NCBI GenBank assembly: GCA_965218095.1
Contig: OZ244587.1
Span: 5,472,001 to 5,536,000, forward strand
From: Candidatus Poribacteria bacterium
GTDB taxonomy: Bacteria > Poribacteria > WGA-4E > PCPOR2b
DNA length: 64,000 nucleotides
Reading direction: 5' to 3'
Part shown: one piece after another, positions 1-64,000 of the stretch
Position numbering within the stretch: the stretch's first letter is position 1
Layout of the letters: each line of letters begins with the position of its first letter
The notes under the pieces: model-generated
What the model saw: the letters and a program-made list of their open reading frames with translations, nothing else
Databases searched by the model: none
What the model was told of the DNA's origin: nothing
Translations under genes and position numbers: made by a program

Positions 1-134
1 TTGGATATTGACCTTTTTCATCAACACCCCAAACTTCCGCGATGCTTGCGTCGCTGACAGCTATGCCGGTCTATTCTGTTATCCTGCTAAAATTGATCTA
101 ACTTTCACTTGAAACTTAACTATGGAAGTAAACT

Positions 135-675
135 ATGAAGCTAAGTGAAGGACAACTCGAACAGTTCAACGAAGAAGGGTTTGCGGTCGTTGGGAATACC
201 TTGGAGGACAGTGACCTGGCTCCGGTTATCCAAGAGTGCGAGGAACATATTGACGGACGGTCCCGAGATCTTCTGGCTGAAGACAAGATTTCGCAACTCT
301 ACGAAGACAAGCCCTTCGAGCGATAGCTGGCATGTATTTGCCGGGAGAACAACGAAATCTATCCAGAACTGGACATCATGCAGTTGCAGGGCAAAGTCTC
401 GTTCGACTTCCTGCGCAACGACAACCTCTTGGATATGGTTCAGTCTATTGTTGGACCGGAGATTATCTGTAGTCCCATCCAGCGCCCGTGCCAAGCTGCC
501 AGCCGGATTGACTCCGGGCGGTAAAGATGGCCATGTAGCTCCCTGGCACCAGGACGCCGGGGTGACGTGGGCTGAAGCAGATCCTCACTTTATTCTGACG
601 GTTTGGTTCCCCTTGGGGAGGCTACCCTGGAAAACGGCTGCCTGCAAGCTATGCCACTTCGCGGGAATAAGTGAG
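135..675 (+). pseudogene. Phytanoyl-CoA dioxygenase (PhyH) family, disrupted
   Basis: N-terminus LSEGQLEQFNEEGFAVV, in-frame TAG at 324-326; the WHQD motif (HVAPWHQDAGVTW...LTVWFPL) is in another frame; 3' end approximate. Confidence 0.75.
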
Positions 676-713
676 TCGTTGAATGAAGCGAATATTTCGG
701 AGGGTGGAGTGAT

Positions 714-1211
714 ATGCGCGATAATCTTTTTTCCCCCAATAAATTGGCTTATGTCAAAGGCCAGGCGCGTCCCGATGTCGAGTGTATTTTGTGTGCGGTT
801 ATTGACGGAAACGATCAGGTGGATCGCCTGGGAGTTTATCAATCGGCGTTGTTCACTGTCTCCCTAAACCTTTACCCTTACAGCCCGGGGCATCTGTTGG
901 TCTTTCCCAACCGTCATATTGTCGATGTGCGAGAACTGACCGAGGCGGAGGTTCTTGAGTTGCATCGTCTCCAGTGCTTGTGCCTCGACGTGCTAAATGA
1001 GGTCTACCAAACACAAGGTTACAACGTCGGCTACAATATTGGCAGCGCATCAGGGGCAAGTATTGACCACTTACACCTGCACATCGTCCCTCGATATCCG
1101 CGTGAGCTCGGCTTTATGGATGTTATCGGGGGCGCAAGGATTATCGTTGAGGATCCAAATGTCACGCGGCAAAAACTCCGCCAGGCATTTAACGCCGCAA
1201 AAATTGGCTAA
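714..1211 (+). CDS. HIT family nucleotide hydrolase
   Basis: CILC, NLYPYSPGHLLVFP and histidine triad HLHLHIVPR. Confidence 0.9.
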   Translation: MRDNLFSPNKLAYVKGQARPDVECILCAVIDGNDQVDRLGVYQSALFTVSLNLYPYSPGHLLVFPNRHIVDVRELTEAEVLELHRLQCLCLDVLNEVYQTQGYNVGYNIGSASGASIDHLHLHIVPRYPRELGFMDVIGGARIIVEDPNVTRQKLRQAFNAAKIG

Positions 1212-1353
1212 ATTCAAAGCCCTTGTCTGAAAGTTCGTGATTTCGCAGGCTTTTTGACTGCCATGTTCGTCAGCCAATTGCGGATTGCAGACGCGATAGA
1301 TCGGGATGCAAGCACTTGAGGTGGCTTGATTGCAATTCCGGCAACTTGACAGA

Positions 1354-2652
1354 TTAACAAAAACGAACCATAAATGCTTCGATTTCATCAATCGTCTTCG
1401 GAACCTTAGCGGTCAGGACTTCACAGCCAGACTCGGTGACGAGAACATTGTCCTCAATCCGCACGCCAATTCCCAGATACTTCGGAGGGACGTTCTTGCT
1501 GTCAGGGGCGATGTAAAGCCCCGGCTCGACGGTCATTACCATCCCCGGTTGGAACGTCTTGTATTCTTCCCCCTCCCGTGTTTTCGCCATATCGTGAACG
1601 TCAATCCCCAGCATGTGCCCGATCCGGTGCGGGTAAAATTGCTTCTGCTTATCTTCCTTGATCAATTCCTCTTTCTTGCCTTCCAACAAGCCAAGTTTCA
1701 GCATGGCTTCGGTCAACATCTCCGTTGCCTTTTGGTAGGGCTCTCCAATCGATACACCGGGACGGATGCTTTCGATAATTTCAAGCTGGACATCGAGGAC
1801 AAGCTGATATACCTCGCGTTGGATGTTAGTGAATTTCCCATTTGCGGGAAATGTCCGCGTGATATCCCCATTGTAGTATTTGTACTCACACCCCGCATCA
1901 ATTACCACCAGGTCTCCGTCTTGGATCTGGCGGTCATTTGCTGTGTAATGCAGTATCGTTGCGTTTGCCCCACTTGCCACAATCGTTTCAAACGCCGGGC
2001 AGTTCGCCCCGTTCTTCCGAAAGATCGAGTCAATCAGCCCTTCCAACTCATATTCGTACATACCGGGGCAGACGGCTTTCATCACCGCAATGTGGGCTTC
2101 AATACTGATTTCTATAGCTCGACGAATCCGACTCAACTCCTCATAATCTTTAATGAGGCGCATCTCCGCAAGGATTTCAACGGGATCGATTACGACATAA
2201 GGGCCGGTTCCCTCGCGCAAGCGACGGCGGCGATACTGTTTGAGGAGCTCGATAATCTTTCGATTAAACGCCTCGTCTAATCCAAAACTGTAGTAGAGCC
2301 GATCCGCCTTGTTGAGATATTCGAGGATCTTCTCATCAAACTCCTCGATCGGATAGGCTGCGTCTGCGCCGAAGTCCTCTTTCGCACCCTCGACGCCAAC
2401 GCGCTTGCCCGTCCATACCTCCCGTTCTGGGGCTCGCGGACGAACAAATAAAGCATATTGATGTTCAGGGTGGTCTGGGGCGATTACACAGATTGTCCCG
2501 GGTTCTTCAAAGCCGGTTAAATAGTAGAAATTGCTGTCTTGATGGTATTTGTACTCAGTGGAGTGAGTGCGCATCGCTGATAACGCGCTTGGGAAGATCG
2601 CAGCACCTCCCTTGATCTTCTGCATAAACGCTTTGCGTTTGCTTTCGTGCAT
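1354..2652 (-). CDS. pepP: Xaa-Pro aminopeptidase (M24B)
   Basis: QDSNFYYLTGF, IDAGCEY..YNGDITRTFP, HMLGIDVHD, TVEPGLY, GVRIEDNV; ATG at 2652 chosen as start. Confidence 0.92.
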   Translation of the reverse strand: MHESKRKAFMQKIKGGAAIFPSALSAMRTHSTEYKYHQDSNFYYLTGFEEPGTICVIAPDHPEHQYALFVRPRAPEREVWTGKRVGVEGAKEDFGADAAYPIEEFDEKILEYLNKADRLYYSFGLDEAFNRKIIELLKQYRRRRLREGTGPYVVIDPVEILAEMRLIKDYEELSRIRRAIEISIEAHIAVMKAVCPGMYEYELEGLIDSIFRKNGANCPAFETIVASGANATILHYTANDRQIQDGDLVVIDAGCEYKYYNGDITRTFPANGKFTNIQREVYQLVLDVQLEIIESIRPGVSIGEPYQKATEMLTEAMLKLGLLEGKKEELIKEDKQKQFYPHRIGHMLGIDVHDMAKTREGEEYKTFQPGMVMTVEPGLYIAPDSKNVPPKYLGIGVRIEDNVLVTESGCEVLTAKVPKTIDEIEAFMVRFC

Positions 2653-2678
2653 GTTTGGTTTCCCCTTCAAACGAACTG

Positions 2679-2711
2679 AACCTTGCGAAGGTTTCAAACC
2701 TTCGCAAGGTT
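2679..2711. repeat. Palindromic REP-like element
   Basis: AACCTTGCGAAGGTTTCAAACCTTCGCAAGGTT; near-identical copy at 60180-60210. Confidence 0.8.
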
Positions 2712-2725
2712 GTATTTGTTCAGTA

Positions 2726-5578
2726 CTATTCTCGTTGTGACCTATCATGCTGTGCTCGTCTTTTGGCTTGCAACAACCTTCCTGTGCCACTTCCCATTGC
2801 GGGTTGGATACCTGTAGATGCCCGTCCTGCCGAGATTGTGTCTGCCCGACTCCCCTGCTGATATTTGGATTGAGAAGCCGAAAGCGTGGCGAAGTCGCTA
2901 AATTGCGCTGCTGTTTTCTGCGCTAAAACAGCCTTCTTCTGGCTCAAGCGTGCCAGCGCCGGTGATGACGCCCCCTGCTCTCGATGGCGAAGGGTTCTCA
3001 ACTGCGCTTTGAGATCTGTGATATAGCCGCTTGCAATACTGAAACGGCGGAGTATCATCTCTAGGACAAACAGGAGGATACTCACGGTCAACAAAGCAAA
3101 TGAAAGCGGCCTCAGGTGTTCAATTCCTTTCCCAGAGTGTTGTGCAATCTGTTCAGGCGATGGTTCAAAAACACCGTTGGTTCGGCTGGCGAGTTCATTA
3201 AGCAATTGACGATTCGTCTCAAATTCAGTGAACTCTGCGGGGTAGGAGAGGACAAGGCTTTTGTGCATCGAACTTTCTACTTTTCCATCTTGTTTCTTCT
3301 GTGCAGTGACGAGATACGCTCCCCGCTCACGGATGGTGAATTCCCCCGAATATTGGGTTGGCGCGACGCGGTGAAGTTCAATCGCTTCCCCTTCGGCGTT
3401 TGGTCGAGCGACGCGCACATCGAATGTGGAAGATGAACCAGGGATTGCCCCAATCGATGCCGCGTCTATGATCACTTGTCCCTTGCCGTTGCCATGGGAT
3501 AGGTTCAGATCGAAATCTGTGTTCCCGCTTGTCTGTGGTAAAACCCAGTTGACTGCCTGCCCCCAAAACTTCCCGAAATTTTCCCACGCGATCCAATCCC
3601 TTCCCCAAGCCGGCTTCACATCAGAGGTAAAGGCGATTGATCGGCCGAGTCCGTAATCCCATGCGGCGAGAATTGGGTGTTCTTCGTGGGAGTGGATGTA
3701 AACCTGCGTGAGCTCTTTTTCCGACGTCGCGATGTAGCCGTAGAGCTTCGGCGTCTGATTGATGCCCGCTAAGATTGGGCCTTCCCCTTCGCTGATAATT
3801 GGCTGAAACGGCTCTTGAACCGTATACTGCTGTGTCTGCCGCACCTCGTCTGCCATCACCTTTGGCAGTTGGCTGACGTTCCGAACATCCCTGTGCGCTC
3901 CCCCTCCAGCCTCGGCAATCTTTTTCATCAGCACCCGATCTGCGTCACCAATGGCAATCGTCGAAATAGTTATCCTGTCTGCTGCGACCTGCTCCGCTAA
4001 GGGGATAAAATCGCCATCTGACTTGCCATCCGACAAAAGAATGATATGCTTTTGTTTGGCATCAATCTCCTTGAGTCGTTTATAAGCCTTTTCAAGCGCG
4101 GGATACATCTTCGTACCGCTGCCGGGGCGTAGCTTCCCAACTCCGCGGATGATGGACTTGTGATCAGTTGTCGGCTGAATCTCCATCTTGATCTTGGCTG
4201 CAAAACCGATCACCCCGGCTCGATCTTCATCATTAAGCGCACGGACGGATGCACGAACCCCTTCGATCGCCAACTGGATCTTCTGATCCCCTCCAACGTA
4301 GTTTGCCATGCTCCCAGAGGCATCAACCACGAGCATGAGTGCGAGGGATTCTTTTTTCTGGCGAGGTGTCATGTCAAGAGGCAGAACCCGTTCCAGTGGT
4401 GTGTCGTGATAGCCTCCCCTGCCGAATGCGCGATCTCCGCCAATCACGACTAACCCGTTCCCCAGATCGCGAACGCAGCTTTCAATTAACTCCATTTGCA
4501 CTGCGGAAAGGTCATCAGCGGATACATTGCTCAAGATCAGGGCGTCGTTATTTTGGAGTACAACGAGATTATTGGGAAAATTGGCGGGCGCAATAACTTC
4601 GACCGTCAAACGGTTTTCTTCAAGGACGGTCTTCAATGCTACCTGTCCCGCATCCCCTTCAACGTACAGGACGTGGGGGCTTCCAGACACCCGAATGAAG
4701 CCATACCCTGTGTTATTTTCGGCGATTGGATCATTGAGGGAAATTTCGAGACGATATTCATGGCTACCTTCCTCAGAGATCTGCTGCGGAAAATCGATTG
4801 GCTGTTTTCCTCGCTTCAACGCTATCGATTGTGCATCGGTCACAGGGGTATCATTGCGATAAAGTCTTGCCTGAACTTGCGCATCTGCCGTTGTTTCGAC
4901 AATGGCGCGGACATTGAAGACTTCGCCAGACCTCACCTGCGATGGTATCTGCAGATCGCGCACCCAGACCTCATATTCCCGCTCAGACACCAGCGGAATT
5001 GTGAAGAGCTCAATCTCACTTGCACGGACGAGGTCGAGTAACGCCGCTGCTTCACCGACGTTTTGCAAGCCATCGCTCAACAGCACTAGCCGTTTCTGTC
5101 GCCCCGGTCCTCCGGACGGGAGACTCATCGCCAGTTGAATCGCCTCCACAAGGTTGGTTGCCTCCTGATCGACTTCGGCGCCAGAGAGGATATCCTCCGT
5201 TAAACGGGAATGCTCCCCCTTTAGTTGCATCGGCAGGCGCACCGAAGCCTGCCCACCGAAAAGAATGACGCTGAACTCGTCAATGGACTTCAGCGCATCA
5301 ACGGCAGTGTTAATCTGCCCAATGCCCTCTGTCTGTTGTGAAATCGGAACGCTGTCAGAGACATCCAGAAGAAATACGACGGAAAGGATATCCTCCCGAT
5401 CCTTCTGCTGCAAACCTACTAACGCAAGGATAAGGCAAATTACCGCACCGAGACGCAGAGCAAGCGTCCCAATCTTCCGCCATGGTGCAGCCTCAACTCG
5501 CGTGCAGCGGTTGATAATCAGGAGGATTGGGATGAGACCGATAAGTAGAAAAAAGAGGGGATTGCTAATCTGGAACAT
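2726..5578 (-). CDS. Membrane-anchored double VWA / glutamine-amidotransferase-like domain protein
   Basis: Two MIDAS motifs (LLDVSDS..LLSDG; VVDASGSM..LLSDG), N- and C-terminal TM segments, GLGRSIAFTSD. Confidence 0.8.
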   Translation of the reverse strand: MFQISNPLFFLLIGLIPILLIINRCTRVEAAPWRKIGTLALRLGAVICLILALVGLQQKDREDILSVVFLLDVSDSVPISQQTEGIGQINTAVDALKSIDEFSVILFGGQASVRLPMQLKGEHSRLTEDILSGAEVDQEATNLVEAIQLAMSLPSGGPGRQKRLVLLSDGLQNVGEAAALLDLVRASEIELFTIPLVSEREYEVWVRDLQIPSQVRSGEVFNVRAIVETTADAQVQARLYRNDTPVTDAQSIALKRGKQPIDFPQQISEEGSHEYRLEISLNDPIAENNTGYGFIRVSGSPHVLYVEGDAGQVALKTVLEENRLTVEVIAPANFPNNLVVLQNNDALILSNVSADDLSAVQMELIESCVRDLGNGLVVIGGDRAFGRGGYHDTPLERVLPLDMTPRQKKESLALMLVVDASGSMANYVGGDQKIQLAIEGVRASVRALNDEDRAGVIGFAAKIKMEIQPTTDHKSIIRGVGKLRPGSGTKMYPALEKAYKRLKEIDAKQKHIILLSDGKSDGDFIPLAEQVAADRITISTIAIGDADRVLMKKIAEAGGGAHRDVRNVSQLPKVMADEVRQTQQYTVQEPFQPIISEGEGPILAGINQTPKLYGYIATSEKELTQVYIHSHEEHPILAAWDYGLGRSIAFTSDVKPAWGRDWIAWENFGKFWGQAVNWVLPQTSGNTDFDLNLSHGNGKGQVIIDAASIGAIPGSSSTFDVRVARPNAEGEAIELHRVAPTQYSGEFTIRERGAYLVTAQKKQDGKVESSMHKSLVLSYPAEFTEFETNRQLLNELASRTNGVFEPSPEQIAQHSGKGIEHLRPLSFALLTVSILLFVLEMILRRFSIASGYITDLKAQLRTLRHREQGASSPALARLSQKKAVLAQKTAAQFSDFATLSASQSKYQQGSRADTISAGRASTGIQPAMGSGTGRLLQAKRRAQHDRSQRE

Positions 5579-5879
5579 TAACCGTTACGATAAAACCGCG
5601 TTAACTCAAAATAGAATTGGTATTATAACGTGATCTCGACCGGTCGACCATTCGCCCATAAACGACCGCGTCAGCCTTGTACATTTTTACGAGACGTGAC
5701 AATTCTGGTGTGGACCATCAATTCGGCTCTGCTTGAGCGCGGACGATTGTTCCTGTCTAAATCTGGTCGTCTGTGAGTAAGGATGCGTTTCATCATTTTA
5801 ATACTGCCTTTAGCTGATAAAATGACACAGATACTTAAGTTGGTCTACAAAACTGAAAACGAATCACCAACCTCTACTA

Positions 5880-8119
5880 TCATTCCTCGCTTCGAGACGG
5901 ATCATCCTTCCCGCCGCCAACTGCTATAACCGCCGAGGTTTCCTGCTGCGTCTCGACCAGGTTGTAGAAGATTCCTTTCCGAGCCATCAGTTCTTCGTGC
6001 GTCCCGACCTCTGCAATCACCCCATCGTCCAGGACGATCAGCCGATCCGCGTTGCGCAGGGTGGAGAGCCGGTGGGCGATGGCGAAGGTCGTTCGCCCTT
6101 TGACCAACCGGGCGATAGCGGCCTGGATCTTTTTCTCGGTTGGCGTGTCCAGCGAGGAGGTCGCTTCGTCGAGGATCAGAACTTCGGGTCGTGTAGAATC
6201 GCTCGTGTGATGGCGATACGCTGCTTCTCACCGCCGGAGAGTTGGTTTCCACGCTCACCGACCTTCGTGTCATACCCGTCTAGCTTGGCAACGATGAATT
6301 CGTGAGCTTCCGCCGCGATTGCCGAATGGACGATCTCATCGAAGGCCGCCTCCGGCTTTCCGTAGCTAATGTTTTCGGCGATTGTGCCGTCGAAGAGGAA
6401 CAGTTCCTGATGAACCATTCCGATATGGTGGCGCAAATCTTCAAGACGAATCTTCCGAATATCCACGCCATCAATCTCCAGACTGCCTCGATTCACATCG
6501 TAGAACCGACAGATTAGGTTGATGATGGTGGTCTTGCCCACCCCGGATTTGCCCACTAAGCCAATCATCTCGCCTGGTTCCACATCGAAGTTAATCTCCT
6601 TGAGGACCGGTTTGCCCGGATCATAACCAAACGTGGCGTCTTTGAAGGCAACCCGTCCGTCCATTTGAGGCATCGGGGTAGCGTCCGGATCATCAAATGG
6701 CTCAGATTGTGTGTCAATAAGCTCGAAAATCCGTTCGGCGCCTGCAAACGCCCGCGTGATAAAGTTGTTGATTTCGCTGAAGAACCCCAAAGGACGGTAG
6801 AGTTGCCAGAGAAAACTGATGAAAGCCATCAACACACCGAAGGTCAGATCGCCACGCAGAATCTGCTTTCCGCCGAAATACCAGATGAAGAACACACCGA
6901 AGCTCATCAGGAAATTCATTACGGCGAAAAAAATAAACCAATTCCGCTCACCGGTGACGCTGACCGCCCGCAGTTCATCGTTCCGCTCGTCGAAGCGGAC
7001 CGCCTCCCGGTCCTCCTGGGCGAAGGCTTTCACCACCCGGATGCCGGAGATCGATTCGTTGAGGTGCGAGGAAAGCCGAGACCACTTTGCGTGCCAGCGA
7101 CTCCAGATACGCCGCATGCGCCCCCAGATCAGGAAACCACCCAGCATAATGAACGGCACTGGTAGCAAGACGTAGAGGGTCAACTCCCAACTCAGGTAGA
7201 GCAGGAGCGCGAGCGTACCTACCAACATCAGCGTGTTGCTCAAAAGGAAGGGGATACCGAAAAGCAGGAACATCTCCAGCCGATCCGAGTCGTTGGTGAA
7301 TCTAGCTATCAAGCTGCCGACCTTCCGTTTATCGTAGAATCGCAACGGCATGTACTGCACATGCTGATAGAGTTCTGTGCGGATGTCCTTGCTGGTTCGG
7401 CTAGCAAGTTCGGCTCTCAGAAAACCACGGACGATTTCAAAGAGGAAGGTCAGAAGGTGGATACATAAGAGCCCCAGTACCAGCCATATCAGTAGCCCAA
7501 AGTTTGCCAGCGGTGTGAGAACGTCATCGATGATATGCCGAACGATAAGCGGAGGAAGCAACTCAACCAGGGGAGTCGCCGCCGCAAGGAACATGAGCAT
7601 GATGGCCTTGCCCCGATAGGGCGCAAGATAGCTCACGATCTGCTTCATGGTATCCCATTTTTTGACGCAAGCTGGGCAAATCCCGTCCTTCTCCGGGAGC
7701 AGTCGTCCACACTTATCATACCGCGACCGTTCCATCTCCGTCGGCAATGTGAGAACTTCGCCTTTGGAGAGTTGCTTAATGCCTTCGGTGACTTCAGTGA
7801 ACTTGGGAATCAACGAATTGGAATAGTACAGATAGGTCGGTTTGCCCTCTTTGGGTTCAACCTCCAGACGCCCACCGCCGACAAATTCCTCTGTTTTGGC
7901 TTCTTCTACCGCTTTGAGCAGCACTTCCACAACGCCATTGACCCCTTCTGAGGGGATAACGAACAGGCGCTCATCAGTCACCACCAGCCATCGTTCCCCA
8001 AAAGATCGGTCGTCGATGAGATCTGCAGCGACTTGAATGTGCACCTGTTCTTCTGAAGGTTTCATACTCTGGAGCTTGGTATCCACTTCAGGCGGCAGCG
8101 TTTCGAGAAACGGTTGCAT
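5880..8119 (-). pseudogene. ABC exporter (TMD+NBD), frameshifted near 6180
   Basis: GKSGVGKTT and LSGGEKQR; frame breaks at HDPK-ILDEATSS; tail AIAHRLSTL in another frame. Confidence 0.85.
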
Positions 8120-8360
8120 GGTTGTATAAAACTCCGATAAACTTGAGATGTTAAAAAATAATTTGACTTTGTTAGATTAAAAGAACTCATCAGCAGATCC
8201 ACTGGTGGCTCGCCTCCCCGGTCCTTCAATGCTGGGGGAAAATCACACAAACTCCCCCAGGATTGGGAGCCGGGGGCGAATGTAATAAATCAAGGTAATG
8301 CGTATTGCGTAAAACGTGAAACGTAAAACGTGAGACAAATCCTTTCTTCCCTTCCTTATC

Positions 8361-10598
8361 CTACTCTCTGACTCCGATAATCTCTGCGGCCTCCTGCTGT
8401 AACTCCACGAGGTTGTAGAACACACTCTTTTTCTCCATGAGTTCCCTGTGCGTGCCGACCTCCACAATTCGTCCGTCTTCAAGCACCACCAGTCGATCTG
8501 CGTTTCGCAACGTCGAAAGTCGGTGAGCAATCGCAAAGGTCGTTCGATTTTTGATCAGGCGGCCGATGGCTTCCTGAATCTGTTTTTCAGTCTCCACATC
8601 CACCGATGATGTCGCCTCATCCAGAATGAGAATCTTCGGATTGTGGAGGATGGCACGGGCGATAGAGACGCGCTGCTTTTCTCCCCCCGACAGGTTGTTT
8701 CCCCGTTCCCCGACCTGTGTATCGTAGCCATCGGGCTTTGCCACGATAAAGCTATGGGCATTCGCTGCTTGTGCTGCCTGCATAATCTCCTCGAAACTGG
8801 CGCCGGGTTTGGCGTATCCAATGTTCTCAGCGATCGTCCCGCTAAACAGAAACGGTTCTTGAAGCACAATACCGATTTGGCTTCGTAGATCTTCCAAACG
8901 GATTTTCTGAAGGTCTACGCCATCGATCTCAATGACGCCACGGTCCACGTCATAGAAGCGGGCAATCAGGTTCACGGTGGTTGTCTTGCCCACACCGGAT
9001 TTGCCGACGAGCCCGATCATCTCCCCCGGCGCAACGTCGAGGTCAATCTCGTGGAGGACCGGCTTGCTCTTGTCGTAGCCAAAGGTAACTTCCTTGAAAG
9101 TCACCTGTCCTTTCATATCAGACATCGACATCGCGTCCGAATCATCGTAGGCTTCTGGGGAGGTATCGATCACCTCGAAGATTCGCTCCGCGCCGGCAAA
9201 CGCTCGTGTCATCCAACTATTAACCTGCCCAAACCACTCCAGGGGACCGTAGACAAGCCACATATAACTGTAGAAAGCTATGAGAGTGCCCAAGGTCAGA
9301 TTGCCACCGAGAACCTCCCGCCTACCAAACAGCCAGACAATCAACACCCCGAATCCGGTCACAAGGCTCATCATCGCGAAAAACAGAAGGAAGTTCCGTG
9401 CGGTCTTTCTGGAAATTTGCATCAACTCCATATTTTTCTTCTCAAATTCCCGAATCTCCCGAACTTCCTGGGCGAAAGCTTTTACCACGCGGATGCCGGA
9501 CAGTGCCTCATTCAATCGCGCGTTGAAGTGGGACCAGCTCTGACCATACTTGTTGAAAATCCGTCGCATACGCCGCCAAAAAAGGCTGCCCCAGATCAGA
9601 ATAAATGGGATGGGTACCAGGATGTAGAGGGTAAGCCTCCAGTTCATCCAGAAAAGGAAGCTGAGGATACCAACCATCATCAGGGCATTGATCACCAGGT
9701 AAGGCAGTCCATCAACCAGAAACTCGCGCAGCATGTCGCTATCCCGTGTGACGCGGGACATCAGCGCCCCCACTCGCCGTTTGTCGTAGAACTGCATTGA
9801 GAGCATCTCAAGCCGTCGATAGAGCTGGCTCCGAATGTCGGCCGTTACCCGCGCACTCAGCCAACTTACTATCCAACCGTGCAGCAATTCTGAACTCCAA
9901 CTCAACACGCGAACCCCAATCAGCGCAAGCACCCACAATCCCAGAAGTATTGCCCTTTTATCTATGCTCGCAGCCATCCCCTCCGGCGGTACGAGAACAT
10001 CATCCACGATACGCCGCGTAATCTGCGGTGGAGCGAGCTCTGCAACGATGGTTGCAAGGGATGCGAATATCAGGATGGCTGCACGCTACTTGTAGGGTTT
10101 CAAGTAATTGGTAATTCGCCCGAGCGTCGCCAGCCGACGAATGCAAGCCGGACAGATGCCGTTTTTCTCAGGCAGCAGCCTGCCACACTTTTCACATCGC
10201 GTCCGATCAAGCTCCGTGTTAATCAAGAATTCGTCTTCTTGGCGGAGCTGCTCAAGCCCGCGCGCTACTTCGGAGAACTCTTCCGCGAGTGAACTGGAGT
10301 AGGGAACAAAGATGGTCGTAGCTCCCTTCCGCTCGATTTCTAGGCGTCCCCCTCCGATTAAAGGCTCGATCCGGACAGTTTCCAATTCTTTAATGGGCAC
10401 GTCCACAACCCCGTCAATGCCCTCCGTAGCCGCTACGATAACCCGTTTCTCTGTGACGATGAGCCACTGCTCTCCGAAGTTTCCATCCTGATTGAGATCG
10501 GTGGAAACCCGGATGAGTTCATTTTCTTCAGCGGAAAGGACGATCTTCTCTTTGACCGCATCGGGCATCGGTTCAAGTAATTTCATCATCGGCCTCAT
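8361..10598 (-). pseudogene. ABC exporter (TMD+NBD) paralogue with in-frame stop
   Basis: ORFs 10086-10598 and 8361-10007 are in the same frame, split by TAG at 10086-10088 (PYK*RAA); Walker A/B and signature intact. Confidence 0.85.
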
Positions 10599-10617
10599 TC
10601 GTATGAGATTTTCAGTT

Positions 10618-10691
10618 AGCGAACGTCGGTTGAGTAACGAAGTGTTGGTGGTTGAGAGCAGAATGCATAGCGCTCAATGATCTGGTTATGC
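10618..10691 (-). mobile_element. attC-like recombination site (74 bp)
   Basis: Minus strand begins GCATAAC (contains the upstream gene's stop) and ends GTTCGCT, with internal TTGAG/CTCAA inverted repeat. Confidence 0.55.
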
Positions 10692-10964
10692 TTTCTTTTG
10701 CTTTTCGGCTTTATGTTTGCCCAGCATTCGCCGAAGCAGCGCGTCTATCTCTTGGCGTGCTGCTTCGGTCGGATCAAACCACTGATGACGGCAAGCCGCA
10801 CAATGCTAGTCAGGCCGATCAAATGAGACGAAGCACGAGCCGAGAACGACTTCTCCTCTCTCAACTATCCCCCAAGCTGCCTGCGTTGGGCGTCCGCCGC
10901 TGATGCGCTTAATGTCGCGCCCTCCACACTTGGGGCAAGTCGAAGATTTTCGTAGTTCAAGCAT
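10686..10964 (-). pseudogene. Small Zn-ribbon protein in a gene cassette, one in-frame stop
   Basis: MLELRKSSTCPKCGG...GEVVLGSC...PD*HCAACRHQW...KKA; TAG at 10806-10808; missing from the ORF track. Confidence 0.65.
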
Positions 10965-11100
10965 AACGATACAAGTTCAGTTGTCCGATAGATCGGACGA
11001 GCACGGCAAGGGTTGCCAGAAAACGTCGGGCAAACCGAAAGCGTCGTTTGCTAAAGAAAGATCACGTCTCCCCGCCGTCAACTGCAACGACTGGTTAGGC
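10961..11100 (-). mobile_element. attC-like recombination site (140 bp)
   Basis: Minus strand GCCTAAC...CAGTTG...CAACTG...GTTATGC. Confidence 0.55.
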
Positions 11101-11296
11101 AGATGTGGTTTCTCTCCGCCCCACCCGACTGGTGCCCCGACCCAAAGACTTTGCGCTGTCGGTAGAAACTGGGCAATGTTCAAGGTGGCGGCAGGTGGCG
11201 CAAAGTCAACGGGAACAAGTGCAATCTCTAAATCCTCAAAGGTGAGACTCACCACTCTCATCCGCGTATATACGAATATATTTTGCGTGTTGCATT
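11094..11296 (-). pseudogene. Truncated, frameshifted cupin-like protein
   Basis: MQHAKYIRIYADESGESH/FEDLEIALVPVDFAPPA...GWGGEKPH, then runs into the attC-like site. Confidence 0.5.
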
Positions 11297-11366
11297 CTTC
11301 CTTCCTTATGAAACGAACCCTTGAGTCGCGATACACCACAGCGTTCCGACTTGACCGACGCTCGCC

Positions 11367-12908
11367 TCATTTGCACGGCGGGAACATCGGACGATATTTT
11401 GCAGCCGGCGACATGGCGATGATCTGGTCACCTCGCCAGTCGATGGTATAGTTTTCAAAGCAGATACTCTCCACCGTCCGTGCTTCGCGCAACGGAAAGG
11501 TGATGACGCTCGATGAGGGAGTTTGATCGCCGGCAAGGAGCAGATACGCCCCGATGAACGTCTTGGAAGCTTCAGCGGCGTTTACTTTCAGGCGAACGTT
11601 TTTCTTCTCCACCCAGGACGGGATACGCACCAGCAGATTGCGTCCACTCCGGTTTTCGATCTCAAGGCGCCCCTCTCTCGAAAGATGGCTGGTAACGCGC
11701 ACACCTTCCGCCTCGTGGCTCAACAGCAGGTTGACGCGCAGTCCGGCGTTATCTGAGGTAATAATAGACCACAGGGCTTCGCATATCCCATCCACAGCGC
11801 CAGACGTAATATCATACGTTGCAATGGTGGCATCTCGATGCAAGAGATAATCATTGGGCGTCGGAAAACTGAAGCCGCCGCGGAGACGTGAGGCTCGGCG
11901 ATGGCGGCTGTCATCCGTCTCATCGGGTTCATCGGGCAAGTCATCCACATCGATAACCTGTGAGGGGAGCAGATGCCCGCGGAGGATACGTTCTGCGTCC
12001 TCGAAGTATTTGGGCCATCCAGCGTGGCCCAAGAGCAGCGCGGCGCGCAGCAGGTCACCAGTGTTGTTGGACTCGCCGCGGGGGTGAAATTTATGCAGCG
12101 ACTCCATCGACCAGCCGAAACTGCTGTTAAAGCGCGGGCAGCCCACATCATAGATGGCTTTGACTTGCTCCAGCAGGTTGGCGTCGTTGGCGACACACGC
12201 GAAATCCAGCATTCCGGCGACCATGGCGTTGAGGGAGTGGCCATGGGTGCCGGCTTCCTCTTTAACCCTTCCTTCGGGTGTAAAACAGTGTTTCAGCGCA
12301 TAGGAAGTCATGAGTCCTGCCAACTCCAGGGCAACCTCGTCCCCGGTGACGCGATAGTTCCGAACAAGCGCATCGACTGCACGCCCCTCCTGCGATGGCT
12401 GGTGGTTGTAGTCCGAAACATAAGAAGGGAGCCGGCCGAGATGAATGGTACCGTCATCGTCCAGCGCGAAGCGGACGGCGCGAATCATCCGCCGACTCCA
12501 CTCCCGCGCACGCTCGTCACCGCGACGGATGAGAGCAGTCAGGGCGTGCATGGATTCCCGTATGTTGTGGAGATGGACGAAACGCTCGCCTGTTTTATCG
12601 TCCGCCATCCCCGGCAGATTATCTGCCTCATCGAACAGTGCCATCTGAAGGTCCGCGAGATCATTCCAGATGGCTTTGTCAATACTTTCCCCTGTGACTT
12701 GCTCTGCCATGCCGATGGCGTGAATGGCTCGGGCGACGTCGTGACACCAATCCCACGCGCCGGCATGACCAAACGGCTTCAACTGCCCTTCCGCAAAGCC
12801 GATAGACCAGTAAGGCATGTATTTTTTCGTTGGGTCGAGCCCGCCCACGAGCGAGTTCAGTCCTAGTCGGATGTGATACAAAATATCTACCGGTTCCAGA
12901 TGCTGCAT
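11367..12908 (-). CDS. Hypothetical protein, possible (alpha/alpha)6 glycoside hydrolase (GH127-like)
   Basis: 513-aa ORF; HGHS, ESNNTGDLL..ALLL, AERILRGHLLPSQ, C-terminal LLVRIPSW beta region. Confidence 0.55.
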   Translation of the reverse strand: MQHLEPVDILYHIRLGLNSLVGGLDPTKKYMPYWSIGFAEGQLKPFGHAGAWDWCHDVARAIHAIGMAEQVTGESIDKAIWNDLADLQMALFDEADNLPGMADDKTGERFVHLHNIRESMHALTALIRRGDERAREWSRRMIRAVRFALDDDGTIHLGRLPSYVSDYNHQPSQEGRAVDALVRNYRVTGDEVALELAGLMTSYALKHCFTPEGRVKEEAGTHGHSLNAMVAGMLDFACVANDANLLEQVKAIYDVGCPRFNSSFGWSMESLHKFHPRGESNNTGDLLRAALLLGHAGWPKYFEDAERILRGHLLPSQVIDVDDLPDEPDETDDSRHRRASRLRGGFSFPTPNDYLLHRDATIATYDITSGAVDGICEALWSIITSDNAGLRVNLLLSHEAEGVRVTSHLSREGRLEIENRSGRNLLVRIPSWVEKKNVRLKVNAAEASKTFIGAYLLLAGDQTPSSSVITFPLREARTVESICFENYTIDWRGDQIIAMSPAAKYRPMFPPCK

Positions 12909-13197
12909 CTGTTTGCTCCTTTTTGAAATGTATTCTTAACCCGAGTTGCTACCTATAAGCAGATGATGCAGGTAAGAAGACTGGGAATCCAATTTATAGC
13001 ACAGATCAACGGAATTAACGGATTAAATATGCGATATATCCGTTAATTCGCATTATCCGTGCTATACGGCATCTCCCTACTCTCGTCAATATAGGTATAG
13101 GGTTATTCTTATGTTCGATTCAGCTTTCTCCATCCTCTTGAGCGCTGCATCTTGATGTGAGAAAATCTGTAGAGGGGAGGAGAGACCTTTCTGTGCT

Positions 13198-13755
13198 TTA
13201 TACAACATGTGAGTGGACTGGTAAACTATCATGGCTATGCTTCATGATGCTGTGGTAATGTTCGCCGGCTTCTTCGACGGGGTCAATATGAATGACTGCC
13301 CTGGAAAGATAACTCACACGACTTGGAAGGTTATTGATAAAGGGATACCCTAACATACCATCAACTTGACCCTGTGCGACGCGACAGAGGTCGGAACAAT
13401 CTCTAACAGATATGAATTGACGCCTCAATCGCACCGCTTCTACGGCAAGTTCAACAATGGTGATGTGAGCATGCTTGTTAACAAAATCTAAGTGTCTCAG
13501 TTGTAGCCTCTAGGCAACTTCAGGCGAAATCCAATTGCCTCCACACCCCGTATCAAGTACGAATAGAAACGGAACTTCTCCGTTAATTTTGACAGGCACA
13601 CACAACAGCCCATTGGGACGAATGTCGAGTTTAACTTCGTAGCTATTTCGATGTGTGATCATCTTTTTCCCTACAAATTCTGGAATGTGTACTATCACTA
13701 AATGTTTGGTACGTTTTGGACACATGCACCCTGCGACATGGTATATGATGCGCAA
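13198..13755 (-). pseudogene. Retropepsin-like aspartyl protease with in-frame stop
   Basis: VPVKINGEVPFLFVLDTG and downstream DGMLGYPF in the same frame; TAG at 13510-13512. Confidence 0.7.
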
Positions 13756-13812
13756 AACGTGATGCGTGATATTCTTCCCGGTTAACAGCGCAGTTCCATT
13801 TCTGACGCGTTC

Positions 13813-14841
13813 TTAATCCCGTGGCAAGGGCAAGTGAACCTTCGCGCTGTCGCGCGATTGGGAGAGCAGCGCCCCTAACATGATCTCTAACGTGTTTCGG
13901 GCGCGGCGTGGAGGTGAACTGCTCGGTGCGTCGTTCCAAACCATTTGGGCAAGCTCTCGGACAGGATAAATCAAACTCTCGCCAAGGAAGTCCCCGTAGG
14001 TATCGCCCTGCGGGGCAGGTGCCTCCGTAGCGGTTCCTTCGGGTTGGTCTGTCTTCCAGGCTTCGCAGCGGGTATCGTTCAGCCGGAAGCGACCAGTCGG
14101 TCCCTGAAGGTCGAATTCGCAGCCTGCGGGCGTCATTTTGGCGCTGTTGACGATGCCGCGCACCCCGTTGGCGAACTCAATGATAATCGACGACGCCGGA
14201 TCGAGGGCTGGGTCTTTTCCCCCTTCTCCCTTGTATTCCGTGCCATAGTCTTCAAAACCCTGCTCGTGTGCGGCGATTACCCAGACCGGGTCGACGTCGG
14301 CAAAGTAGCAGACCCCATCAATAAGATGGGTGCCATTACGAAAAAGCATCGACCGACGCCCGCCCATGTGGGCGACAATGCGAGTGAGCCCGCCAATTTC
14401 GCCCTCCCGAACCGCTTTTCGCACCGCTTGGTACAGCGGCAACCAACTCCGGGTGTGGTCGACCGACATTTTGGTGCCATTCCGCTCGACCGTCTTGATG
14501 ATTCGGTCAGCGGCGTTGAGGTTAATAGTCAACGGTTTCTCACAGAAAACACCTTTGACCCCGGCGTCCGATGCATCACACACTGGATTGGTGTGATAAT
14601 CGTCCGGCGTCGCCACGCTGACGACGTCCAGGTTCTCCTTTTCGAGCATGGCGTGGTAGTCGGTGTATTCCCGGACGGAGCCGCGTGTGACCCGCGACCG
14701 CTCGAAGAAGTTGTTGAGGACATCGGGTTTCAGATCACAGACTGCGACGATCTCAAATTCGGGGGCGTTGACGTAGGCATATCCATGATTCGCTCCCAAG
14801 CCGCAGCCAATAACACCTGCACGTAATTTTTCGTTTGGCAT
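13813..14841 (-). CDS. Gfo/Idh/MocA oxidoreductase
   Basis: GVIGCG, LDVVSVATPD, VFCEKP, GTHLID. Confidence 0.9.
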   Translation of the reverse strand: MPNEKLRAGVIGCGLGANHGYAYVNAPEFEIVAVCDLKPDVLNNFFERSRVTRGSVREYTDYHAMLEKENLDVVSVATPDDYHTNPVCDASDAGVKGVFCEKPLTINLNAADRIIKTVERNGTKMSVDHTRSWLPLYQAVRKAVREGEIGGLTRIVAHMGGRRSMLFRNGTHLIDGVCYFADVDPVWVIAAHEQGFEDYGTEYKGEGGKDPALDPASSIIIEFANGVRGIVNSAKMTPAGCEFDLQGPTGRFRLNDTRCEAWKTDQPEGTATEAPAPQGDTYGDFLGESLIYPVRELAQMVWNDAPSSSPPRRARNTLEIMLGALLSQSRDSAKVHLPLPRD

Positions 14842-15235
14842 TCGTTTACCTCATTATGTCGGTGAGATGGTCTTGAAGCCATTCACGTCTTATTTATATC
14901 TCGTGTCTTGCAGTTGGATTCAGGATTCAAGATGCAGACGCCATCAATCTGCTTGCTACCCGAACAGACGCTGTTCAGGACTCAATGCGTTCCACTATTG
15001 AGGACAATATCTTATATGCAGCAACACCTCTTGGACTTCGGCTTCAGCGAGAACTTCAAGGGGCAGGTTTTTGCTCATCAGCCACTCCAAATCTCACTCA
15101 CTCAAAACATATATCTCCCGCGGCAAATAACTTGACCAGCAGTTTCTCATAATGGTATAAAAGGTTTCCTCTGCCAATTCCTTGTCATCGGTTTTGATTC
15201 GGATCGCTGGCATTTTCATGTTTCCCCTCTACAAT

Positions 15236-16090
15236 TCAACCGCTAGGTTGAGGCAAGTCCGCTGGAAAGCCGTAGGGCAGGTCGGTGCGATCCGCAGGCA
15301 GGGGCCAGCTTTGCCCACCCAGGTTCTGGAATAACTCGTGGCAGCCGCAAAGCCACAAGAACATTTCCGACACCTTGATCGCGTCACGAAACTGCTCCAC
15401 ATACTCCCCGGCAGGCCCGGCGTATTTGGCCGTGGCAAAATCGAAATCTGGCTCGACGACCCAATCCCGCTTTGGTGGGGTCGTGCGCCAGTAGAAGTAC
15501 TTGAGCAGATTGCGGATGCCCGAAGCTGTTGATGGTCCCCGGCGATGCCAGATGTGGTAGATAGTCAGGAAGATAGAACCAGCGGGCGCGGTCGTGGGGA
15601 TGGCGCCCCGGATATTAGCCAGATGTCCCATGAATCTGGCTTTGTTCCGCACGAGATGCGTCCCCGGCACCATCTGCGTCGGCCCCATTTCAATCGGCGT
15701 ATCTTGGGGATAGTAGAAAACTTGCAGGAAGTTGAGTTCGTGCGTATAGTCATAGTTGCCATCCACATGCCAACCACCGACTGTCTGGATCGGGCACTGC
15801 ACGCGATGATTGCTCATCAGTATCGGCAGGTGGAAATCAGCACCCAGAAGCGAGCACACGGCGCCGGCGGCGGCCGGATTGACAATCACATTTTCGACAA
15901 ACCAATCTTCCCCCAGAATCCCACTCGGCTCGGTATAAGAGTGTTCGTCGCAGTATGCCATCGTCCTGCGATTTACGTCATCGGGGACAACGCCCTCAAG
16001 CATCAGATAGCCGTTCTTGCAGAACTCCAGCACCTGCGTATCCGTCAGGGTCGGTTCACAATCGTAGGTTTTCTGCTCCGATATTCGCAT
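15236..16090 (-). CDS. Phytanoyl-CoA dioxygenase (PhyH) family
   Basis: WHVDG, GPTQMVPGTH, IWHRR. Confidence 0.85.
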   Translation of the reverse strand: MRISEQKTYDCEPTLTDTQVLEFCKNGYLMLEGVVPDDVNRRTMAYCDEHSYTEPSGILGEDWFVENVIVNPAAAGAVCSLLGADFHLPILMSNHRVQCPIQTVGGWHVDGNYDYTHELNFLQVFYYPQDTPIEMGPTQMVPGTHLVRNKARFMGHLANIRGAIPTTAPAGSIFLTIYHIWHRRGPSTASGIRNLLKYFYWRTTPPKRDWVVEPDFDFATAKYAGPAGEYVEQFRDAIKVSEMFLWLCGCHELFQNLGGQSWPLPADRTDLPYGFPADLPQPSG

Positions 16091-16093
16091 GGT

Positions 16094-16465
16094 TTACCTC
16101 CATCGTTCCAGAATGAATTCAAAACCAAGTCCGTAAAACTCTTTTTTGTCCACAGTAAGCAGCGCCATGTTGGGGAAAGAGATAATCCGCCACCCCTCCC
16201 GGACGGCATCCAACACGGTCTGGTAGGGCCAGTCATCGGGGTCAGGCGGCCCTTCGGAGAGCTCACCGTCCTCAATCAAGAGCATACCCACCACCGGCGA
16301 TTCGGGGGAAGTGCTTCTCGCTTGCAGATAAAGAATATCCTGCCGTTGATGACCGTTTTGTCCCACGATGTCCGTGATTCCTTGGCGGAGTCGGTCTGCT
16401 GTCAACGCGCCGCGCTGTAGTTTCACCGTCAGTGCTTCCATTATTTCTTTCTGCGCTTCAGTCAT
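16094..16465 (-). CDS. Hypothetical protein, cotranscribed with PhyH
   Basis: 123-aa ORF with SD-like GGGAG; ends 3 nt before the PhyH start. Confidence 0.7.
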   Translation of the reverse strand: MTEAQKEIMEALTVKLQRGALTADRLRQGITDIVGQNGHQRQDILYLQARSTSPESPVVGMLLIEDGELSEGPPDPDDWPYQTVLDAVREGWRIISFPNMALLTVDKKEFYGLGFEFILERWR

Positions 16466-16586
16466 TCAGCTTCTCCCTTCCTTGAAATTGCGGTTCATTG
16501 AACTTGAGTGTGATTATGGTAGCCTCTACACTCCACAGTTGCGGTTGGAAGTGTTGAAAGATTCAACTCATCTCACGCAATACGCT

Positions 16587-18077
16587 TCACGTTTCACACT
16601 TTTCCAAAAATGTCTGCGCCGCCTTGAGTGCGTCTTCAGGTGTGTGGATTTTTCCTTCAAACTGAAGGTCTTCGATATGCTTCAGGATGCGTCCGATCTT
16701 GACACCGGGCGCCAACCCAAACCTTCGCATGATGTCATTCCCAGTGATTAACCTGCCGCGAGTCATCATTGGACGGATCTCTTGGTAATAGAGATCCGCG
16801 ATCCGCCTCATCAGCGCTTCCGTTTTCGACGCATCAGCCGGTTGGCGCAGGGTTCCCTGCGAGGCTCGCAGGACTGCGTATGATAGCAGGAGAACGCCCA
16901 ACCAATCATCACCTGTGTTTCTCAAAAAGCGGATCATCGCCTGTCGCACTGGTCCACCAGCGTTGGTCATCAGATACAGGTGATTCTGCACGAGGCAGTT
17001 CATCAGCTTTGCGACCTTCCCGCCCAGGCGCAGACGATTCGTAATTTCGACAGCCATCTCCGCCCCTACCTTTTCATGACCGATAAACCGCGTATTTCCT
17101 TGAGAGTTGACCGTTTTTGTTGCTGGCTTCGCCATATCGTGCAGCAACAAAGCCAGTTTGATAATCTGCCATCGTCGCTTATCGTAGATTAGATGTTCGC
17201 GCAGGTATTCCTTAATTTCCTGGTGGTACGGTTGCCAGGTATCCGGTATCGGTTTCGCCTCAAACATTTCGAGAGCGAGCAGAGAATGTCCCCAGACATC
17301 AAGGTGATGATAATCGTTCTGCTGAACACCACGCATTTCCTCAATTTCCGGGATGATTTGCGAGAGGAGGCGGATCTCGTCCATTTGGCGCAGGTAGATT
17401 GTCGCGTTTTTAACATCTAAGATTTTGACGAATTCATCGCGGATGCGTTCAGGCGCAATCCCGTTACGTGGGATTTCACTTCGTTCAACTTGCGACAACC
17501 GATCTTTATGCTGTTGGATGAGACTGATTGTTGCTTCGGGTATCTCAAATCCCAATTGTGCGGCAAAGCGATATACCCGCAGCAATCGCAGCGGATCATC
17601 AAGAACAACCTGCTCACCCGGAAAACGGAGGGTTCGGGCTTCCAGGTCGCGATAACCGTTGCACGGATCGATTAGATTCACCCTTGGCTGTGTCAAGAGC
17701 GATGAAAGGTCGAGCGCAATTGCGTTGATGGTGAGATCGCGCAGGCGCAGGTCTGCTTCCAAAGTCTCAGCGCGGAATTGGGCAAAATCCAAGCTAAGTT
17801 GCGTCTCTCGAATCACGATTCGTGCTGTTGGCGGTTGTTCTTCTAGCTTTACAAAAGCCTCGCCGATCCGGTCCGCAAACGTTTTGGCGAAGGCAACTGT
17901 ATCGCCATCAAGGGCGAAATCGAGATCTGTGACCGCCCGATTGAGCAGTACATCCCGGACGGAGCCACCGACGAGGTAGAGTTGGACGTCCTGCTCATCT
18001 GCAAATGCATGGAGTTGGTGGATGAGGTGTGGGTCCGGTAGATTTTTGCGTAAGGTTGTGCTTGGAATGGATTGCAT
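16587..18077 (-). CDS. cca: CCA-adding/poly(A) polymerase class II nucleotidyltransferase with HD domain
   Basis: LYLVGGSVRD..DLD, RDLTINAIA, DDPLRLLR, ERIRDE, HHLDVWGHS, LLHD. Confidence 0.88.
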   Translation of the reverse strand: MQSIPSTTLRKNLPDPHLIHQLHAFADEQDVQLYLVGGSVRDVLLNRAVTDLDFALDGDTVAFAKTFADRIGEAFVKLEEQPPTARIVIRETQLSLDFAQFRAETLEADLRLRDLTINAIALDLSSLLTQPRVNLIDPCNGYRDLEARTLRFPGEQVVLDDPLRLLRVYRFAAQLGFEIPEATISLIQQHKDRLSQVERSEIPRNGIAPERIRDEFVKILDVKNATIYLRQMDEIRLLSQIIPEIEEMRGVQQNDYHHLDVWGHSLLALEMFEAKPIPDTWQPYHQEIKEYLREHLIYDKRRWQIIKLALLLHDMAKPATKTVNSQGNTRFIGHEKVGAEMAVEITNRLRLGGKVAKLMNCLVQNHLYLMTNAGGPVRQAMIRFLRNTGDDWLGVLLLSYAVLRASQGTLRQPADASKTEALMRRIADLYYQEIRPMMTRGRLITGNDIMRRFGLAPGVKIGRILKHIEDLQFEGKIHTPEDALKAAQTFLEKCET

Positions 18078-18187
18078 GGAGATTGAAACAGCCTCTGCCT
18101 ATTTTGATATAGTTTAACACAAACCCCTATCCCATTCAATTCAAAAGTGACCAGCTTTGTCACGCTTTGGCCGCTATGTGTTACATC

Positions 18188-18222
18188 AAAAAAGCCCGGT
18201 GGAAAATATCCCTACCGGGCTG
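18188..18222 (-). terminator. Intrinsic terminator-like hairpin
   Basis: Minus strand AGCCCGGT..loop..ACCGGGCT followed by a T run. Confidence 0.7.
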
Positions 18223-18495
18223 TTCGGCGTTCAGTTTTCTTTGTGCAAGTACGGTGGGCTTGCGATCCGTATGCCAGCAGCAAGTGGAGCGAAACGAAAT
18301 CCCACGAAGCGGGGCTCTGCCGCCCTCTTAGGGTTCGGTCCGATTCTCGGATGAGAACGGGAGCCTCACCCTTGCTCCTGCCGGTTCATATCAGTACCTC
18401 CATTTGATGTAGTTGTCGCTCTTACGGCAGGTTAAGCATGTAGGCGACCCAATCAACTTCTGAGTTGAGGCGCTTTTAACTGCACTCTTCCTTGT

Positions 18496-19650
18496 TCACG
18501 ACCTTTTCCATTGCGCCATCTGCTCCATGTACCGCTCCCTGCCCCACAGGTCTTTCTTGTAGTGCCAGCGCCACTTCTCTGGGTACATCACAAGGCTTCG
18601 GTCCTCAATGGGAAACTTAACCGCTGCATGACCCCGTCGATGAGATTTTCTCAACCCAATCGCAATCTCCAACGCATGGCGGAGATCGTCCCCGGTGGTC
18701 ACGTTGAGCGTTACGCCCTTTTCCAGTGTATCGACAATTGCCTGGACAATCCCCATCATCGTGTCCCCCGGATACAGCCAGCCCTCGTCATCATAGCCTC
18801 TTTCGTCGACGCTGTAATCCTGAAACAGGCCCTTGACCTCCTGCAGATCTGCAGGTCCCCGCCGGTCGGCGCCGTCCGCTACCTTCCAGAGGTGGAGGCC
18901 GAGACCGGTGTTGTTCCAGTTATAGAGCACCCCGCGGGAACCTATGACTTCGATTCCCTTCCACCCGATGTCTTTGAAGTTACTGAAACACTCTATACCA
19001 TTGGAGAAGCGGATATAACCGCCGATTTTTCCAAATCCGGTATCGCCTTCGTTGTAGGGCTCTTCGTAGTCGCTAAAGGGGTCTCCGTCTACCCATCCCA
19101 TGACCCAATCGACATCCGCTTTATTTGCGAACTTGCGAGCCAAGTTTAGCCCGTGGCAACCGCCCTGATTATTCTTCCCATAGAGATTGATTCTCTGGAC
19201 TTCACCTATCTCACCCGACGCGACCAACTCGTAGGCTTTCTGGTAATCTAGATGGCTTGAGATAACAACCCCGGCGGCGAGGTGAACTCCCCTGGAGTGG
19301 CACGCCTCCACCATACGATCGGCGTCTTCCAAGCTGGCAGTGAGAGGCTTCTCGCAGAAGATTGCCTTCACGCCGGCTTCGGCTGAAGCTACCACGGCAT
19401 CGGCATTTGGTCTGACCGGCAGGACGGGCATAGCGATGTCGATCTGCTCGTTGTTGAACATCTCCTCGTAGTTATTGTATCCGGGAACGTTGAAGCGTTG
19501 GCAACCCAACTCTAGGTTCTCCGGGTCGGTGTCAGCAATGGCGACGACCTCGCACAGCGGGTGAAGGTCGAAGGCTCGGGCGCGGGTAGTCCCCGCTCTC
19601 CCACAGCCAATGATGCCAACTCGGTATTTGGGCTTTGTGGACTCGGTCAT
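18496..19650 (-). CDS. Gfo/Idh/MocA oxidoreductase
   Basis: GIIGCG, IFCEKP; SD GGAGGAG. Confidence 0.88.
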   Translation of the reverse strand: MTESTKPKYRVGIIGCGRAGTTRARAFDLHPLCEVVAIADTDPENLELGCQRFNVPGYNNYEEMFNNEQIDIAMPVLPVRPNADAVVASAEAGVKAIFCEKPLTASLEDADRMVEACHSRGVHLAAGVVISSHLDYQKAYELVASGEIGEVQRINLYGKNNQGGCHGLNLARKFANKADVDWVMGWVDGDPFSDYEEPYNEGDTGFGKIGGYIRFSNGIECFSNFKDIGWKGIEVIGSRGVLYNWNNTGLGLHLWKVADGADRRGPADLQEVKGLFQDYSVDERGYDDEGWLYPGDTMMGIVQAIVDTLEKGVTLNVTTGDDLRHALEIAIGLRKSHRRGHAAVKFPIEDRSLVMYPEKWRWHYKKDLWGRERYMEQMAQWKRS

Positions 19651-19899
19651 GTTTGCTCCTCCTCAAGTCGTATTCATAAAAGGCATTATTTCAATCTGAA
19701 ATTAGCTTTGTCACATTTGTTTTGACAAGTAGAGCAAGCAGCTTGCTCTACTCTAACCCTCATAATCTATTTCACGGTGTGTAATCGTCGTTGCTGAGGA
19801 CTCGCCGATTTTTTCAGGTGTTGTTATGTCTACCTCTCCTTCCTACGCGATGGTGGAAATTCCCCCTGACAGGTTTTTGAAACCTGTCAGGCCTGTGCC

Positions 19900-20802
19900 T
19901 CACTCATCTAACCCAAGCAGAGCAAGTGAATGGCGATGGATGATGCCTTCGATTTCGTCCTCCGGGATCTGCGGCATACTGGTACCTTCGGCGAATCGGT
20001 TGGCAGTGCGTAGCGCGTCAACCGTTTGCTCAATTGTGACAATCGGGAAATCGCTGCCGAAAAGCAGTTTGTGCATCACGCAATTTTCATGACAGAACGC
20101 GAGCGCCTGATATCCCCACCACGGACGTAACGACACGCCCCCGGAAACGTCGGCGAAGACATTCGGGTGTTTGCGTATCATCACCATCGCATCGGTGTAC
20201 CAAGGCAGTCCGATGTGAGCGAGAATGATTTTCAGATTTGGGAATTCGCGGGCCACAGGGTCGTACAGCAGCGGGTTCGCCCATTCCATCGGCGTATTGG
20301 CGATGACATGGTACGCTGCGTGCGTGAGGATGGGAAGCCCCAGTTCTTCCGCACGGCGATGCACCCGTCGCGCCCTGTCGCCGTTTGGGTCATAGTGTTG
20401 ATAGACCGGGCTCATCTTGATGCCTTTGAGCCCTAGATCGTTGACACATCGGTCGATCTCGTCCAGCGCATCCGGATCGTTCGGATCGACCGACATGAAT
20501 CCGATGATCTTGTCCGGGTGTGCCTTCGCGTAGGCCGAGATCTGGTCATTGGGAGTGTGCATTCCCAACGCGATGGAGTTGATGCCGAACACGATCGCGC
20601 GTGAAGTGGCCTCCATTGCATGCCAATGTTTTTCGGGCGTCACATGCAGGTCGATCCCGCGGTAACCGGTATGTTCCGCATCGAACACTTCGACGAATAC
20701 TTTCCCCCACTGCTTGCGGGTGGAAAGATGGGTATGTACGTCAATAATCATGATGAATTCTCCGACTTGGGCAGCCCTCGCCCCGATTTTTTTATTTGGC
20801 AA
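19900..20802 (-). CDS. Amidohydrolase_2 family metal-dependent hydrolase
   Basis: IIDVHTH, LAHIG, LLFGSDFP; true start may be ATG at 20751. Confidence 0.88.
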   Translation of the reverse strand: MPNKKIGARAAQVGEFIMIIDVHTHLSTRKQWGKVFVEVFDAEHTGYRGIDLHVTPEKHWHAMEATSRAIVFGINSIALGMHTPNDQISAYAKAHPDKIIGFMSVDPNDPDALDEIDRCVNDLGLKGIKMSPVYQHYDPNGDRARRVHRRAEELGLPILTHAAYHVIANTPMEWANPLLYDPVAREFPNLKIILAHIGLPWYTDAMVMIRKHPNVFADVSGGVSLRPWWGYQALAFCHENCVMHKLLFGSDFPIVTIEQTVDALRTANRFAEGTSMPQIPEDEIEGIIHRHSLALLGLDE

Positions 20803-21093
20803 TTAACATTTGCGCGTAGCAGAGAAGGGGTTTCGGCGGTAATCATAAAGTACATCTCCTCACTGCACGTCCCCAATATGATCGGGATCTAAAGCGACCT
20901 GAAGCTAAGTCAACGAAGGTCATGCCGTAAATTTCCTATGCCGACCTCCCCCAACTCCTCCTTCCCAAGGGGGAGTTAGAGGGGGTTGTATTATGGGAAA
21001 TTATTTTCTTATTTTCAATTAAGTCTAGTATAAGAGCCCTCCAGCGCCTTCCATACTTCACGAGAAAGATTTCAATACTTCACGAGAAAGATT

Positions 21094-22197
21094 TCAATCA
21101 AACACGACCAGCGACCGCGCCACATCCCCCTTCTCCAGCGCGTCAAAGCCATCGTTAATCTCCTCCAGCGACAGGCGCATGGAAATCATCTCATCCAGCA
21201 GCAGCCGCCCTTCCATGTACAGGTTCGCCAAGCGTGGAAAGTCAACGCGTGGCCGACTCATTCCGTAAGAGGTACGCACGATTTCGCGTTCCCCCATCAG
21301 GATGTGGAAGGGAAACGAGACTTCCTCCCCAAATGGGGTCTTGCCGAGAATCACAACCCGTGCGCCGGGGCGTGACGCTTCCAAAGTCTGCCGAATCGAG
21401 ATATTTTGGCCCGCCGCTTCGATGGCGTAGTCGGCGCCTCGTCCCTGTGTGAGGTCTCGCACAAATTCGATTGGGTCATCTTTTGTGCTGTTGACAATGT
21501 GCGTAGCGCCGAACTTCTCTGCCCACTCCAGCTTCAAGGGGTTAATGTCTACCCCCACGATGATCGACGCGCCCGATATCCGAGCCCCTTGAATCACACT
21601 GAGCCCCACCGCACCGCAGCCAATCACCACGACACTGGTTTCCGGTTTGATGCGGGCGGCGTGGATGGCTGCCCCATAGCCGGTCATGACGGCGCAGCCG
21701 AGCAGAGCAGCACAGTCGAGTGGAAAGTCTTTACGCAGCGGCACCGCCGCCTGTTCAGCAATCACATTGTACTCAGCGTGCGATGAGACGAGGCTATAGT
21801 AATGCACCGGCTTACCGTCGAGCGACATTCGCGTGGTGCCATCGAATAGCACACCTCTCGCGTTAGCGTCTCGCGCCACTTCGCAAAGGATGGGCTGACT
21901 GTGGTCACAGTAAAAGCAGTGGCCACAGTTTTGGCTCAACGAGCACACAACATGGTCGCCGACCTTGACGCGCGTGACACCTGGACCGACTGACTCCACA
22001 ACGCCAGCGGCCTCGTGGCCAATCACAGCAGGCAGGTTCACCGGCTGATAGCCGTGCATGGTCTCCCAGTCCGTGTGGCAGAGACCGCTGGCGGCGATCT
22101 TTACACGCACTTCGCCCGGACCGGGGTCAGCGATATCGATTTCCTCGACGGAGAGTTTTCCTGGCGTCGAGTACAGGATAGCTGCTTTCATCTTCAT
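21094..22197 (-). CDS. Zn-dependent alcohol dehydrogenase (class III-like)
   Basis: GLCHTD, GHEAAG, CGHCFYC...C, GCGAVG. Confidence 0.92.
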   Translation of the reverse strand: MKMKAAILYSTPGKLSVEEIDIADPGPGEVRVKIAASGLCHTDWETMHGYQPVNLPAVIGHEAAGVVESVGPGVTRVKVGDHVVCSLSQNCGHCFYCDHSQPILCEVARDANARGVLFDGTTRMSLDGKPVHYYSLVSSHAEYNVIAEQAAVPLRKDFPLDCAALLGCAVMTGYGAAIHAARIKPETSVVVIGCGAVGLSVIQGARISGASIIVGVDINPLKLEWAEKFGATHIVNSTKDDPIEFVRDLTQGRGADYAIEAAGQNISIRQTLEASRPGARVVILGKTPFGEEVSFPFHILMGEREIVRTSYGMSRPRVDFPRLANLYMEGRLLLDEMISMRLSLEEINDGFDALEKGDVARSLVVFD

Positions 22198-22240
22198 GGT
22201 GTTTGTCCTAACTAATGGCCCGTCAAATTCATCTGTTGAA

Positions 22241-23854
22241 TCAAGCAAGGGCACCAACTGTTCGGGCAAAGCTATCTTGATACACCTGCGGATCAACCCG
22301 TGCGTCAATGAGCGTCGTTCCATCCCCTTCCATCGCAAGTTTCAACTCGCTTTCAAACTGTTCGGGCGTGTCCACGGTCACACCTCTCAAGCCGCACGCT
22401 GTGGCAATTCCGGCGAAATCGACGGGATGGAGATTCAAGCTGTATTCGGGCATGCCGCGCGATTTCTGTCGGGACTTCATTGTTCCCAGCGCTTGGTCAT
22501 TGATAATAACTAGCGGTGTTGCGACACCAGTCCGCGCAAATGTCTCCAGTTCACCCAGACGCATCAACAGGCTGCCGTCCGCGCCAATGCCCACCGCGGG
22601 CATGTCGGGCTTTGCCAGCTTTGCGCCGAGAATGGCTGGCAGCATCAACCCCATGGTTCGTCCGCCCGCCGTTCCCCAATAGGTACTTGGATCATCCACG
22701 GGCCACAGGGTTTCAACCATACGGATATAAACGCCCGTTTCTGAAAATAAAACGCCTTCTGCTGGCAGTACATTACGTGTGATTTCGACGATGTCTTGTG
22801 CTGCAAGTTGAACCCCCTCCGGACGCTTAAAGTATTGCAGGATTTTCTGACGCGTCTCCTTGATTTCGTCTTCGGAAAAGCCCTGCTGCTTATGCTCCGA
22901 TAAGTTCTTGAGCATCGCTTTCAAATCGCCGTTCACACGAACCTTCGGGTTGGGCGACAACGTTTCATATTCCGGTTGGGGGACGAGCTCGCAGGTTGGG
23001 AGATCGACGTTCCACGGGACGTGTGTCATCATGGCGTCTGCGCCGACCAACAGCACCCTGTCTGCTTCAGCCATGAGCTCGGTCTCAATGGTGTTGGGGC
23101 CGTAACCGCCGGTCATGACGCCTGCCCAACGGGGATGGGATTCGGGAAAAACGCCGCGGGCATCCATGTTAACCAGCACCGCCGCACCGATGTTCTCAAC
23201 CAGGGTCAATAACTCCTCATTTGCCCCAGCCCGCACGACATCCGTACCGGCGATGACGGCCGGTCGACGAGCGGTTTGAATGAATTCGCGGACAGCGGTA
23301 AGTTGAGCCTCATCTAGTGGAGGCGCCGGCGAAGCCTTGGGGGGCAAGGGATTGCCGCATTCGGCTAGGCCCAGATCCGAGGGAAGGTTTAAGAGGACGG
23401 GCCCAGGTCGTCCGTCTGTCGCCTGAAATACAGCTTCCTGCACAGATGCCGCCGCACTGTCAGCAGTCAAGACGCCCTGGCACTTCACCACCGCGCCGAA
23501 TAACTGCGCGTGATCGCAGTGCTGAACCATCTCTCGCTGCATCACATGTGCCGGTGAAGACTCACAGAGACAGACGACCGGCGCACGTTCAAAATAGGCA
23601 TTGACGGCGCCACCGGCGAGATTGCCTGCGCCAATTCCCTTCACGGCCAACGCCAGCCCTGCCGTGTCCTTCATAAGGCCGTAGTACGCCGCCATGATCG
23701 CTGCGGACGATTCGTGCGCAACGCTTACAAAATCGACGCCGAGCTGTCGTCCGGCTTCCATCATGTCCAACGGAGAGCCGCCACCGGGAAGACCGAAGAA
23801 GTGTTGCAATCCCCGCGCTCTTGCTTCAGTGAGAATCAATTCTGCCAGTTTCAT
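22241..23854 (-). CDS. Thiamine-diphosphate-dependent enzyme (acetolactate synthase-like)
   Basis: FGLPGGG, HESSAAIMA, GADGS...IIND TPP motif. Confidence 0.9.
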   Translation of the reverse strand: MKLAELILTEARARGLQHFFGLPGGGSPLDMMEAGRQLGVDFVSVAHESSAAIMAAYYGLMKDTAGLALAVKGIGAGNLAGGAVNAYFERAPVVCLCESSPAHVMQREMVQHCDHAQLFGAVVKCQGVLTADSAAASVQEAVFQATDGRPGPVLLNLPSDLGLAECGNPLPPKASPAPPLDEAQLTAVREFIQTARRPAVIAGTDVVRAGANEELLTLVENIGAAVLVNMDARGVFPESHPRWAGVMTGGYGPNTIETELMAEADRVLLVGADAMMTHVPWNVDLPTCELVPQPEYETLSPNPKVRVNGDLKAMLKNLSEHKQQGFSEDEIKETRQKILQYFKRPEGVQLAAQDIVEITRNVLPAEGVLFSETGVYIRMVETLWPVDDPSTYWGTAGGRTMGLMLPAILGAKLAKPDMPAVGIGADGSLLMRLGELETFARTGVATPLVIINDQALGTMKSRQKSRGMPEYSLNLHPVDFAGIATACGLRGVTVDTPEQFESELKLAMEGDGTTLIDARVDPQVYQDSFARTVGALA

Positions 23855-23911
23855 TATGATGTCCTCCTGTAAGTGTCTTTAACGGAAATTTTGGATATAA
23901 TTCATTTTATC

Positions 23912-24060
23912 TCAGGGATGGTCGCCAGAAAGAATCCACCGTTTCTTGGCGATTGCAAACGCGGTATCGAGCCCGCCAAGTTCATCGACAAGCCCGATTT
24001 CCTTCGCCTGTCTTCCGGTCCAGATCCGGACCTGGGCAATCTCATCAATCTCCGCTAATG
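23912..24060 (-). pseudogene. sppA: Fragment of signal peptide peptidase SppA C-terminus
   Basis: EIDEIAQVRIWTGRQAKEIGLVDELGGLDTA. Confidence 0.65.
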
Positions 24061-24455
24061 GTGGGCGGTTAAGAGGTATCATGAGTCTTCGCCGATGAGA
24101 ATTGAAATTAGGGGCTTTTGACCCATTTTTCCGAGCGGGAAAAGGGGGAGAGGTAAAGCGCCGCCAGTTCAGGGACATTAGGCATCTGAAGCGATTCCTG
24201 CCTCAAAATATCTTCCCAACTCCGAGTCCGACACCTTTGATTGGGTCGAACTCAAGCCGATTTAGTGTTCATCGGTGTCCCAACACTAGCCGTGCCACTA
24301 GAAACTGTCAAAGTCGGGTTTCATAGGTGGAGAGTATTTAATTAAGACGACCAAAAATTATGATGAATATAACAAGTACGATCCGCAGAATGTTTGGTTC
24401 ACGGCGGATGCAGTGACGGAGATTGAAGTTCGTATTTTCTATGGCAGGTGAGGCC

Positions 24456-24821
24456 TTATGGCTCTTTGTAAAATGGATTATAAGTGCTCCGTTCCCCAAT
24501 TCGTCCTGCAGCCCTCCTACCTGTACTGTAGCCATCAAGCGTATTAAGTCCCTCTGTGATTCTTTCAAGATACTCTACACAGTATTCTAATGTTTCTAGG
24601 TTACGACCAAGATCGTAAATAAGAATTGATTTACCTGATTTTGTTGTTGCGAATATTGATGTTCCAGCATTTGTCTTTTCTATGAAACTAATTTCTGAAA
24701 TCCTTATAAGGCTTCCATTGTGAGTAACAAGCCACTCAGGTTCTTTATCCCTTTCTACATCTAACCCTTTACATCCTACTACTAAAAAGAACATGAAAAA
24801 TAGGCACTTTAATTTCAGCAT
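24456..24821 (-). CDS. AT-rich hypothetical lipoprotein
   Basis: Hydrophobic leader and lipobox LVVGC. Confidence 0.55.
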   Translation of the reverse strand: MLKLKCLFFMFFLVVGCKGLDVERDKEPEWLVTHNGSLIRISEISFIEKTNAGTSIFATTKSGKSILIYDLGRNLETLEYCVEYLERITEGLNTLDGYSTGRRAAGRIGERSTYNPFYKEP

Positions 24822-25409
24822 TTTTAACCCCCTATCAAGATAGAGGTATTATAGTAGAATTCACAGAAATTGGCTACCGTTTTTTAGGATATAGTAAAAG
24901 ATATGGACTATCGTGGAGATTTGCCGAATAAGCCGCTGCATGAGATTCGGGACGAAGATCATTTATTAAAGACAGTGCAGCATCTGCTGGGGATTAATGT
25001 TTAGAAACTCACTTTACTCGTTTGTCGCCCGCAAGATTTTGATTGACTTTATCTTTCGCATAAACTTTGACGCTTATTATTGTAACAAAAGTTGAAAATT
25101 AGTGCAATAATATAAATTATTGAGGAACGATAACCCCCTATGGTTTTTCTGGAACTGCTGTGCCAACTCATGCGTTTTCAAGATAATCTCGGCGGGACAT
25201 TTGCTGGAGCAAAACAGGTTTATTCAGCGCTTTGTACAACTGCCGTTCAATCGCGATCTCGTAACGACAGATTGCGACATCGCAACTATCAAAACCGTCT
25301 AAAAGTAGGTCGATTTTCCAAAATCGACATTCTGGAATAGGGAGCAACTTGCGTTAGAATAGGTAGAAACTTGGGTTAATTTAACATCCCTTCGGTAGGA
25401 GAATAATCA

Positions 25410-25523
25410 TTGCCAAAAAATAACACCGTCGTAAATACTCCACAAACAACAATTCCGTTTTCCGCATCAGATCAAGAACAATTAGACATATCCACCCTTG
25501 AAACATGGCTATGGGCTGCCGCC
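25410..25523 (+). repeat. Diverged duplicate of the hsdM 5' end (truncated hsdM)
   Basis: MPKNNT..TTIPFS..DQEQLDISTLETWLW matches 29903-30016; has its own SD AGGAG. Confidence 0.9.
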
Positions 25524-25612
25524 GGGGACGTTTCGTTTCATGCGCATCCGAGGAGAAGAATTCCCGGGACGGGTCTGAATCCTTCAGCCAGCCGTGAACG
25601 CGGGGACTTCTG

Positions 25613-26254
25613 TCATGCCTCCATTGTTTTCCTTTGGTTACGTTTTAGAGATTCCACGTCGTCTAGGTGACATTTTTTATATTTCTTTCCGCTTCCACAG
25701 GGGCACAAGTCGTTTCTACCAAGGTTCCGTTCCGCGAAATTGAAGATTTCCGAGCGGTATTCCCTTAGTCCTTCTTCGCCATGCGAGTATTCTCCCCAAA
25801 GGTCATTTCGACTTGCGGCAATGCCAAATTTTTCTGTGTAAGAGAGCCAATAAAAAAATGGAATTACTAGTTCCTGAAGGAACTTTTCGATGCTAAGATC
25901 CTTGTTATCTCCGCATTTGAGACCCAAGCAACACAAGTCATCGTCTGAGTAAAAGTGCAAGTCAACGAGTGGAACGTTGCATTTTTGGGCGATTTGATAA
26001 TGCCGCCCGCTGACTTCATACACTTTTGGCCATCCGTTCGGGTCGGGAATCTCCAAGAAAATCTCAATCTCGAAAACGTCGCAAATGAAGCGGTTGGCTG
26101 TTCTGGCACCATCGTCAACTATCACTTTTCCCGATTCGCTATCATACGCGGCGCAAAAGTCAAGTTCGCCTACAATCTTTTGAGAATCTGCCTCGTATTG
26201 TAGGTTCGGAAAGCGCGATTCTAACCATTTGATGTCGCTGTTGGTTATTTTCAT
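25613..26254 (-). CDS. CBASS ancillary prokaryotic E2-like protein with C-terminal SEC-C Zn motif
   Basis: FEIEIFL..P..WPKVYE, H-x7-CCLG resembling the UBC active-site region, GEYSHG, GRNDLCPCGSGKKYKKCH; directly downstream of the CD-NTase. Confidence 0.75.
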   Translation of the reverse strand: MKITNSDIKWLESRFPNLQYEADSQKIVGELDFCAAYDSESGKVIVDDGARTANRFICDVFEIEIFLEIPDPNGWPKVYEVSGRHYQIAQKCNVPLVDLHFYSDDDLCCLGLKCGDNKDLSIEKFLQELVIPFFYWLSYTEKFGIAASRNDLWGEYSHGEEGLREYRSEIFNFAERNLGRNDLCPCGSGKKYKKCHLDDVESLKRNQRKTMEA

Positions 26255-26262
26255 GGATAAAA

Positions 26263-27210
26263 CTACCTTGCATAAGGCTTTCTGGGCGTTACTATTACCG
26301 GCGCAACACCTTTGTGAGTGTCATCCTTGAGTTTTCCAAAATTGTCATTAAACAATTCTCTCCACTTTTTGACACTGGTGTTGTGGTCTTTCGCATCAAA
26401 CGCTTCGTTGATCTTAGCGTTGTAAAGATCGAACATTTTCCGAAAATGACTATATTTGCCTTGGTCCCAGTGTCTGGTGAAACTTTCTGTAGGTAAAACC
26501 GGATTATAGATTTCGGGCATTAAGGAATTGTCCTGCAAAAAAATGTTGATCCGGTTTGAGATTATCTTTAAAGACGTTGGAATGTCCTTAAAATTTTCGC
26601 TACCCTCATCACTAGCATATACACTGTTACCAATAAGCGTGGTTAGGAGAATTGATTTTACGGAAAAGTTCCCTTTGTGGTCTCGAAGAAATTTTAACAA
26701 TCGCGTGCCCCGCTTTAAATTCCCGTTGGTAATTCTCGTTTTCTCGTTGAACCAATCCCTATAGCCTGTCCCATCAGTCTCTTCAAGGCAATTTTCCTTG
26801 TTATTGCAGATATAATGTTCCGCTCCGTCCGTAATGCAGGGAACAAGATCTAAGTGGAAGTCGCCTGCATAATCAATATAGACACACCGGGTTCTTCTGT
26901 GGACCTTATCTTCATAATTGCCGTTTTCCTTTAAGCAGTCATAAACGTCGTTGATATAGTCCTTTGGTTCTTTGTCGTCATCGGATGTCATGTACAAGAG
27001 CATATCAGCATCATATTCGCGATCGCCCACAGGTTTAATAATTGTCTTCAAGCCGTAGGAGCCTTGCCGTTCAGTCTTTTGGTATGCATCCAAATTTTCG
27101 CTGAGGTAGGTGTCCACAGCCGAAGAACTTTGATTCAACTTTTGGAGTCGCGTTTCATTAAGATTTACCTCAGTGCTGAGGAACTCTTGGAAATATGTTA
27201 TATGCTTCAT
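26263..27210 (-). CDS. cGAS/DncV-like nucleotidyltransferase (CD-NTase, SMODS)
   Basis: QGSYGLKTIIKP..EYDADM, FHLDLVP, RLLKFLRD, SILLTTL, NPVLPTESF. Confidence 0.9.
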   Translation of the reverse strand: MKHITYFQEFLSTEVNLNETRLQKLNQSSSAVDTYLSENLDAYQKTERQGSYGLKTIIKPVGDREYDADMLLYMTSDDDKEPKDYINDVYDCLKENGNYEDKVHRRTRCVYIDYAGDFHLDLVPCITDGAEHYICNNKENCLEETDGTGYRDWFNEKTRITNGNLKRGTRLLKFLRDHKGNFSVKSILLTTLIGNSVYASDEGSENFKDIPTSLKIISNRINIFLQDNSLMPEIYNPVLPTESFTRHWDQGKYSHFRKMFDLYNAKINEAFDAKDHNTSVKKWRELFNDNFGKLKDDTHKGVAPVIVTPRKPYAR

Positions 27211-27329
27211 TCTTTTTTCTCCTAATCTAATTTTCCTAGGTTTTATCGGTCACCTTCAAGATGACCTGGTATAGGATAACAGGGTTTAAGTCAAGACGTA
27301 CCAGTCTAAGCTAAACATTGTCGCAATAC

Positions 27330-28274
27330 TCAATTGTGAAAAGCATCAAATGGTTCTACTGGATTGCCAAGAAAAATCTCTTGGAGTTTAGGCAACGCGT
27401 GTCGGGCCTCAGAATGCCCAAGACCTTTCAACGAGTTAATTTCTTTTGTCCCGTCTAAATTAAACCTCCTACGGGGAACGACTGGATCAATCCTGATGAT
27501 GTTGTCATGCCCCGCAAGAAGTTTCGCTGTTCCGAGAGATCCATGGGATTGTGCGTGCATAAACACGTCAAGTAGCTTGGGTGTCCAATATGAAAGGCCG
27601 CGTGGGATTCTTCTTCCCCGATCGATATTTAATGGTTCGGTCGTACAACCTAAACTCAAGATTTTTAACGAATCTCTTGGCCACTCAAGTACCGAAATTG
27701 CTTCAACAACGGACATCCCCACAGGATTATTCGCCCACACACCACCATCTATCAAAGGAGTACCTGTAGCGGACCGATGTGCGGGAAAGTAAGTTGGGGC
27801 GGCGGAGGTTGCAAGTGCCACATCTACTGCCTTTTCCTTATAATCTCTCTCCAATCGAGGATGATGGGCGGTTTTGTAGATGTAGACCTCGCCATTTTCA
27901 AGGTTCAATGATGGAATGACAAGCCGCTTTCTGCTATCGCCCAATTTCTTTTCGCCGAAACGGTCCTTCAGTGCTTCCTTAAGAGGGGCACTATTGTACT
28001 TTGCGGTGCTAAGCCACCTAAGCCACCGTAACAAGCGATTTCCACCAAAAATGAGCGGCCCAGATTCTTCATAAAATGCCAATATCTCCTTGGCGGACAA
28101 TCCTAGACCAAGACCCAAAGCAATAATGCCGCCTGTTGAGGTCCCGACGATTAAGTCGAAGTAGTTTGCTACGTTGTCTCGAATTGAATCTTCAACAGTG
28201 GCGAGAAAGGAGGTTGGGAATACCCCCTTAATCCCGCCGCCGTCAATTGCTAGAATTCGTCTTTGTCTACTCAC
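27330..28274 (-). CDS. capV: Patatin-like phospholipase, CBASS effector (CapV-like)
   Basis: DGGGIKG, GTSTGG, SAAPTYF, DGGVWANNP; GTG start with SD AAGGAG. Confidence 0.9.
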   Translation of the reverse strand: MSRQRRILAIDGGGIKGVFPTSFLATVEDSIRDNVANYFDLIVGTSTGGIIALGLGLGLSAKEILAFYEESGPLIFGGNRLLRWLRWLSTAKYNSAPLKEALKDRFGEKKLGDSRKRLVIPSLNLENGEVYIYKTAHHPRLERDYKEKAVDVALATSAAPTYFPAHRSATGTPLIDGGVWANNPVGMSVVEAISVLEWPRDSLKILSLGCTTEPLNIDRGRRIPRGLSYWTPKLLDVFMHAQSHGSLGTAKLLAGHDNIIRIDPVVPRRRFNLDGTKEINSLKGLGHSEARHALPKLQEIFLGNPVEPFDAFHN

Positions 28275-28335
28275 TGTAACAATCTCCTTATTTTGATATT
28301 TTTCAAGTATGGGCTTAATTTTTTATGATTGCATT

Positions 28336-28364
28336 AGTATATTGTATAAAAAACGCGGTGTCAA
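28336..28364 (-). promoter_or_regulatory. Sigma70-type promoter of the CBASS operon
   Basis: Minus strand TTGACA-17 nt-TATACT, about 60 nt upstream of the capV start. Confidence 0.7.
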
Positions 28365-28393
28365 GGTTTTTTTCATTGATTCGATTTTTAGTA

Positions 28394-28422
28394 TTTACTT
28401 GAAAATCGTTTTCTTATATAAT
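28394..28422 (+). promoter_or_regulatory. Divergent sigma70-type promoter towards ddrO-irrE
   Basis: TTTACT-17 nt-TATAAT; second TATAAT at 28453-28458. Confidence 0.5.
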
Positions 28423-28457
28423 AGGGGTTACGCATATGGTCAGAAAATAGGTTATAA

Positions 28458-28493
28458 TACAGGCTATGAATCCACTACAGGCTATGAATCCAC
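28458..28493 (+). repeat. 18-bp tandem duplication
   Basis: TACAGGCTATGAATCCAC x2. Confidence 0.95.
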
Positions 28494-28601
28494 TCAAATG
28501 CACTGAATACGACTATATCAACTTTCTGACTGCGGCTCCGAGAAACTACAGTTATACCGAGACAGCCAGAATCCAACCGAAAGGAGAAAAACACCGCCAT
28601 G
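28484..28601 (+). mobile_element. Remnant N-terminus of an IS701-like transposase
   Basis: MNPLKCTEYDYINFLTAAPRNYSYTETARIQPKGE resembles remembered IS701-family N-termini (KC..YDYI.FL...Y.C.E..R.QP...AHD). Confidence 0.45.
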
Positions 28602-29852
28602 AAATTAGGAGAACGCCTTCGTTCTATTCGTAAGGAGCACAAGCTAACTTTAAAGGAGTTAAGGCAGTACGCTGACCTGTCTGTTCCCTATCTGTCGAAT
28701 CTGGAGCGTGGTATCGTTAATCCATCTATAGAAACCCTTCAAAAGATTGCTAAGGCTTATAATATAACAGTCAGGGATTTGTTTAGCGGTGTTGAGAATC
28801 TAGGAGAATCAACACATGCAACTTACCCCAAAGAATTTGAAGCATTTCTAAAGGACCCCGAGTACAGTCAGGAAATCAGTGATGACTGGAAAGAGTTACT
28901 GATGAGAATTAATTTGCGTGGCAAGCGGCCCTCCTCTAAGAGAGAATGGGTCGAATTGTATCTTCACCTTAGACGGATTCTTTCCCAACAGGAGGAAAAA
29001 GTGATTGACATAAAAGCACATGTTATCAAATTAGTTCAGAATACTGTCAGGAAATATGCTTCTACGGAAATCCCCGATTTTGATGAAGTAAGTTCCGGCT
29101 TAGGGTTAGTTGTAAAGGAGGTTCCACTACCGCCGAAAGTAAACGGGGCAATTGAAGGAAGGACAATTCTTATCAATTCCCGGATTCAAAACAAAGAGCG
29201 GAAACAATTTACTCGATTTCATGAAGTCACGCATCACTTGATCGATGAAGATGAGGAATTAATCTCTGTACTTCACGATGTCACTTGGGATCAAAATGGT
29301 GAATACGAAAGACAAGTAGAAAGGCTTTGCAACATTGGTGCGGCTGAGTTTTTGATGCCTCGCGAGGAATTTACAAAACTTTATAAAGAAAAGGGATTTA
29401 GTGTCGAACTGATTCCCTTTGCCGCCAATTATTTTGAGAGTTCGGCAATTGCGACGACCATTCAACTTGCTCAAGTTGCACCGAATTCGTGTATTACCGC
29501 TATTTGCGAATTTGGATTAATCTCGAACAAAACAGCAAGGTCTCAAGGCGATCTTTTTGATGAGAAAAATCGTACTCCCAAACCGAAGTTGCATGTGGTC
29601 TATTCGGCTTCGTCTCCCGCAACGAAATATTGGTTGGCAAGAGACACGAATATTCCCGATGACCACCTGATCAATCAAGCATTCTTGGAAGCCCAACCTC
29701 TTGAAGGGGAAAGCTATGTCCCTTTTCGTAGTGGCAATCAGATGCCTTGTGACTGTGAAGCATTGCCAGACAAAGATAGGAATAGAGTTTATGCCTTATT
29801 CCATATGATCCCTCCACCGAATCCGAATCCTGACCAATTGACATTTATTTGA
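28599..29852 (+). CDS. Fusion of DdrO-like XRE repressor (aa 1-129) and IrrE/PprI-like metalloprotease (aa 135-417)
   Basis: SVPYLSNLERG..NPSIETLQKIAKAYNITV, RINLRGKRP, W.ELYLHLRRIL (DdrO); HEVTH, ERLCNIGAAEFLMP, IPDDH, SYVPFRSG..MP (IrrE peptidase/HTH/GAF-like). Confidence 0.88.
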   Translation: MKLGERLRSIRKEHKLTLKELRQYADLSVPYLSNLERGIVNPSIETLQKIAKAYNITVRDLFSGVENLGESTHATYPKEFEAFLKDPEYSQEISDDWKELLMRINLRGKRPSSKREWVELYLHLRRILSQQEEKVIDIKAHVIKLVQNTVRKYASTEIPDFDEVSSGLGLVVKEVPLPPKVNGAIEGRTILINSRIQNKERKQFTRFHEVTHHLIDEDEELISVLHDVTWDQNGEYERQVERLCNIGAAEFLMPREEFTKLYKEKGFSVELIPFAANYFESSAIATTIQLAQVAPNSCITAICEFGLISNKTARSQGDLFDEKNRTPKPKLHVVYSASSPATKYWLARDTNIPDDHLINQAFLEAQPLEGESYVPFRSGNQMPCDCEALPDKDRNRVYALFHMIPPPNPNPDQLTFI

Positions 29853-29902
29853 GATCTGGCAATTTAAACCCTATTTCAGGAAAACAACAAGGAGCATAAC
29901 CG

Positions 29903-31543
29903 TTGCCAAAAAATAACACCGCCGCAGATACAACACAAACCACAATCCCGTTTTCCCCTCCAGATCAGGAACAGTTAGACATATCCACCCTTGAAACATG
30001 GCTATGGGACGCCGCCTGTGTGATTCGTGGGGCGACCGATGCCCCGAAATTCAAAGATTTCATCCTACCCCTGATTTTCTACAAGCGGCTCTCCGATGTG
30101 TTCGATGATGAATTTGCGAAACAGGTCGAGGAATTCGGCGATAAAGAGGTGGCGCGGGAAATCATTGACGCCGACCATCAGGACGCACTAAAGAGCGGAC
30201 GCAACCCGATTGTTCGTTTTTATATACCTAAGCAGTATTGTTGGGAGGCACTTCGTGACCATCCGCCAGATGGTCGCTTAGGAGAATTTGTCACCGAAGC
30301 GATGCGCTTGGTTGTGAGTCAGAACCCGCGGTTAAGTGGCGTCCTTGACGTACAGGACTTCAACGAACAACAGAGCGGACAGCGAACCCTTGACGATGCC
30401 CGACTAGTCTCACTGATTGAGGTCATAAGCCAACATCGGCTTGGACTTCAAGACACAGAGCCGGATATCCTAGGGCGCGCCTACGAATATCTGTTACGGA
30501 AATTTGCCGAAGGACAGGGACAGAGTGCGGGTGAATTCTACACCCCGAAAGAGGTTGGTCAGTTAATGGCACGCCTCATCAACCCCGAACCGCACACCAC
30601 CATCTACGACCCAGCCTGTGGTTCAGGCGGGCTGCTTATCAAACCCCGCCTCCTATTTAAGGAAACACATCCGGATGAACAGAGCGCGGCTCCAAGAATC
30701 TACGGGCAGGAACTGACCGCTACCACCTACGCCATGGCAAAGATGAACGCCTTTCTGCACGATTTTATCGGTGCAGATTTGCACATCGGCGACACCTTCC
30801 GCAACCCGCGTTTTGTTACCGACGATTCGGGCCTGCAACGCTTTGACTATGTGCTCGCCAATCCGATGTGGAACCAGAAGGAGTATAACGATGCCTTTTA
30901 TGCCAATGACCACTGGCAACGGTTTCCCTATGGCGTTGCGCCGAGTTCCTCCGCGGATTGGGCGTGGGTTCAGCATATACTCGCCTCCCTGAAAGAGACC
31001 GGACGCGCCGCGATTGTCCTTGACACCGGCGCGGTGTCTCGTGGTTCTGGCAGTGTGCAGACCAGTCGGGAGCGGGATATTCGCAAAAGGTTTGTGAAGG
31101 ATGACCTGATTGAAGGCGTGATACTTCTGCCCGAAAACCTGTTCTACAACACCAGCGCACCGGGGATTATTTTGCTGCTGAACTGCAGCAAGCCAACGGA
31201 ACGTAAAGCACAGATCCTGCTTATCAACCTTTCCAACTATTTCGTAAAGGAGACTCCCAAAAACGCCTTGACCGATGAAGGGATTGATCTCGCAGCGGAA
31301 GTATATCAGGCGTGGGAATTGCGTGAGAAGTTGAGCCGTGTTATCACGCTGGAAGATGCCCGAAAAACCGATTATAACCTGAGCCCTTCCCAGTTTGTGG
31401 ATGTGGGAGATAAGGTAGAACACCGTCCTATCTATGAGATTCTGGCGGACCTGACGGAAGCACGGATCGCCCGCGAAAAGGCGGATAGGACGTTGGAAGA
31501 TCTGTTGACTCGTCTTGGACTCAATGGGGAGGGTCTACAATGA
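29903..31543 (+). CDS. hsdM: Type I R-M methyltransferase subunit
   Basis: GEFYTP, YDPACGSGGLL, ANPMWN. Confidence 0.95.
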   Translation: MPKNNTAADTTQTTIPFSPPDQEQLDISTLETWLWDAACVIRGATDAPKFKDFILPLIFYKRLSDVFDDEFAKQVEEFGDKEVAREIIDADHQDALKSGRNPIVRFYIPKQYCWEALRDHPPDGRLGEFVTEAMRLVVSQNPRLSGVLDVQDFNEQQSGQRTLDDARLVSLIEVISQHRLGLQDTEPDILGRAYEYLLRKFAEGQGQSAGEFYTPKEVGQLMARLINPEPHTTIYDPACGSGGLLIKPRLLFKETHPDEQSAAPRIYGQELTATTYAMAKMNAFLHDFIGADLHIGDTFRNPRFVTDDSGLQRFDYVLANPMWNQKEYNDAFYANDHWQRFPYGVAPSSSADWAWVQHILASLKETGRAAIVLDTGAVSRGSGSVQTSRERDIRKRFVKDDLIEGVILLPENLFYNTSAPGIILLLNCSKPTERKAQILLINLSNYFVKETPKNALTDEGIDLAAEVYQAWELREKLSRVITLEDARKTDYNLSPSQFVDVGDKVEHRPIYEILADLTEARIAREKADRTLEDLLTRLGLNGEGLQ

Positions 31544-32814
31544 GTGAGATGAGTTTGCCAGCGCATTGGAAAGCGGCTAGGTTCGGAGAACTAGGAGATT
31601 TGGTTCGCGGTGTTTCTTATAAAAAACAAGAGGTAACTGATACTGCGGAGCTTGGATATTTACCAGTTCTTAGGGCAACAAACATTCAAGATAGAGAGCT
31701 AATGTTAGGAGAGGAACTAGTATACGTTAAAGCTGAAAAGGTTTCAGATTCACAGCTTTTACGCATGGGTGATGTGATAATTGCAATGTCTAGCGGAAGT
31801 AAATCTGTAGTTGGAAAATCCGCCCAGTTAAATACGGATTGGAATGGTTCTTTTGGTGCATTTTGTGCGGTTTTCCGCCATAATTCAATGGTAGAATCAT
31901 TTTTTATTGGTCATATTTTTCAGACTAAGAATTATCGGGAGCATTTACTTAGAGAAGTTCGTGGCACAAATATTAACAATTTATCGAAAAATCATATTCT
32001 TGATTATCAGTTTCTCCTTCCCCCATTTCCCGAACAACGTGCCATTGCCCACATCTTACAGGCAATTCAAGAAGCCAGATCCACCCGGCAACGCGAGATT
32101 GCGTTAGAGCGTGAACGCAAAGCGGCGTTGATGGATTATCTCTTTTCACACGGCACGAAGGGCGGAACCCGCAAGGAGACGGAGATTGGGGAAATTCCTG
32201 AGAGTTGGGAAGTAGTAAGGTTGGGGAAATACTGTTATAAACCGGATTATGGTTATACTGAGAGTGCAAGTGACTCTCCAGTTGGACCCAAATTTTTGCG
32301 AATTACGGACATTCAGAACGAAGAGGTGAATTGGGAAAAAGTTCCTTATTGTATTTGTAGTGAGGAAGACAGGGAAAAGTATTTATTAAAAGCTGGTGAT
32401 ATAGTAATTGCGCGAATTGGTGCAACTACTGGAAAAGCGTACATAGTTGATGATTGTATTGAAGCAGTTTTTGCATCGTACTTAATTCGAGTGAGAACAA
32501 AGGATGATTTATTGCCTGATTTCTTAGCTCAATACTTTCGGACAAATGGTTATTGGAGGCAGATAAACCAAAGCAAGGGGGGTAGGCTCAAAGGAGGCGT
32601 AAATATTCCCATACTTAGCTGTCTTGTGCTACCGTTACCTCGTTTTGCTGAACAACAGAAAATCGCCGAAATTCTACAAGCCTTTGACACCAAAATCGCC
32701 GCCCTTGAACAAGAAGCCGAACGATTGGATGAACTTTTCCACGCCATGCTCGACGAACTGATGACAGGGCAAAGGCCTGCCGTGCCGCTAATTGATGCAG
32801 AATTGCCAAATTAA
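31540..32814 (+). CDS. hsdS: Type I R-M specificity subunit
   Basis: Two AT-rich TRDs, LPPFPEQRAIA and LPRFAEQQKIA repeats, ETEIGEIPESWEV. Confidence 0.95.
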   Translation: MSEMSLPAHWKAARFGELGDLVRGVSYKKQEVTDTAELGYLPVLRATNIQDRELMLGEELVYVKAEKVSDSQLLRMGDVIIAMSSGSKSVVGKSAQLNTDWNGSFGAFCAVFRHNSMVESFFIGHIFQTKNYREHLLREVRGTNINNLSKNHILDYQFLLPPFPEQRAIAHILQAIQEARSTRQREIALERERKAALMDYLFSHGTKGGTRKETEIGEIPESWEVVRLGKYCYKPDYGYTESASDSPVGPKFLRITDIQNEEVNWEKVPYCICSEEDREKYLLKAGDIVIARIGATTGKAYIVDDCIEAVFASYLIRVRTKDDLLPDFLAQYFRTNGYWRQINQSKGGRLKGGVNIPILSCLVLPLPRFAEQQKIAEILQAFDTKIAALEQEAERLDELFHAMLDELMTGQRPAVPLIDAELPN

Positions 32815-33463
32815 CAGAGGAGCACAAAAGTGGAGACGCAAGCGATTCAATACCCGCAGGACTTACGCACTTCAGGGGATTCGCTAGGTAAATCAAAAAT
32901 TTACCCCGAAAATACCCGGTGGGTTGTCCGTCGGTTCCTGGCTCATTGAGCCAAGCACGGTGTGGCACAGTGTGGGTATTTGAATCAAGCCTAGAACTAT
33001 GGCGCGACGTTATGGGTATCTTCGGGATTAAGAAACATGCGCTCACCCCAAATTGTAGTTGCCTGATTCATCGGGCATCGTAGAAGGGAAAGAGGCTAGA
33101 AGGGGTCACTTCAGAAGATAACCTTAGCACTGAAACCTGCCTAAGAAGTCTTTAGGTGCCAACGTGGGGTTCCGAGTAACTTTCCGAGGACCTCCCCGTG
33201 CAAACCCCGCATAACTCAGTCATAGCCTGAGTTATCACCCTTTTTTGTCTCTATCAAATTCTCGCATTTACTATGAAAACTATGAAACTTTCAAACATCT
33301 CTCAATAGGATTTACCACTGTCTGCCATTCTTTTTTACGAAGAGAAACCGAGTTTTTTTGCCGACTCGTCGAGCATCCTCGCTACGCGGGACTTGAAAAC
33401 TCGGTTTCTGTTGCACGATTTCTTAACATGGGCGACGCCATTTACAATCATTCAGAGAAGATT

Positions 33464-36400
33464 ATGTCTGAACGTTCCGCTGTACAGAATCCGATGCTCA
33501 AATACGCCGATGAAATTGGCTGGGAGTCTATTTCTCCATCAAAAGCCGTGCAAATGCGCCGCGGCGATACGGGGCTTTACTTCAACGACGTGCTGAAAAC
33601 GCAACTGATGAAGCGCAACAAGGGCATACTGGACCAATCTCGTTGCGAGGAAATTATGCGACAGTTGCGTTTGCTCAACCCGACGCTTGAGGGAAACCGG
33701 GATGCCCTCTCTTGGTTGCACGGAGAGCAGTCGGTTTTTGTTCCGGATGAGGATCGCTATCGGAATATTACACTGATTGATTACGATACCCCCGACAACA
33801 ACCTGTTTCATGTAACCGATGAATGGTGGCAGAAAGGGGTAGTACACCGCAACCGCGCCGATGTCGTATTTCTGATTAACGGGATTCCAGTAGCGGTGGT
33901 AGAGACCAAATCCGCTAACAAGCGGGATGGATTGGCGGAAGGTGTGGAACAGATTCGACGCTACCATGACGAAACGCCGGAGATGTTTACCACCGCCCAA
34001 CTATTCGGTGTCACGCAACTGTTGGACTTTTTCTATGGCGTGACGTGGAACGTCAGCCGCAAAAACCTGTTCAACTGGAAAAGCAACAAAGCCCCCCTGA
34101 TAAGGGGGGTTGGGGGGTTGCAACACAAAGACCTGTCTAATTCAGAGAACGACGAACCGACAAACTACGAGGGTAAGGTCAAGACCTTCTTTGACCGTGA
34201 GAGCTTCCTGAAAGTGTTGCAGCGGTCGATCATTTTCCAGAGCAAGGACGACACGCTGGCCAAAGTTGTCTTGCGCCAGCACCAGACCCGTGCGGTAGAT
34301 AAGGTAATTAAGCGGGTTCACGACCCGAACAAGCGGCGCGGGCTTATCTGGCACACGCAGGGCAGCGGTAAGACCCTGACCATGATAACGATTGCGTCCC
34401 AACTATTGCGCAGTGGTGGGGAGACGGAAAAGCCGACCGTGTTAATGGTGGTTGACCGCAATGAATTGGAGAGCCAGCTTTTTAGAAATATCACCGGCTA
34501 CGGTATCACCACGCCGGAACTTGCAACGAGCATAAAACACCTACGGAAGATTTTAGCGTCCGATTATCGCGGTTTGATTGTCTCAATGATTCATAAGTTT
34601 GACAAAATACCGGCGAATATCAACACCCGGGAGGGAGTGACTGTATTGGTTGACGAAGCGCACCGGACGACCGGCGGCGATTTGGGGAATTACCTGATGG
34701 CAGCCCTCCCCAATGCGACCTATATCGGCTTTACAGGCACCCCGATTGACAACCTCGCTCAGGGCAAAGGGACCTTTAAGGTGTTCGGTGCGGACGACGA
34801 ACAGGGTTATCTGGATAAATACGCAATAGCGGAATCCATTGAAGATGGCGCCACCGTTCCGTTGAATTATGCCCTTGCCCCCTCCGATTTGCAGGTTGAC
34901 CGCGAAACATTGGAGCGAGAATTTTTAAGCCTTATGGAAGCGGAGGGTGTGAGCGACTTTGAGGAACTGGACGCAATTCTGGATCATGCTGTCAACTTGA
35001 AAGCGATAATGAAAGCCCCCGATCGAATTGACAACGTTGCCGCGTCTGTTGCCAAACATTTTCAGGGAAACGTGGAACCGATGGGATTTAAGGCGTTTCT
35101 AGTTGCCGTAGACCGTGAGGCGTGTGCGTTGTACAAGGCGGCACTCGACAAACATTTACCATCGGCGTATTCGGAGGTGGTCTATTCCCCATACCATCAA
35201 GACTCTGAAGCCATGAAAGCGTATCACCGCACCGATGACGAAGAGAAGGATATTCGTAAGAAATTCTCCGACAAAAACGAGCAGCCGAAGATTCTGATTG
35301 TGACCCAAAAGCTGTTGACCGGCTTCGACGCACCGATTCTCTACTGCATCTACCTCGATAAACCGATGCGTGACCATGTGCTGTTACAGGCAATTGCGCG
35401 TGTCAACCGACCATACGAGGACAACGACGGGCTGGTAAAACCGTACGGGTTTGTCTTAGATTTTGTCGGTATCTTTGAGAATCTCGAAAAAGCCCTTGCC
35501 TTCGATTCGGACGTGGTGGAGAGCGTGATTCAGAATCTTGACGTACTCAAGGACGCTTTCGCCGAGCGGATTCGGGAGGACGCGGCGCAGTATTTACCCT
35601 TTGCCGGCGGTTGGGACGATAAGGCGAAAGAACGGGCGATTGAGCATTTTGAGGACAAGGACAGCCGAGAGGCTTTTTTCAAATTCTTCAGACAGGTGCA
35701 GGATATCTATAACATTCTTTCGCCGGATGCCTTCTTGCGCCCGTTTATGGAGGATTATCAGTCACTTGCATCGCTCTATGGGCTGATTCGGAACGCCTAT
35801 GCTGACCGTCCTTATGTTGATAAGGAGTTGACCGCCAAGACGCGGGAACTGTTACAGCAGCATACGGAGAGCGATCAGTTTGCGCTACCGGGTTCTATTC
35901 ATGAATTGGGCGCAAATACATTGAGGGAAATTGGGGACAGTGAGGTATCGGATACGGTGCAGGTGCTGAATTTGCGGAAGGTCCTGCATAAAACGGTGAT
36001 AGAAGAAAGCCGGTCAAAGCCGTTTCTGATTTCGATTGGAGAACGAGCAGAGGCACTTAAAGAAAAGTATGAAAATCGTCAACTGACAACGCAGCAGGTA
36101 CTGGCTGCGTATGAAGAATTAGTGAAGAAATGTGAGCGGGCGTCAAGCGAACGCACCCGAATGAACTTGGACGAGAACGCCTTTGCGGTTTATAAGGTTC
36201 TTGAGGGCTATGCGGAAGACATTACACCAGAGCAGGTGCGAGCCCTCAATAGAGTCTTTGACCAATTTTCCGATTATCAGTGGAACGCACACCAAAACAG
36301 TCAGTTGCGGGGGATGTTCTACATAACATTAAGACCTATTGTTGGAACAGAAGATCTGATCGAAGCAACAAACGCATTGTTAAAGTTAGAGCGAATATGA
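33464..36400 (+). CDS. hsdR: Type I R-M restriction subunit
   Basis: [49 protein letters not shown]. Confidence 0.95.
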
Positions 36401-36765
36401 AGGCCGAAAGTGTCTGGAATGACTCAGAGGATTTGAAAGGTGCCGTGTGGCAGTGGGCGGACCACATTGGTGTGAAGGTGCGGGAGGTGCATCTACGCGA
36501 TATGCGGAGGAAATGGGCATCCATATCGACAAAGGGGCGATTGACCCTCAGCACGGACCTGCTCGACCTGCCGGAAGCGTTGGGGGAATTTGTCATCGTC
36601 CATGAATTAGTCCATCTCCTTGCCCCGAATCACGGGAGGGTGTTCAAAAGTTTCATGTCTGCCTACCTTCCCGATTGGGAAGAAAGACAGCATGACTTAC
36701 AGACCTTATCGCCTCTTGCGGTCAAGACTCCACAGGGTGGGGATGTAGATCGCTGGAAAGTGTAA
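36397..36765 (+). CDS. M48/YgjP-like metallopeptidase (short form)
   Basis: MRRKWAS, IVHELVHL..NH..F; typical position after hsdR. Confidence 0.85.
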   Translation: MKAESVWNDSEDLKGAVWQWADHIGVKVREVHLRDMRRKWASISTKGRLTLSTDLLDLPEALGEFVIVHELVHLLAPNHGRVFKSFMSAYLPDWEERQHDLQTLSPLAVKTPQGGDVDRWKV

Positions 36766-36867
36766 TGTCCTTGAGTTTCAAGGCGTTTTGTGGTACAATT
36801 TTACTATACGATAGCCCCTTTTAGAAGGGGGGGGGCACCGCGAAGATGCCATGAAAGGAGATTCACA

Positions 36868-39477
36868 ATGAAACACAAACTTAGTCTTGAACCCCTTACC
36901 CTCCTGCTCGGCATCGCTGCACTGCTTTTGATGAGTGTCGTGCCAGCTACCGCGGCACAGGAATCAACCGAAGAAGAGATGGCGCCTGAAGAAAAAGAAG
37001 ATATGGCGTCCGAAGAAAACGTGATAATGCTCGAAGAACAGGTAGTCGTCGGTTCATGAGCGCGACCACGTTCTGTCATTGATTCAGCAGTGCCTATTGA
37101 TACGCTTGGCAGTGATGAATTCGTCAAACAAGGCGGCAACGATCTGCCAGACCTGCTGAGAAACGTCGTGCCTTCCTACAATGTCGGTCTCCAGCCAATC
37201 AGCGATGCGGCGACCGTCGTCCGACCTCCCAATCTGCGGGGGCTGGCGCCCGACCATGCGTTGGTGCTCGTCAACGGCAAGCGCCGCCACCGCGCCTCCG
37301 TGATTTACTGGCTGGGCAATGGTCTCGCTGATGCTGCCCAAGGGCCCGACATATCCGCCATCCCGGCAATTGCCCTGAAACGAGTGGAAGTCCTCCGCGA
37401 CGGCGCCTCGGCGCAGTACGGCTCCGATGCCATTGCCGGCGTGATGAACTTCCAACTCAAAGACAATTATGAAGGCGGTTCTATTCAAATCAAACCCGGT
37501 ATTTTCCAAGAAGGCGACGGTTTCACGTATGCTGTCGCTGGCAATATCGGTTTGGGCCGCAAAGATCACTGGGCAAATCTCAGTCTAGAGTATGGCAACA
37601 CGGATGAGACCGACCGCTCCGTGCAGCGAGATGATGCCGCTGCTCTGACAGCCGCGGACAATATTGACGTGGCAAATCCTGCCCAACCTTGGGGGTAACC
37701 CTTTATTAGAGACGACCTGAAACTCTTTGCCAACTACGCCACCGCCATCAACGACGACATCAAGTTATATGGCCACGCCAACTATGCCAGCAAACAGGTT
37801 GAGGGCGGGTTCTATTTCCGCAATCCCAATACGCGGCCTGCCGTATTTAGTAACGACGGCGGGGAAACATTACTAGTTGGTGCTTTGGACAGCCGTAAGG
37901 CTGAAGATATTCCTGAGGTTAAAATTACCGACAACGTGCCGGACTCCGCTGCCCTACAACAGGTTAAGAATGACCACAATTTATTCACATTCCAAGAAAA
38001 ATTTCCTAGCGGTTTCACACCCCGATTTGGGGCGGACACGAGAGATTTAGCCGTTCTAGCAGGTCTCAAAGGAACAGTCTCGGAAACGGAAATCACCTGG
38101 GATTTAAGTGCTTCTTATGGCCGCCATCACTCCGATTTCTTCATTTTCAATACTGTGAATGCTTCTCTCGGTCCCGACACGCCGACCGAATTCAATCCGG
38201 GCGACTATATCCAAGCGGATACCAATTTTAACTTTGATGTCACTTATCCGCTAATGGATGAGCTATTCCTCGCCGCGGGCCTTGAATATCGCACAGAAGC
38301 ATTTGAAATTGTGAAGGGACAGATAGAGTCTTATCAGGTAGGCCCTTTGGCGAACCAGGGATTTAGCTCAGGTTCCAATGGTTTCCCGGGTTTCGGTAAT
38401 ATTGCCGCAGGCAGATGGGATCGGTACAACGTGGCTGCCTATGTGGAAACTGAAGTCAACCCACTCGACAACTGGTTGCTTGCCATTGCTCTGCGTGGTG
38501 AAGACTTTGAGGATTTTGGATCCACGCTTAACTACAAGGTGGCGACGAACTTCGGCGTTACCGAATTCGCGGAGGAGATGGGGTTGCTAGAGGGTAACGT
38601 CCCTAACCTAAAAGTGCGCGGCAGTTACAGCACTGGTTTCAGGGCGCCGACCCCCGGTCAGCAAAACGCCTTTAACGTAACAACTGAGTTCGCGCAAGAT
38701 GACGAAGGCAATTTCATCCTGGCAAATAAAGGCACGATTCCTTCTACCCATCCAGCAGCGGACTTGGTGGGCGGCAAGGGACTTGAGCCTGAAAAGTCAA
38801 AAAACTTCACTGTTGGTACTATTGTTGATAGTGATATGTTCAGCGTAACGGTCGACTACTTTAACATTACAGTGGAAGATCGCCTGACGACCTCCAGTGA
38901 CAAGGAGCTTACGCCTGAACAGGTTGACCAGTTGGAGGCCACAGGCATAAACGCGAAAAACCTGCAAGAATTCCGATTCTTTACCAATGACTTTGAAACG
39001 AAAACCCAAGGTATTGACCTCGTTCTCACGATCCCGGTCCGCACAGGCGCACTGAGTCTCGCGTATAACTACACGGGCACCGAAGTTACCAAATACAACC
39101 CCGAACTTCTTAACGAACAACGCATCACGCTATTGGAGAAAGGGCTTCCCAGAAACCGCGGGAATATATCCCTGACACAAGCTCTGACCAATAATTGGAA
39201 TGCATTGGCGCGTGTCAATTATTACGGTTCTTGGGATGAATGGGCTGTCGGCCACCAAGTCTTCGGTAGCGCAGTTTTGCTCGACCTTGAGTCCAGTTTC
39301 TCACTTGATGTTGGATCAGCAATAACGATTGGCGTTAACAATATTCTCAACGTCGAGCCTGATAATATTACAGAAGGCGATGATCCCGCACCAATAGTTG
39401 GCAGACCATTCGGTGAGTACAGCCCGTATGGTTTTGGCGGCACGTTTTGGTATGCCAAATACAACTACAGTTTTTAG
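36868..39477 (+). pseudogene. TonB-dependent receptor with two in-frame stops
   Basis: Signal peptide, VVVGS*, NLRGL..LVLVNGKR, EVLRDGASAQYGSDAIAGV, C-terminal YNYSF; TGA 37057 and TAA 37696 in a single frame. Confidence 0.9.
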
Positions 39478-39646
39478 GATAAAGAGTCAGCCTGATTCAG
39501 GTTCACGGTGCGACGCCCTCTCTGTCTCTCCCCCCAAAGTTGGGTGGAGACCAAACGTGCGATGAATTGCATGACTACGCAGCACAAGTCGTCAATATCC
39601 ATTTTTTTATCAAATGGTTCAAACAGGCTCTAAAGGAGGATCTAAA

Positions 39647-40529
39647 ATGAGATGTCCAATTGGTATTACAATTCTCAGTATCATGTTTCTCTTTGCAATG
39701 AGCAGTTCGATGGCGCAAGGCGCCGTTGCCGGTGCACAGATTGAGTTTATCGTTGACGAAGCCAACTTCGTCAACGGTGACTGGAAGAGCAGCGGCGTAG
39801 CCGGCAAGAAACTGAAAGGTGGGAAGAAGGGCGGGAAAGCCACGCCGGTTTTCGAGCCTGCCGCCGGTGAGGAGCCGGCGCGGTTCACCGGCACGGAGAA
39901 GGGCCAGTACTTCGGCGGCAACATCTTGATAAACCCAAGCGTCAATCTGGAGGACTGGACGCTTGATGTCCTCTTGAAGCGCAACGGCCCCGCGTTTGGC
40001 GATGAGCACCATGTTCTCGGCCTCCATAAGGCGGGGCATGGAGGTGGAACGTGGGCCGACGCAAACCAGTGGATTATGTTGGGCTTCACCGAGAAGGACA
40101 CGGGGAAGATGTTTATCGGACTCAAAGCGGCTGAGGAACCGTTGAAAGGCCCCGACGGGGAGACTAAGGCTTACGAAAACCTCGTCGATATTGGGGTAAA
40201 TCAGTGGCGCCACATCTTACTTCACCTACGACAATGGTAAAAACCAGCTTGAGTCCTGGATGGATGGCCTGCTGCAAAAGAAGGTGATGGCTAAGCATGA
40301 CTTTGATCCCGAGGTGGCGCTGAACTACCACATCGTCTTCGCAGGCGCAAAGGAATCGCAGCGAGGGATTGCAGAGGTTGAGCAGAAAGGCCAGACCTTC
40401 AACGGCTCCATCCGACTCGTCCGGGTGTATGACCGGGTGCTGACCGTTGCGGAGATTCAAGAAAACCTCAGTGTGGAGCCAGCGGACAAATTCACGACGA
40501 CTTGGGGCGGTGTCAAAACACGGTATTAG
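39647..40529 (+). pseudogene. Secreted LamG-like protein, frameshifted near 40217
   Basis: Signal peptide; QWRHI/YFTYD, FNGSIRLVRVYDRVLT..EI, terminal VEPADKFTTTWGGVK. Confidence 0.8.
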
Positions 40530-40742
40530 GTGCGGCGTGGAGTTCGGTTTCTGGCAACATTTCCCCAAACCAAACGACATCACACCCAGGTCCCCCGACA
40601 CACTGAACGGCATTCAGATAACCCACAAGCCAAATTTTAGCATTACACTTGAGTGGACTTCAGCTTTGAGCCCCGATAGATCGGGATCTTCGCTTTGCTT
40701 GGGTTGAACTTCAGTGAACAAAAATGTTAGCTACTGAAATAC

Positions 40743-41930
40743 CTACTCATAAAACCACTGTATGGGTAGAACCCTAATTTTGCACGCCACATAGCCGACG
40801 GTGTCGTATTTGCAGCCGTAGCCGCAGGTTATGACAGCTTTGTCTTCAATGAAGGTGCAGGTTGGGTAGGCGCACCGAAGGGGGCCAGGCGCCCTGTGGT
40901 AACGCTTCCGATCCTCGGGTTGATGGTAAGTCGGGAATCGCGGCTCGTGATGATAGATTTTTATCTCCGAGGGGTCAATCCGGGCGACATCGTCCAGGGA
41001 TTCAAGGTTCTTGAAGTTCTCCCATGTTTTCCCTTCATCGCGGCTGATTGCACAGGAGAGACGGTGACGGGTCAGGTAAGCCTGTAGTTCCTCGGCCGAT
41101 GCTTGAGTCCAGATGATAAGCAGGTCTCCTGTGGTAGGGATACGTCTGAGCAGGCAGGGTGCAGAGTCTGCGGCAAGCTGCGTTGGATCCGGAGCCTGCC
41201 ACGTTTCACCTTGATCATCGGAGATGCTTTGGAACAACCGTCCCAGATTGGTTCGTCCCATACCCAGTAGACGACTGTCCTTCAACTCCACCAGGCTCCA
41301 CTCGTCCCACATATACATGCCTCTCAACCCCTTATCGAGGGGAACGAAAATAACATTCTTGCTCTCCTGCCATGTCTCTCCCTCATCGTCTGAATAGTAG
41401 GCAATACCAAATCCAAACTCCTCAATATGTTCGGAGATGGCTTCAGGACCAAACCGGCACATGTAGGCTGGCGCCATGATGCGACCACTCTTGAGTACCA
41501 GGGCACAGTCGTTTCTCACATGCATCCCCCATTTCTTTTGGCCTATCGCTACCCCTCCCATCCATGTTTTTCCTTCATCAGCGGAGCGATAGAAAGTCTC
41601 CCCACAGATGAGGCCCAAGGCGCCAGACCGCAGTCGAAGCAAGCTGATGGGTCTTCCCCCCTTGACATCTCCGCCCTCCGTTGTCCTAAGTGGGAAGGGC
41701 TCGCCAAAGGTTCTCCCTTGATCGGCGGAAGTGATTCCGTGATACCCCTGCCCCCTAGCCCCTTCTCTTCTGCTCTGCACAGCGGCGTAGACCATAAGGA
41801 GCCGCCCATCCGCTAACCCGATGGCGGAAGACTCGTACGGGGAGACGACCTTCAAAGCGCCACCGCCCACTATATCTTCGATAGGATAGACAGTACCACT
41901 GACATCAACAATTCCTTCAAAAATCTCCAT
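40743..41930 (-). CDS. BNR/Asp-box sialidase-like protein
   Basis: Five S-x-D-x-G-x-T-W/F boxes, AYPT near the C-terminus. Confidence 0.85.
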   Translation of the reverse strand: MEIFEGIVDVSGTVYPIEDIVGGGALKVVSPYESSAIGLADGRLLMVYAAVQSRREGARGQGYHGITSADQGRTFGEPFPLRTTEGGDVKGGRPISLLRLRSGALGLICGETFYRSADEGKTWMGGVAIGQKKWGMHVRNDCALVLKSGRIMAPAYMCRFGPEAISEHIEEFGFGIAYYSDDEGETWQESKNVIFVPLDKGLRGMYMWDEWSLVELKDSRLLGMGRTNLGRLFQSISDDQGETWQAPDPTQLAADSAPCLLRRIPTTGDLLIIWTQASAEELQAYLTRHRLSCAISRDEGKTWENFKNLESLDDVARIDPSEIKIYHHEPRFPTYHQPEDRKRYHRAPGPLRCAYPTCTFIEDKAVITCGYGCKYDTVGYVACKIRVLPIQWFYE

Positions 41931-41978
41931 TTTTGTTTACCTCCTTGTCGTTGAAAATGGTACACTAAAGAGAATACA

Positions 41979-42872
41979 TTGTACAAGGAAAATCAATTGG
42001 ATAGACTGGTAAATTTCATTTATAATGCTCACCTTACTGCTCTGCGACGATTGCTTATTTCCATCCTTTGCGTTGTCATGCTTGGCTCACCTCGCCTTTG
42101 GGCTGCCCCTTACTTCCGGGATAGTGGCCTGGTAGATGTACCGACAGGAGGGGTAATCGAACACGGAATCTTTAATGTTGGAACGTATTTCGCCTTCCGC
42201 AATGAAGATAAACTGCCACGCGACGAAGCTGCGCTCCAGCTCGATTTTGGGCTGTTCGATCGCGTTGAAATCGGTCTGACGAGCGTTCGGCATAATCAAA
42301 AGAGTTTTTTATCAGGGAATCTCAAGGTGCTTCTCTTTCGCGAAGCTGGGACCGTCCCCAATGTGGCTATTGGCATCGAAAATATTGGTGACAAGATTGA
42401 AACGGGACTGAATGACCTCAAGCGCTACAAGCGCAAATCTGTGTTTCTCGCGATTAGCAAGACGTTCAACTTGCCACGCATTCATCAGATTAATGGACAT
42501 ATCGGTATCGGGAAGAACCGTTTTGTCGAAGAGCTCGGCATGAGTGAGGTATTGAATGGGGTGTTCTTTGGGGTCAGTAAAAGCTTCCAACCTGCCTTTG
42601 CAAAAGGCGATCTGACTTTCAGCATTGAGGGCAATGGCAGGGGAATCAACACGGGGATGCGCCACACCGCAGCCAGTGGACTGCAAGTTTACATCGGCGC
42701 AGAAGCGCTGAACGCCCCGGCGACCGACGGAAAGGAGATCCGGTATCTAGCTGGTGTCGCCTGGACGAACCGGGCGGTGATGAAACGGGTTGAGGAAGCC
42801 AAGCGGTTAGCGAAACAGGCCGCTCGGCTTGCAAGTCAAGCGAAGAAAACTGTCAAAGAAAGGAAACAATGA
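41979..42872 (+). CDS. Putative outer-membrane beta-barrel (YjbH-like)
   Basis: Signal peptide, SGLVDVPT, FGLFDRVEIG, PNVAIGIENI; start uncertain. Confidence 0.55.
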   Translation: MYKENQLDRLVNFIYNAHLTALRRLLISILCVVMLGSPRLWAAPYFRDSGLVDVPTGGVIEHGIFNVGTYFAFRNEDKLPRDEAALQLDFGLFDRVEIGLTSVRHNQKSFLSGNLKVLLFREAGTVPNVAIGIENIGDKIETGLNDLKRYKRKSVFLAISKTFNLPRIHQINGHIGIGKNRFVEELGMSEVLNGVFFGVSKSFQPAFAKGDLTFSIEGNGRGINTGMRHTAASGLQVYIGAEALNAPATDGKEIRYLAGVAWTNRAVMKRVEEAKRLAKQAARLASQAKKTVKERKQ

Positions 42873-43208
42873 GGCAAGCGCAATTCGCCACATTATCTCT
42901 TGATTCGTATATTGTTTGAAGATATAATTGACAACACCTCAACGGGTTAGGGGAAGGAAAAGCGAGTTATGTTAACCCAAGTTGCTACCTATTGAAAATC
43001 CATGGGTTTTCCGTTAAAGTTGAGGTGCTCAACCATAACCTCAAAGGAGAAACTGAAGTGCCAACGGAAATTCAGACCAAAAATAAGCAAAGTTAATCTA
43101 AGTGCTGTCGCTCAAACTCATTTTGGCTAGTTCATCACAGAAGACCACCTTTTGAAATTATGCGGGAAAATTTTCGCACAACCGAACGAATCGTTGATTC
43201 GCTGATTC

Positions 43209-44613
43209 ATGATTATGACAAAAATTCTCATTGTCGATGACGAAAAAAACGCGCTCAAGATGCTTGCCCAGGGGCTGAAACTCGAAGGCTATGACACGCT
43301 GACAGCTTCGAGTGGCGAGGAAGCATTGCAACTCTGTGCGTCGAAGACGGTCGATCTGGTGCTGTTGGATATTCTCATGCTCGGCATGGATGGGGTCGAA
43401 ACGCTAGCCAGGTTAAGGCAGATGCACCCGAATCTGAACGTCGTGATGATGTCAGCACAAAGGGAAATCGAAACGGCGGTCAAAACGATGGAGTTGGGCG
43501 CAAGACGCTACGTAACCAAACCGGCTGGCATTGACGAGATCTTGCACGCCATTGAGCCATTTCTGGAGCTGTCACGCCTGTCACGAGAAAATGAAGCACT
43601 GAAGGATCAGATCGATGCGAGGGAGGAAATGATTGGGGAGAGCACCACTATGCAACACCTCCGCTCGCAGATTCGTCAAGTTGCATCAAGGATCTGAGCG
43701 TGTTGATTACTGGAGAAAACGGCACCGGCAAAGAACTGGTCGCCAATGCGATTCATCAGCAGAGCCAACGGAGTCGGAAGCCGTTTATTAAGCTCAATTG
43801 TGCAGCATTACCAGACGAACTCATCGAAAGCGAACTATTCGGTCATGAACGCGGCGCGTTCACAGGCGCTGCAACACAGCGGCGGGGGAAATTTGAGATC
43901 GCAGATGGAAGCACCCTATTCCTCGACGAGATCGGCGATATGAGCTTAAAAGCACAGGCAAAAGTGCTGCGTGTTCTGGAATACGGTGAGTTAGAGCGAC
44001 TTGGCGGAAATCGAACGCTGCATGTGGATGTTCGGATGATTGCCGCAACGAATAAGAACCTTGAGAAAGAGCTTAAAATCGGAACCTTCCGACAGGATCT
44101 CTATTATCGTTTGAATGTGGTCCCGATTATGTGGTCCCGATTGCTGTCCTTCCGCTCCGTGAGCACGTCGAGGATCTACTGCTGTTGGTGAAACACTTCG
44201 TCGATCAGTTTCACAGGGATAGCGCCCGCTCTCCCAAGGTCATCGATCCATCGGCAATTCGCCTTCTGCAATCTTATAGTTGGCCTGGTAACGTGCGGGA
44301 GTTAAAGAACATTATCGAGCGCCTGCTCATCATGGTCGATCAAGATGTAATCCTGGCGGATGATGTGGCGAATATTCTACCGATTTTACACAGATCCGCC
44401 TACCCCAACGCCGCCGCTGCTTATCAAGGGAACAGGTATCAAATGGACAAATCTCTGCTGGAAATGGTTGATGAAGCTGAAGCGAGTCTTATCCTGGAAG
44501 CGCTTGAGGCAAATGGTTAGAACATCAAGCGAACCGCCGAAGCATTGAAAATTGAGCGGAGCAACTTTTATAAAAAACTCGCCAAGTACAAAATTAAGCG
44601 TCCAGATGATTGA
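43209..44613 (+). pseudogene. Sigma-54 response regulator (NtrC/NtrX family), multiply disrupted
   Basis: REC domain, [25 protein letters not shown]; frameshift near 43690, 14-bp duplication 44115-44142, TAG 44518. Confidence 0.92.
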
Positions 44614-44978
44614 GGAATTAAGCCGTGAGTTTGATCAAGTTGAACAAGAGATCTCGCAAACAGCATCTTGAGTTTCTTTTATTGCCGGCTTGCTAAAATG
44701 CTAAATTTAACGCTCCCTTGCAGTCCCAATCACGGGAGATTCCCTTCTCGTCATCACTGCTGCTTCACCAATCTGAGAGTGAAGATGTGGAAAGGAAGCT
44801 GTCACCTAACTCCCTGCAAACCCCTGGAGAAGAGGGCTATCACCTAGTTTTTGCACGACTCTCACAAAGTTTGTATTCCAGCAAACCATCCACGCATCCC
44901 CGCCAAATATCAACTCGGAGGCATCGCTGAGATTGGCCGTGTTTATCTCGAAGAAGAAGAAGAAGGGAGCAAATACTG

Positions 44979-45776
44979 GTGATAGCAATATCCATCATCA
45001 TCTTCACGCTAGGATTGGTGATTGGCAGCTTTCTGAACGTATGTATCTATCGGATACCCCGCGAAGGGCTTTCCATTCACTTTCCCCGGACTTCTTTCTG
45101 CCCCGAATGCCAAACTCCAATCCAGGCTTCCGATAACATCCCCATACTGAGTTATCTCATCGTGAGAGGACGCTGTCGACATTGTGGCGCCAAGATCTCG
45201 ATCGTTTACCCTTTGGTTGAACTAATGACCGGCGGCTTGTTTCTTCTCCTATTTTATCGCTTCGGATTGACGCTTGAGTTTTTGCACGGAGGCCTGTTTG
45301 TCGGCTTGCTCGTACCAATTACCTGGGTTGATGCGCGGTGGTATATCATTCCGAACGCCATTATCGTTGTTGGGTTAATCGCCGGTTCGGCGGTAACCAT
45401 CCTCATTTCGCTGACAAGCCGTAATCTGAGCTATCTGATTGAGCACCTGATTGGGGCAATCGCAGGGGGCGCATTGCTGTTATTGATTGCCGCCGTGGGC
45501 GCCGTCCTCTTTCGTAAGAAAGCAATGGGTGGTGGAGACATCAAATTAATGATCCTTATCGGGCTGTTTCTTGGTGTATGGCCACATCTGCTAGTCGTGA
45601 TTATGGTCTCCGCTTTTATCGGTTCAATCGTTGGCGTGTTACTCATTGCGCTTAGAAAAAAAAGTCGAGAAGGTCGCATCCCTTACGGACCTTTTCTCGT
45701 GATTGGTGCGCTGCTCGATCTGTTTTCGGGGAGTGAAATCTGGGGCTGGTACTTAAAACTCATCGGCTGGCAATAG
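44979..45776 (+). CDS. pilD: Prepilin peptidase
   Basis: GSFLNVCIYRIP, CPEC, GRCRHC, MGGGDIKL, IPYGPFL. Confidence 0.93.
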   Translation: MIAISIIIFTLGLVIGSFLNVCIYRIPREGLSIHFPRTSFCPECQTPIQASDNIPILSYLIVRGRCRHCGAKISIVYPLVELMTGGLFLLLFYRFGLTLEFLHGGLFVGLLVPITWVDARWYIIPNAIIVVGLIAGSAVTILISLTSRNLSYLIEHLIGAIAGGALLLLIAAVGAVLFRKKAMGGGDIKLMILIGLFLGVWPHLLVVIMVSAFIGSIVGVLLIALRKKSREGRIPYGPFLVIGALLDLFSGSEIWGWYLKLIGWQ

Positions 45777-45821
45777 GCGAATCGTCTGTGTCAACTTTTT
45801 ACGAAACAAGGAGGAAGAAAA

Positions 45822-46229
45822 ATGCCATACAAAATCTATCCCACTGCCGCTCCTGACGCATCAATCGCTTTCCAAATCGAACTTGATCCACACGCAATTG
45901 CAGCGATGGAAGAGATCGAAAATAGCGGGGGGCAAGGCGCAGAACGCGAGGAGATCTTGCGAAAACACCTCGGCGAAGATTACGACAAAGGATACCGGGG
46001 AACGGCTTATGGCCTCCACGGAATTTCCGAAGGACTCACCCCAGCGAGGCTTGCTGAAATGCTCGCGGCGCATGGTGAGTCCTTTGATCCGTGCGCGGAT
46101 CGAGAGACGTTCGATCACAGCATGATGGTCAATGTCGAATCGGAGTTAGATTCGCAGTTGGAATTTATTCCCAACCGGGTTCTCAATGCCATCGTGGAAG
46201 CCTACAAGCAGGAACTTATCGGCGATTAA
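45822..46229 (+). CDS. Hypothetical protein
   Basis: Strong SD AAGGAGG, 135-aa ORF. Confidence 0.7.
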   Translation: MPYKIYPTAAPDASIAFQIELDPHAIAAMEEIENSGGQGAEREEILRKHLGEDYDKGYRGTAYGLHGISEGLTPARLAEMLAAHGESFDPCADRETFDHSMMVNVESELDSQLEFIPNRVLNAIVEAYKQELIGD

Positions 46230-46381
46230 GATTTCTGGAAAATCAGTTGATTGGCTGCGGGGCTGATTGATACGAAATTTTCGTTGACACGCATACCAAA
46301 GCGCAGTAAAATAGGTTCCGGTTGTGCCAAGAAATCGGTAAGTGGCGCGAAGACTGCCTACAACAAAAGGAGATACTTACC

Positions 46382-47386
46382 ATGAAAATCACTCAGGTAG
46401 ACCTTTACGAGGTAGAAATCCCTCCAATCCCGCCCATCGCCAAGTACGTCCCCAAAATCTACGATATCACCCTCTGTCGACTCCAGACCGATGAAGGTCT
46501 GATGGGTTGGGGGGAATCGCAGGAGAAGAAAGCGATGTATGAGGACAAGGCGCAATCCTATGTGGGTCAAGATGCGCTGGCGTTAGACCCATTTGCTCAG
46601 CCCAATCCGTTCACCTGTGCCTTGCTGGACATCGCCGGACAGGCCTACGGCATTCCAGTCCACCGCTTCTTCGGCGAAAAGGTACGTGACGAGGTGCCGG
46701 TTTCCTACTGGTCTTGCCCTATGGATCCCCATGAAACGGCTGCGGAGGCAGAAGTGGGCGCGAGTTTGGGATTCACGAACCACAAACTCAAGGCACGTTC
46801 TTGGAACATCGTGGAAACGGTGCGCCTCATGAAGGAGGCGGCGGGGCCCGATTACACCGTCGGTGTGGATCCAAATACAGAATTCAAATATCCGTATATT
46901 GCCGCTCGTTTGGCCGAAGAGCTTGAACCTTTCGGAACGGTTGCCAATTTTGAAGACCCGGTCCTCAAAAATAACTTAGATTGGTATCGCTTGTTGCGTG
47001 AGAAAACCCACATCCCCCAAGCCCTGCACCTGGGAGCCCCGAAAGGGGTGCTGGCGGCGCTCAAAGCGGAGTGCATCGACTATGTAAACCTGGGGGGCTC
47101 CGCCCAGCAGATTCGGAAAGCCGCCGCATTAGCCGAAGCCGCGGATGTGCCTTGCTGGATACAGATGGGGGGGCTCTGCCTGGGCGTGCTTGCCGCCTAT
47201 TCCGTCCATCTGCAGTCCACCTTGCCTAGCGCCACCCTCCCCTGTGACGAACTCCCCTTCACCCGCGTCGCCGATGTGCTGGATGGGGGGCTGGGGATCA
47301 AAGCGGGGCACTTTCTGGTACCGGACGGACCAGGGTTGGGCGTCAAAGTGGACATGAAGGTTGTTGAAAAATACCGTGTAGCGTGA
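46382..47386 (+). CDS. Mandelate racemase/muconate cycloisomerase (enolase superfamily)
   Basis: GWGE, LLDIAGQAYG.PV, KLK, VDPN, FEDP, PDGPGLGV. Confidence 0.88.
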   Translation: MKITQVDLYEVEIPPIPPIAKYVPKIYDITLCRLQTDEGLMGWGESQEKKAMYEDKAQSYVGQDALALDPFAQPNPFTCALLDIAGQAYGIPVHRFFGEKVRDEVPVSYWSCPMDPHETAAEAEVGASLGFTNHKLKARSWNIVETVRLMKEAAGPDYTVGVDPNTEFKYPYIAARLAEELEPFGTVANFEDPVLKNNLDWYRLLREKTHIPQALHLGAPKGVLAALKAECIDYVNLGGSAQQIRKAAALAEAADVPCWIQMGGLCLGVLAAYSVHLQSTLPSATLPCDELPFTRVADVLDGGLGIKAGHFLVPDGPGLGVKVDMKVVEKYRVA

Positions 47387-47575
47387 GTACAGAAATAAAC
47401 AGCATTTGATTCACGCTTTTCTCCAAAACTCTCGTCCTGTGCGTCGCTTGTTCATTGGTTCATGCGTTCATTAGCGCGCCGCTTAACCAATGAACTTCTG
47501 AACTGATGAACTTGCGGTTGCAACCCACCCAGTTTTAGCGTCAAAATTCAGCTATCCAAGAAAGGCTTTCCTAAA

Positions 47576-48334
47576 ATGCCACGAATTGAACTGGAAATCT
47601 CCAATCGAGTTGCCACGCTGACCTTGTGTCGCCCTGAAACCCTTAATGCCATCGATCGAGCTTTATTGCGTGAGTTCGAGGAGGCGCTGCGTCAGGTGAA
47701 GGAAGCCTCAGGAGTGGTGGTGCTCGTCACCCAGGGCAGTGGACGGGCATTTTCTGCGGGTAGTGACTTGAAGGAATTGGCGAAATGTTCGCCTCAGCAG
47801 GCAGCTAAGTTTGAGTATGCACACGGGCAGGTTTTTGCACAACTAGAGAAGCTTCCGCAGATTACCGTTGCGGCATGGCAGGGGTACGTTCTGGGGGGTG
47901 GGCTCTTCTTGGGTGTCTATCACGATTTCCGCGTGGCTGCACAGGGTGCCAATATCGGCCTGCCAGAGGTTGCTCACGGTTGGACGCCGCCGTGGGGCGT
48001 TTCTCGATTGGTGGAACTGATAGGATTTCAGGCGTCTAGAAAGCTTATGCTATGCGGGGGGCAGTTTGATGGCGCGTTAGCACAGCAGATTGGCTTGGTT
48101 GATGAGGTTTTGCCCGATGCGGAATTCGAGGGACGCCTGTGGGATTGGGCAGAGGAGCTCGCCTCTCGCCCAGCAACTGCACTCCGTGAAACCAAAGCGT
48201 TACTCCGTGAAATGCAGGCGCAAGACCACAATCATTGGGAGCGACGGACGGTGGCGGCGTTTGAAAGGTGTTATGCAACCGATGAAGCACAGCAGGCGGT
48301 GCAGCGGTTCGTTCAACGCGAGAGTAAGAGGTGA
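47576..48334 (+). CDS. Enoyl-CoA hydratase/isomerase
   Basis: RPETLNA, AFSAGSDL, LGGG, GLPEV. Confidence 0.9.
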   Translation: MPRIELEISNRVATLTLCRPETLNAIDRALLREFEEALRQVKEASGVVVLVTQGSGRAFSAGSDLKELAKCSPQQAAKFEYAHGQVFAQLEKLPQITVAAWQGYVLGGGLFLGVYHDFRVAAQGANIGLPEVAHGWTPPWGVSRLVELIGFQASRKLMLCGGQFDGALAQQIGLVDEVLPDAEFEGRLWDWAEELASRPATALRETKALLREMQAQDHNHWERRTVAAFERCYATDEAQQAVQRFVQRESKR

Positions 48335-48426
48335 GTTATCTGATTATTCTTATCTTTCGCCTGTTTTTAATCGGCGAGAAATATCAAGGCAGAAAATAAA
48401 GATCTGGGGGATATAGTCAATAGATC

Positions 48427-49137
48427 ATGCTACCAAAAGCCATTCTATTCGATTTAGACGATACAATTCTGGAATTTTCTGTGGGAGCTGACCCTGTATG
48501 GAAAGCGATCTGTTCCAAATACGCCGAAAAGACAAATATGTTTGACCCGACGGATCTTTTTGAATCCATCAAAGGGGTTCGGGATTGGTTTTGGGCGGAC
48601 ACAGAACGCCACAAAGAAGGTCGAAGGAATTTGAATCAGACAAGAAGAATAATTGTTTCAAAAGCGTTGTCCAGCTTGGGATTAAACCGTCTAAACCTCG
48701 CAGGCGAAATCGCGGATTCGTATACAAAGATTCGGGAGGAAGGAATAACCCTCTTTCCCAAGGCAATTGAAACTTTGCAATATTTGCGTGATAACAGGGT
48801 TCGTTTGGCGTTGGTGACGAATGGTTCAGCGGAGAAGCAGCAGAAGAAGATTGAAAGATTCAACTTAGCTCAATTTTTCGATTGTGTCCTAATCGAAGGC
48901 GTCGTGGGAATTGGCAAACCGGACCCAAAAATCTATCTGCATGCGCTAAAAGAATTGAGTGTTGTGCCAACGGATGCGTGGATGGTCGGAGACAACTTGG
49001 GATGGGAGGTGACCGCGCCACAAAAATTGGGCATTTATGGAATTTGGCATGACCATAGGGGACAAGGGCTTCCACCATCTACGACGGTTAAGCCGGATCG
49101 AATCATCAATCGTATTTCCGAGTTGCGTACCGTGTAG
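48427..49137 (+). CDS. HAD family hydrolase
   Basis: FDLDDT, VTNG, KPDP, MVGDN. Confidence 0.9.
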   Translation: MLPKAILFDLDDTILEFSVGADPVWKAICSKYAEKTNMFDPTDLFESIKGVRDWFWADTERHKEGRRNLNQTRRIIVSKALSSLGLNRLNLAGEIADSYTKIREEGITLFPKAIETLQYLRDNRVRLALVTNGSAEKQQKKIERFNLAQFFDCVLIEGVVGIGKPDPKIYLHALKELSVVPTDAWMVGDNLGWEVTAPQKLGIYGIWHDHRGQGLPPSTTVKPDRIINRISELRTV

Positions 49138-49177
49138 CAGAGCATAGAACTCGTATAGAATAAACGGAGGAACGGAC

Positions 49178-50725
49178 GTGGACATTGCTGGTAACCGCAC
49201 AATATCGGGCATCTTCAGCCAGTTTGCAGCATACCATCCTGACAAGACGTACCTGATTTTTGAAGATTTGGAAGGACGTTGTCAGCAGTGGAGCTTCGCA
49301 CAGTTCGAGGAGCGGGTGAATCAGACCGCTCGCTGGTTGCTGGAGATGGGTGTCAAGCGGGGGGAAGCCTTCGCCTTTCACGCCCCCAACTCGCCGGCCT
49401 TCGTGGCGCTCGCTATCGCCGCCAGCCGCGTCGGGACAGTTATTGTCCCCACCGATCATCGCGCCACTGTTGATGAGCTTGTCTACATCTTAGATCACTC
49501 TGAATCTCGACTTGTTGTCACCGAGTTTGAACAACTGGAGGTCGCGCAGGCAGCGGCATTGGCGACCTCTTGTGTACAGGAGATAGTACTGTCTCGGTGT
49601 AAGCATCCCAGCGGACATCCGGTCTTCGAGTGCGAAATCGCCCGACAAGATACCTCTCCCCCCGACGTTGAGATTAGCCCTGAAGATGTTGTACACATGT
49701 TGTACACCTCTGGCACAACTAGTCGCCCCAAAGGCGTGTTATTCACCAACAGAGCGTTGATCTACGGTGCTGAGGTCTTCGTGCGTGCCAGCGGGCTACG
49801 AAACGAAGACCGGCACCTCATCACACTGCCCGTGTTTCACGCGGCAGCGCAATGCCACGCCTTTTGGCCATCTCTGGTTTGTGGCGCCAGTATCGTCGTG
49901 TCTCCACGATTTAGCCCCACGCGCTTTTTTGGACTTGCTGTCCGACATCAATGCACGATGGCGGCGTTGTTCTCCGCTCCGTTGCGGATGTTGCTCGCCC
50001 AACCGCCTAACGAGACCCAGCGATTCCACCGCTTGAGAAATGCCACCTTCGCCATCGCCCTGACCGATGAACAATTCGCCGAGTGGGATGTGCGCTTCGG
50101 TGCGCCGCTCCAGCATCTTTGGGGGATGACCGAAACGGTGGGCTTGCCACTCATGAGCCCGCTCTACGGTCCTCGAAACCTGCCGTCAATGGGACAACCC
50201 GTCCTGGGCTACGAAGTGAAGATCTTTGACGACAACGGTAACGAAGTGCCTCCGGGAGAGGTCGGACAGATCGTGGTCGGGGCGGAACCCGGCCACACGG
50301 TCATGAAAGGGTACTTCAAAAATCTAAAGGCGACCGACGAGACCCTTCGGGATGGATGGCTATACACCGGCGACAACGCATATTACGATGAGCGGGGGTA
50401 TTTCTATTTCGTTGACCGGGGCAAGGATATAATCAAGCGAGGCGGCGAAAATGTTGCCCCCAGCGAAATTGAGGTAGCGATTAAACAGGTCAATGGCGTC
50501 TCTGATGTTGCGGTTGTCGGCATGCCTGACCCGATGTACGACGAGGTCCCCAAGGCATTCGTGATTCTCCGACCAGAATCCACGCTCAACGATGAACAGA
50601 TCCTTGAGCACTGCCGCAGGTTACTCACGCGGTTCAAAGTTCCCGTGTCAGTGACGTTCTGTGAGGAATTCCCCAGAACCTCCGTCGGAAAGATTCAGAA
50701 ACACCTGTTGCGTAATCAGGAATGA
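49178..50725 (+). CDS. AMP-dependent acyl-CoA ligase (CaiC-like)
   Basis: YTSGTTSRPKG, WGMTET, TGD, DRGKDIIKRGGEN, PRTSVGKIQK. Confidence 0.88.
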   Translation: MDIAGNRTISGIFSQFAAYHPDKTYLIFEDLEGRCQQWSFAQFEERVNQTARWLLEMGVKRGEAFAFHAPNSPAFVALAIAASRVGTVIVPTDHRATVDELVYILDHSESRLVVTEFEQLEVAQAAALATSCVQEIVLSRCKHPSGHPVFECEIARQDTSPPDVEISPEDVVHMLYTSGTTSRPKGVLFTNRALIYGAEVFVRASGLRNEDRHLITLPVFHAAAQCHAFWPSLVCGASIVVSPRFSPTRFFGLAVRHQCTMAALFSAPLRMLLAQPPNETQRFHRLRNATFAIALTDEQFAEWDVRFGAPLQHLWGMTETVGLPLMSPLYGPRNLPSMGQPVLGYEVKIFDDNGNEVPPGEVGQIVVGAEPGHTVMKGYFKNLKATDETLRDGWLYTGDNAYYDERGYFYFVDRGKDIIKRGGENVAPSEIEVAIKQVNGVSDVAVVGMPDPMYDEVPKAFVILRPESTLNDEQILEHCRRLLTRFKVPVSVTFCEEFPRTSVGKIQKHLLRNQE

Positions 50726-50901
50726 GAGCTATCTGACTGATTTTCTCCTCAATTCTGGTTGGGCCTACAAATGGATTACGACCTTGATTGTGCTGCGGAT
50801 ATTTTGGCAGACCGGTTGGATCAGGAGGTAAAATCGTATGCCGCAACGAGTTAGGTGCAAATCTTGTCATTCTTAATCCTACCTGAAAAAGCATACAGGG
50901 A

Positions 50902-51675
50902 GTGAATGTGGAAGAAATCCTAAGGACTAATAATGTGTTCCTGAACTTCGGCGGCGTCCAGGCACTTTCTGACGTTAGCCTTCACGTCAATCGGGGCGAA
51001 ATCTTCTCGATAATTGGCCCCAATGGTGCCGGAAAAACTTCTTTGCTCAACAGTATTAGCGGCTTTTACCGTCCCCAAAAAGGCACGATTTATTTTCAAT
51101 ATGTGAACATTACAAAACTCCCTTCCTACAAGAGGTCCGAACTTGGAATTGCCCGGACCTTCCAGAACATTGAACTCTTCAAACACATGACCGTCCTTGA
51201 TAACTTCATGCTTGGGGGCCATATTCATACGAAGTCTGGCATCCTCTCCGGAAGCATCTACTGAAAATTCTCTGAAAAGGAAGAGCTGAGGATGCGCGAA
51301 AAAATCGAAGAAATCATAGACTTTCTTGAAATTGAACACATTCGATACCAGCTCGTTGGTCAACTATCCTATGGTCTTCAAAAACGGGTTGAATTGGGTC
51401 GATCCCTGGCTTTGCAACCCAGGATCATCTTAATGGATGAGCCAATGGCGGGCATGGCCATCGAAGAAAAGGAAGACATCGTGCGATTCATCATTGACAT
51501 CAACGAAGAGCAGGATGTCACGGTTGTCTTAATTGAACACGATATGGGCATCGTGATGGACATTTCCGATCGCGTCGCTGTCCTCGATTTCGGGGAAAAA
51601 ATCGCTGAAGGGGCACCGAAGGAAGTAAGAAATGATGAAAATGTCATAAAAGCTTATATCGGTGAGGAGATTTGA
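50902..51675 (+). pseudogene. livG: LivG-like ABC ATPase with in-frame stop
   Basis: GPNGAGKTS, ARTFQN, LSYG, DEP; TGA at 51262-51264. Confidence 0.88.
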
Positions 51676-51737
51676 TTTGTCATTGAGGAAGTCATATCAT
51701 ATGGTTTGAACACAACAGAAATCGGAGGGAATATCGT

Positions 51738-52486
51738 ATGGCTGTCGAAAAAACGAAGGAAGATCAATCTCAAAAGGTCCCTGTCCAGCCGACTGCACAC
51801 GTTGTGGAAAAGAAAAAAGTTTCGCCACCATCGCTGAAGCATGGAGAGCACCTGACACGGGACGAATTTGAGCGGCGTTATGAGGCGATACCGCACCTGA
51901 AGAAAGCAGAACTGATTGAAGGAGTTGTTTACATGGGCTCACCTGTACGGACTGATATTCATGGCAAACCTCACGGTTATACCATGGCTTGGATCGGTGT
52001 CTATTGTGCCGCAACGCCCGGTGTTGATTTCTCGGATAACGCCACCGTCTACCTCGATCTCGACAACGAGGCGCAGCCCGATGCGTTGCTCCGGATCGAC
52101 GAAGGCGGTGCCTCCCTCCTCAGCGATAAGGGCTACATCGAAGGTACACTGGAATTGATTGTCGAAATTGCCGGGACCAGCGCTACGATTTGCACGAGAA
52201 ATTAGAAGCCTATCTTCGTAACGGGGGGGCGGAGTACATCGTGTGGCAGATGCAGGACAGACGACTCGACTGGTTCCGTCTTGTCAATGAGGAATACGTG
52301 CCGATGCTGCCCGATGTGGACGGACTGATAGAAAGCTAGGCATTTCCCGGCTTGCGCCTGGCAGTGAAGGCGCTAATGGAAGGAGATCTCGCAACAGTTT
52401 TGTCAGAATTACAAAAGGGATTGGAGACCGCCAAGCATGCCACATTCGTCGGGCAGTTGTTGGAAAAAAGGAATTCAAAAGCTTGA
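51738..52486 (+). pseudogene. Uma2 family endonuclease, disrupted
   Basis: ELIEGVVYM, QPDALL, ELIVEIA; frameshift near 52183 and TAG at 52337. Confidence 0.85.
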
Positions 52487-52495
52487 CTGTTCAGG

Positions 52496-52630
52496 ATGGA
52501 TACGATGGATACGATGGATACGATGGATACGATGGATACGATGGATACGATGGATACGATGGATACGATGGATACGATGGATACGATGGATACGATGGAT
52601 ACGATGGATACGATGGATACGATGGATACT
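52496..52630 (+). repeat. 9-bp tandem repeat ATGGATACG x15 (MDT)n
   Basis: Direct count over 135 bp; last unit ATGGATACT. Confidence 0.97.
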
Positions 52631-54112
52631 TGTACATTTCCAAAGCTGTTACGTGAAAAATACCTGAAATGGGGCGACGGCAAAGTTGCCCTCCGAGAAA
52701 AGGACTATGGTCTGTGGAATATCGTGACCTGGAAGGGGTATTATGAGCATGTCAAATACTTTGCGCTTGGGCTGAAATCCCTCGGCTTTGAAAGAGGTGA
52801 GCATATCTCAATCATCGGGAATAACGAACCGGAGTGGGTTTATGCCGAACTCGCTGTTCAATCGCTGGGAGGCGTTGTGATAGGGATCTACCAGGATTCA
52901 ACCCCAGCCGAAGTCAAGTATGTTGCGGAAAAATCGGATTCCGTGTATATCGTCGCCGAAGATCAGGAGCAGGTGGATAAGCTTCTTGAGATCAAAGATG
53001 AAATTCCACCCCTGAGAAAAGTGGTGTATTGGGATGCCAAAGGAATGAGAAATTACGAGGATGTGATACTGATCTGCTTTCAGGCGGTTCAAGATTTTGG
53101 TAGAGCTTACGAGAAATCCCACCCAGGGCTTTTTGAAGCGGAGATTGACAAAGGAACGCCCGGTGATACTGCCCTGATTCTCGCAACCTCCGGAACGACG
53201 AGCCTTCCGAAACTTGCTATGCTCAGTTACAGGAATATGCTGAAGATGGCTGAGAATCTGCTTGCTGAGATCGATCCGATGGATGCGACAGACGAGTTTG
53301 TCTCATGCCTTCCACTCGCCTGGATTGGTGAGCAGATGATAACCATTTCGGGCGCAATGCGCCTCGGATTTACGGTCAATTTTCCCGAAGAGCCTACGAC
53401 AGTTCAGGAGGATATCCGGGAAATTGCGCCACATGTCATGTTTTCTCCACCACGGATTTGGGAGGGAATCCTTTCCACAATTCAGGTCAAAATTGAGGAT
53501 GCCAGTTGGCTCAAGCGGCTCGTTTACAGAACGTTTATGCCGGTTGGCTATAAGACCGCGGATCTAAGGTTTGGAAATCAGCAACCAACCCTCAAATGGA
53601 AGATGCTCTATAAGCTGGGATATTTTGCGCTTTTCAGGGCGATCAAAGACAGAATTGGACTCTCACGAATTAGAAATGCGTACACGGGTGGGGCGGCGCT
53701 AGGCCCTGATGTTTTCAGGTTTTATCATGCGATTGGGGTGAATCTGAAGCAGATCTATGGTCAAACAGAGATTTCCGGTATCTCCGTCGTGCACCGAGGT
53801 GATGATATAAAATTTGAAACGGTTGGTCATCCGATACCTGAAACGGAGGTAAAGATCTCTGCGGAAGGGGAGATCCTCTCTAAGTCACCCTGTGTGTTTC
53901 AGGGGTATTACAAGGACAGTGAGGCAACATTAACGGCGCTGAAAGATGGGTGGTTGTGTTCGGGGGACGCCGGATACATTGATGATGCCGGTCATCTTGT
54001 AGTCATCGACCGTATGAAGGATGTCATGCAGATCTCGGATGGAAACCTCTTCTCACCGCAGTTTATCGAAAACAAGCTAAAATTTAGTCCGTATGTTAAG
54101 GAAGCCGTTGTT
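52496..54112 (+). pseudogene. Long-chain acyl-CoA synthetase, 3'-truncated at a group II intron
   Basis: TSGTTSLPK, YGQTE, SGDAG..IDRMKD, IENKLKFSPYVKEAVV then intron; the remainder is absent. Confidence 0.88.
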
Positions 54113-54768
54113 GTGCGCTTTTAAGTAACTAAATGCAATGATGGTGAGATTCCATCTACAGTAGCTTACAACTGCAAGCCTAACCTTAACTGCGTTGCTT
54201 GAAAAGGCAGGGTGGGAAGCAAAGGGAAACGGCGCATTCCTGAGAGGGAAAGTAGACCCTCGAAAGTGGAACGTCAGGCTGAAGATGATAAGGTTAAAAC
54301 GAAAGTTGAACTGATGTTTTAAGCCCCGTTACTTCCAAACAGGTTAATCTACAAGTTAAAGCCTGTAACTAATAAAGTACAAGCATAGGGTTATGTCTCG
54401 CTTTTACATAACCAAAGGTGATATGCTAACAACTCATATCACTAGTAAGCCATTGCTTCGGGGTAAAATCAGAACCTAAGTCATCTATAAATTACATTTA
54501 GTAAGATTAAAAGAGTCCCTAAGTCATCATTAAGATGATATGGGAGAGGAAGGCAGCAAAAGCATTTATGCAAAGCCTGCCTAGTGTCAACGTACAGAAA
54601 TGTTTCATGAACAGATTAAGGGAAAATGAGAGCAAATCAAGTCCCTGTTACATACTTGGCAACTCGTCCCCATGTTCTGAATGAAACAAAGTAAAGTAAA
54701 GTGGACCCATTGTCGAGGCCAAAATACAGGAAAAATAAGTAAGATATTTGAGATAAACTGACACTGCT

Positions 54769-55606
54769 TTAGCTCAGATAGACCTCAGCCGGGGTAGCAT
54801 AATTTAGACTCTGGTGAGGTCGCTGTTGATTATAGAAACGGATATATTGAGTTAATCCATCAAACAGGGCTTGCCCTGTTTGGTAAAGTTTGTGATAAAC
54901 ATCTTCATACTTGACGCTTCGCCAAAACCGCTCAATGTAAATGTTGTCAATGGCTCTCCCCACGCTGTCCATACTCATAGCAATACCATCGGCTTCGACC
55001 GTATCGGTGAAAGCATTGGCTGTAAACTGGACACCTTGGTCAGTATTGAAGATGATGGGGGTTGCCCCAGATAATGCGTGATGCAAAGCGTCGAGACAGA
55101 ACTGCCCTGATAGACTATTGGATAACTCCCAAGTGATGACGTAACGACTATACCAGTCGAGTATCGCCACCAGATACATAAACCCTTTATCCATCGGGAT
55201 ATAGGTAATGTCAGCCGACCAGACCTCATTGGCAGCGGTCACCTCATAGTCCCGTAATAGGTATGGGTAAATCCGATGCTCGCTGTTGATGGCTGAGGGT
55301 TTGGGATAAATCGCTTCTATACCCATCAAACGCATCAGTCGCTGGATGCGTTTGCGGTTCACACGGTAGCCAAGCCGCTTAAGATGTTGTGTCATTCGAC
55401 GACTCCCATAGAAAGGGGTTTGCAGATAGTGCTCATCTATTTGTCTCATCAGATGCAGATTGTCTGCTGACTCTGTAGCCGGTTGACAGTAGAGGGTTGA
55501 CCGGGAAAAACCGAGCAATTCACACTGACGACGGATACTCAGTTTCAGGTGGTCGGGTTCAACGAGTGCCCGTCTCTGTTCAGCGGCTTGAGGCAGCTTT
55601 TTTTTT
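54769..55606 (-). CDS. IS3 transposase OrfB (DDE integrase core)
   Basis: YGSRRM, WSADITYI, DWYSR, NTDQGVQF, ERFWRSVKYE, YNQQRPHQSL. Confidence 0.92.
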
Positions 55607-55870
55607 CAACCAGTCGAGTTCCATATTCAACCGCCCCATTTGCTCATACAGGCTCGACTCCCTGTCATTTTGCTCACGCTGTCGCTGGGTCGGGTTGGTA
55701 GCGAAAATATCGCTACCTTGTTCAAGCAACTGTTTCTTCCATTGGCTGATTTGGCTTGGGTGCAACTGATGCTCGCTTGCCAATTGGTTGATAGTTTTAT
55801 CGGGCTTGATGGCTTCAACGGCTATTTGAAACTTGAATTTGGCAGTATGCCGAATCCGTTTGGTTGACAT
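55580..55870 (-). CDS. IS3 transposase OrfA
   Basis: HTAKFKFQIAVEA, HTH..QWKKQLL, ELDWLKKK. Confidence 0.9.
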   Translation of the reverse strand: MSTKRIRHTAKFKFQIAVEAIKPDKTINQLASEHQLHPSQISQWKKQLLEQGSDIFATNPTQRQREQNDRESSLYEQMGRLNMELDWLKKKAASSR

Positions 55871-56121
55871 ATTCAGACCTCCATTGGTGGACGGGAGTTA
55901 GACGTTATTTCTTACTTAACTCCTGGCCCGAATATTGGGGACCATTATAAAGTATGGCTGAGATTAACTACTAAGGATAAAAAAAATAATCTAGTCAGTC
56001 TAAAGGTTATTATCCTAAATAGTAGATAATCGGTAATTGACAGGGCAAGCCGTGTGCGGTGAAAGTCGCACGCACGGTTTAGATGGGGGGGAAATTCCGT
56101 AAGGAATCTACCTATCCATAC

Positions 56122-57152
56122 GGATTGGGAAGGGTATAAAAATCAAACTGATCTGGTCGGACTATCAGTACAAAATCCCTCAAGCGATCTCAACCTATGC
56201 CAAACTGGTTAAGCGGGATAAGGTTGTCGCCATCCTGGGCTGGGGGACGGGAGACTCCGAGGCGCTGAAGACAAAAATTGTCAAAGACAAGATCCCTTAC
56301 ATTTCAGCGTCATTCTCGCAACACCTTGTCTGGCCCCCAAAATGGAACTTCCTTCCCATCAGTACATACGCCGACTAGGTGAGAATGATGATGAAATATA
56401 TCAAAGACGAGTGGGACGATCCCAGGCCGCCGAGAATGGTGCTCATCTACAACAACACGGGATATGGTCGCACCCCCGTCGAGCCTGCCAAGGCGTATGC
56501 AAAGGAGATTGGGATCGAGCTTGTCAGTACGGAGATCGTAGGGCTGCAAGACCTTGAGGCAACTTCACAATTGCTGAGAATTAAGGAGAAGGGAGCGGAC
56601 TGGGTCTTCATTCAGGAAACGTATACAGCGACAAGTACGATTCTCAAAGATGCAAAGAAACTCGGCTTAAACGACGTAATTTTCACAGGAAACTTTTGGG
56701 GGACAGGAAAGAAACTCGTGGAACTCGCAGGGGGTGCCGCGGAAGGGTACCTAGGGATTATGCCGTTTGCGATTTGGAGTGACGACAATGAAGGCGTTCG
56801 ATTTGCCAAGATGCTTAACGCGAAATATCATCCCGACATAAAGTACTGAGAACCTCAATATATGACGGGCATCGTGAACGCCATGATTATGGTTCATGCC
56901 ACCGAATTTGCCTTGAAAAACGCGGGCGGGATTCCGAAAAAGGTTAAGGGAACAGAAGTATTTAAGGCACTTGAAAGCATGCAAAATTTTGATACCAAAG
57001 GCTTGACCACGCCTGTTAGTTACAACTCGAATGAGCGTCGGGGCGCAAAGGGCTGTAAGATTGTGACGATTAAGAACGGGGAACTTTCCGCAGTAACAGA
57101 CTTTCTTGATGCCCCTCCGGTCCCCGAAAAAGAGAAGCGTGGGGAAGAGTGA
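56122..57152 (+). pseudogene. LivK-like substrate-binding protein, 5'-truncated with two stops
   Basis: IKIKLIWSDYQYKIPQA..GWGTGDSEAL; TAG 56376, TGA 56847; no start codon or signal peptide. Confidence 0.85.
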
Positions 57153-57274
57153 CTAACACTTAGGAAGGTTTGTACCAACATTTTATCCTTCTGAAGTTAT
57201 CTCAATCTATGATAAGATTGTGGTTTAATCGGGCACCGAATCTTTTGAAGGTTGGAAAAGAGGAGTCGAAAATT

Positions 57275-59176
57275 ATGTCTGACACCTATGAGAAAATCTA
57301 CGCACAGTCGCTAAACGAGCCGGATACTTTCTGGGCGAAAGCGGCGGAAGATGTCCACTGGTACAAAAAATGGGACAAGGTCCTTGATGACTCACGGAAG
57401 CCTTTCTACCGCTGGTTTACAGGTGGCCTGACCAACAGTTGCTACAACGCCCTCGATCTGCATGTGGAAAACGGACGCGCTAACCAGCTAGCGCTCATCT
57501 ACGACAGTTCCGTCACGGGAACCATCAAGACTTTCACCTACCGTGAACTTCGGGACGAGGTCGCATGTTTCGCCGGTGTCCTCGTTGCTCAGGGCGTTCA
57601 GAAAGGCGATCGGGTGATTATTTACATGCCCATGGTGCCCGAAGCAGTTATCGCCATGCTCGCTTGCGCTCGGATCGGAACTATTCACTCAGTTGTCTTC
57701 GGAGGCTTCGCCGCCAACGAATTGGCGACCCGCATTGATGATGCGAAACCGAAGCTCATCGTCTCCGCTTCGTGCGGCATCGAAGTGAACCGGATCGTAT
57801 CGTATAAGCCCCTGCTCGATAGAGCCATTGAACTCGCAAAGGCAAAACCTTCGCGGTGTATTATCTTACAGCGTCCCCAAGAACAGGCATCCATGGTCGC
57901 CGGACGCGATTTGGATTGGTCGGAACTCATGGACAGTGCGGTGCCAGTCGATTGCGTCCCGATTGCTGCGACAGACCCGCTTTATATCCTCTACACTTCT
58001 GGCACAACGGGCGTACCGAAAGGCGTTGTACGCGATAACGGAGGCCATCTGGTCGCGCTTAAGTGGAGTATGAAACACATCTACGGCGTGGAGACCGGCG
58101 AAGTATACTGGGCGGCTTCTGACGTGGGTTGGGTTGTTGGCCACTCTTATATCGTCTATGCTCCCCTTTTCAAAGGCTGCACGACGGTTTTGTACGAGGG
58201 GAAACCGGTTGGCACCCCCGACCCTGGTGCATTCTGGCGAGTCATTTCTCAGCATGGGGTGAGTCTCTTATTCACAGCGCCAACTGCCTTCCGAGCCATT
58301 AAACGCGAGGACCCCAACGGCGATTATGTTCGCAAATATGATCTGAGCCGTTTCCGCATGCTCTTTCTTGCCGGTGAGCGATGCGACCCCGACACGCTGC
58401 TCTGGGCGCAGCAACAACTTAGCATCCCGGTGATTGACCACTGGTGGCAGACGGAAACTGGCTGGCCCATGGGGGCGAACTGCATTGGGCTTGAGACGTT
58501 TCCTGTGAAGCCGGGCTCCTGCACAAAGGCGGTTCCGGGCTATGATGTGCGTGTACTGGATGAAAACCGCGCAGAGGTGGAAGAGAATCAGATCGGCAAT
58601 ATCGTCGTCAAGTTGCCGTTGCCTCCCGGCTGCCTGCCGACGCTGTGGAACAACGACACGGGCTATCAGTCGTCTTATCTCAGCACCTATCCGGGCTATT
58701 ACCTGACAGCGGATGCCGGTTACAAAGATGAGGAAGGCTACCTATGGGTCATGAGCCGCACGGACGACATCATCAACGTGGCTGGACACCGCCTTTCGAC
58801 CGGCGCGATGGAGGAAGTCCTGGCGGCTCATCCCGACGTGGCTGAATGCGCCGTCGTCGGGGTCGCGGATGAGATCAAGGGGGAAGTTCCGATAGGCTTT
58901 ATTGTGCTGAAAGCCGGCGCTCAGCGCACCGACAATGTAATCATTCAGGAGCTTGTCCAGATGGTGCGCGAGAAGATTGGCCCCATCGCCTCCTTCCGGA
59001 TGGCGACCGTGGTGCAGTGGCTCCCCAAAACGCGGTCGGGCAAGATTCTGCGCGGGACCATGAAACAGATTGCCGATGGGGTCGAATACCGTATGCCGGC
59101 GACAATCGATGACCCGGCCATCTTGGACGAAATCACCGAAGCCCTGGCAGCTTTGGGATACCCGCGTCAAGAATAG
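57275..59176 (+). CDS. prpE: Propionyl-CoA synthetase
   Basis: YRWFTGG..N.CYNALD, YTSGTTGVPKGVVRD, DHWWQTETG, INVAGHRLSTG, PKTRSGKILR. Confidence 0.9.
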   Translation: MSDTYEKIYAQSLNEPDTFWAKAAEDVHWYKKWDKVLDDSRKPFYRWFTGGLTNSCYNALDLHVENGRANQLALIYDSSVTGTIKTFTYRELRDEVACFAGVLVAQGVQKGDRVIIYMPMVPEAVIAMLACARIGTIHSVVFGGFAANELATRIDDAKPKLIVSASCGIEVNRIVSYKPLLDRAIELAKAKPSRCIILQRPQEQASMVAGRDLDWSELMDSAVPVDCVPIAATDPLYILYTSGTTGVPKGVVRDNGGHLVALKWSMKHIYGVETGEVYWAASDVGWVVGHSYIVYAPLFKGCTTVLYEGKPVGTPDPGAFWRVISQHGVSLLFTAPTAFRAIKREDPNGDYVRKYDLSRFRMLFLAGERCDPDTLLWAQQQLSIPVIDHWWQTETGWPMGANCIGLETFPVKPGSCTKAVPGYDVRVLDENRAEVEENQIGNIVVKLPLPPGCLPTLWNNDTGYQSSYLSTYPGYYLTADAGYKDEEGYLWVMSRTDDIINVAGHRLSTGAMEEVLAAHPDVAECAVVGVADEIKGEVPIGFIVLKAGAQRTDNVIIQELVQMVREKIGPIASFRMATVVQWLPKTRSGKILRGTMKQIADGVEYRMPATIDDPAILDEITEALAALGYPRQE

Positions 59177-59378
59177 TGGAAAGTGTAAAGTGGGAAGTTT
59201 TCTTGCCAGCGACTTCAGAGGGTGTTTGAACCAATCTTCGAAAGGTTACAATCCCGATTTGCCACGGTTTTGGGCATAAGATGGTCAAATTTTTCGACGA
59301 ACCCATCCCAAAATGAACCTTCCGAAGGGTTTCGCCGGACCTAACAAACGGGCTCTCAGGTGTTCAGGAAGTGATGAA

Positions 59379-60173
59379 ATGCTCTCACTAAACAACATCG
59401 AAGTCATTTACAACAAAGTCATCCTCGTCCTGAAAGGGGTGTCCCTTGAAGTCCCTGAGGGTGCTGTTATTTGCCTGCTCGGGGCGAACGGTGCGGGAAA
59501 GACGACAACTCTCAAAGCCATTTCGGGACTCCTAAAAGAAGAAGATGGTCAAGTCAGCGATGGATCGGTTGAATTCGACAGTATCAGGCTTGATGAAAAG
59601 GGCGCGGAGGACATCGTGCGGGCCGGCATTTCTCAGGTTATGGAGGGCAGACGAGTTTTTGTACACTTGACCGTCGAAGAAAACCTCAAAGCCGGTGCCT
59701 TCTCAAGAAAAGACAAGGGGTACATGAAACGGGATATAGAAGGGGTCTATTCTTACTTCCCACGCCTGAAAGCACTCAGGCACAGGATCTCAGGATACCT
59801 TTCAGGTGGGGAGCAACAGATGCTGGCAATTGGTAGGGCGCTTATGGCTCGCCCAAAATTGATGTTGCTTGATGAGCCATCACTCGGACTTGCGCCGTTA
59901 CTTATCGAGGAAATCTTTGATATTGTGAAAACGATAAATCATGAGGAGGGCGTGAGTGTTCTCCTTGTTGAGCAAAATGTGATGGCTGCACTGGAAATTG
60001 CCTCCCACGGTTACATTATGGAAAACGGCAGGATAGTCATGGATGGCTCTGCTGAGAAACTCAAGACAAATCCTGATGTCAAAGAGTTTTATCTCGGCCT
60101 GACAGAATTTGGTCAAAAAAAGGGCTTCAGAGGTATAAAGTATTACAAGCGGAGAAAGCGATGGCTGACATGA
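59379..60173 (+). CDS. livF: LivF-like ABC ATPase
   Basis: GANGAGKTT, LSGGEQQMLA, LDEPSLGLAP. Confidence 0.9.
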   Translation: MLSLNNIEVIYNKVILVLKGVSLEVPEGAVICLLGANGAGKTTTLKAISGLLKEEDGQVSDGSVEFDSIRLDEKGAEDIVRAGISQVMEGRRVFVHLTVEENLKAGAFSRKDKGYMKRDIEGVYSYFPRLKALRHRISGYLSGGEQQMLAIGRALMARPKLMLLDEPSLGLAPLLIEEIFDIVKTINHEEGVSVLLVEQNVMAALEIASHGYIMENGRIVMDGSAEKLKTNPDVKEFYLGLTEFGQKKGFRGIKYYKRRKRWLT

Positions 60174-60239
60174 GGCAATCCTTGCGAAGGTTTGAAACCT
60201 TTGCAAGGTTGAGTACTGCCTCTCGATCAAGAGGGCAAA

Positions 60240-61454
60240 ATGGATAAAGACGAACTTCTAAGGAACAGAACAGAAAAACTCCGATAGACAGTCAAATACG
60301 CTTATAAAAACTCGCCTGCCTTTAGGGAACGGCTCGATAGCGTGGGGCTTGCACCTGAGAAGATCCGAGAGATTAAAGACCTCGATAGGGTTCCCGTCGT
60401 ACGAAAGGATGACCTTGTTGACTTGCAGGCAAAGGCCCCTCCCTTTGGCGGTTTGCACCCTGTGAACCTCCATCACCTGAAAAGGATTTTTCAATCACCG
60501 GGCCCAATTTATGACCCACAGGGGCACTCCGAGGATTACTGGAGATGGGAAGAGCCGCTGAGGATTTCGGGGTTTGGAAAAGGCGATATTGCCATCAATA
60601 CTTTTTCCTGCCATCTTTCACCAGCGGGTTTTATGTTCGATGATGGTCTCCGGGCCGTCGGGGCAACCGTGGTTCCCACGGGCGTTGGGAATACAGAGAT
60701 TCAGGTGAAAATCATCGCTGACCTCCAAGCGACCGGGTTTGTCGGAACGCCGAGTTTCCTATTAACACTTCTGAATAAGGCGAAGGAACTCGGCTCGGAT
60801 TTCACGATACAGAAAGCCTTTGTTGCCGCGGAGCCTTTTACGCCCACGCAGCGCGGGATTTTTCAGGCGCACGGTATCGATGTATATCAAGGGTATGGAA
60901 CGGCGGATGTCGGGTGCATCGCTTTTGAATGCGAAAAGAAAGAAGGCATGCACATATCGACGGACTTCATTCTTGAAATTGTTGACCCCAATACAGGGAA
61001 ACAGCTCCCACCGCAGGAAGTGGGTGAGGTGGTAGTCACATTATTTGATGAAACATATCCTTTAATCCGGTTTGGTACGGGGGATCTATCACAATTAATA
61101 TCAGTGGATTGTCCTTGTGGACTTGTCATGGAAAGAATTGCAGGTTTTATAGGCAGAATCGGTGAGGCAGTCAAGATCAGGGGGATGTTTGTGCATCTCA
61201 GGCAGGTAGCGGAGGTGATTTCCAGCTTTCCTAAACTTGGTGCCTTTGTCCTTGAAATCACGCAAGAACATGATCGGGATTTCATGAAATTGAAGGTTGA
61301 GACGAAATATCTTGAGTCTTCAGAGAGAGTTCTTGGAGAGCTTGAAGAAAGAATACAAGATGTTTTAAGGTTAAAAGCCGACAACATAGAGTTTGTTTTG
61401 AAGGAGACTTTAAAGTCAGCCCCAAAAATAATTGACAAAAGAGAATGGAAATAA
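60240..61454 (+). pseudogene. Phenylacetate-CoA ligase (PaaK-like) with early in-frame stop
   Basis: MDKD..EKLR*TVKYAY (TAG 60285), SPGPIYDP, YGTAD, LIRFGTGD. Confidence 0.8.
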
Positions 61455-61469
61455 TATGGAGGAGAACTC

Positions 61470-62510
61470 ATGTCACACGAACACTTACTTCCTACTACCG
61501 TTATTGGTTCACACGCGCTGCCAGGCTGGTTTTGGACAGCGATGGATGCGCAGAAACGCGGTGAGTATGGGCCTACCGACGAGCGAGAGGTTTACGATGA
61601 TGCTGTCCGGCTGGCAATCTGGGATCAGAAGGAAGCCGGCATCGACACCATCACGGATGGCGAAATGCGCCGGTGGTATTTCGTGCAAAATTTCTACGGA
61701 CGGATGGAGGGATTAATTGAACGACCTGTCCTCCGCCAAACTGGATTGTATGCGTACGATAGCGTGCCACGGTATCATATCAGCGATCGTGTGCAGGTTC
61801 CGGCGGGGCTGGGCATCGTTGACGAATTTCGATTTCTGAAGGTGAACGCCGGGGAGGGACAACGAATTAAGGCGTGTTGTCCGGGGCCGCTGACCCTGAC
61901 GATGCACATCCAGATCGGCGAAGGCGATCCGTACAAAGATCGCGTCGAGCTTGGATGGGAGTTCGCTGAAGTGGTGAACCGGGAATTGAAAGCCCTTGAA
62001 GCGGAGGGATGTACGGAGGTTCAACTTGATGAGCCAAGTTTCGGCATCATCCCCGGCAAGCTCGAAGATTGGGTGGCGTTGCTCAATCGGGCGTTTGATG
62101 GGGTGTCGGCGCGAAAGAACCTGCACATCTGCTTCGGTAACCTAGGATCTCGTCCCCGTGGAAAGCGTCGATATGACTGGATGTTCCCGGCGCTGCTGGA
62201 CATGAATGCCGACTGCTTATCAATGGAGTTTGCCAACCGCGAAATGGTGGAACACGACATCTACGCCCGATTCGAGGGACAGTTTGACTTCATGGCGGGC
62301 GTAGTGGACATCAAGAGTTTTTGGAACGAACCACCCGAGGAGGTCGCCAACCATATCCGTCAGGTCTTGCAACACTGTCCCGCCGAACGGTTGAGTGTCT
62401 CGCCCGATTGCGGGTTCTTCCAACTTCCGCGCTGGCTGTGTCGGCTGAAGCTTCAAAATCTCGTTGCTGGTGCCCACATTGTCCGCGCTGAATTGGAAGG
62501 TAGGTCGTGA
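61470..62510 (+). CDS. Cobalamin-independent methionine synthase II family (MetE C-terminal domain only)
   Basis: TTVIGS, TDGEMRR, QLDEP, HICFGN, SPDCG. Confidence 0.85.
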   Translation: MSHEHLLPTTVIGSHALPGWFWTAMDAQKRGEYGPTDEREVYDDAVRLAIWDQKEAGIDTITDGEMRRWYFVQNFYGRMEGLIERPVLRQTGLYAYDSVPRYHISDRVQVPAGLGIVDEFRFLKVNAGEGQRIKACCPGPLTLTMHIQIGEGDPYKDRVELGWEFAEVVNRELKALEAEGCTEVQLDEPSFGIIPGKLEDWVALLNRAFDGVSARKNLHICFGNLGSRPRGKRRYDWMFPALLDMNADCLSMEFANREMVEHDIYARFEGQFDFMAGVVDIKSFWNEPPEEVANHIRQVLQHCPAERLSVSPDCGFFQLPRWLCRLKLQNLVAGAHIVRAELEGRS

Positions 62511-62979
62511 AAACGCAGTACACCGAACAGAACCTAGTGATCGCGTGCATGTCCCGAAAGGATTGGACACCTCTGTATCTCCTCTGTTGCCCCCCAGAAT
62601 TGGTGAGTTGAAGAGAAGGACTTCGATGCCTACATCAAACCCTATATAGACTTATGAAAAGAACCACGTAGAGCCTATCCGAAGTGTCAGCATAGCCATC
62701 TAGGATCAGAAGGTGATATTTCACAATTTTCTGGCTGCTTAACGTCAGCGATTTGCGGGATTAGCTATCTGTCACATCAGGAATTTCATCGAACTTAGGC
62801 CTGATGACGAAGGTTCTTCCCGAGATTTTTCACCTTCCTGCACTTTGACGTTACGGGTGAGTCGTGCTTTGAGTTGTTCAATACGCTTCTGATAATCCGT
62901 TCTCATAATCCGTTCTCAAGATCAAAGCTTCGGCTAATTTCATTGACTTTTACCTCGATTGTATGTGTAGCTATACCTT

Positions 62980-63768
62980 CTATTTAAGATATTTGCCGGG
63001 AATGCGAGAGCCGAGATACACCCCATTCGCATCCCGATTGGCAATGACCTTGGGAATATCGCCATCCCAATAGGCGGGAGCCGTGGTGGTGGGTCGCCTG
63101 TGCCAGGCGAGGATTAGGGTTCTTCGCTGATCTGTCAGGTTTCTGTGCGCCGAGTGCAAGACGCGGGCATCCGCCAGGACGAGCGAGCCTGCTGAGGCGC
63201 ATACATTGACCTGATCCGGATGATCGCTGAACATAATCGGATGGTCTTCTTCTATAAATCGAGCGCCTTGCTCGTGGGCGGGAACGAGTTGATCGTGCAA
63301 CGGAATTCGCTTGTGATGGGTTCCGGGGATAACTTTGAGACAGCCGTTTTCAATCGTTGTATCACTCAAATAGTAATTCAGAAACATGATCTGCGGCCAT
63401 GGCGAACAAGTGATTGGATCGTTCCATTGCATCCAATCTTGGTGCCAATAGAGCGCCGGCTCTCCTGGATCTTTGGTAAGGATGATAATTCCCCCGGTAC
63501 TCTCGAAATCTCCAAAACCGAGTTGTTCTAGCGCTTGGCGCGACGGTCTCCAGTCCAACAACTTCTGAATGATCCCGTTGTCTGCCCCACGCACATTGAC
63601 GTGTTGACCCTGATACCTCACATCAGGCGGCGGCTCATGCGCATCGATTAAACGCTCCGATTCTTCTCGGAGTTCCTGCAGAAAATCTTCGGTCAAGATG
63701 TCGTCTATCACGCAGTAACCATCGCGCATCATCTGTTCTCGCTTTTCTACGGCTGCCTCTGGCGTCAC
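62980..63768 (-). CDS. Phytanoyl-CoA dioxygenase (PhyH) family
   Basis: WHQD, ENGCLKVIPGTH, VLHSAH.N. Confidence 0.9.
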   Translation of the reverse strand: MTPEAAVEKREQMMRDGYCVIDDILTEDFLQELREESERLIDAHEPPPDVRYQGQHVNVRGADNGIIQKLLDWRPSRQALEQLGFGDFESTGGIIILTKDPGEPALYWHQDWMQWNDPITCSPWPQIMFLNYYLSDTTIENGCLKVIPGTHHKRIPLHDQLVPAHEQGARFIEEDHPIMFSDHPDQVNVCASAGSLVLADARVLHSAHRNLTDQRRTLILAWHRRPTTTAPAYWDGDIPKVIANRDANGVYLGSRIPGKYLK

Positions 63769-64000
63769 GTTACTCTCCTTTACATTATAATCTTTTGGTG
63801 CCTACATGAATGCTCAATGCGTATTGTAACGGTGTTGAGTTGCCTCCCGCGCAGAACGAAAAAGCGAAGCTGGCCGCGTGAGGTCAGAGCGAGCGCACGT
63901 CCACCTAACGCTAGGGTTGAACTGCAACGCCAAGAAATGCGCCCGTTAAGTCCCCAAGCTTCTCGCTGTTAACTTCACCCCATTTTAGCATTTTTCTTTT

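What the first reader, a model, noticed from the sequence alone, without database searches (positions are those of the whole stretch)
25613..29852. Deinococcus-type DdrO-IrrE(PprI) switch fused into one ORF, divergent from a CBASS operon
Seen: a 417-aa ORF back-to-back with capV-CD-NTase-E2, with a near-consensus promoter (TTGACA-17-TATACT) in between. Established (from memory of the Deinococcus proteins): aa 1-129 follow DdrO end to end, including RINL106-R107GKRP at the position where IrrE cuts DdrO (RIEL/RGKRP). The rest follows all three IrrE domains (HEVTH Zn peptidase, LCNIGAAEFLMP, GAF-like IPDDH..SYVPFRSG). In Deinococcus these are separate genes running the radiation/desiccation regulon; CBASS is known to use an analogous but distinct repressor/peptidase pair, CapH/CapP. 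Inference: a one-gene, LexA-like self-cleaving damage sensor that de-represses an abortive-infection system, and possibly the downstream type I R-M, outside Deinococcota.
Basis: partly seen in the sequence, partly recalled or inferred. Interest (0 to 1): 0.92.

Follow-up and report, generated by a model that had tools for sequence, protein, structure and literature searches.

The report
Fused DdrO–IrrE-like CBASS regulator gene
A single gene joins a DNA-binding repressor to the protease that normally cuts it, next to a phage-defence operon; this kind of damage-sensing switch, including fused forms, is already described for such operons, so it is an interesting member of a known class and not a new system.

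Summary
ORF 28599-29852 (417 aa) is real. Residues 1-129 align without gaps to Deinococcus DdrO (E 1e-39, 54-55% identity), with the L106/R107-G-K-R-P cleavage loop kept. Residues 158-408 align to IrrE/PprI (E 6.5e-32; TM 0.75). It lies back-to-back with capV, a CD-NTase and an E2.

The interpretation needs correcting in three ways.
- CapH/CapP are relatives of DdrO/IrrE, not merely analogues. Lau et al. 2022 already report 15 CBASS systems with an apparent capH-capP fusion.
- In this phylum (Ca. Poribacteria-like) the same module occurs fused in 8 of the 21 loci I examined and as two genes in 13. It sits beside CBASS in 17 of the 21.
- The fused/split state changes at least 10-16 times on a 134-protein tree. 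The changes are a stop/sense substitution (CAG here, TAG in the closest genome) or 1-nt indels. Fused genes keep the peptidase's own Shine-Dalgarno and GTG start in frame.

Both halves stay under purifying selection, and the catalytic and cleavage motifs are kept in 58 of 58 fused proteins.

Most likely this is an ssDNA/damage-triggered repressor-peptidase switch for the cassette, and probably for the downstream hsdMSR. Self-cleavage in cis is untested. Verdict: new member of a known kind, moderate interest.

The parts
25397..25523 (+). Left copy of a 127-nt direct repeat: RBS and first ~38 codons of hsdM (truncated hsdM' remnant). Left border of the cassette.
   Evidence: the repeat finder D1, 87% identity to 29890-30016, spacing 4493 nt; alignment. 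The same hsdM N-terminal fragment lies beyond E2 in L037 and L045.
25613..26254 (-). CBASS E2-only Cap2-like protein with a C-terminal SEC-C motif
   Evidence: PADLOC E2 4.5e-29; Pfam SEC-C 6e-11
26263..27210 (-). CD-NTase (SMODS cyclase)
   Evidence: Pfam SMODS 1.5e-28; PADLOC cyclase 2.3e-114
27330..28274 (-). CapV patatin-like phospholipase effector
   Evidence: NCBIfam CBASS_lipase 2.1e-82 (above cut-off); PADLOC phospholipase effector 5e-106
28302..28317 (.). Conserved 16-nt element in the CBASS leader (TTCAAGTATGGGCTTA here). Candidate operator; binding not shown.
   Evidence: A palindrome-constrained sampler picked related 16-mers in the 20 other loci. In the window it picked a different site, so this site was placed by eye. 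It lies between the -10 hexamer and the capV RBS.
28336..28364 (-). CBASS promoter TTGACA-17-TATACT
   Evidence: 11 of 12 positions. The GTCAAG / TATAAT-like pair recurs in related loci.
28394..28422 (+). Regulator promoter TTTACT-17-TATAAT
   Evidence: 10 of 12 positions. The block CTTTACyTAAAA..TTTCTGrTATAmT is conserved in front of the regulator in the related loci.
28425..28560 (+). Dispersed repeat element inserted in the regulator's leader. It contains an 18-nt tandem duplication at 28461-28496.
   Evidence: 10 further copies in the same genome at 73-91% identity. Relatives have leaders of about 45 nt at this place.
28599..29852 (+). Fused DdrO-like / IrrE-like regulator, 417 aa
28599..28796 (+). 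XRE HTH DNA-binding domain (aa 1-66)
   Evidence: Pfam HTH_3 5.5e-15; 6rnz DdrO N-terminal domain, E 3.9e-19, TM 0.96 and 64% identity
28821..28985 (+). DdrO-type C-terminal dimerisation domain (aa 75-129). Predicted scissile bond L106/R107 at 28914-28919.
   Evidence: 6ro6, E 3.4e-12. R107, G108 and P111 are kept in 58 of 58 fused relatives. L106/R107 is the DdrO cleavage site in PMC6868357.
28989..29003 (+). Junction: CAG131 (TAG stop in the closest genome G054), AGGAGG at 28990-28995 and in-frame GTG135 at 29001-29003. This is the retained ribosome-binding site and start of the peptidase.
29004..29393 (+). M78 zinc peptidase domain (HEVTH 208-212 at 29220-29234; E250)
   Evidence: Pfam Peptidase_M78 8.5e-13. 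H208, E209 and E250 are kept in 58 of 58 fused and 76 of 76 split relatives.
29484..29813 (+). GAF-like C-terminal domain (aa ~296-405)
   Evidence: The alignment to PprI/IrrE runs through IPDDH and SYVPFRSG. Strand-rich fold in the AF2 model. Foldseek against PprI 8slm: TM 0.75 over 269 columns.
29890..30016 (+). Right copy of the 127-nt direct repeat (start of the intact hsdM)
29903..36400 (+). Type I R-M genes hsdM (29903-31543), hsdS (31540-32814) and hsdR (33245-36400). Probably read through from the regulator's promoter (inference).
   Evidence: Pfam N6_Mtase 7.9e-92 and HsdM_N. hsdS and hsdR are named by reading the ORFs and by their conserved order in L037 and L046; I ran no family search on them. 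No terminator-like or plus-strand promoter-like site lies between 29400 and 29903.

Best explanation
This is a CapH/CapP-class regulator, that is a DdrO/IrrE-type repressor plus M78 peptidase, in its fused form. It controls a small type II (E2-only) CBASS cassette.

Proposed mechanism, all inferred from the homologues:
- The N-terminal half (HTH plus DdrO-type dimerisation domain) dimerises and binds between the two back-to-back promoters at 28275-28598.
- Binding holds down capV/CD-NTase/E2 and the regulator's own transcript. That transcript probably runs on into hsdMSR.
- When ssDNA accumulates (DNA damage, phage replication), it binds the groove between the peptidase and GAF-like domains.
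- The peptidase then cuts the repressor half at L106/R107. The cut separates the HTH from the last dimerisation helix, so the repressor leaves the DNA and the cassette is induced.

The peptidase that cuts may be the one on the same chain, the one on a partner chain, or free peptidase made from the retained internal AGGAGG-GTG start. The data do not distinguish these.

The fused state arose here by loss of the ddrO-like stop codon (TAG to CAG). It is one of two interconvertible, apparently equivalent forms of the module in this clade.

Shown here: homology, motif conservation, gene context, promoters, lability of the fusion, purifying selection. Inferred: DNA binding, the ssDNA trigger, the cleavage itself and read-through into hsdMSR.
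For: - Homology: residues 1-129 align to DdrO end to end (E 1e-39) and residues 158-408 to PprI/IrrE (E 6.5e-32).
- Fold: Foldseek on an AF2 model (pLDDT 83.7) ranks PprI first (TM 0.75, 33% identity), then DdrO (54-55% identity). CapP reaches TM 0.51.
- Plasmids: among 72,556 plasmids the only matches at E<=1e-8 are 5 Deinococcus ddrO paralogues.
- Motifs: R107, G108 and P111 are kept in 58 of 58 fused proteins, with P1 = L in 16, F in 36 and Y in 6. H208, E209 and E250 are kept in 58 of 58 fused and 76 of 76 split proteins.
- Cut sites in the literature: DdrO is cut at L106/R107 (PMC6868357) and CapH at F82/R83 (Lau et al.).
- ssDNA contacts: two of the three PprI patch-1 arginines have counterparts (R85 = R201, R267 = R396); R207 is V334. 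I mapped these by hand from the alignment and the numbering in PMC10904395.
- Context: 17 of 21 loci have CBASS genes divergent from the regulator. The other 4 have AbiTii, an AAA ATPase, a Schlafen-domain protein or unknowns.
- Selection on the repressor half: median dN/dS is 0.114 in 25 fused-fused pairs and 0.146 in 60 split-split pairs.
- Published function of the class: CapH represses CBASS, and ssDNA-activated CapP cleaves it after DNA damage (Lau et al. 2022, passages read).
- Promoters and the absence of a terminator before hsdM.
Against: - No experiment or expression data bear on this locus. The public runs gave only contigs.
- No clear operator was found. The Deinococcus RDRM consensus is not enriched: mean best mismatch is 3.19 against 3.42 +/- 0.16 in shuffles. 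The conserved 16-nt element is only weakly palindromic.
- One of the three ssDNA-contact arginines of PprI is not conserved.
- In the window a repeat element has replaced the leader segment just downstream of the regulator's -10 hexamer, a segment that relatives conserve. Autoregulation may therefore differ here.
- DdrO is cut as a monomer, and its cleavage site is buried in the dimer (PMC6868357). Whether a 288-aa C-terminal extension allows normal dimerisation is unknown.
Confidence: 0.62

Rival explanations
1. The fusion is a tolerated accident with no function of its own. The working parts are still a repressor and a free peptidase made from the internal SD-GTG start. The long polypeptide is only a substrate carrying an inert tail (no cis activity), and lineages drift in and out of the fused state.
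For: - The fused/split state changes at least 16 times (10 forced by well-supported branches) among 134 rows.
- One substitution (TAG/CAG) or a 1-nt indel is enough to switch.
- 7 of the 8 fused loci with DNA keep a GGAGG-type site 5-7 nt before an in-frame GTG, and the eighth has ATG. GTG makes up only 29 of 169 Val codons (17%) in these genes.
- All 37 rows of the commonest junction type have V, M or L at that codon, and all 17 rows of the second type keep an M four residues upstream.
Against: - A clade of 22 rows is entirely fused.
- The repressor half of fused genes is as constrained as in split genes, so the fused chain must itself be the working repressor, since no free DdrO-like protein can be made there.
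- Five of the seven GTG observations come from one clade, so they are not independent.
Confidence: 0.2
2. The peptidase half inactivates the repressor half without cutting it, by competing for the dimer interface, as reported for the phage pair Rir/Crh.
For: PMC6868357 (passages read) describes COG2856/XRE pairs that act by inhibiting oligomerisation without cleavage.
Against: HExxH and the downstream Glu are kept in 134 of 134 rows. The R-G-x-x-P loop that is cut in DdrO is kept in 58 of 58 fused rows. The closest characterised relatives, IrrE and CapP, both cleave.
Confidence: 0.05
3. The protein is mainly the controller of the downstream type I R-M operon, and CBASS is a bystander.
For: The regulator is followed after about 50 nt by hsdM-hsdS-hsdR on the same strand here and in L037 and L046. 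No promoter-like or terminator-like site lies between them.
Against: Only 3 of 21 loci have hsdMSR downstream, whereas 17 of 21 have CBASS divergent. The direct repeats show that the cassette, including the regulator, was placed in front of a pre-existing hsdM.
Confidence: 0.08
4. The single ORF is an assembly or sequencing error that removed a stop codon.
For: The closest genome in the species set (G054, 75% identity) has TAG where the window has CAG.
Against: P0001 (96% identity, 417 aa, from another contig) and 49 further fused homologue clusters exist. A public-run contig covers 28634-29068 with no differences, though that run may be the source sample.
Confidence: 0.02

Closest known systems
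CapH/CapP, the CBASS-associated repressor and ssDNA-activated M78 peptidase (Lau et al. 2022, EMBO J / bioRxiv 10.1101/2022.04.27.489752; bioRxiv 10.64898/2026.05.16.725639)
   Same: - HTH repressor plus a three-domain (peptidase, HTH-like, GAF) M78 peptidase, encoded upstream of and opposite to CBASS.
- Cut after a hydrophobic residue and before Arg (CapH F82/R83; here L/F/Y before R107).
- Fused capH-capP forms are already noted (15 systems), as is association with other defence cargo.
- PADLOC models hit: capP 6e-21 and capH 2.5e-10.
   Different: - By sequence it is much closer to Deinococcus DdrO/IrrE than to the solved CapH/CapP: E 1e-39 and 6.5e-32 against 7.8e-5 and 0.018.
[quoted passage not shown] In CapH the cut is in the first helix.
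- The same genome holds a canonical capH/capP pair elsewhere that fits the PADLOC models far better (capP 1.3e-53, capH 2e-20).
- I did not examine whether the CapP cysteine switch is present.
- I could not see Lau's Table S1, so I do not know whether their 15 fusions belong to this clade.
DdrO/IrrE(PprI) of Deinococcus (radiation/desiccation response)
   Same: - End-to-end alignment of both proteins, with 54-55% and 31-33% identity.
- The same cleavage loop and the D96 partner residue.
- HExxH plus Glu.
- A GAF-like domain with the IPDDH and SYVPFRSG motifs.
   Different: - One polypeptide instead of two unlinked genes.
- Sits in a mobile defence cassette in a Poribacteria-like genome, not at the head of a DNA-repair regulon.
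- No RDRM-like operator.
- R207 of the ssDNA patch is not kept.
- On a tree of DdrO-like proteins the defence-linked clade is separate from the two Deinococcus plasmid DdrOs, with weak support (SH-aLRT 88-91).
ImmR/ImmA (ICEBs1) and generic XRE-COG2856 fusions (RamB/PrpR-type, spr1629-type antitoxin, PADLOC RmrA)
   Same: XRE HTH joined to or paired with an M78/COG2856 domain. The RmrA models (about 380 aa, fused) hit at 5e-11 to 1e-9. The Mtb regulator 6cz6 is a structural hit with TM 0.46.
   Different: Those lack the DdrO-type C-terminal domain, the cleavage loop and the IrrE-type GAF domain. Sequence similarity is limited to the HTH and the HExxH region.
LexA / lambda CI autoproteolytic repressors (recalled textbook knowledge)
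   Same: A single chain that carries DNA binding, dimerisation and the protease that destroys it, triggered through ssDNA.
   Different: Those are Ser-Lys self-cleaving proteases that need RecA-ssDNA filaments. Here the protease is a zinc metallopeptidase domain expected to bind ssDNA itself. Cis cleavage is not shown here.

Membership tests
DdrO family (XRE repressor with DdrO-type C-terminal domain) | N-terminal XRE HTH domain | tested here: met
   Pfam HTH_3 5.5e-15; 6rnz E 3.9e-19
DdrO family (XRE repressor with DdrO-type C-terminal domain) | Three-helix C-terminal dimerisation domain alignable to its end | tested here: met
   6ro6 (C-terminal domain alone) E 3.4e-12, residues 75-129. The full-length alignment 1-129 has no gap.
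DdrO family (XRE repressor with DdrO-type C-terminal domain) | Basic cleavage loop x-L|R-G-K-R-P between the last two helices | tested here: met
   INL106-R107GKRP aligns to IELRGKRP. R107, G108 and P111 are kept in 58 of 58 fused rows. G108 and P111 are at least 90% conserved in 37 DdrO-like proteins.
DdrO family (XRE repressor with DdrO-type C-terminal domain) | Binds the 17-bp RDRM palindrome | tested here: not met
   The RDRM consensus printed in PMC8533742 is not enriched and not positionally conserved in 21 intergenic regions (3.19 against 3.42 +/- 0.16 mismatches). This tests only for presence of the motif, not binding.
DdrO family (XRE repressor with DdrO-type C-terminal domain) | Stand-alone protein of about 130 aa | tested here: not met
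   Fused to 288 further residues here. 13 of 21 related loci have it stand-alone.
IrrE/PprI family | HExxH plus downstream Glu zinc site | tested here: met
   H208, E209, H212 and E250 present. H208, E209 and E250 were counted and are conserved in 134 of 134 rows; H212 was not counted across the set.
IrrE/PprI family | Three domains: peptidase, HTH-like linker, GAF-like | tested here: met
   phmmer alignment over residues 158-408; Foldseek TM 0.75 to 8slm over 269 columns
IrrE/PprI family | ssDNA-binding patch 1 (R85, R207, R267 of DG-PprI) | tested here: inconclusive
   R201 and R396 correspond to R85 and R267; V334 stands for R207. Mapped by hand.
IrrE/PprI family | Cleaves its cognate repressor on DNA damage | not testable with these tools
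   Needs biochemistry.
CapH/CapP (Lau et al. 2022) | HTH gene and M78 peptidase gene upstream of, and opposite to, core CBASS genes | tested here: met
   17 of 21 related loci likewise.
CapH/CapP (Lau et al. 2022) | Match to family profiles | tested here: inconclusive
   PADLOC capP 6.1e-21 (profile positions 7-189 of 242) and capH 2.5e-10. The capP model also rings in D. radiodurans and B. subtilis controls, and it scores another locus of this genome at 6e-56.
CapH/CapP (Lau et al. 2022) | [quoted passage not shown] | not tested
   Not examined. IrrE lacks it according to 10.64898/2026.05.16.725639.
Type II (E2-only) CBASS | CD-NTase, E2-like Cap2 and effector in one operon | tested here: met
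   The subtype name is recalled from the CBASS classification literature.

The most novel reading that the evidence does not exclude
The fused chain is a true single-molecule switch: an ssDNA-gated zinc peptidase that cuts its own repressor half in cis. That would make it a metalloprotease counterpart of LexA/CI autoproteolysis, with a first-order response independent of concentration. The frequent one-nucleotide flips between fused and two-gene forms would then be a way for lineages to retune the induction threshold of an abortive-infection system. A corollary is that the Deinococcus radiation switch and these defence-island regulators are one family that moved between chromosomal stress control and mobile immunity.
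Probability: 0.25. Interest if true: 0.6.

Novelty: new member of a known kind. Interest (0 to 1): 0.4.

Why it matters
- Evolutionary link: a CBASS cassette in a distant phylum is governed by a pair about 55% identical to Deinococcus DdrO along its whole length. This ties the radiation-response switch and defence-island regulators together more closely than the solved CapH/CapP structures suggest.
- A natural experiment: the same module exists fused and unfused, one nucleotide apart. That is useful for asking whether tethering the protease to its substrate changes the sensitivity or speed of induction.
- Ready-made constructs: the CAG131/TAG pair gives a ready fused/split pair of constructs for testing cis against trans cleavage in the CapP/IrrE family, where enzyme-substrate binding has been hard to capture.
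- Limits: as a catalogue item it is not new. CBASS regulators of this class, and fused forms of them, are already in print.

Tried and rejected
- Homodimer prediction of the full-length protein (2 copies, alignment A1): no support (score 0.04 and 0.01, mark 0.42). This is no evidence either way.
- A structural hint of cis docking: the AF2 model shows isolated beta-bridges at residues 106 and 109. The N-terminal half modelled alone shows the same pattern. It is therefore a local turn and says nothing about docking onto the peptidase. No coordinates were available to measure distances.
- Operator search:
  - Exact dyad counting found only A/T runs.
  - The palindrome-constrained sampler mostly recovered the two promoters, the RBS and one conserved 16-nt element of weak symmetry.
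  - The RDRM consensus is not enriched.
  - I therefore name only a candidate operator.
- Naming distant relatives: the listing of cluster members on 10 representatives returned no names, so the taxa of the wider DdrO-like and IrrE-like families remain unknown to me. No Deinococcus IrrE sequence could be brought into a tree, and only two plasmid DdrO paralogues were used.
- The search for related loci in genome contigs gave one true relative of 5 loci; the other 4 matched only the HTH.
- Public runs: all four runs laid are contigs. Two RNA-library runs hold small, 90-95%-alike pieces of capV, the regulator's 3' part and hsdM. This shows neither transcription nor ends. No variant at 28989 appeared in the part of the table shown (140 rows were not shown).
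- P0210 (406 aa, DdrO-like part at its C-terminus) is not a reversed fusion: its first 278 residues have no M78 hit.
- Supplementary Table S1 of Lau et al. could not be seen. It may list whether the 15 reported fusions are of this DdrO-like type.
- Literature searches for a characterised self-cleaving capH-capP or DdrO-IrrE fusion and for Poribacteria CBASS found none beyond the one-line mentions in Lau et al.
- Rows dropped:
  - Tree: 7 of the 120 proteins listed, whose lengths fell outside 270-300 or 395-470 aa.
  - Context survey: 5 of the 17 two-frame split loci were not fetched.
  - dN/dS: pairs with dS above 2.5 were left out.

Full report
**What is there**

The window holds a 417-aa ORF at 28599-29852 (+). 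Three genes lie opposite it on the minus strand:
- a patatin phospholipase (27330-28274; NCBIfam CBASS_lipase 2.1e-82);
- a CD-NTase (26263-27210; SMODS 1.5e-28);
- an E2-like protein with a SEC-C motif (25613-26254; PADLOC E2 4.5e-29).

Together these make a small E2-only type II CBASS (the subtype name is recalled). hsdM (29903-31543) follows the regulator after 50 nt on the same strand, then ORFs that read as hsdS and hsdR.

The 324-bp gap holds two back-to-back promoter-like sites:
- TTGACA-17-TATACT for CBASS (28364..28336, minus strand, 11 of 12 positions);
- TTTACT-17-TATAAT for the regulator (28394-28422, 10 of 12 positions).

**The two halves**

Pfam sees HTH_3 (residues 7-61) and Peptidase_M78 (185-285). 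Against all PDB sequences:
- Residues 1-129 align without a gap to D. deserti DdrO residues 1-129 (E 1.1e-39).
- The DdrO C-terminal domain alone also matches (6ro6, E 3.4e-12).
- Residues 158-408 align to D. geothermalis PprI (E 6.5e-32) and residues 182-411 to D. deserti IrrE (E 4.2e-26).
- The solved CapH N-terminal domain and CapP reach only 7.8e-5 and 0.018.

An AF2 model (pLDDT 83.7, pTM 0.72) searched against the PDB with Foldseek gives:
- PprI first (TM 0.75, 33% identity);
- then DdrO (54-55% identity);
- then an M. tuberculosis XRE-fusion regulator (6cz6) and CapP (TM 0.51, 13% identity).

Among 72,556 plasmids the only tblastn matches at E<=1e-8 are five Deinococcus ddrO paralogues.

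The DdrO scissile bond L106/R107 and its partner D96 are documented in PMC6868357 (passages read). The window has D96, L106 and R107 at the same positions.

**What is already known**

Lau et al. 2022 (bioRxiv version, passages read) searched around 6,233 CD-NTases and found 408 CBASS systems with a nearby metallopeptidase. Most have capH and capP upstream on the opposite strand. The authors present CapP as strongly similar to IrrE and the pair as functionally parallel to DdrO/IrrE. They show that CapH represses CBASS and that ssDNA-activated CapP cuts CapH at F82/R83 after DNA damage. [quoted passage not shown]

The class, its position beside CBASS and the existence of fused forms are thus in print. 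I found no study of a fused form.

The PADLOC capP and capH models do hit this protein (6.1e-21 and 2.5e-10). They are not discriminating, however. The capP model also rings in D. radiodurans and B. subtilis controls. It scores a different locus of this same genome at 6.4e-56, and that locus is a canonical two-gene capH/capP pair.

**Relatives and context**

The genome is one 6.35-Mb contig. A genome of the same family carries the title 'Candidatus Poribacteria bacterium'.

I searched 176 genomes of the phylum, and 40 have a match at E<=1e-10. They break down as follows:

| Class | Genomes |
|---|---|
| Both halves in one uninterrupted frame (the window's included) | 8 |
| Both halves in one frame but cut by a contig end | 1 |
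| One frame with an internal TAG (G054) | 1 |
| Two adjacent, mostly overlapping genes | 17 |
| Fragments only | 3 |
| Weak matches only | 10 |

I fetched 20 of these loci. With the window this gives 21 loci: 8 fused and 13 split. In 17 of the 21 the divergent neighbours are CBASS genes (tblastn with the window's CapV, CD-NTase and E2; PADLOC cyclase for L044 and L046). The other four have AbiTii (L042), an AAA ATPase of the PtuA/AriA type (L050), a Schlafen-domain protein (L053) or unknown genes (L048). This matches the published picture of CapH/CapP-like regulators attached to varied defence cargo.

In a library of 1.84 billion representatives, 59 proteins match at E<=1e-30. Among the best 150, only one representative (P0030) carries both halves. 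Fusion of this DdrO-like type therefore seems confined to this clade.

A wider family of stand-alone DdrO-like proteins keeps the R-G-x-x-P loop. On a tree of these proteins the defence-linked clade is separate from two Deinococcus plasmid DdrOs, with weak support.

**The fusion is labile and keeps an internal start**

At the junction the window reads TCC-CAA-CAG-GAG-GAA-AAA-GTG. That is an AGGAGG site five bases before an in-frame GTG at codon 135. The closest genome of the species set (G054, 75% identity, same hsdMSR context) has TAG where the window has CAG131, followed by the same site and GTG as the start of a separate peptidase gene. Other split loci differ from fused ones by a 1-nt shift, with overlapping stop and start codons.

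Evidence that fused genes keep the peptidase's own start:
- 7 of the 8 fused loci with DNA keep a GGAGG-type site before an in-frame GTG, and the eighth has ATG.
- GTG accounts for only 29 of 169 Val codons in these eight genes. Five of the seven GTG cases are from one clade, so they are not independent.
- Among the 58 fused proteins there are at least three junction types. All 37 of the commonest type have V, M or L at that codon. All 17 of the second type keep an M four residues upstream, where 28 split peptidases begin. All 4 of the third type have M.

On a maximum-likelihood tree of the peptidase part (134 rows: 58 fused, 76 split; 7 of 120 homologues dropped for odd lengths), the fused/split label needs at least 16 changes, 10 of them forced by well-supported branches. 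One clade of 22 rows is entirely fused.

The fusion is not decay:
- R107, G108 and P111 are kept in 58 of 58 fused proteins (P1 is L in 16, F in 36 and Y in 6).
- H208, E209 and E250 are kept in all 134 rows.
- The repressor half has median dN/dS 0.114 in 25 fused-fused pairs against 0.146 in 60 split-split pairs (many pairs are near saturation).

**How it most likely works**

By homology with DdrO/IrrE and CapH/CapP, the N-terminal half is the repressor of the divergent CBASS promoter and of its own promoter. The C-terminal half is an ssDNA-stimulated zinc peptidase that cuts at L106/R107, removing the last dimerisation helix from the HTH and releasing repression.

Two of the three arginines that PprI needs for ssDNA binding have counterparts here (R201, R396). 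The third is V334 (hand mapping).

In fused genes no free repressor can be made, so the long chain must be the repressor. Free peptidase may still be made from the internal start. Whether cutting is in cis, in trans, or by free peptidase is open. The AF2 beta-bridge at residues 106/109 that looked like docking is also present in the N-terminal half modelled alone, so it says nothing on this. The homodimer job gave no answer.

I could not define an operator:
- The Deinococcus RDRM consensus (PMC8533742) is not enriched.
- A conserved 16-nt element lies in the CBASS leader of the other 20 loci. In the window it is at 28302-28317, placed by eye. It is only a candidate.

**The cassette and its surroundings**

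A 127-nt direct repeat (87% identity) brackets a 4.49-kb unit that carries E2, the CD-NTase, CapV and the regulator. The repeat comprises the RBS and first 38 or so codons of hsdM, at 25397-25523 and 29890-30016. The unit has 42-44% G+C against about 50-55% in most of the rest of the window. The same hsdM fragment follows E2 in two other genomes (L037, L045), and hsdMSR follows the regulator in L037 and L046.

The cassette was thus placed at the 5' end of hsdM. That leaves the intact hsdMSR with no promoter-like or terminator-like site between it and the regulator. Co-transcription, and hence damage-inducible R-M, is a reasonable inference but is untested.

In the window only, a dispersed repeat (28425-28560; 10 other copies in the genome at 73-91% identity) sits right after the regulator's -10 hexamer, where relatives have a short conserved leader. 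This may alter autoregulation here.

**Verdict**

It belongs, however, to the already described CapH/CapP class, for which fusions have been noted. Within its clade the fusion is a frequently reversed, one-nucleotide variant that keeps the means to make the peptidase separately.

I rate it a new member of a known kind, interest 0.4. The bolder reading, a true cis-acting and LexA-like metalloprotease repressor whose fused and split forms tune induction, is not excluded (about 0.25). The experiments listed under decisive next steps would test it directly.

Noticed in passing
window 28425-28560: A dispersed repeat about 136 nt long, with an internal 18-nt tandem duplication at 28461-28496, is inserted in the regulator's leader. 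Ten more copies lie in the same genome at 73-91% identity. In two metagenome runs its contig depth is 10-50 times that of the flanks.
   Followed up: partly
window 25397-25523 and 29890-30016; L037 13897-14007; L045 14101-14214: The 5' end of hsdM is duplicated on the far side of the CBASS cassette, here and in two other genomes. This suggests that the start of hsdM is a recurrent insertion or recombination site for this cassette.
   Followed up: partly
L002 1426-2223 (-) and 2226-2582 (-), = G000:C1 about 5.2928-5.2940 Mb, roughly 208 kb upstream of the window: The same genome has a canonical two-gene capH (118 aa, PADLOC 2e-20) and capP (265 aa, 1.3e-53) pair. The divergent neighbour (L002 2877-3593) has no PADLOC hit and only a sub-threshold Pfam LysM match, so its cargo is unknown.
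   Followed up: partly
L040 6869-8803 (-): A 644-aa ORF spans both a CD-NTase-like match (8629-7844) and an E2 match (7591-6962). It looks like a CD-NTase-E2 fusion next to a fused regulator.
   Followed up: no
P0210 (406 aa, unnamed metagenome protein): A DdrO-like module (HTH plus C-terminal domain, 45% identity) sits at the C-terminus (residues 279-405), behind 278 residues with no Pfam or PADLOC hit.
   Followed up: partly
P0132 (1002 aa) and P0202 (703 aa): Long proteins with 10 and 8 separate matches to the HTH part of the query, i.e. arrays of XRE HTH domains.
   Followed up: no
L042 7711-8631, L050 7635-9212, L053 6362-7786: The same regulator module sits beside non-CBASS cargo: AbiTii, a PtuA/AriA-like AAA ATPase, and a Schlafen AlbA_2-domain protein.
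   Followed up: partly
window 24456-24821 (-): A 121-aa ORF in the low-GC stretch left of the cassette has no Pfam or PADLOC hit.
   Followed up: partly
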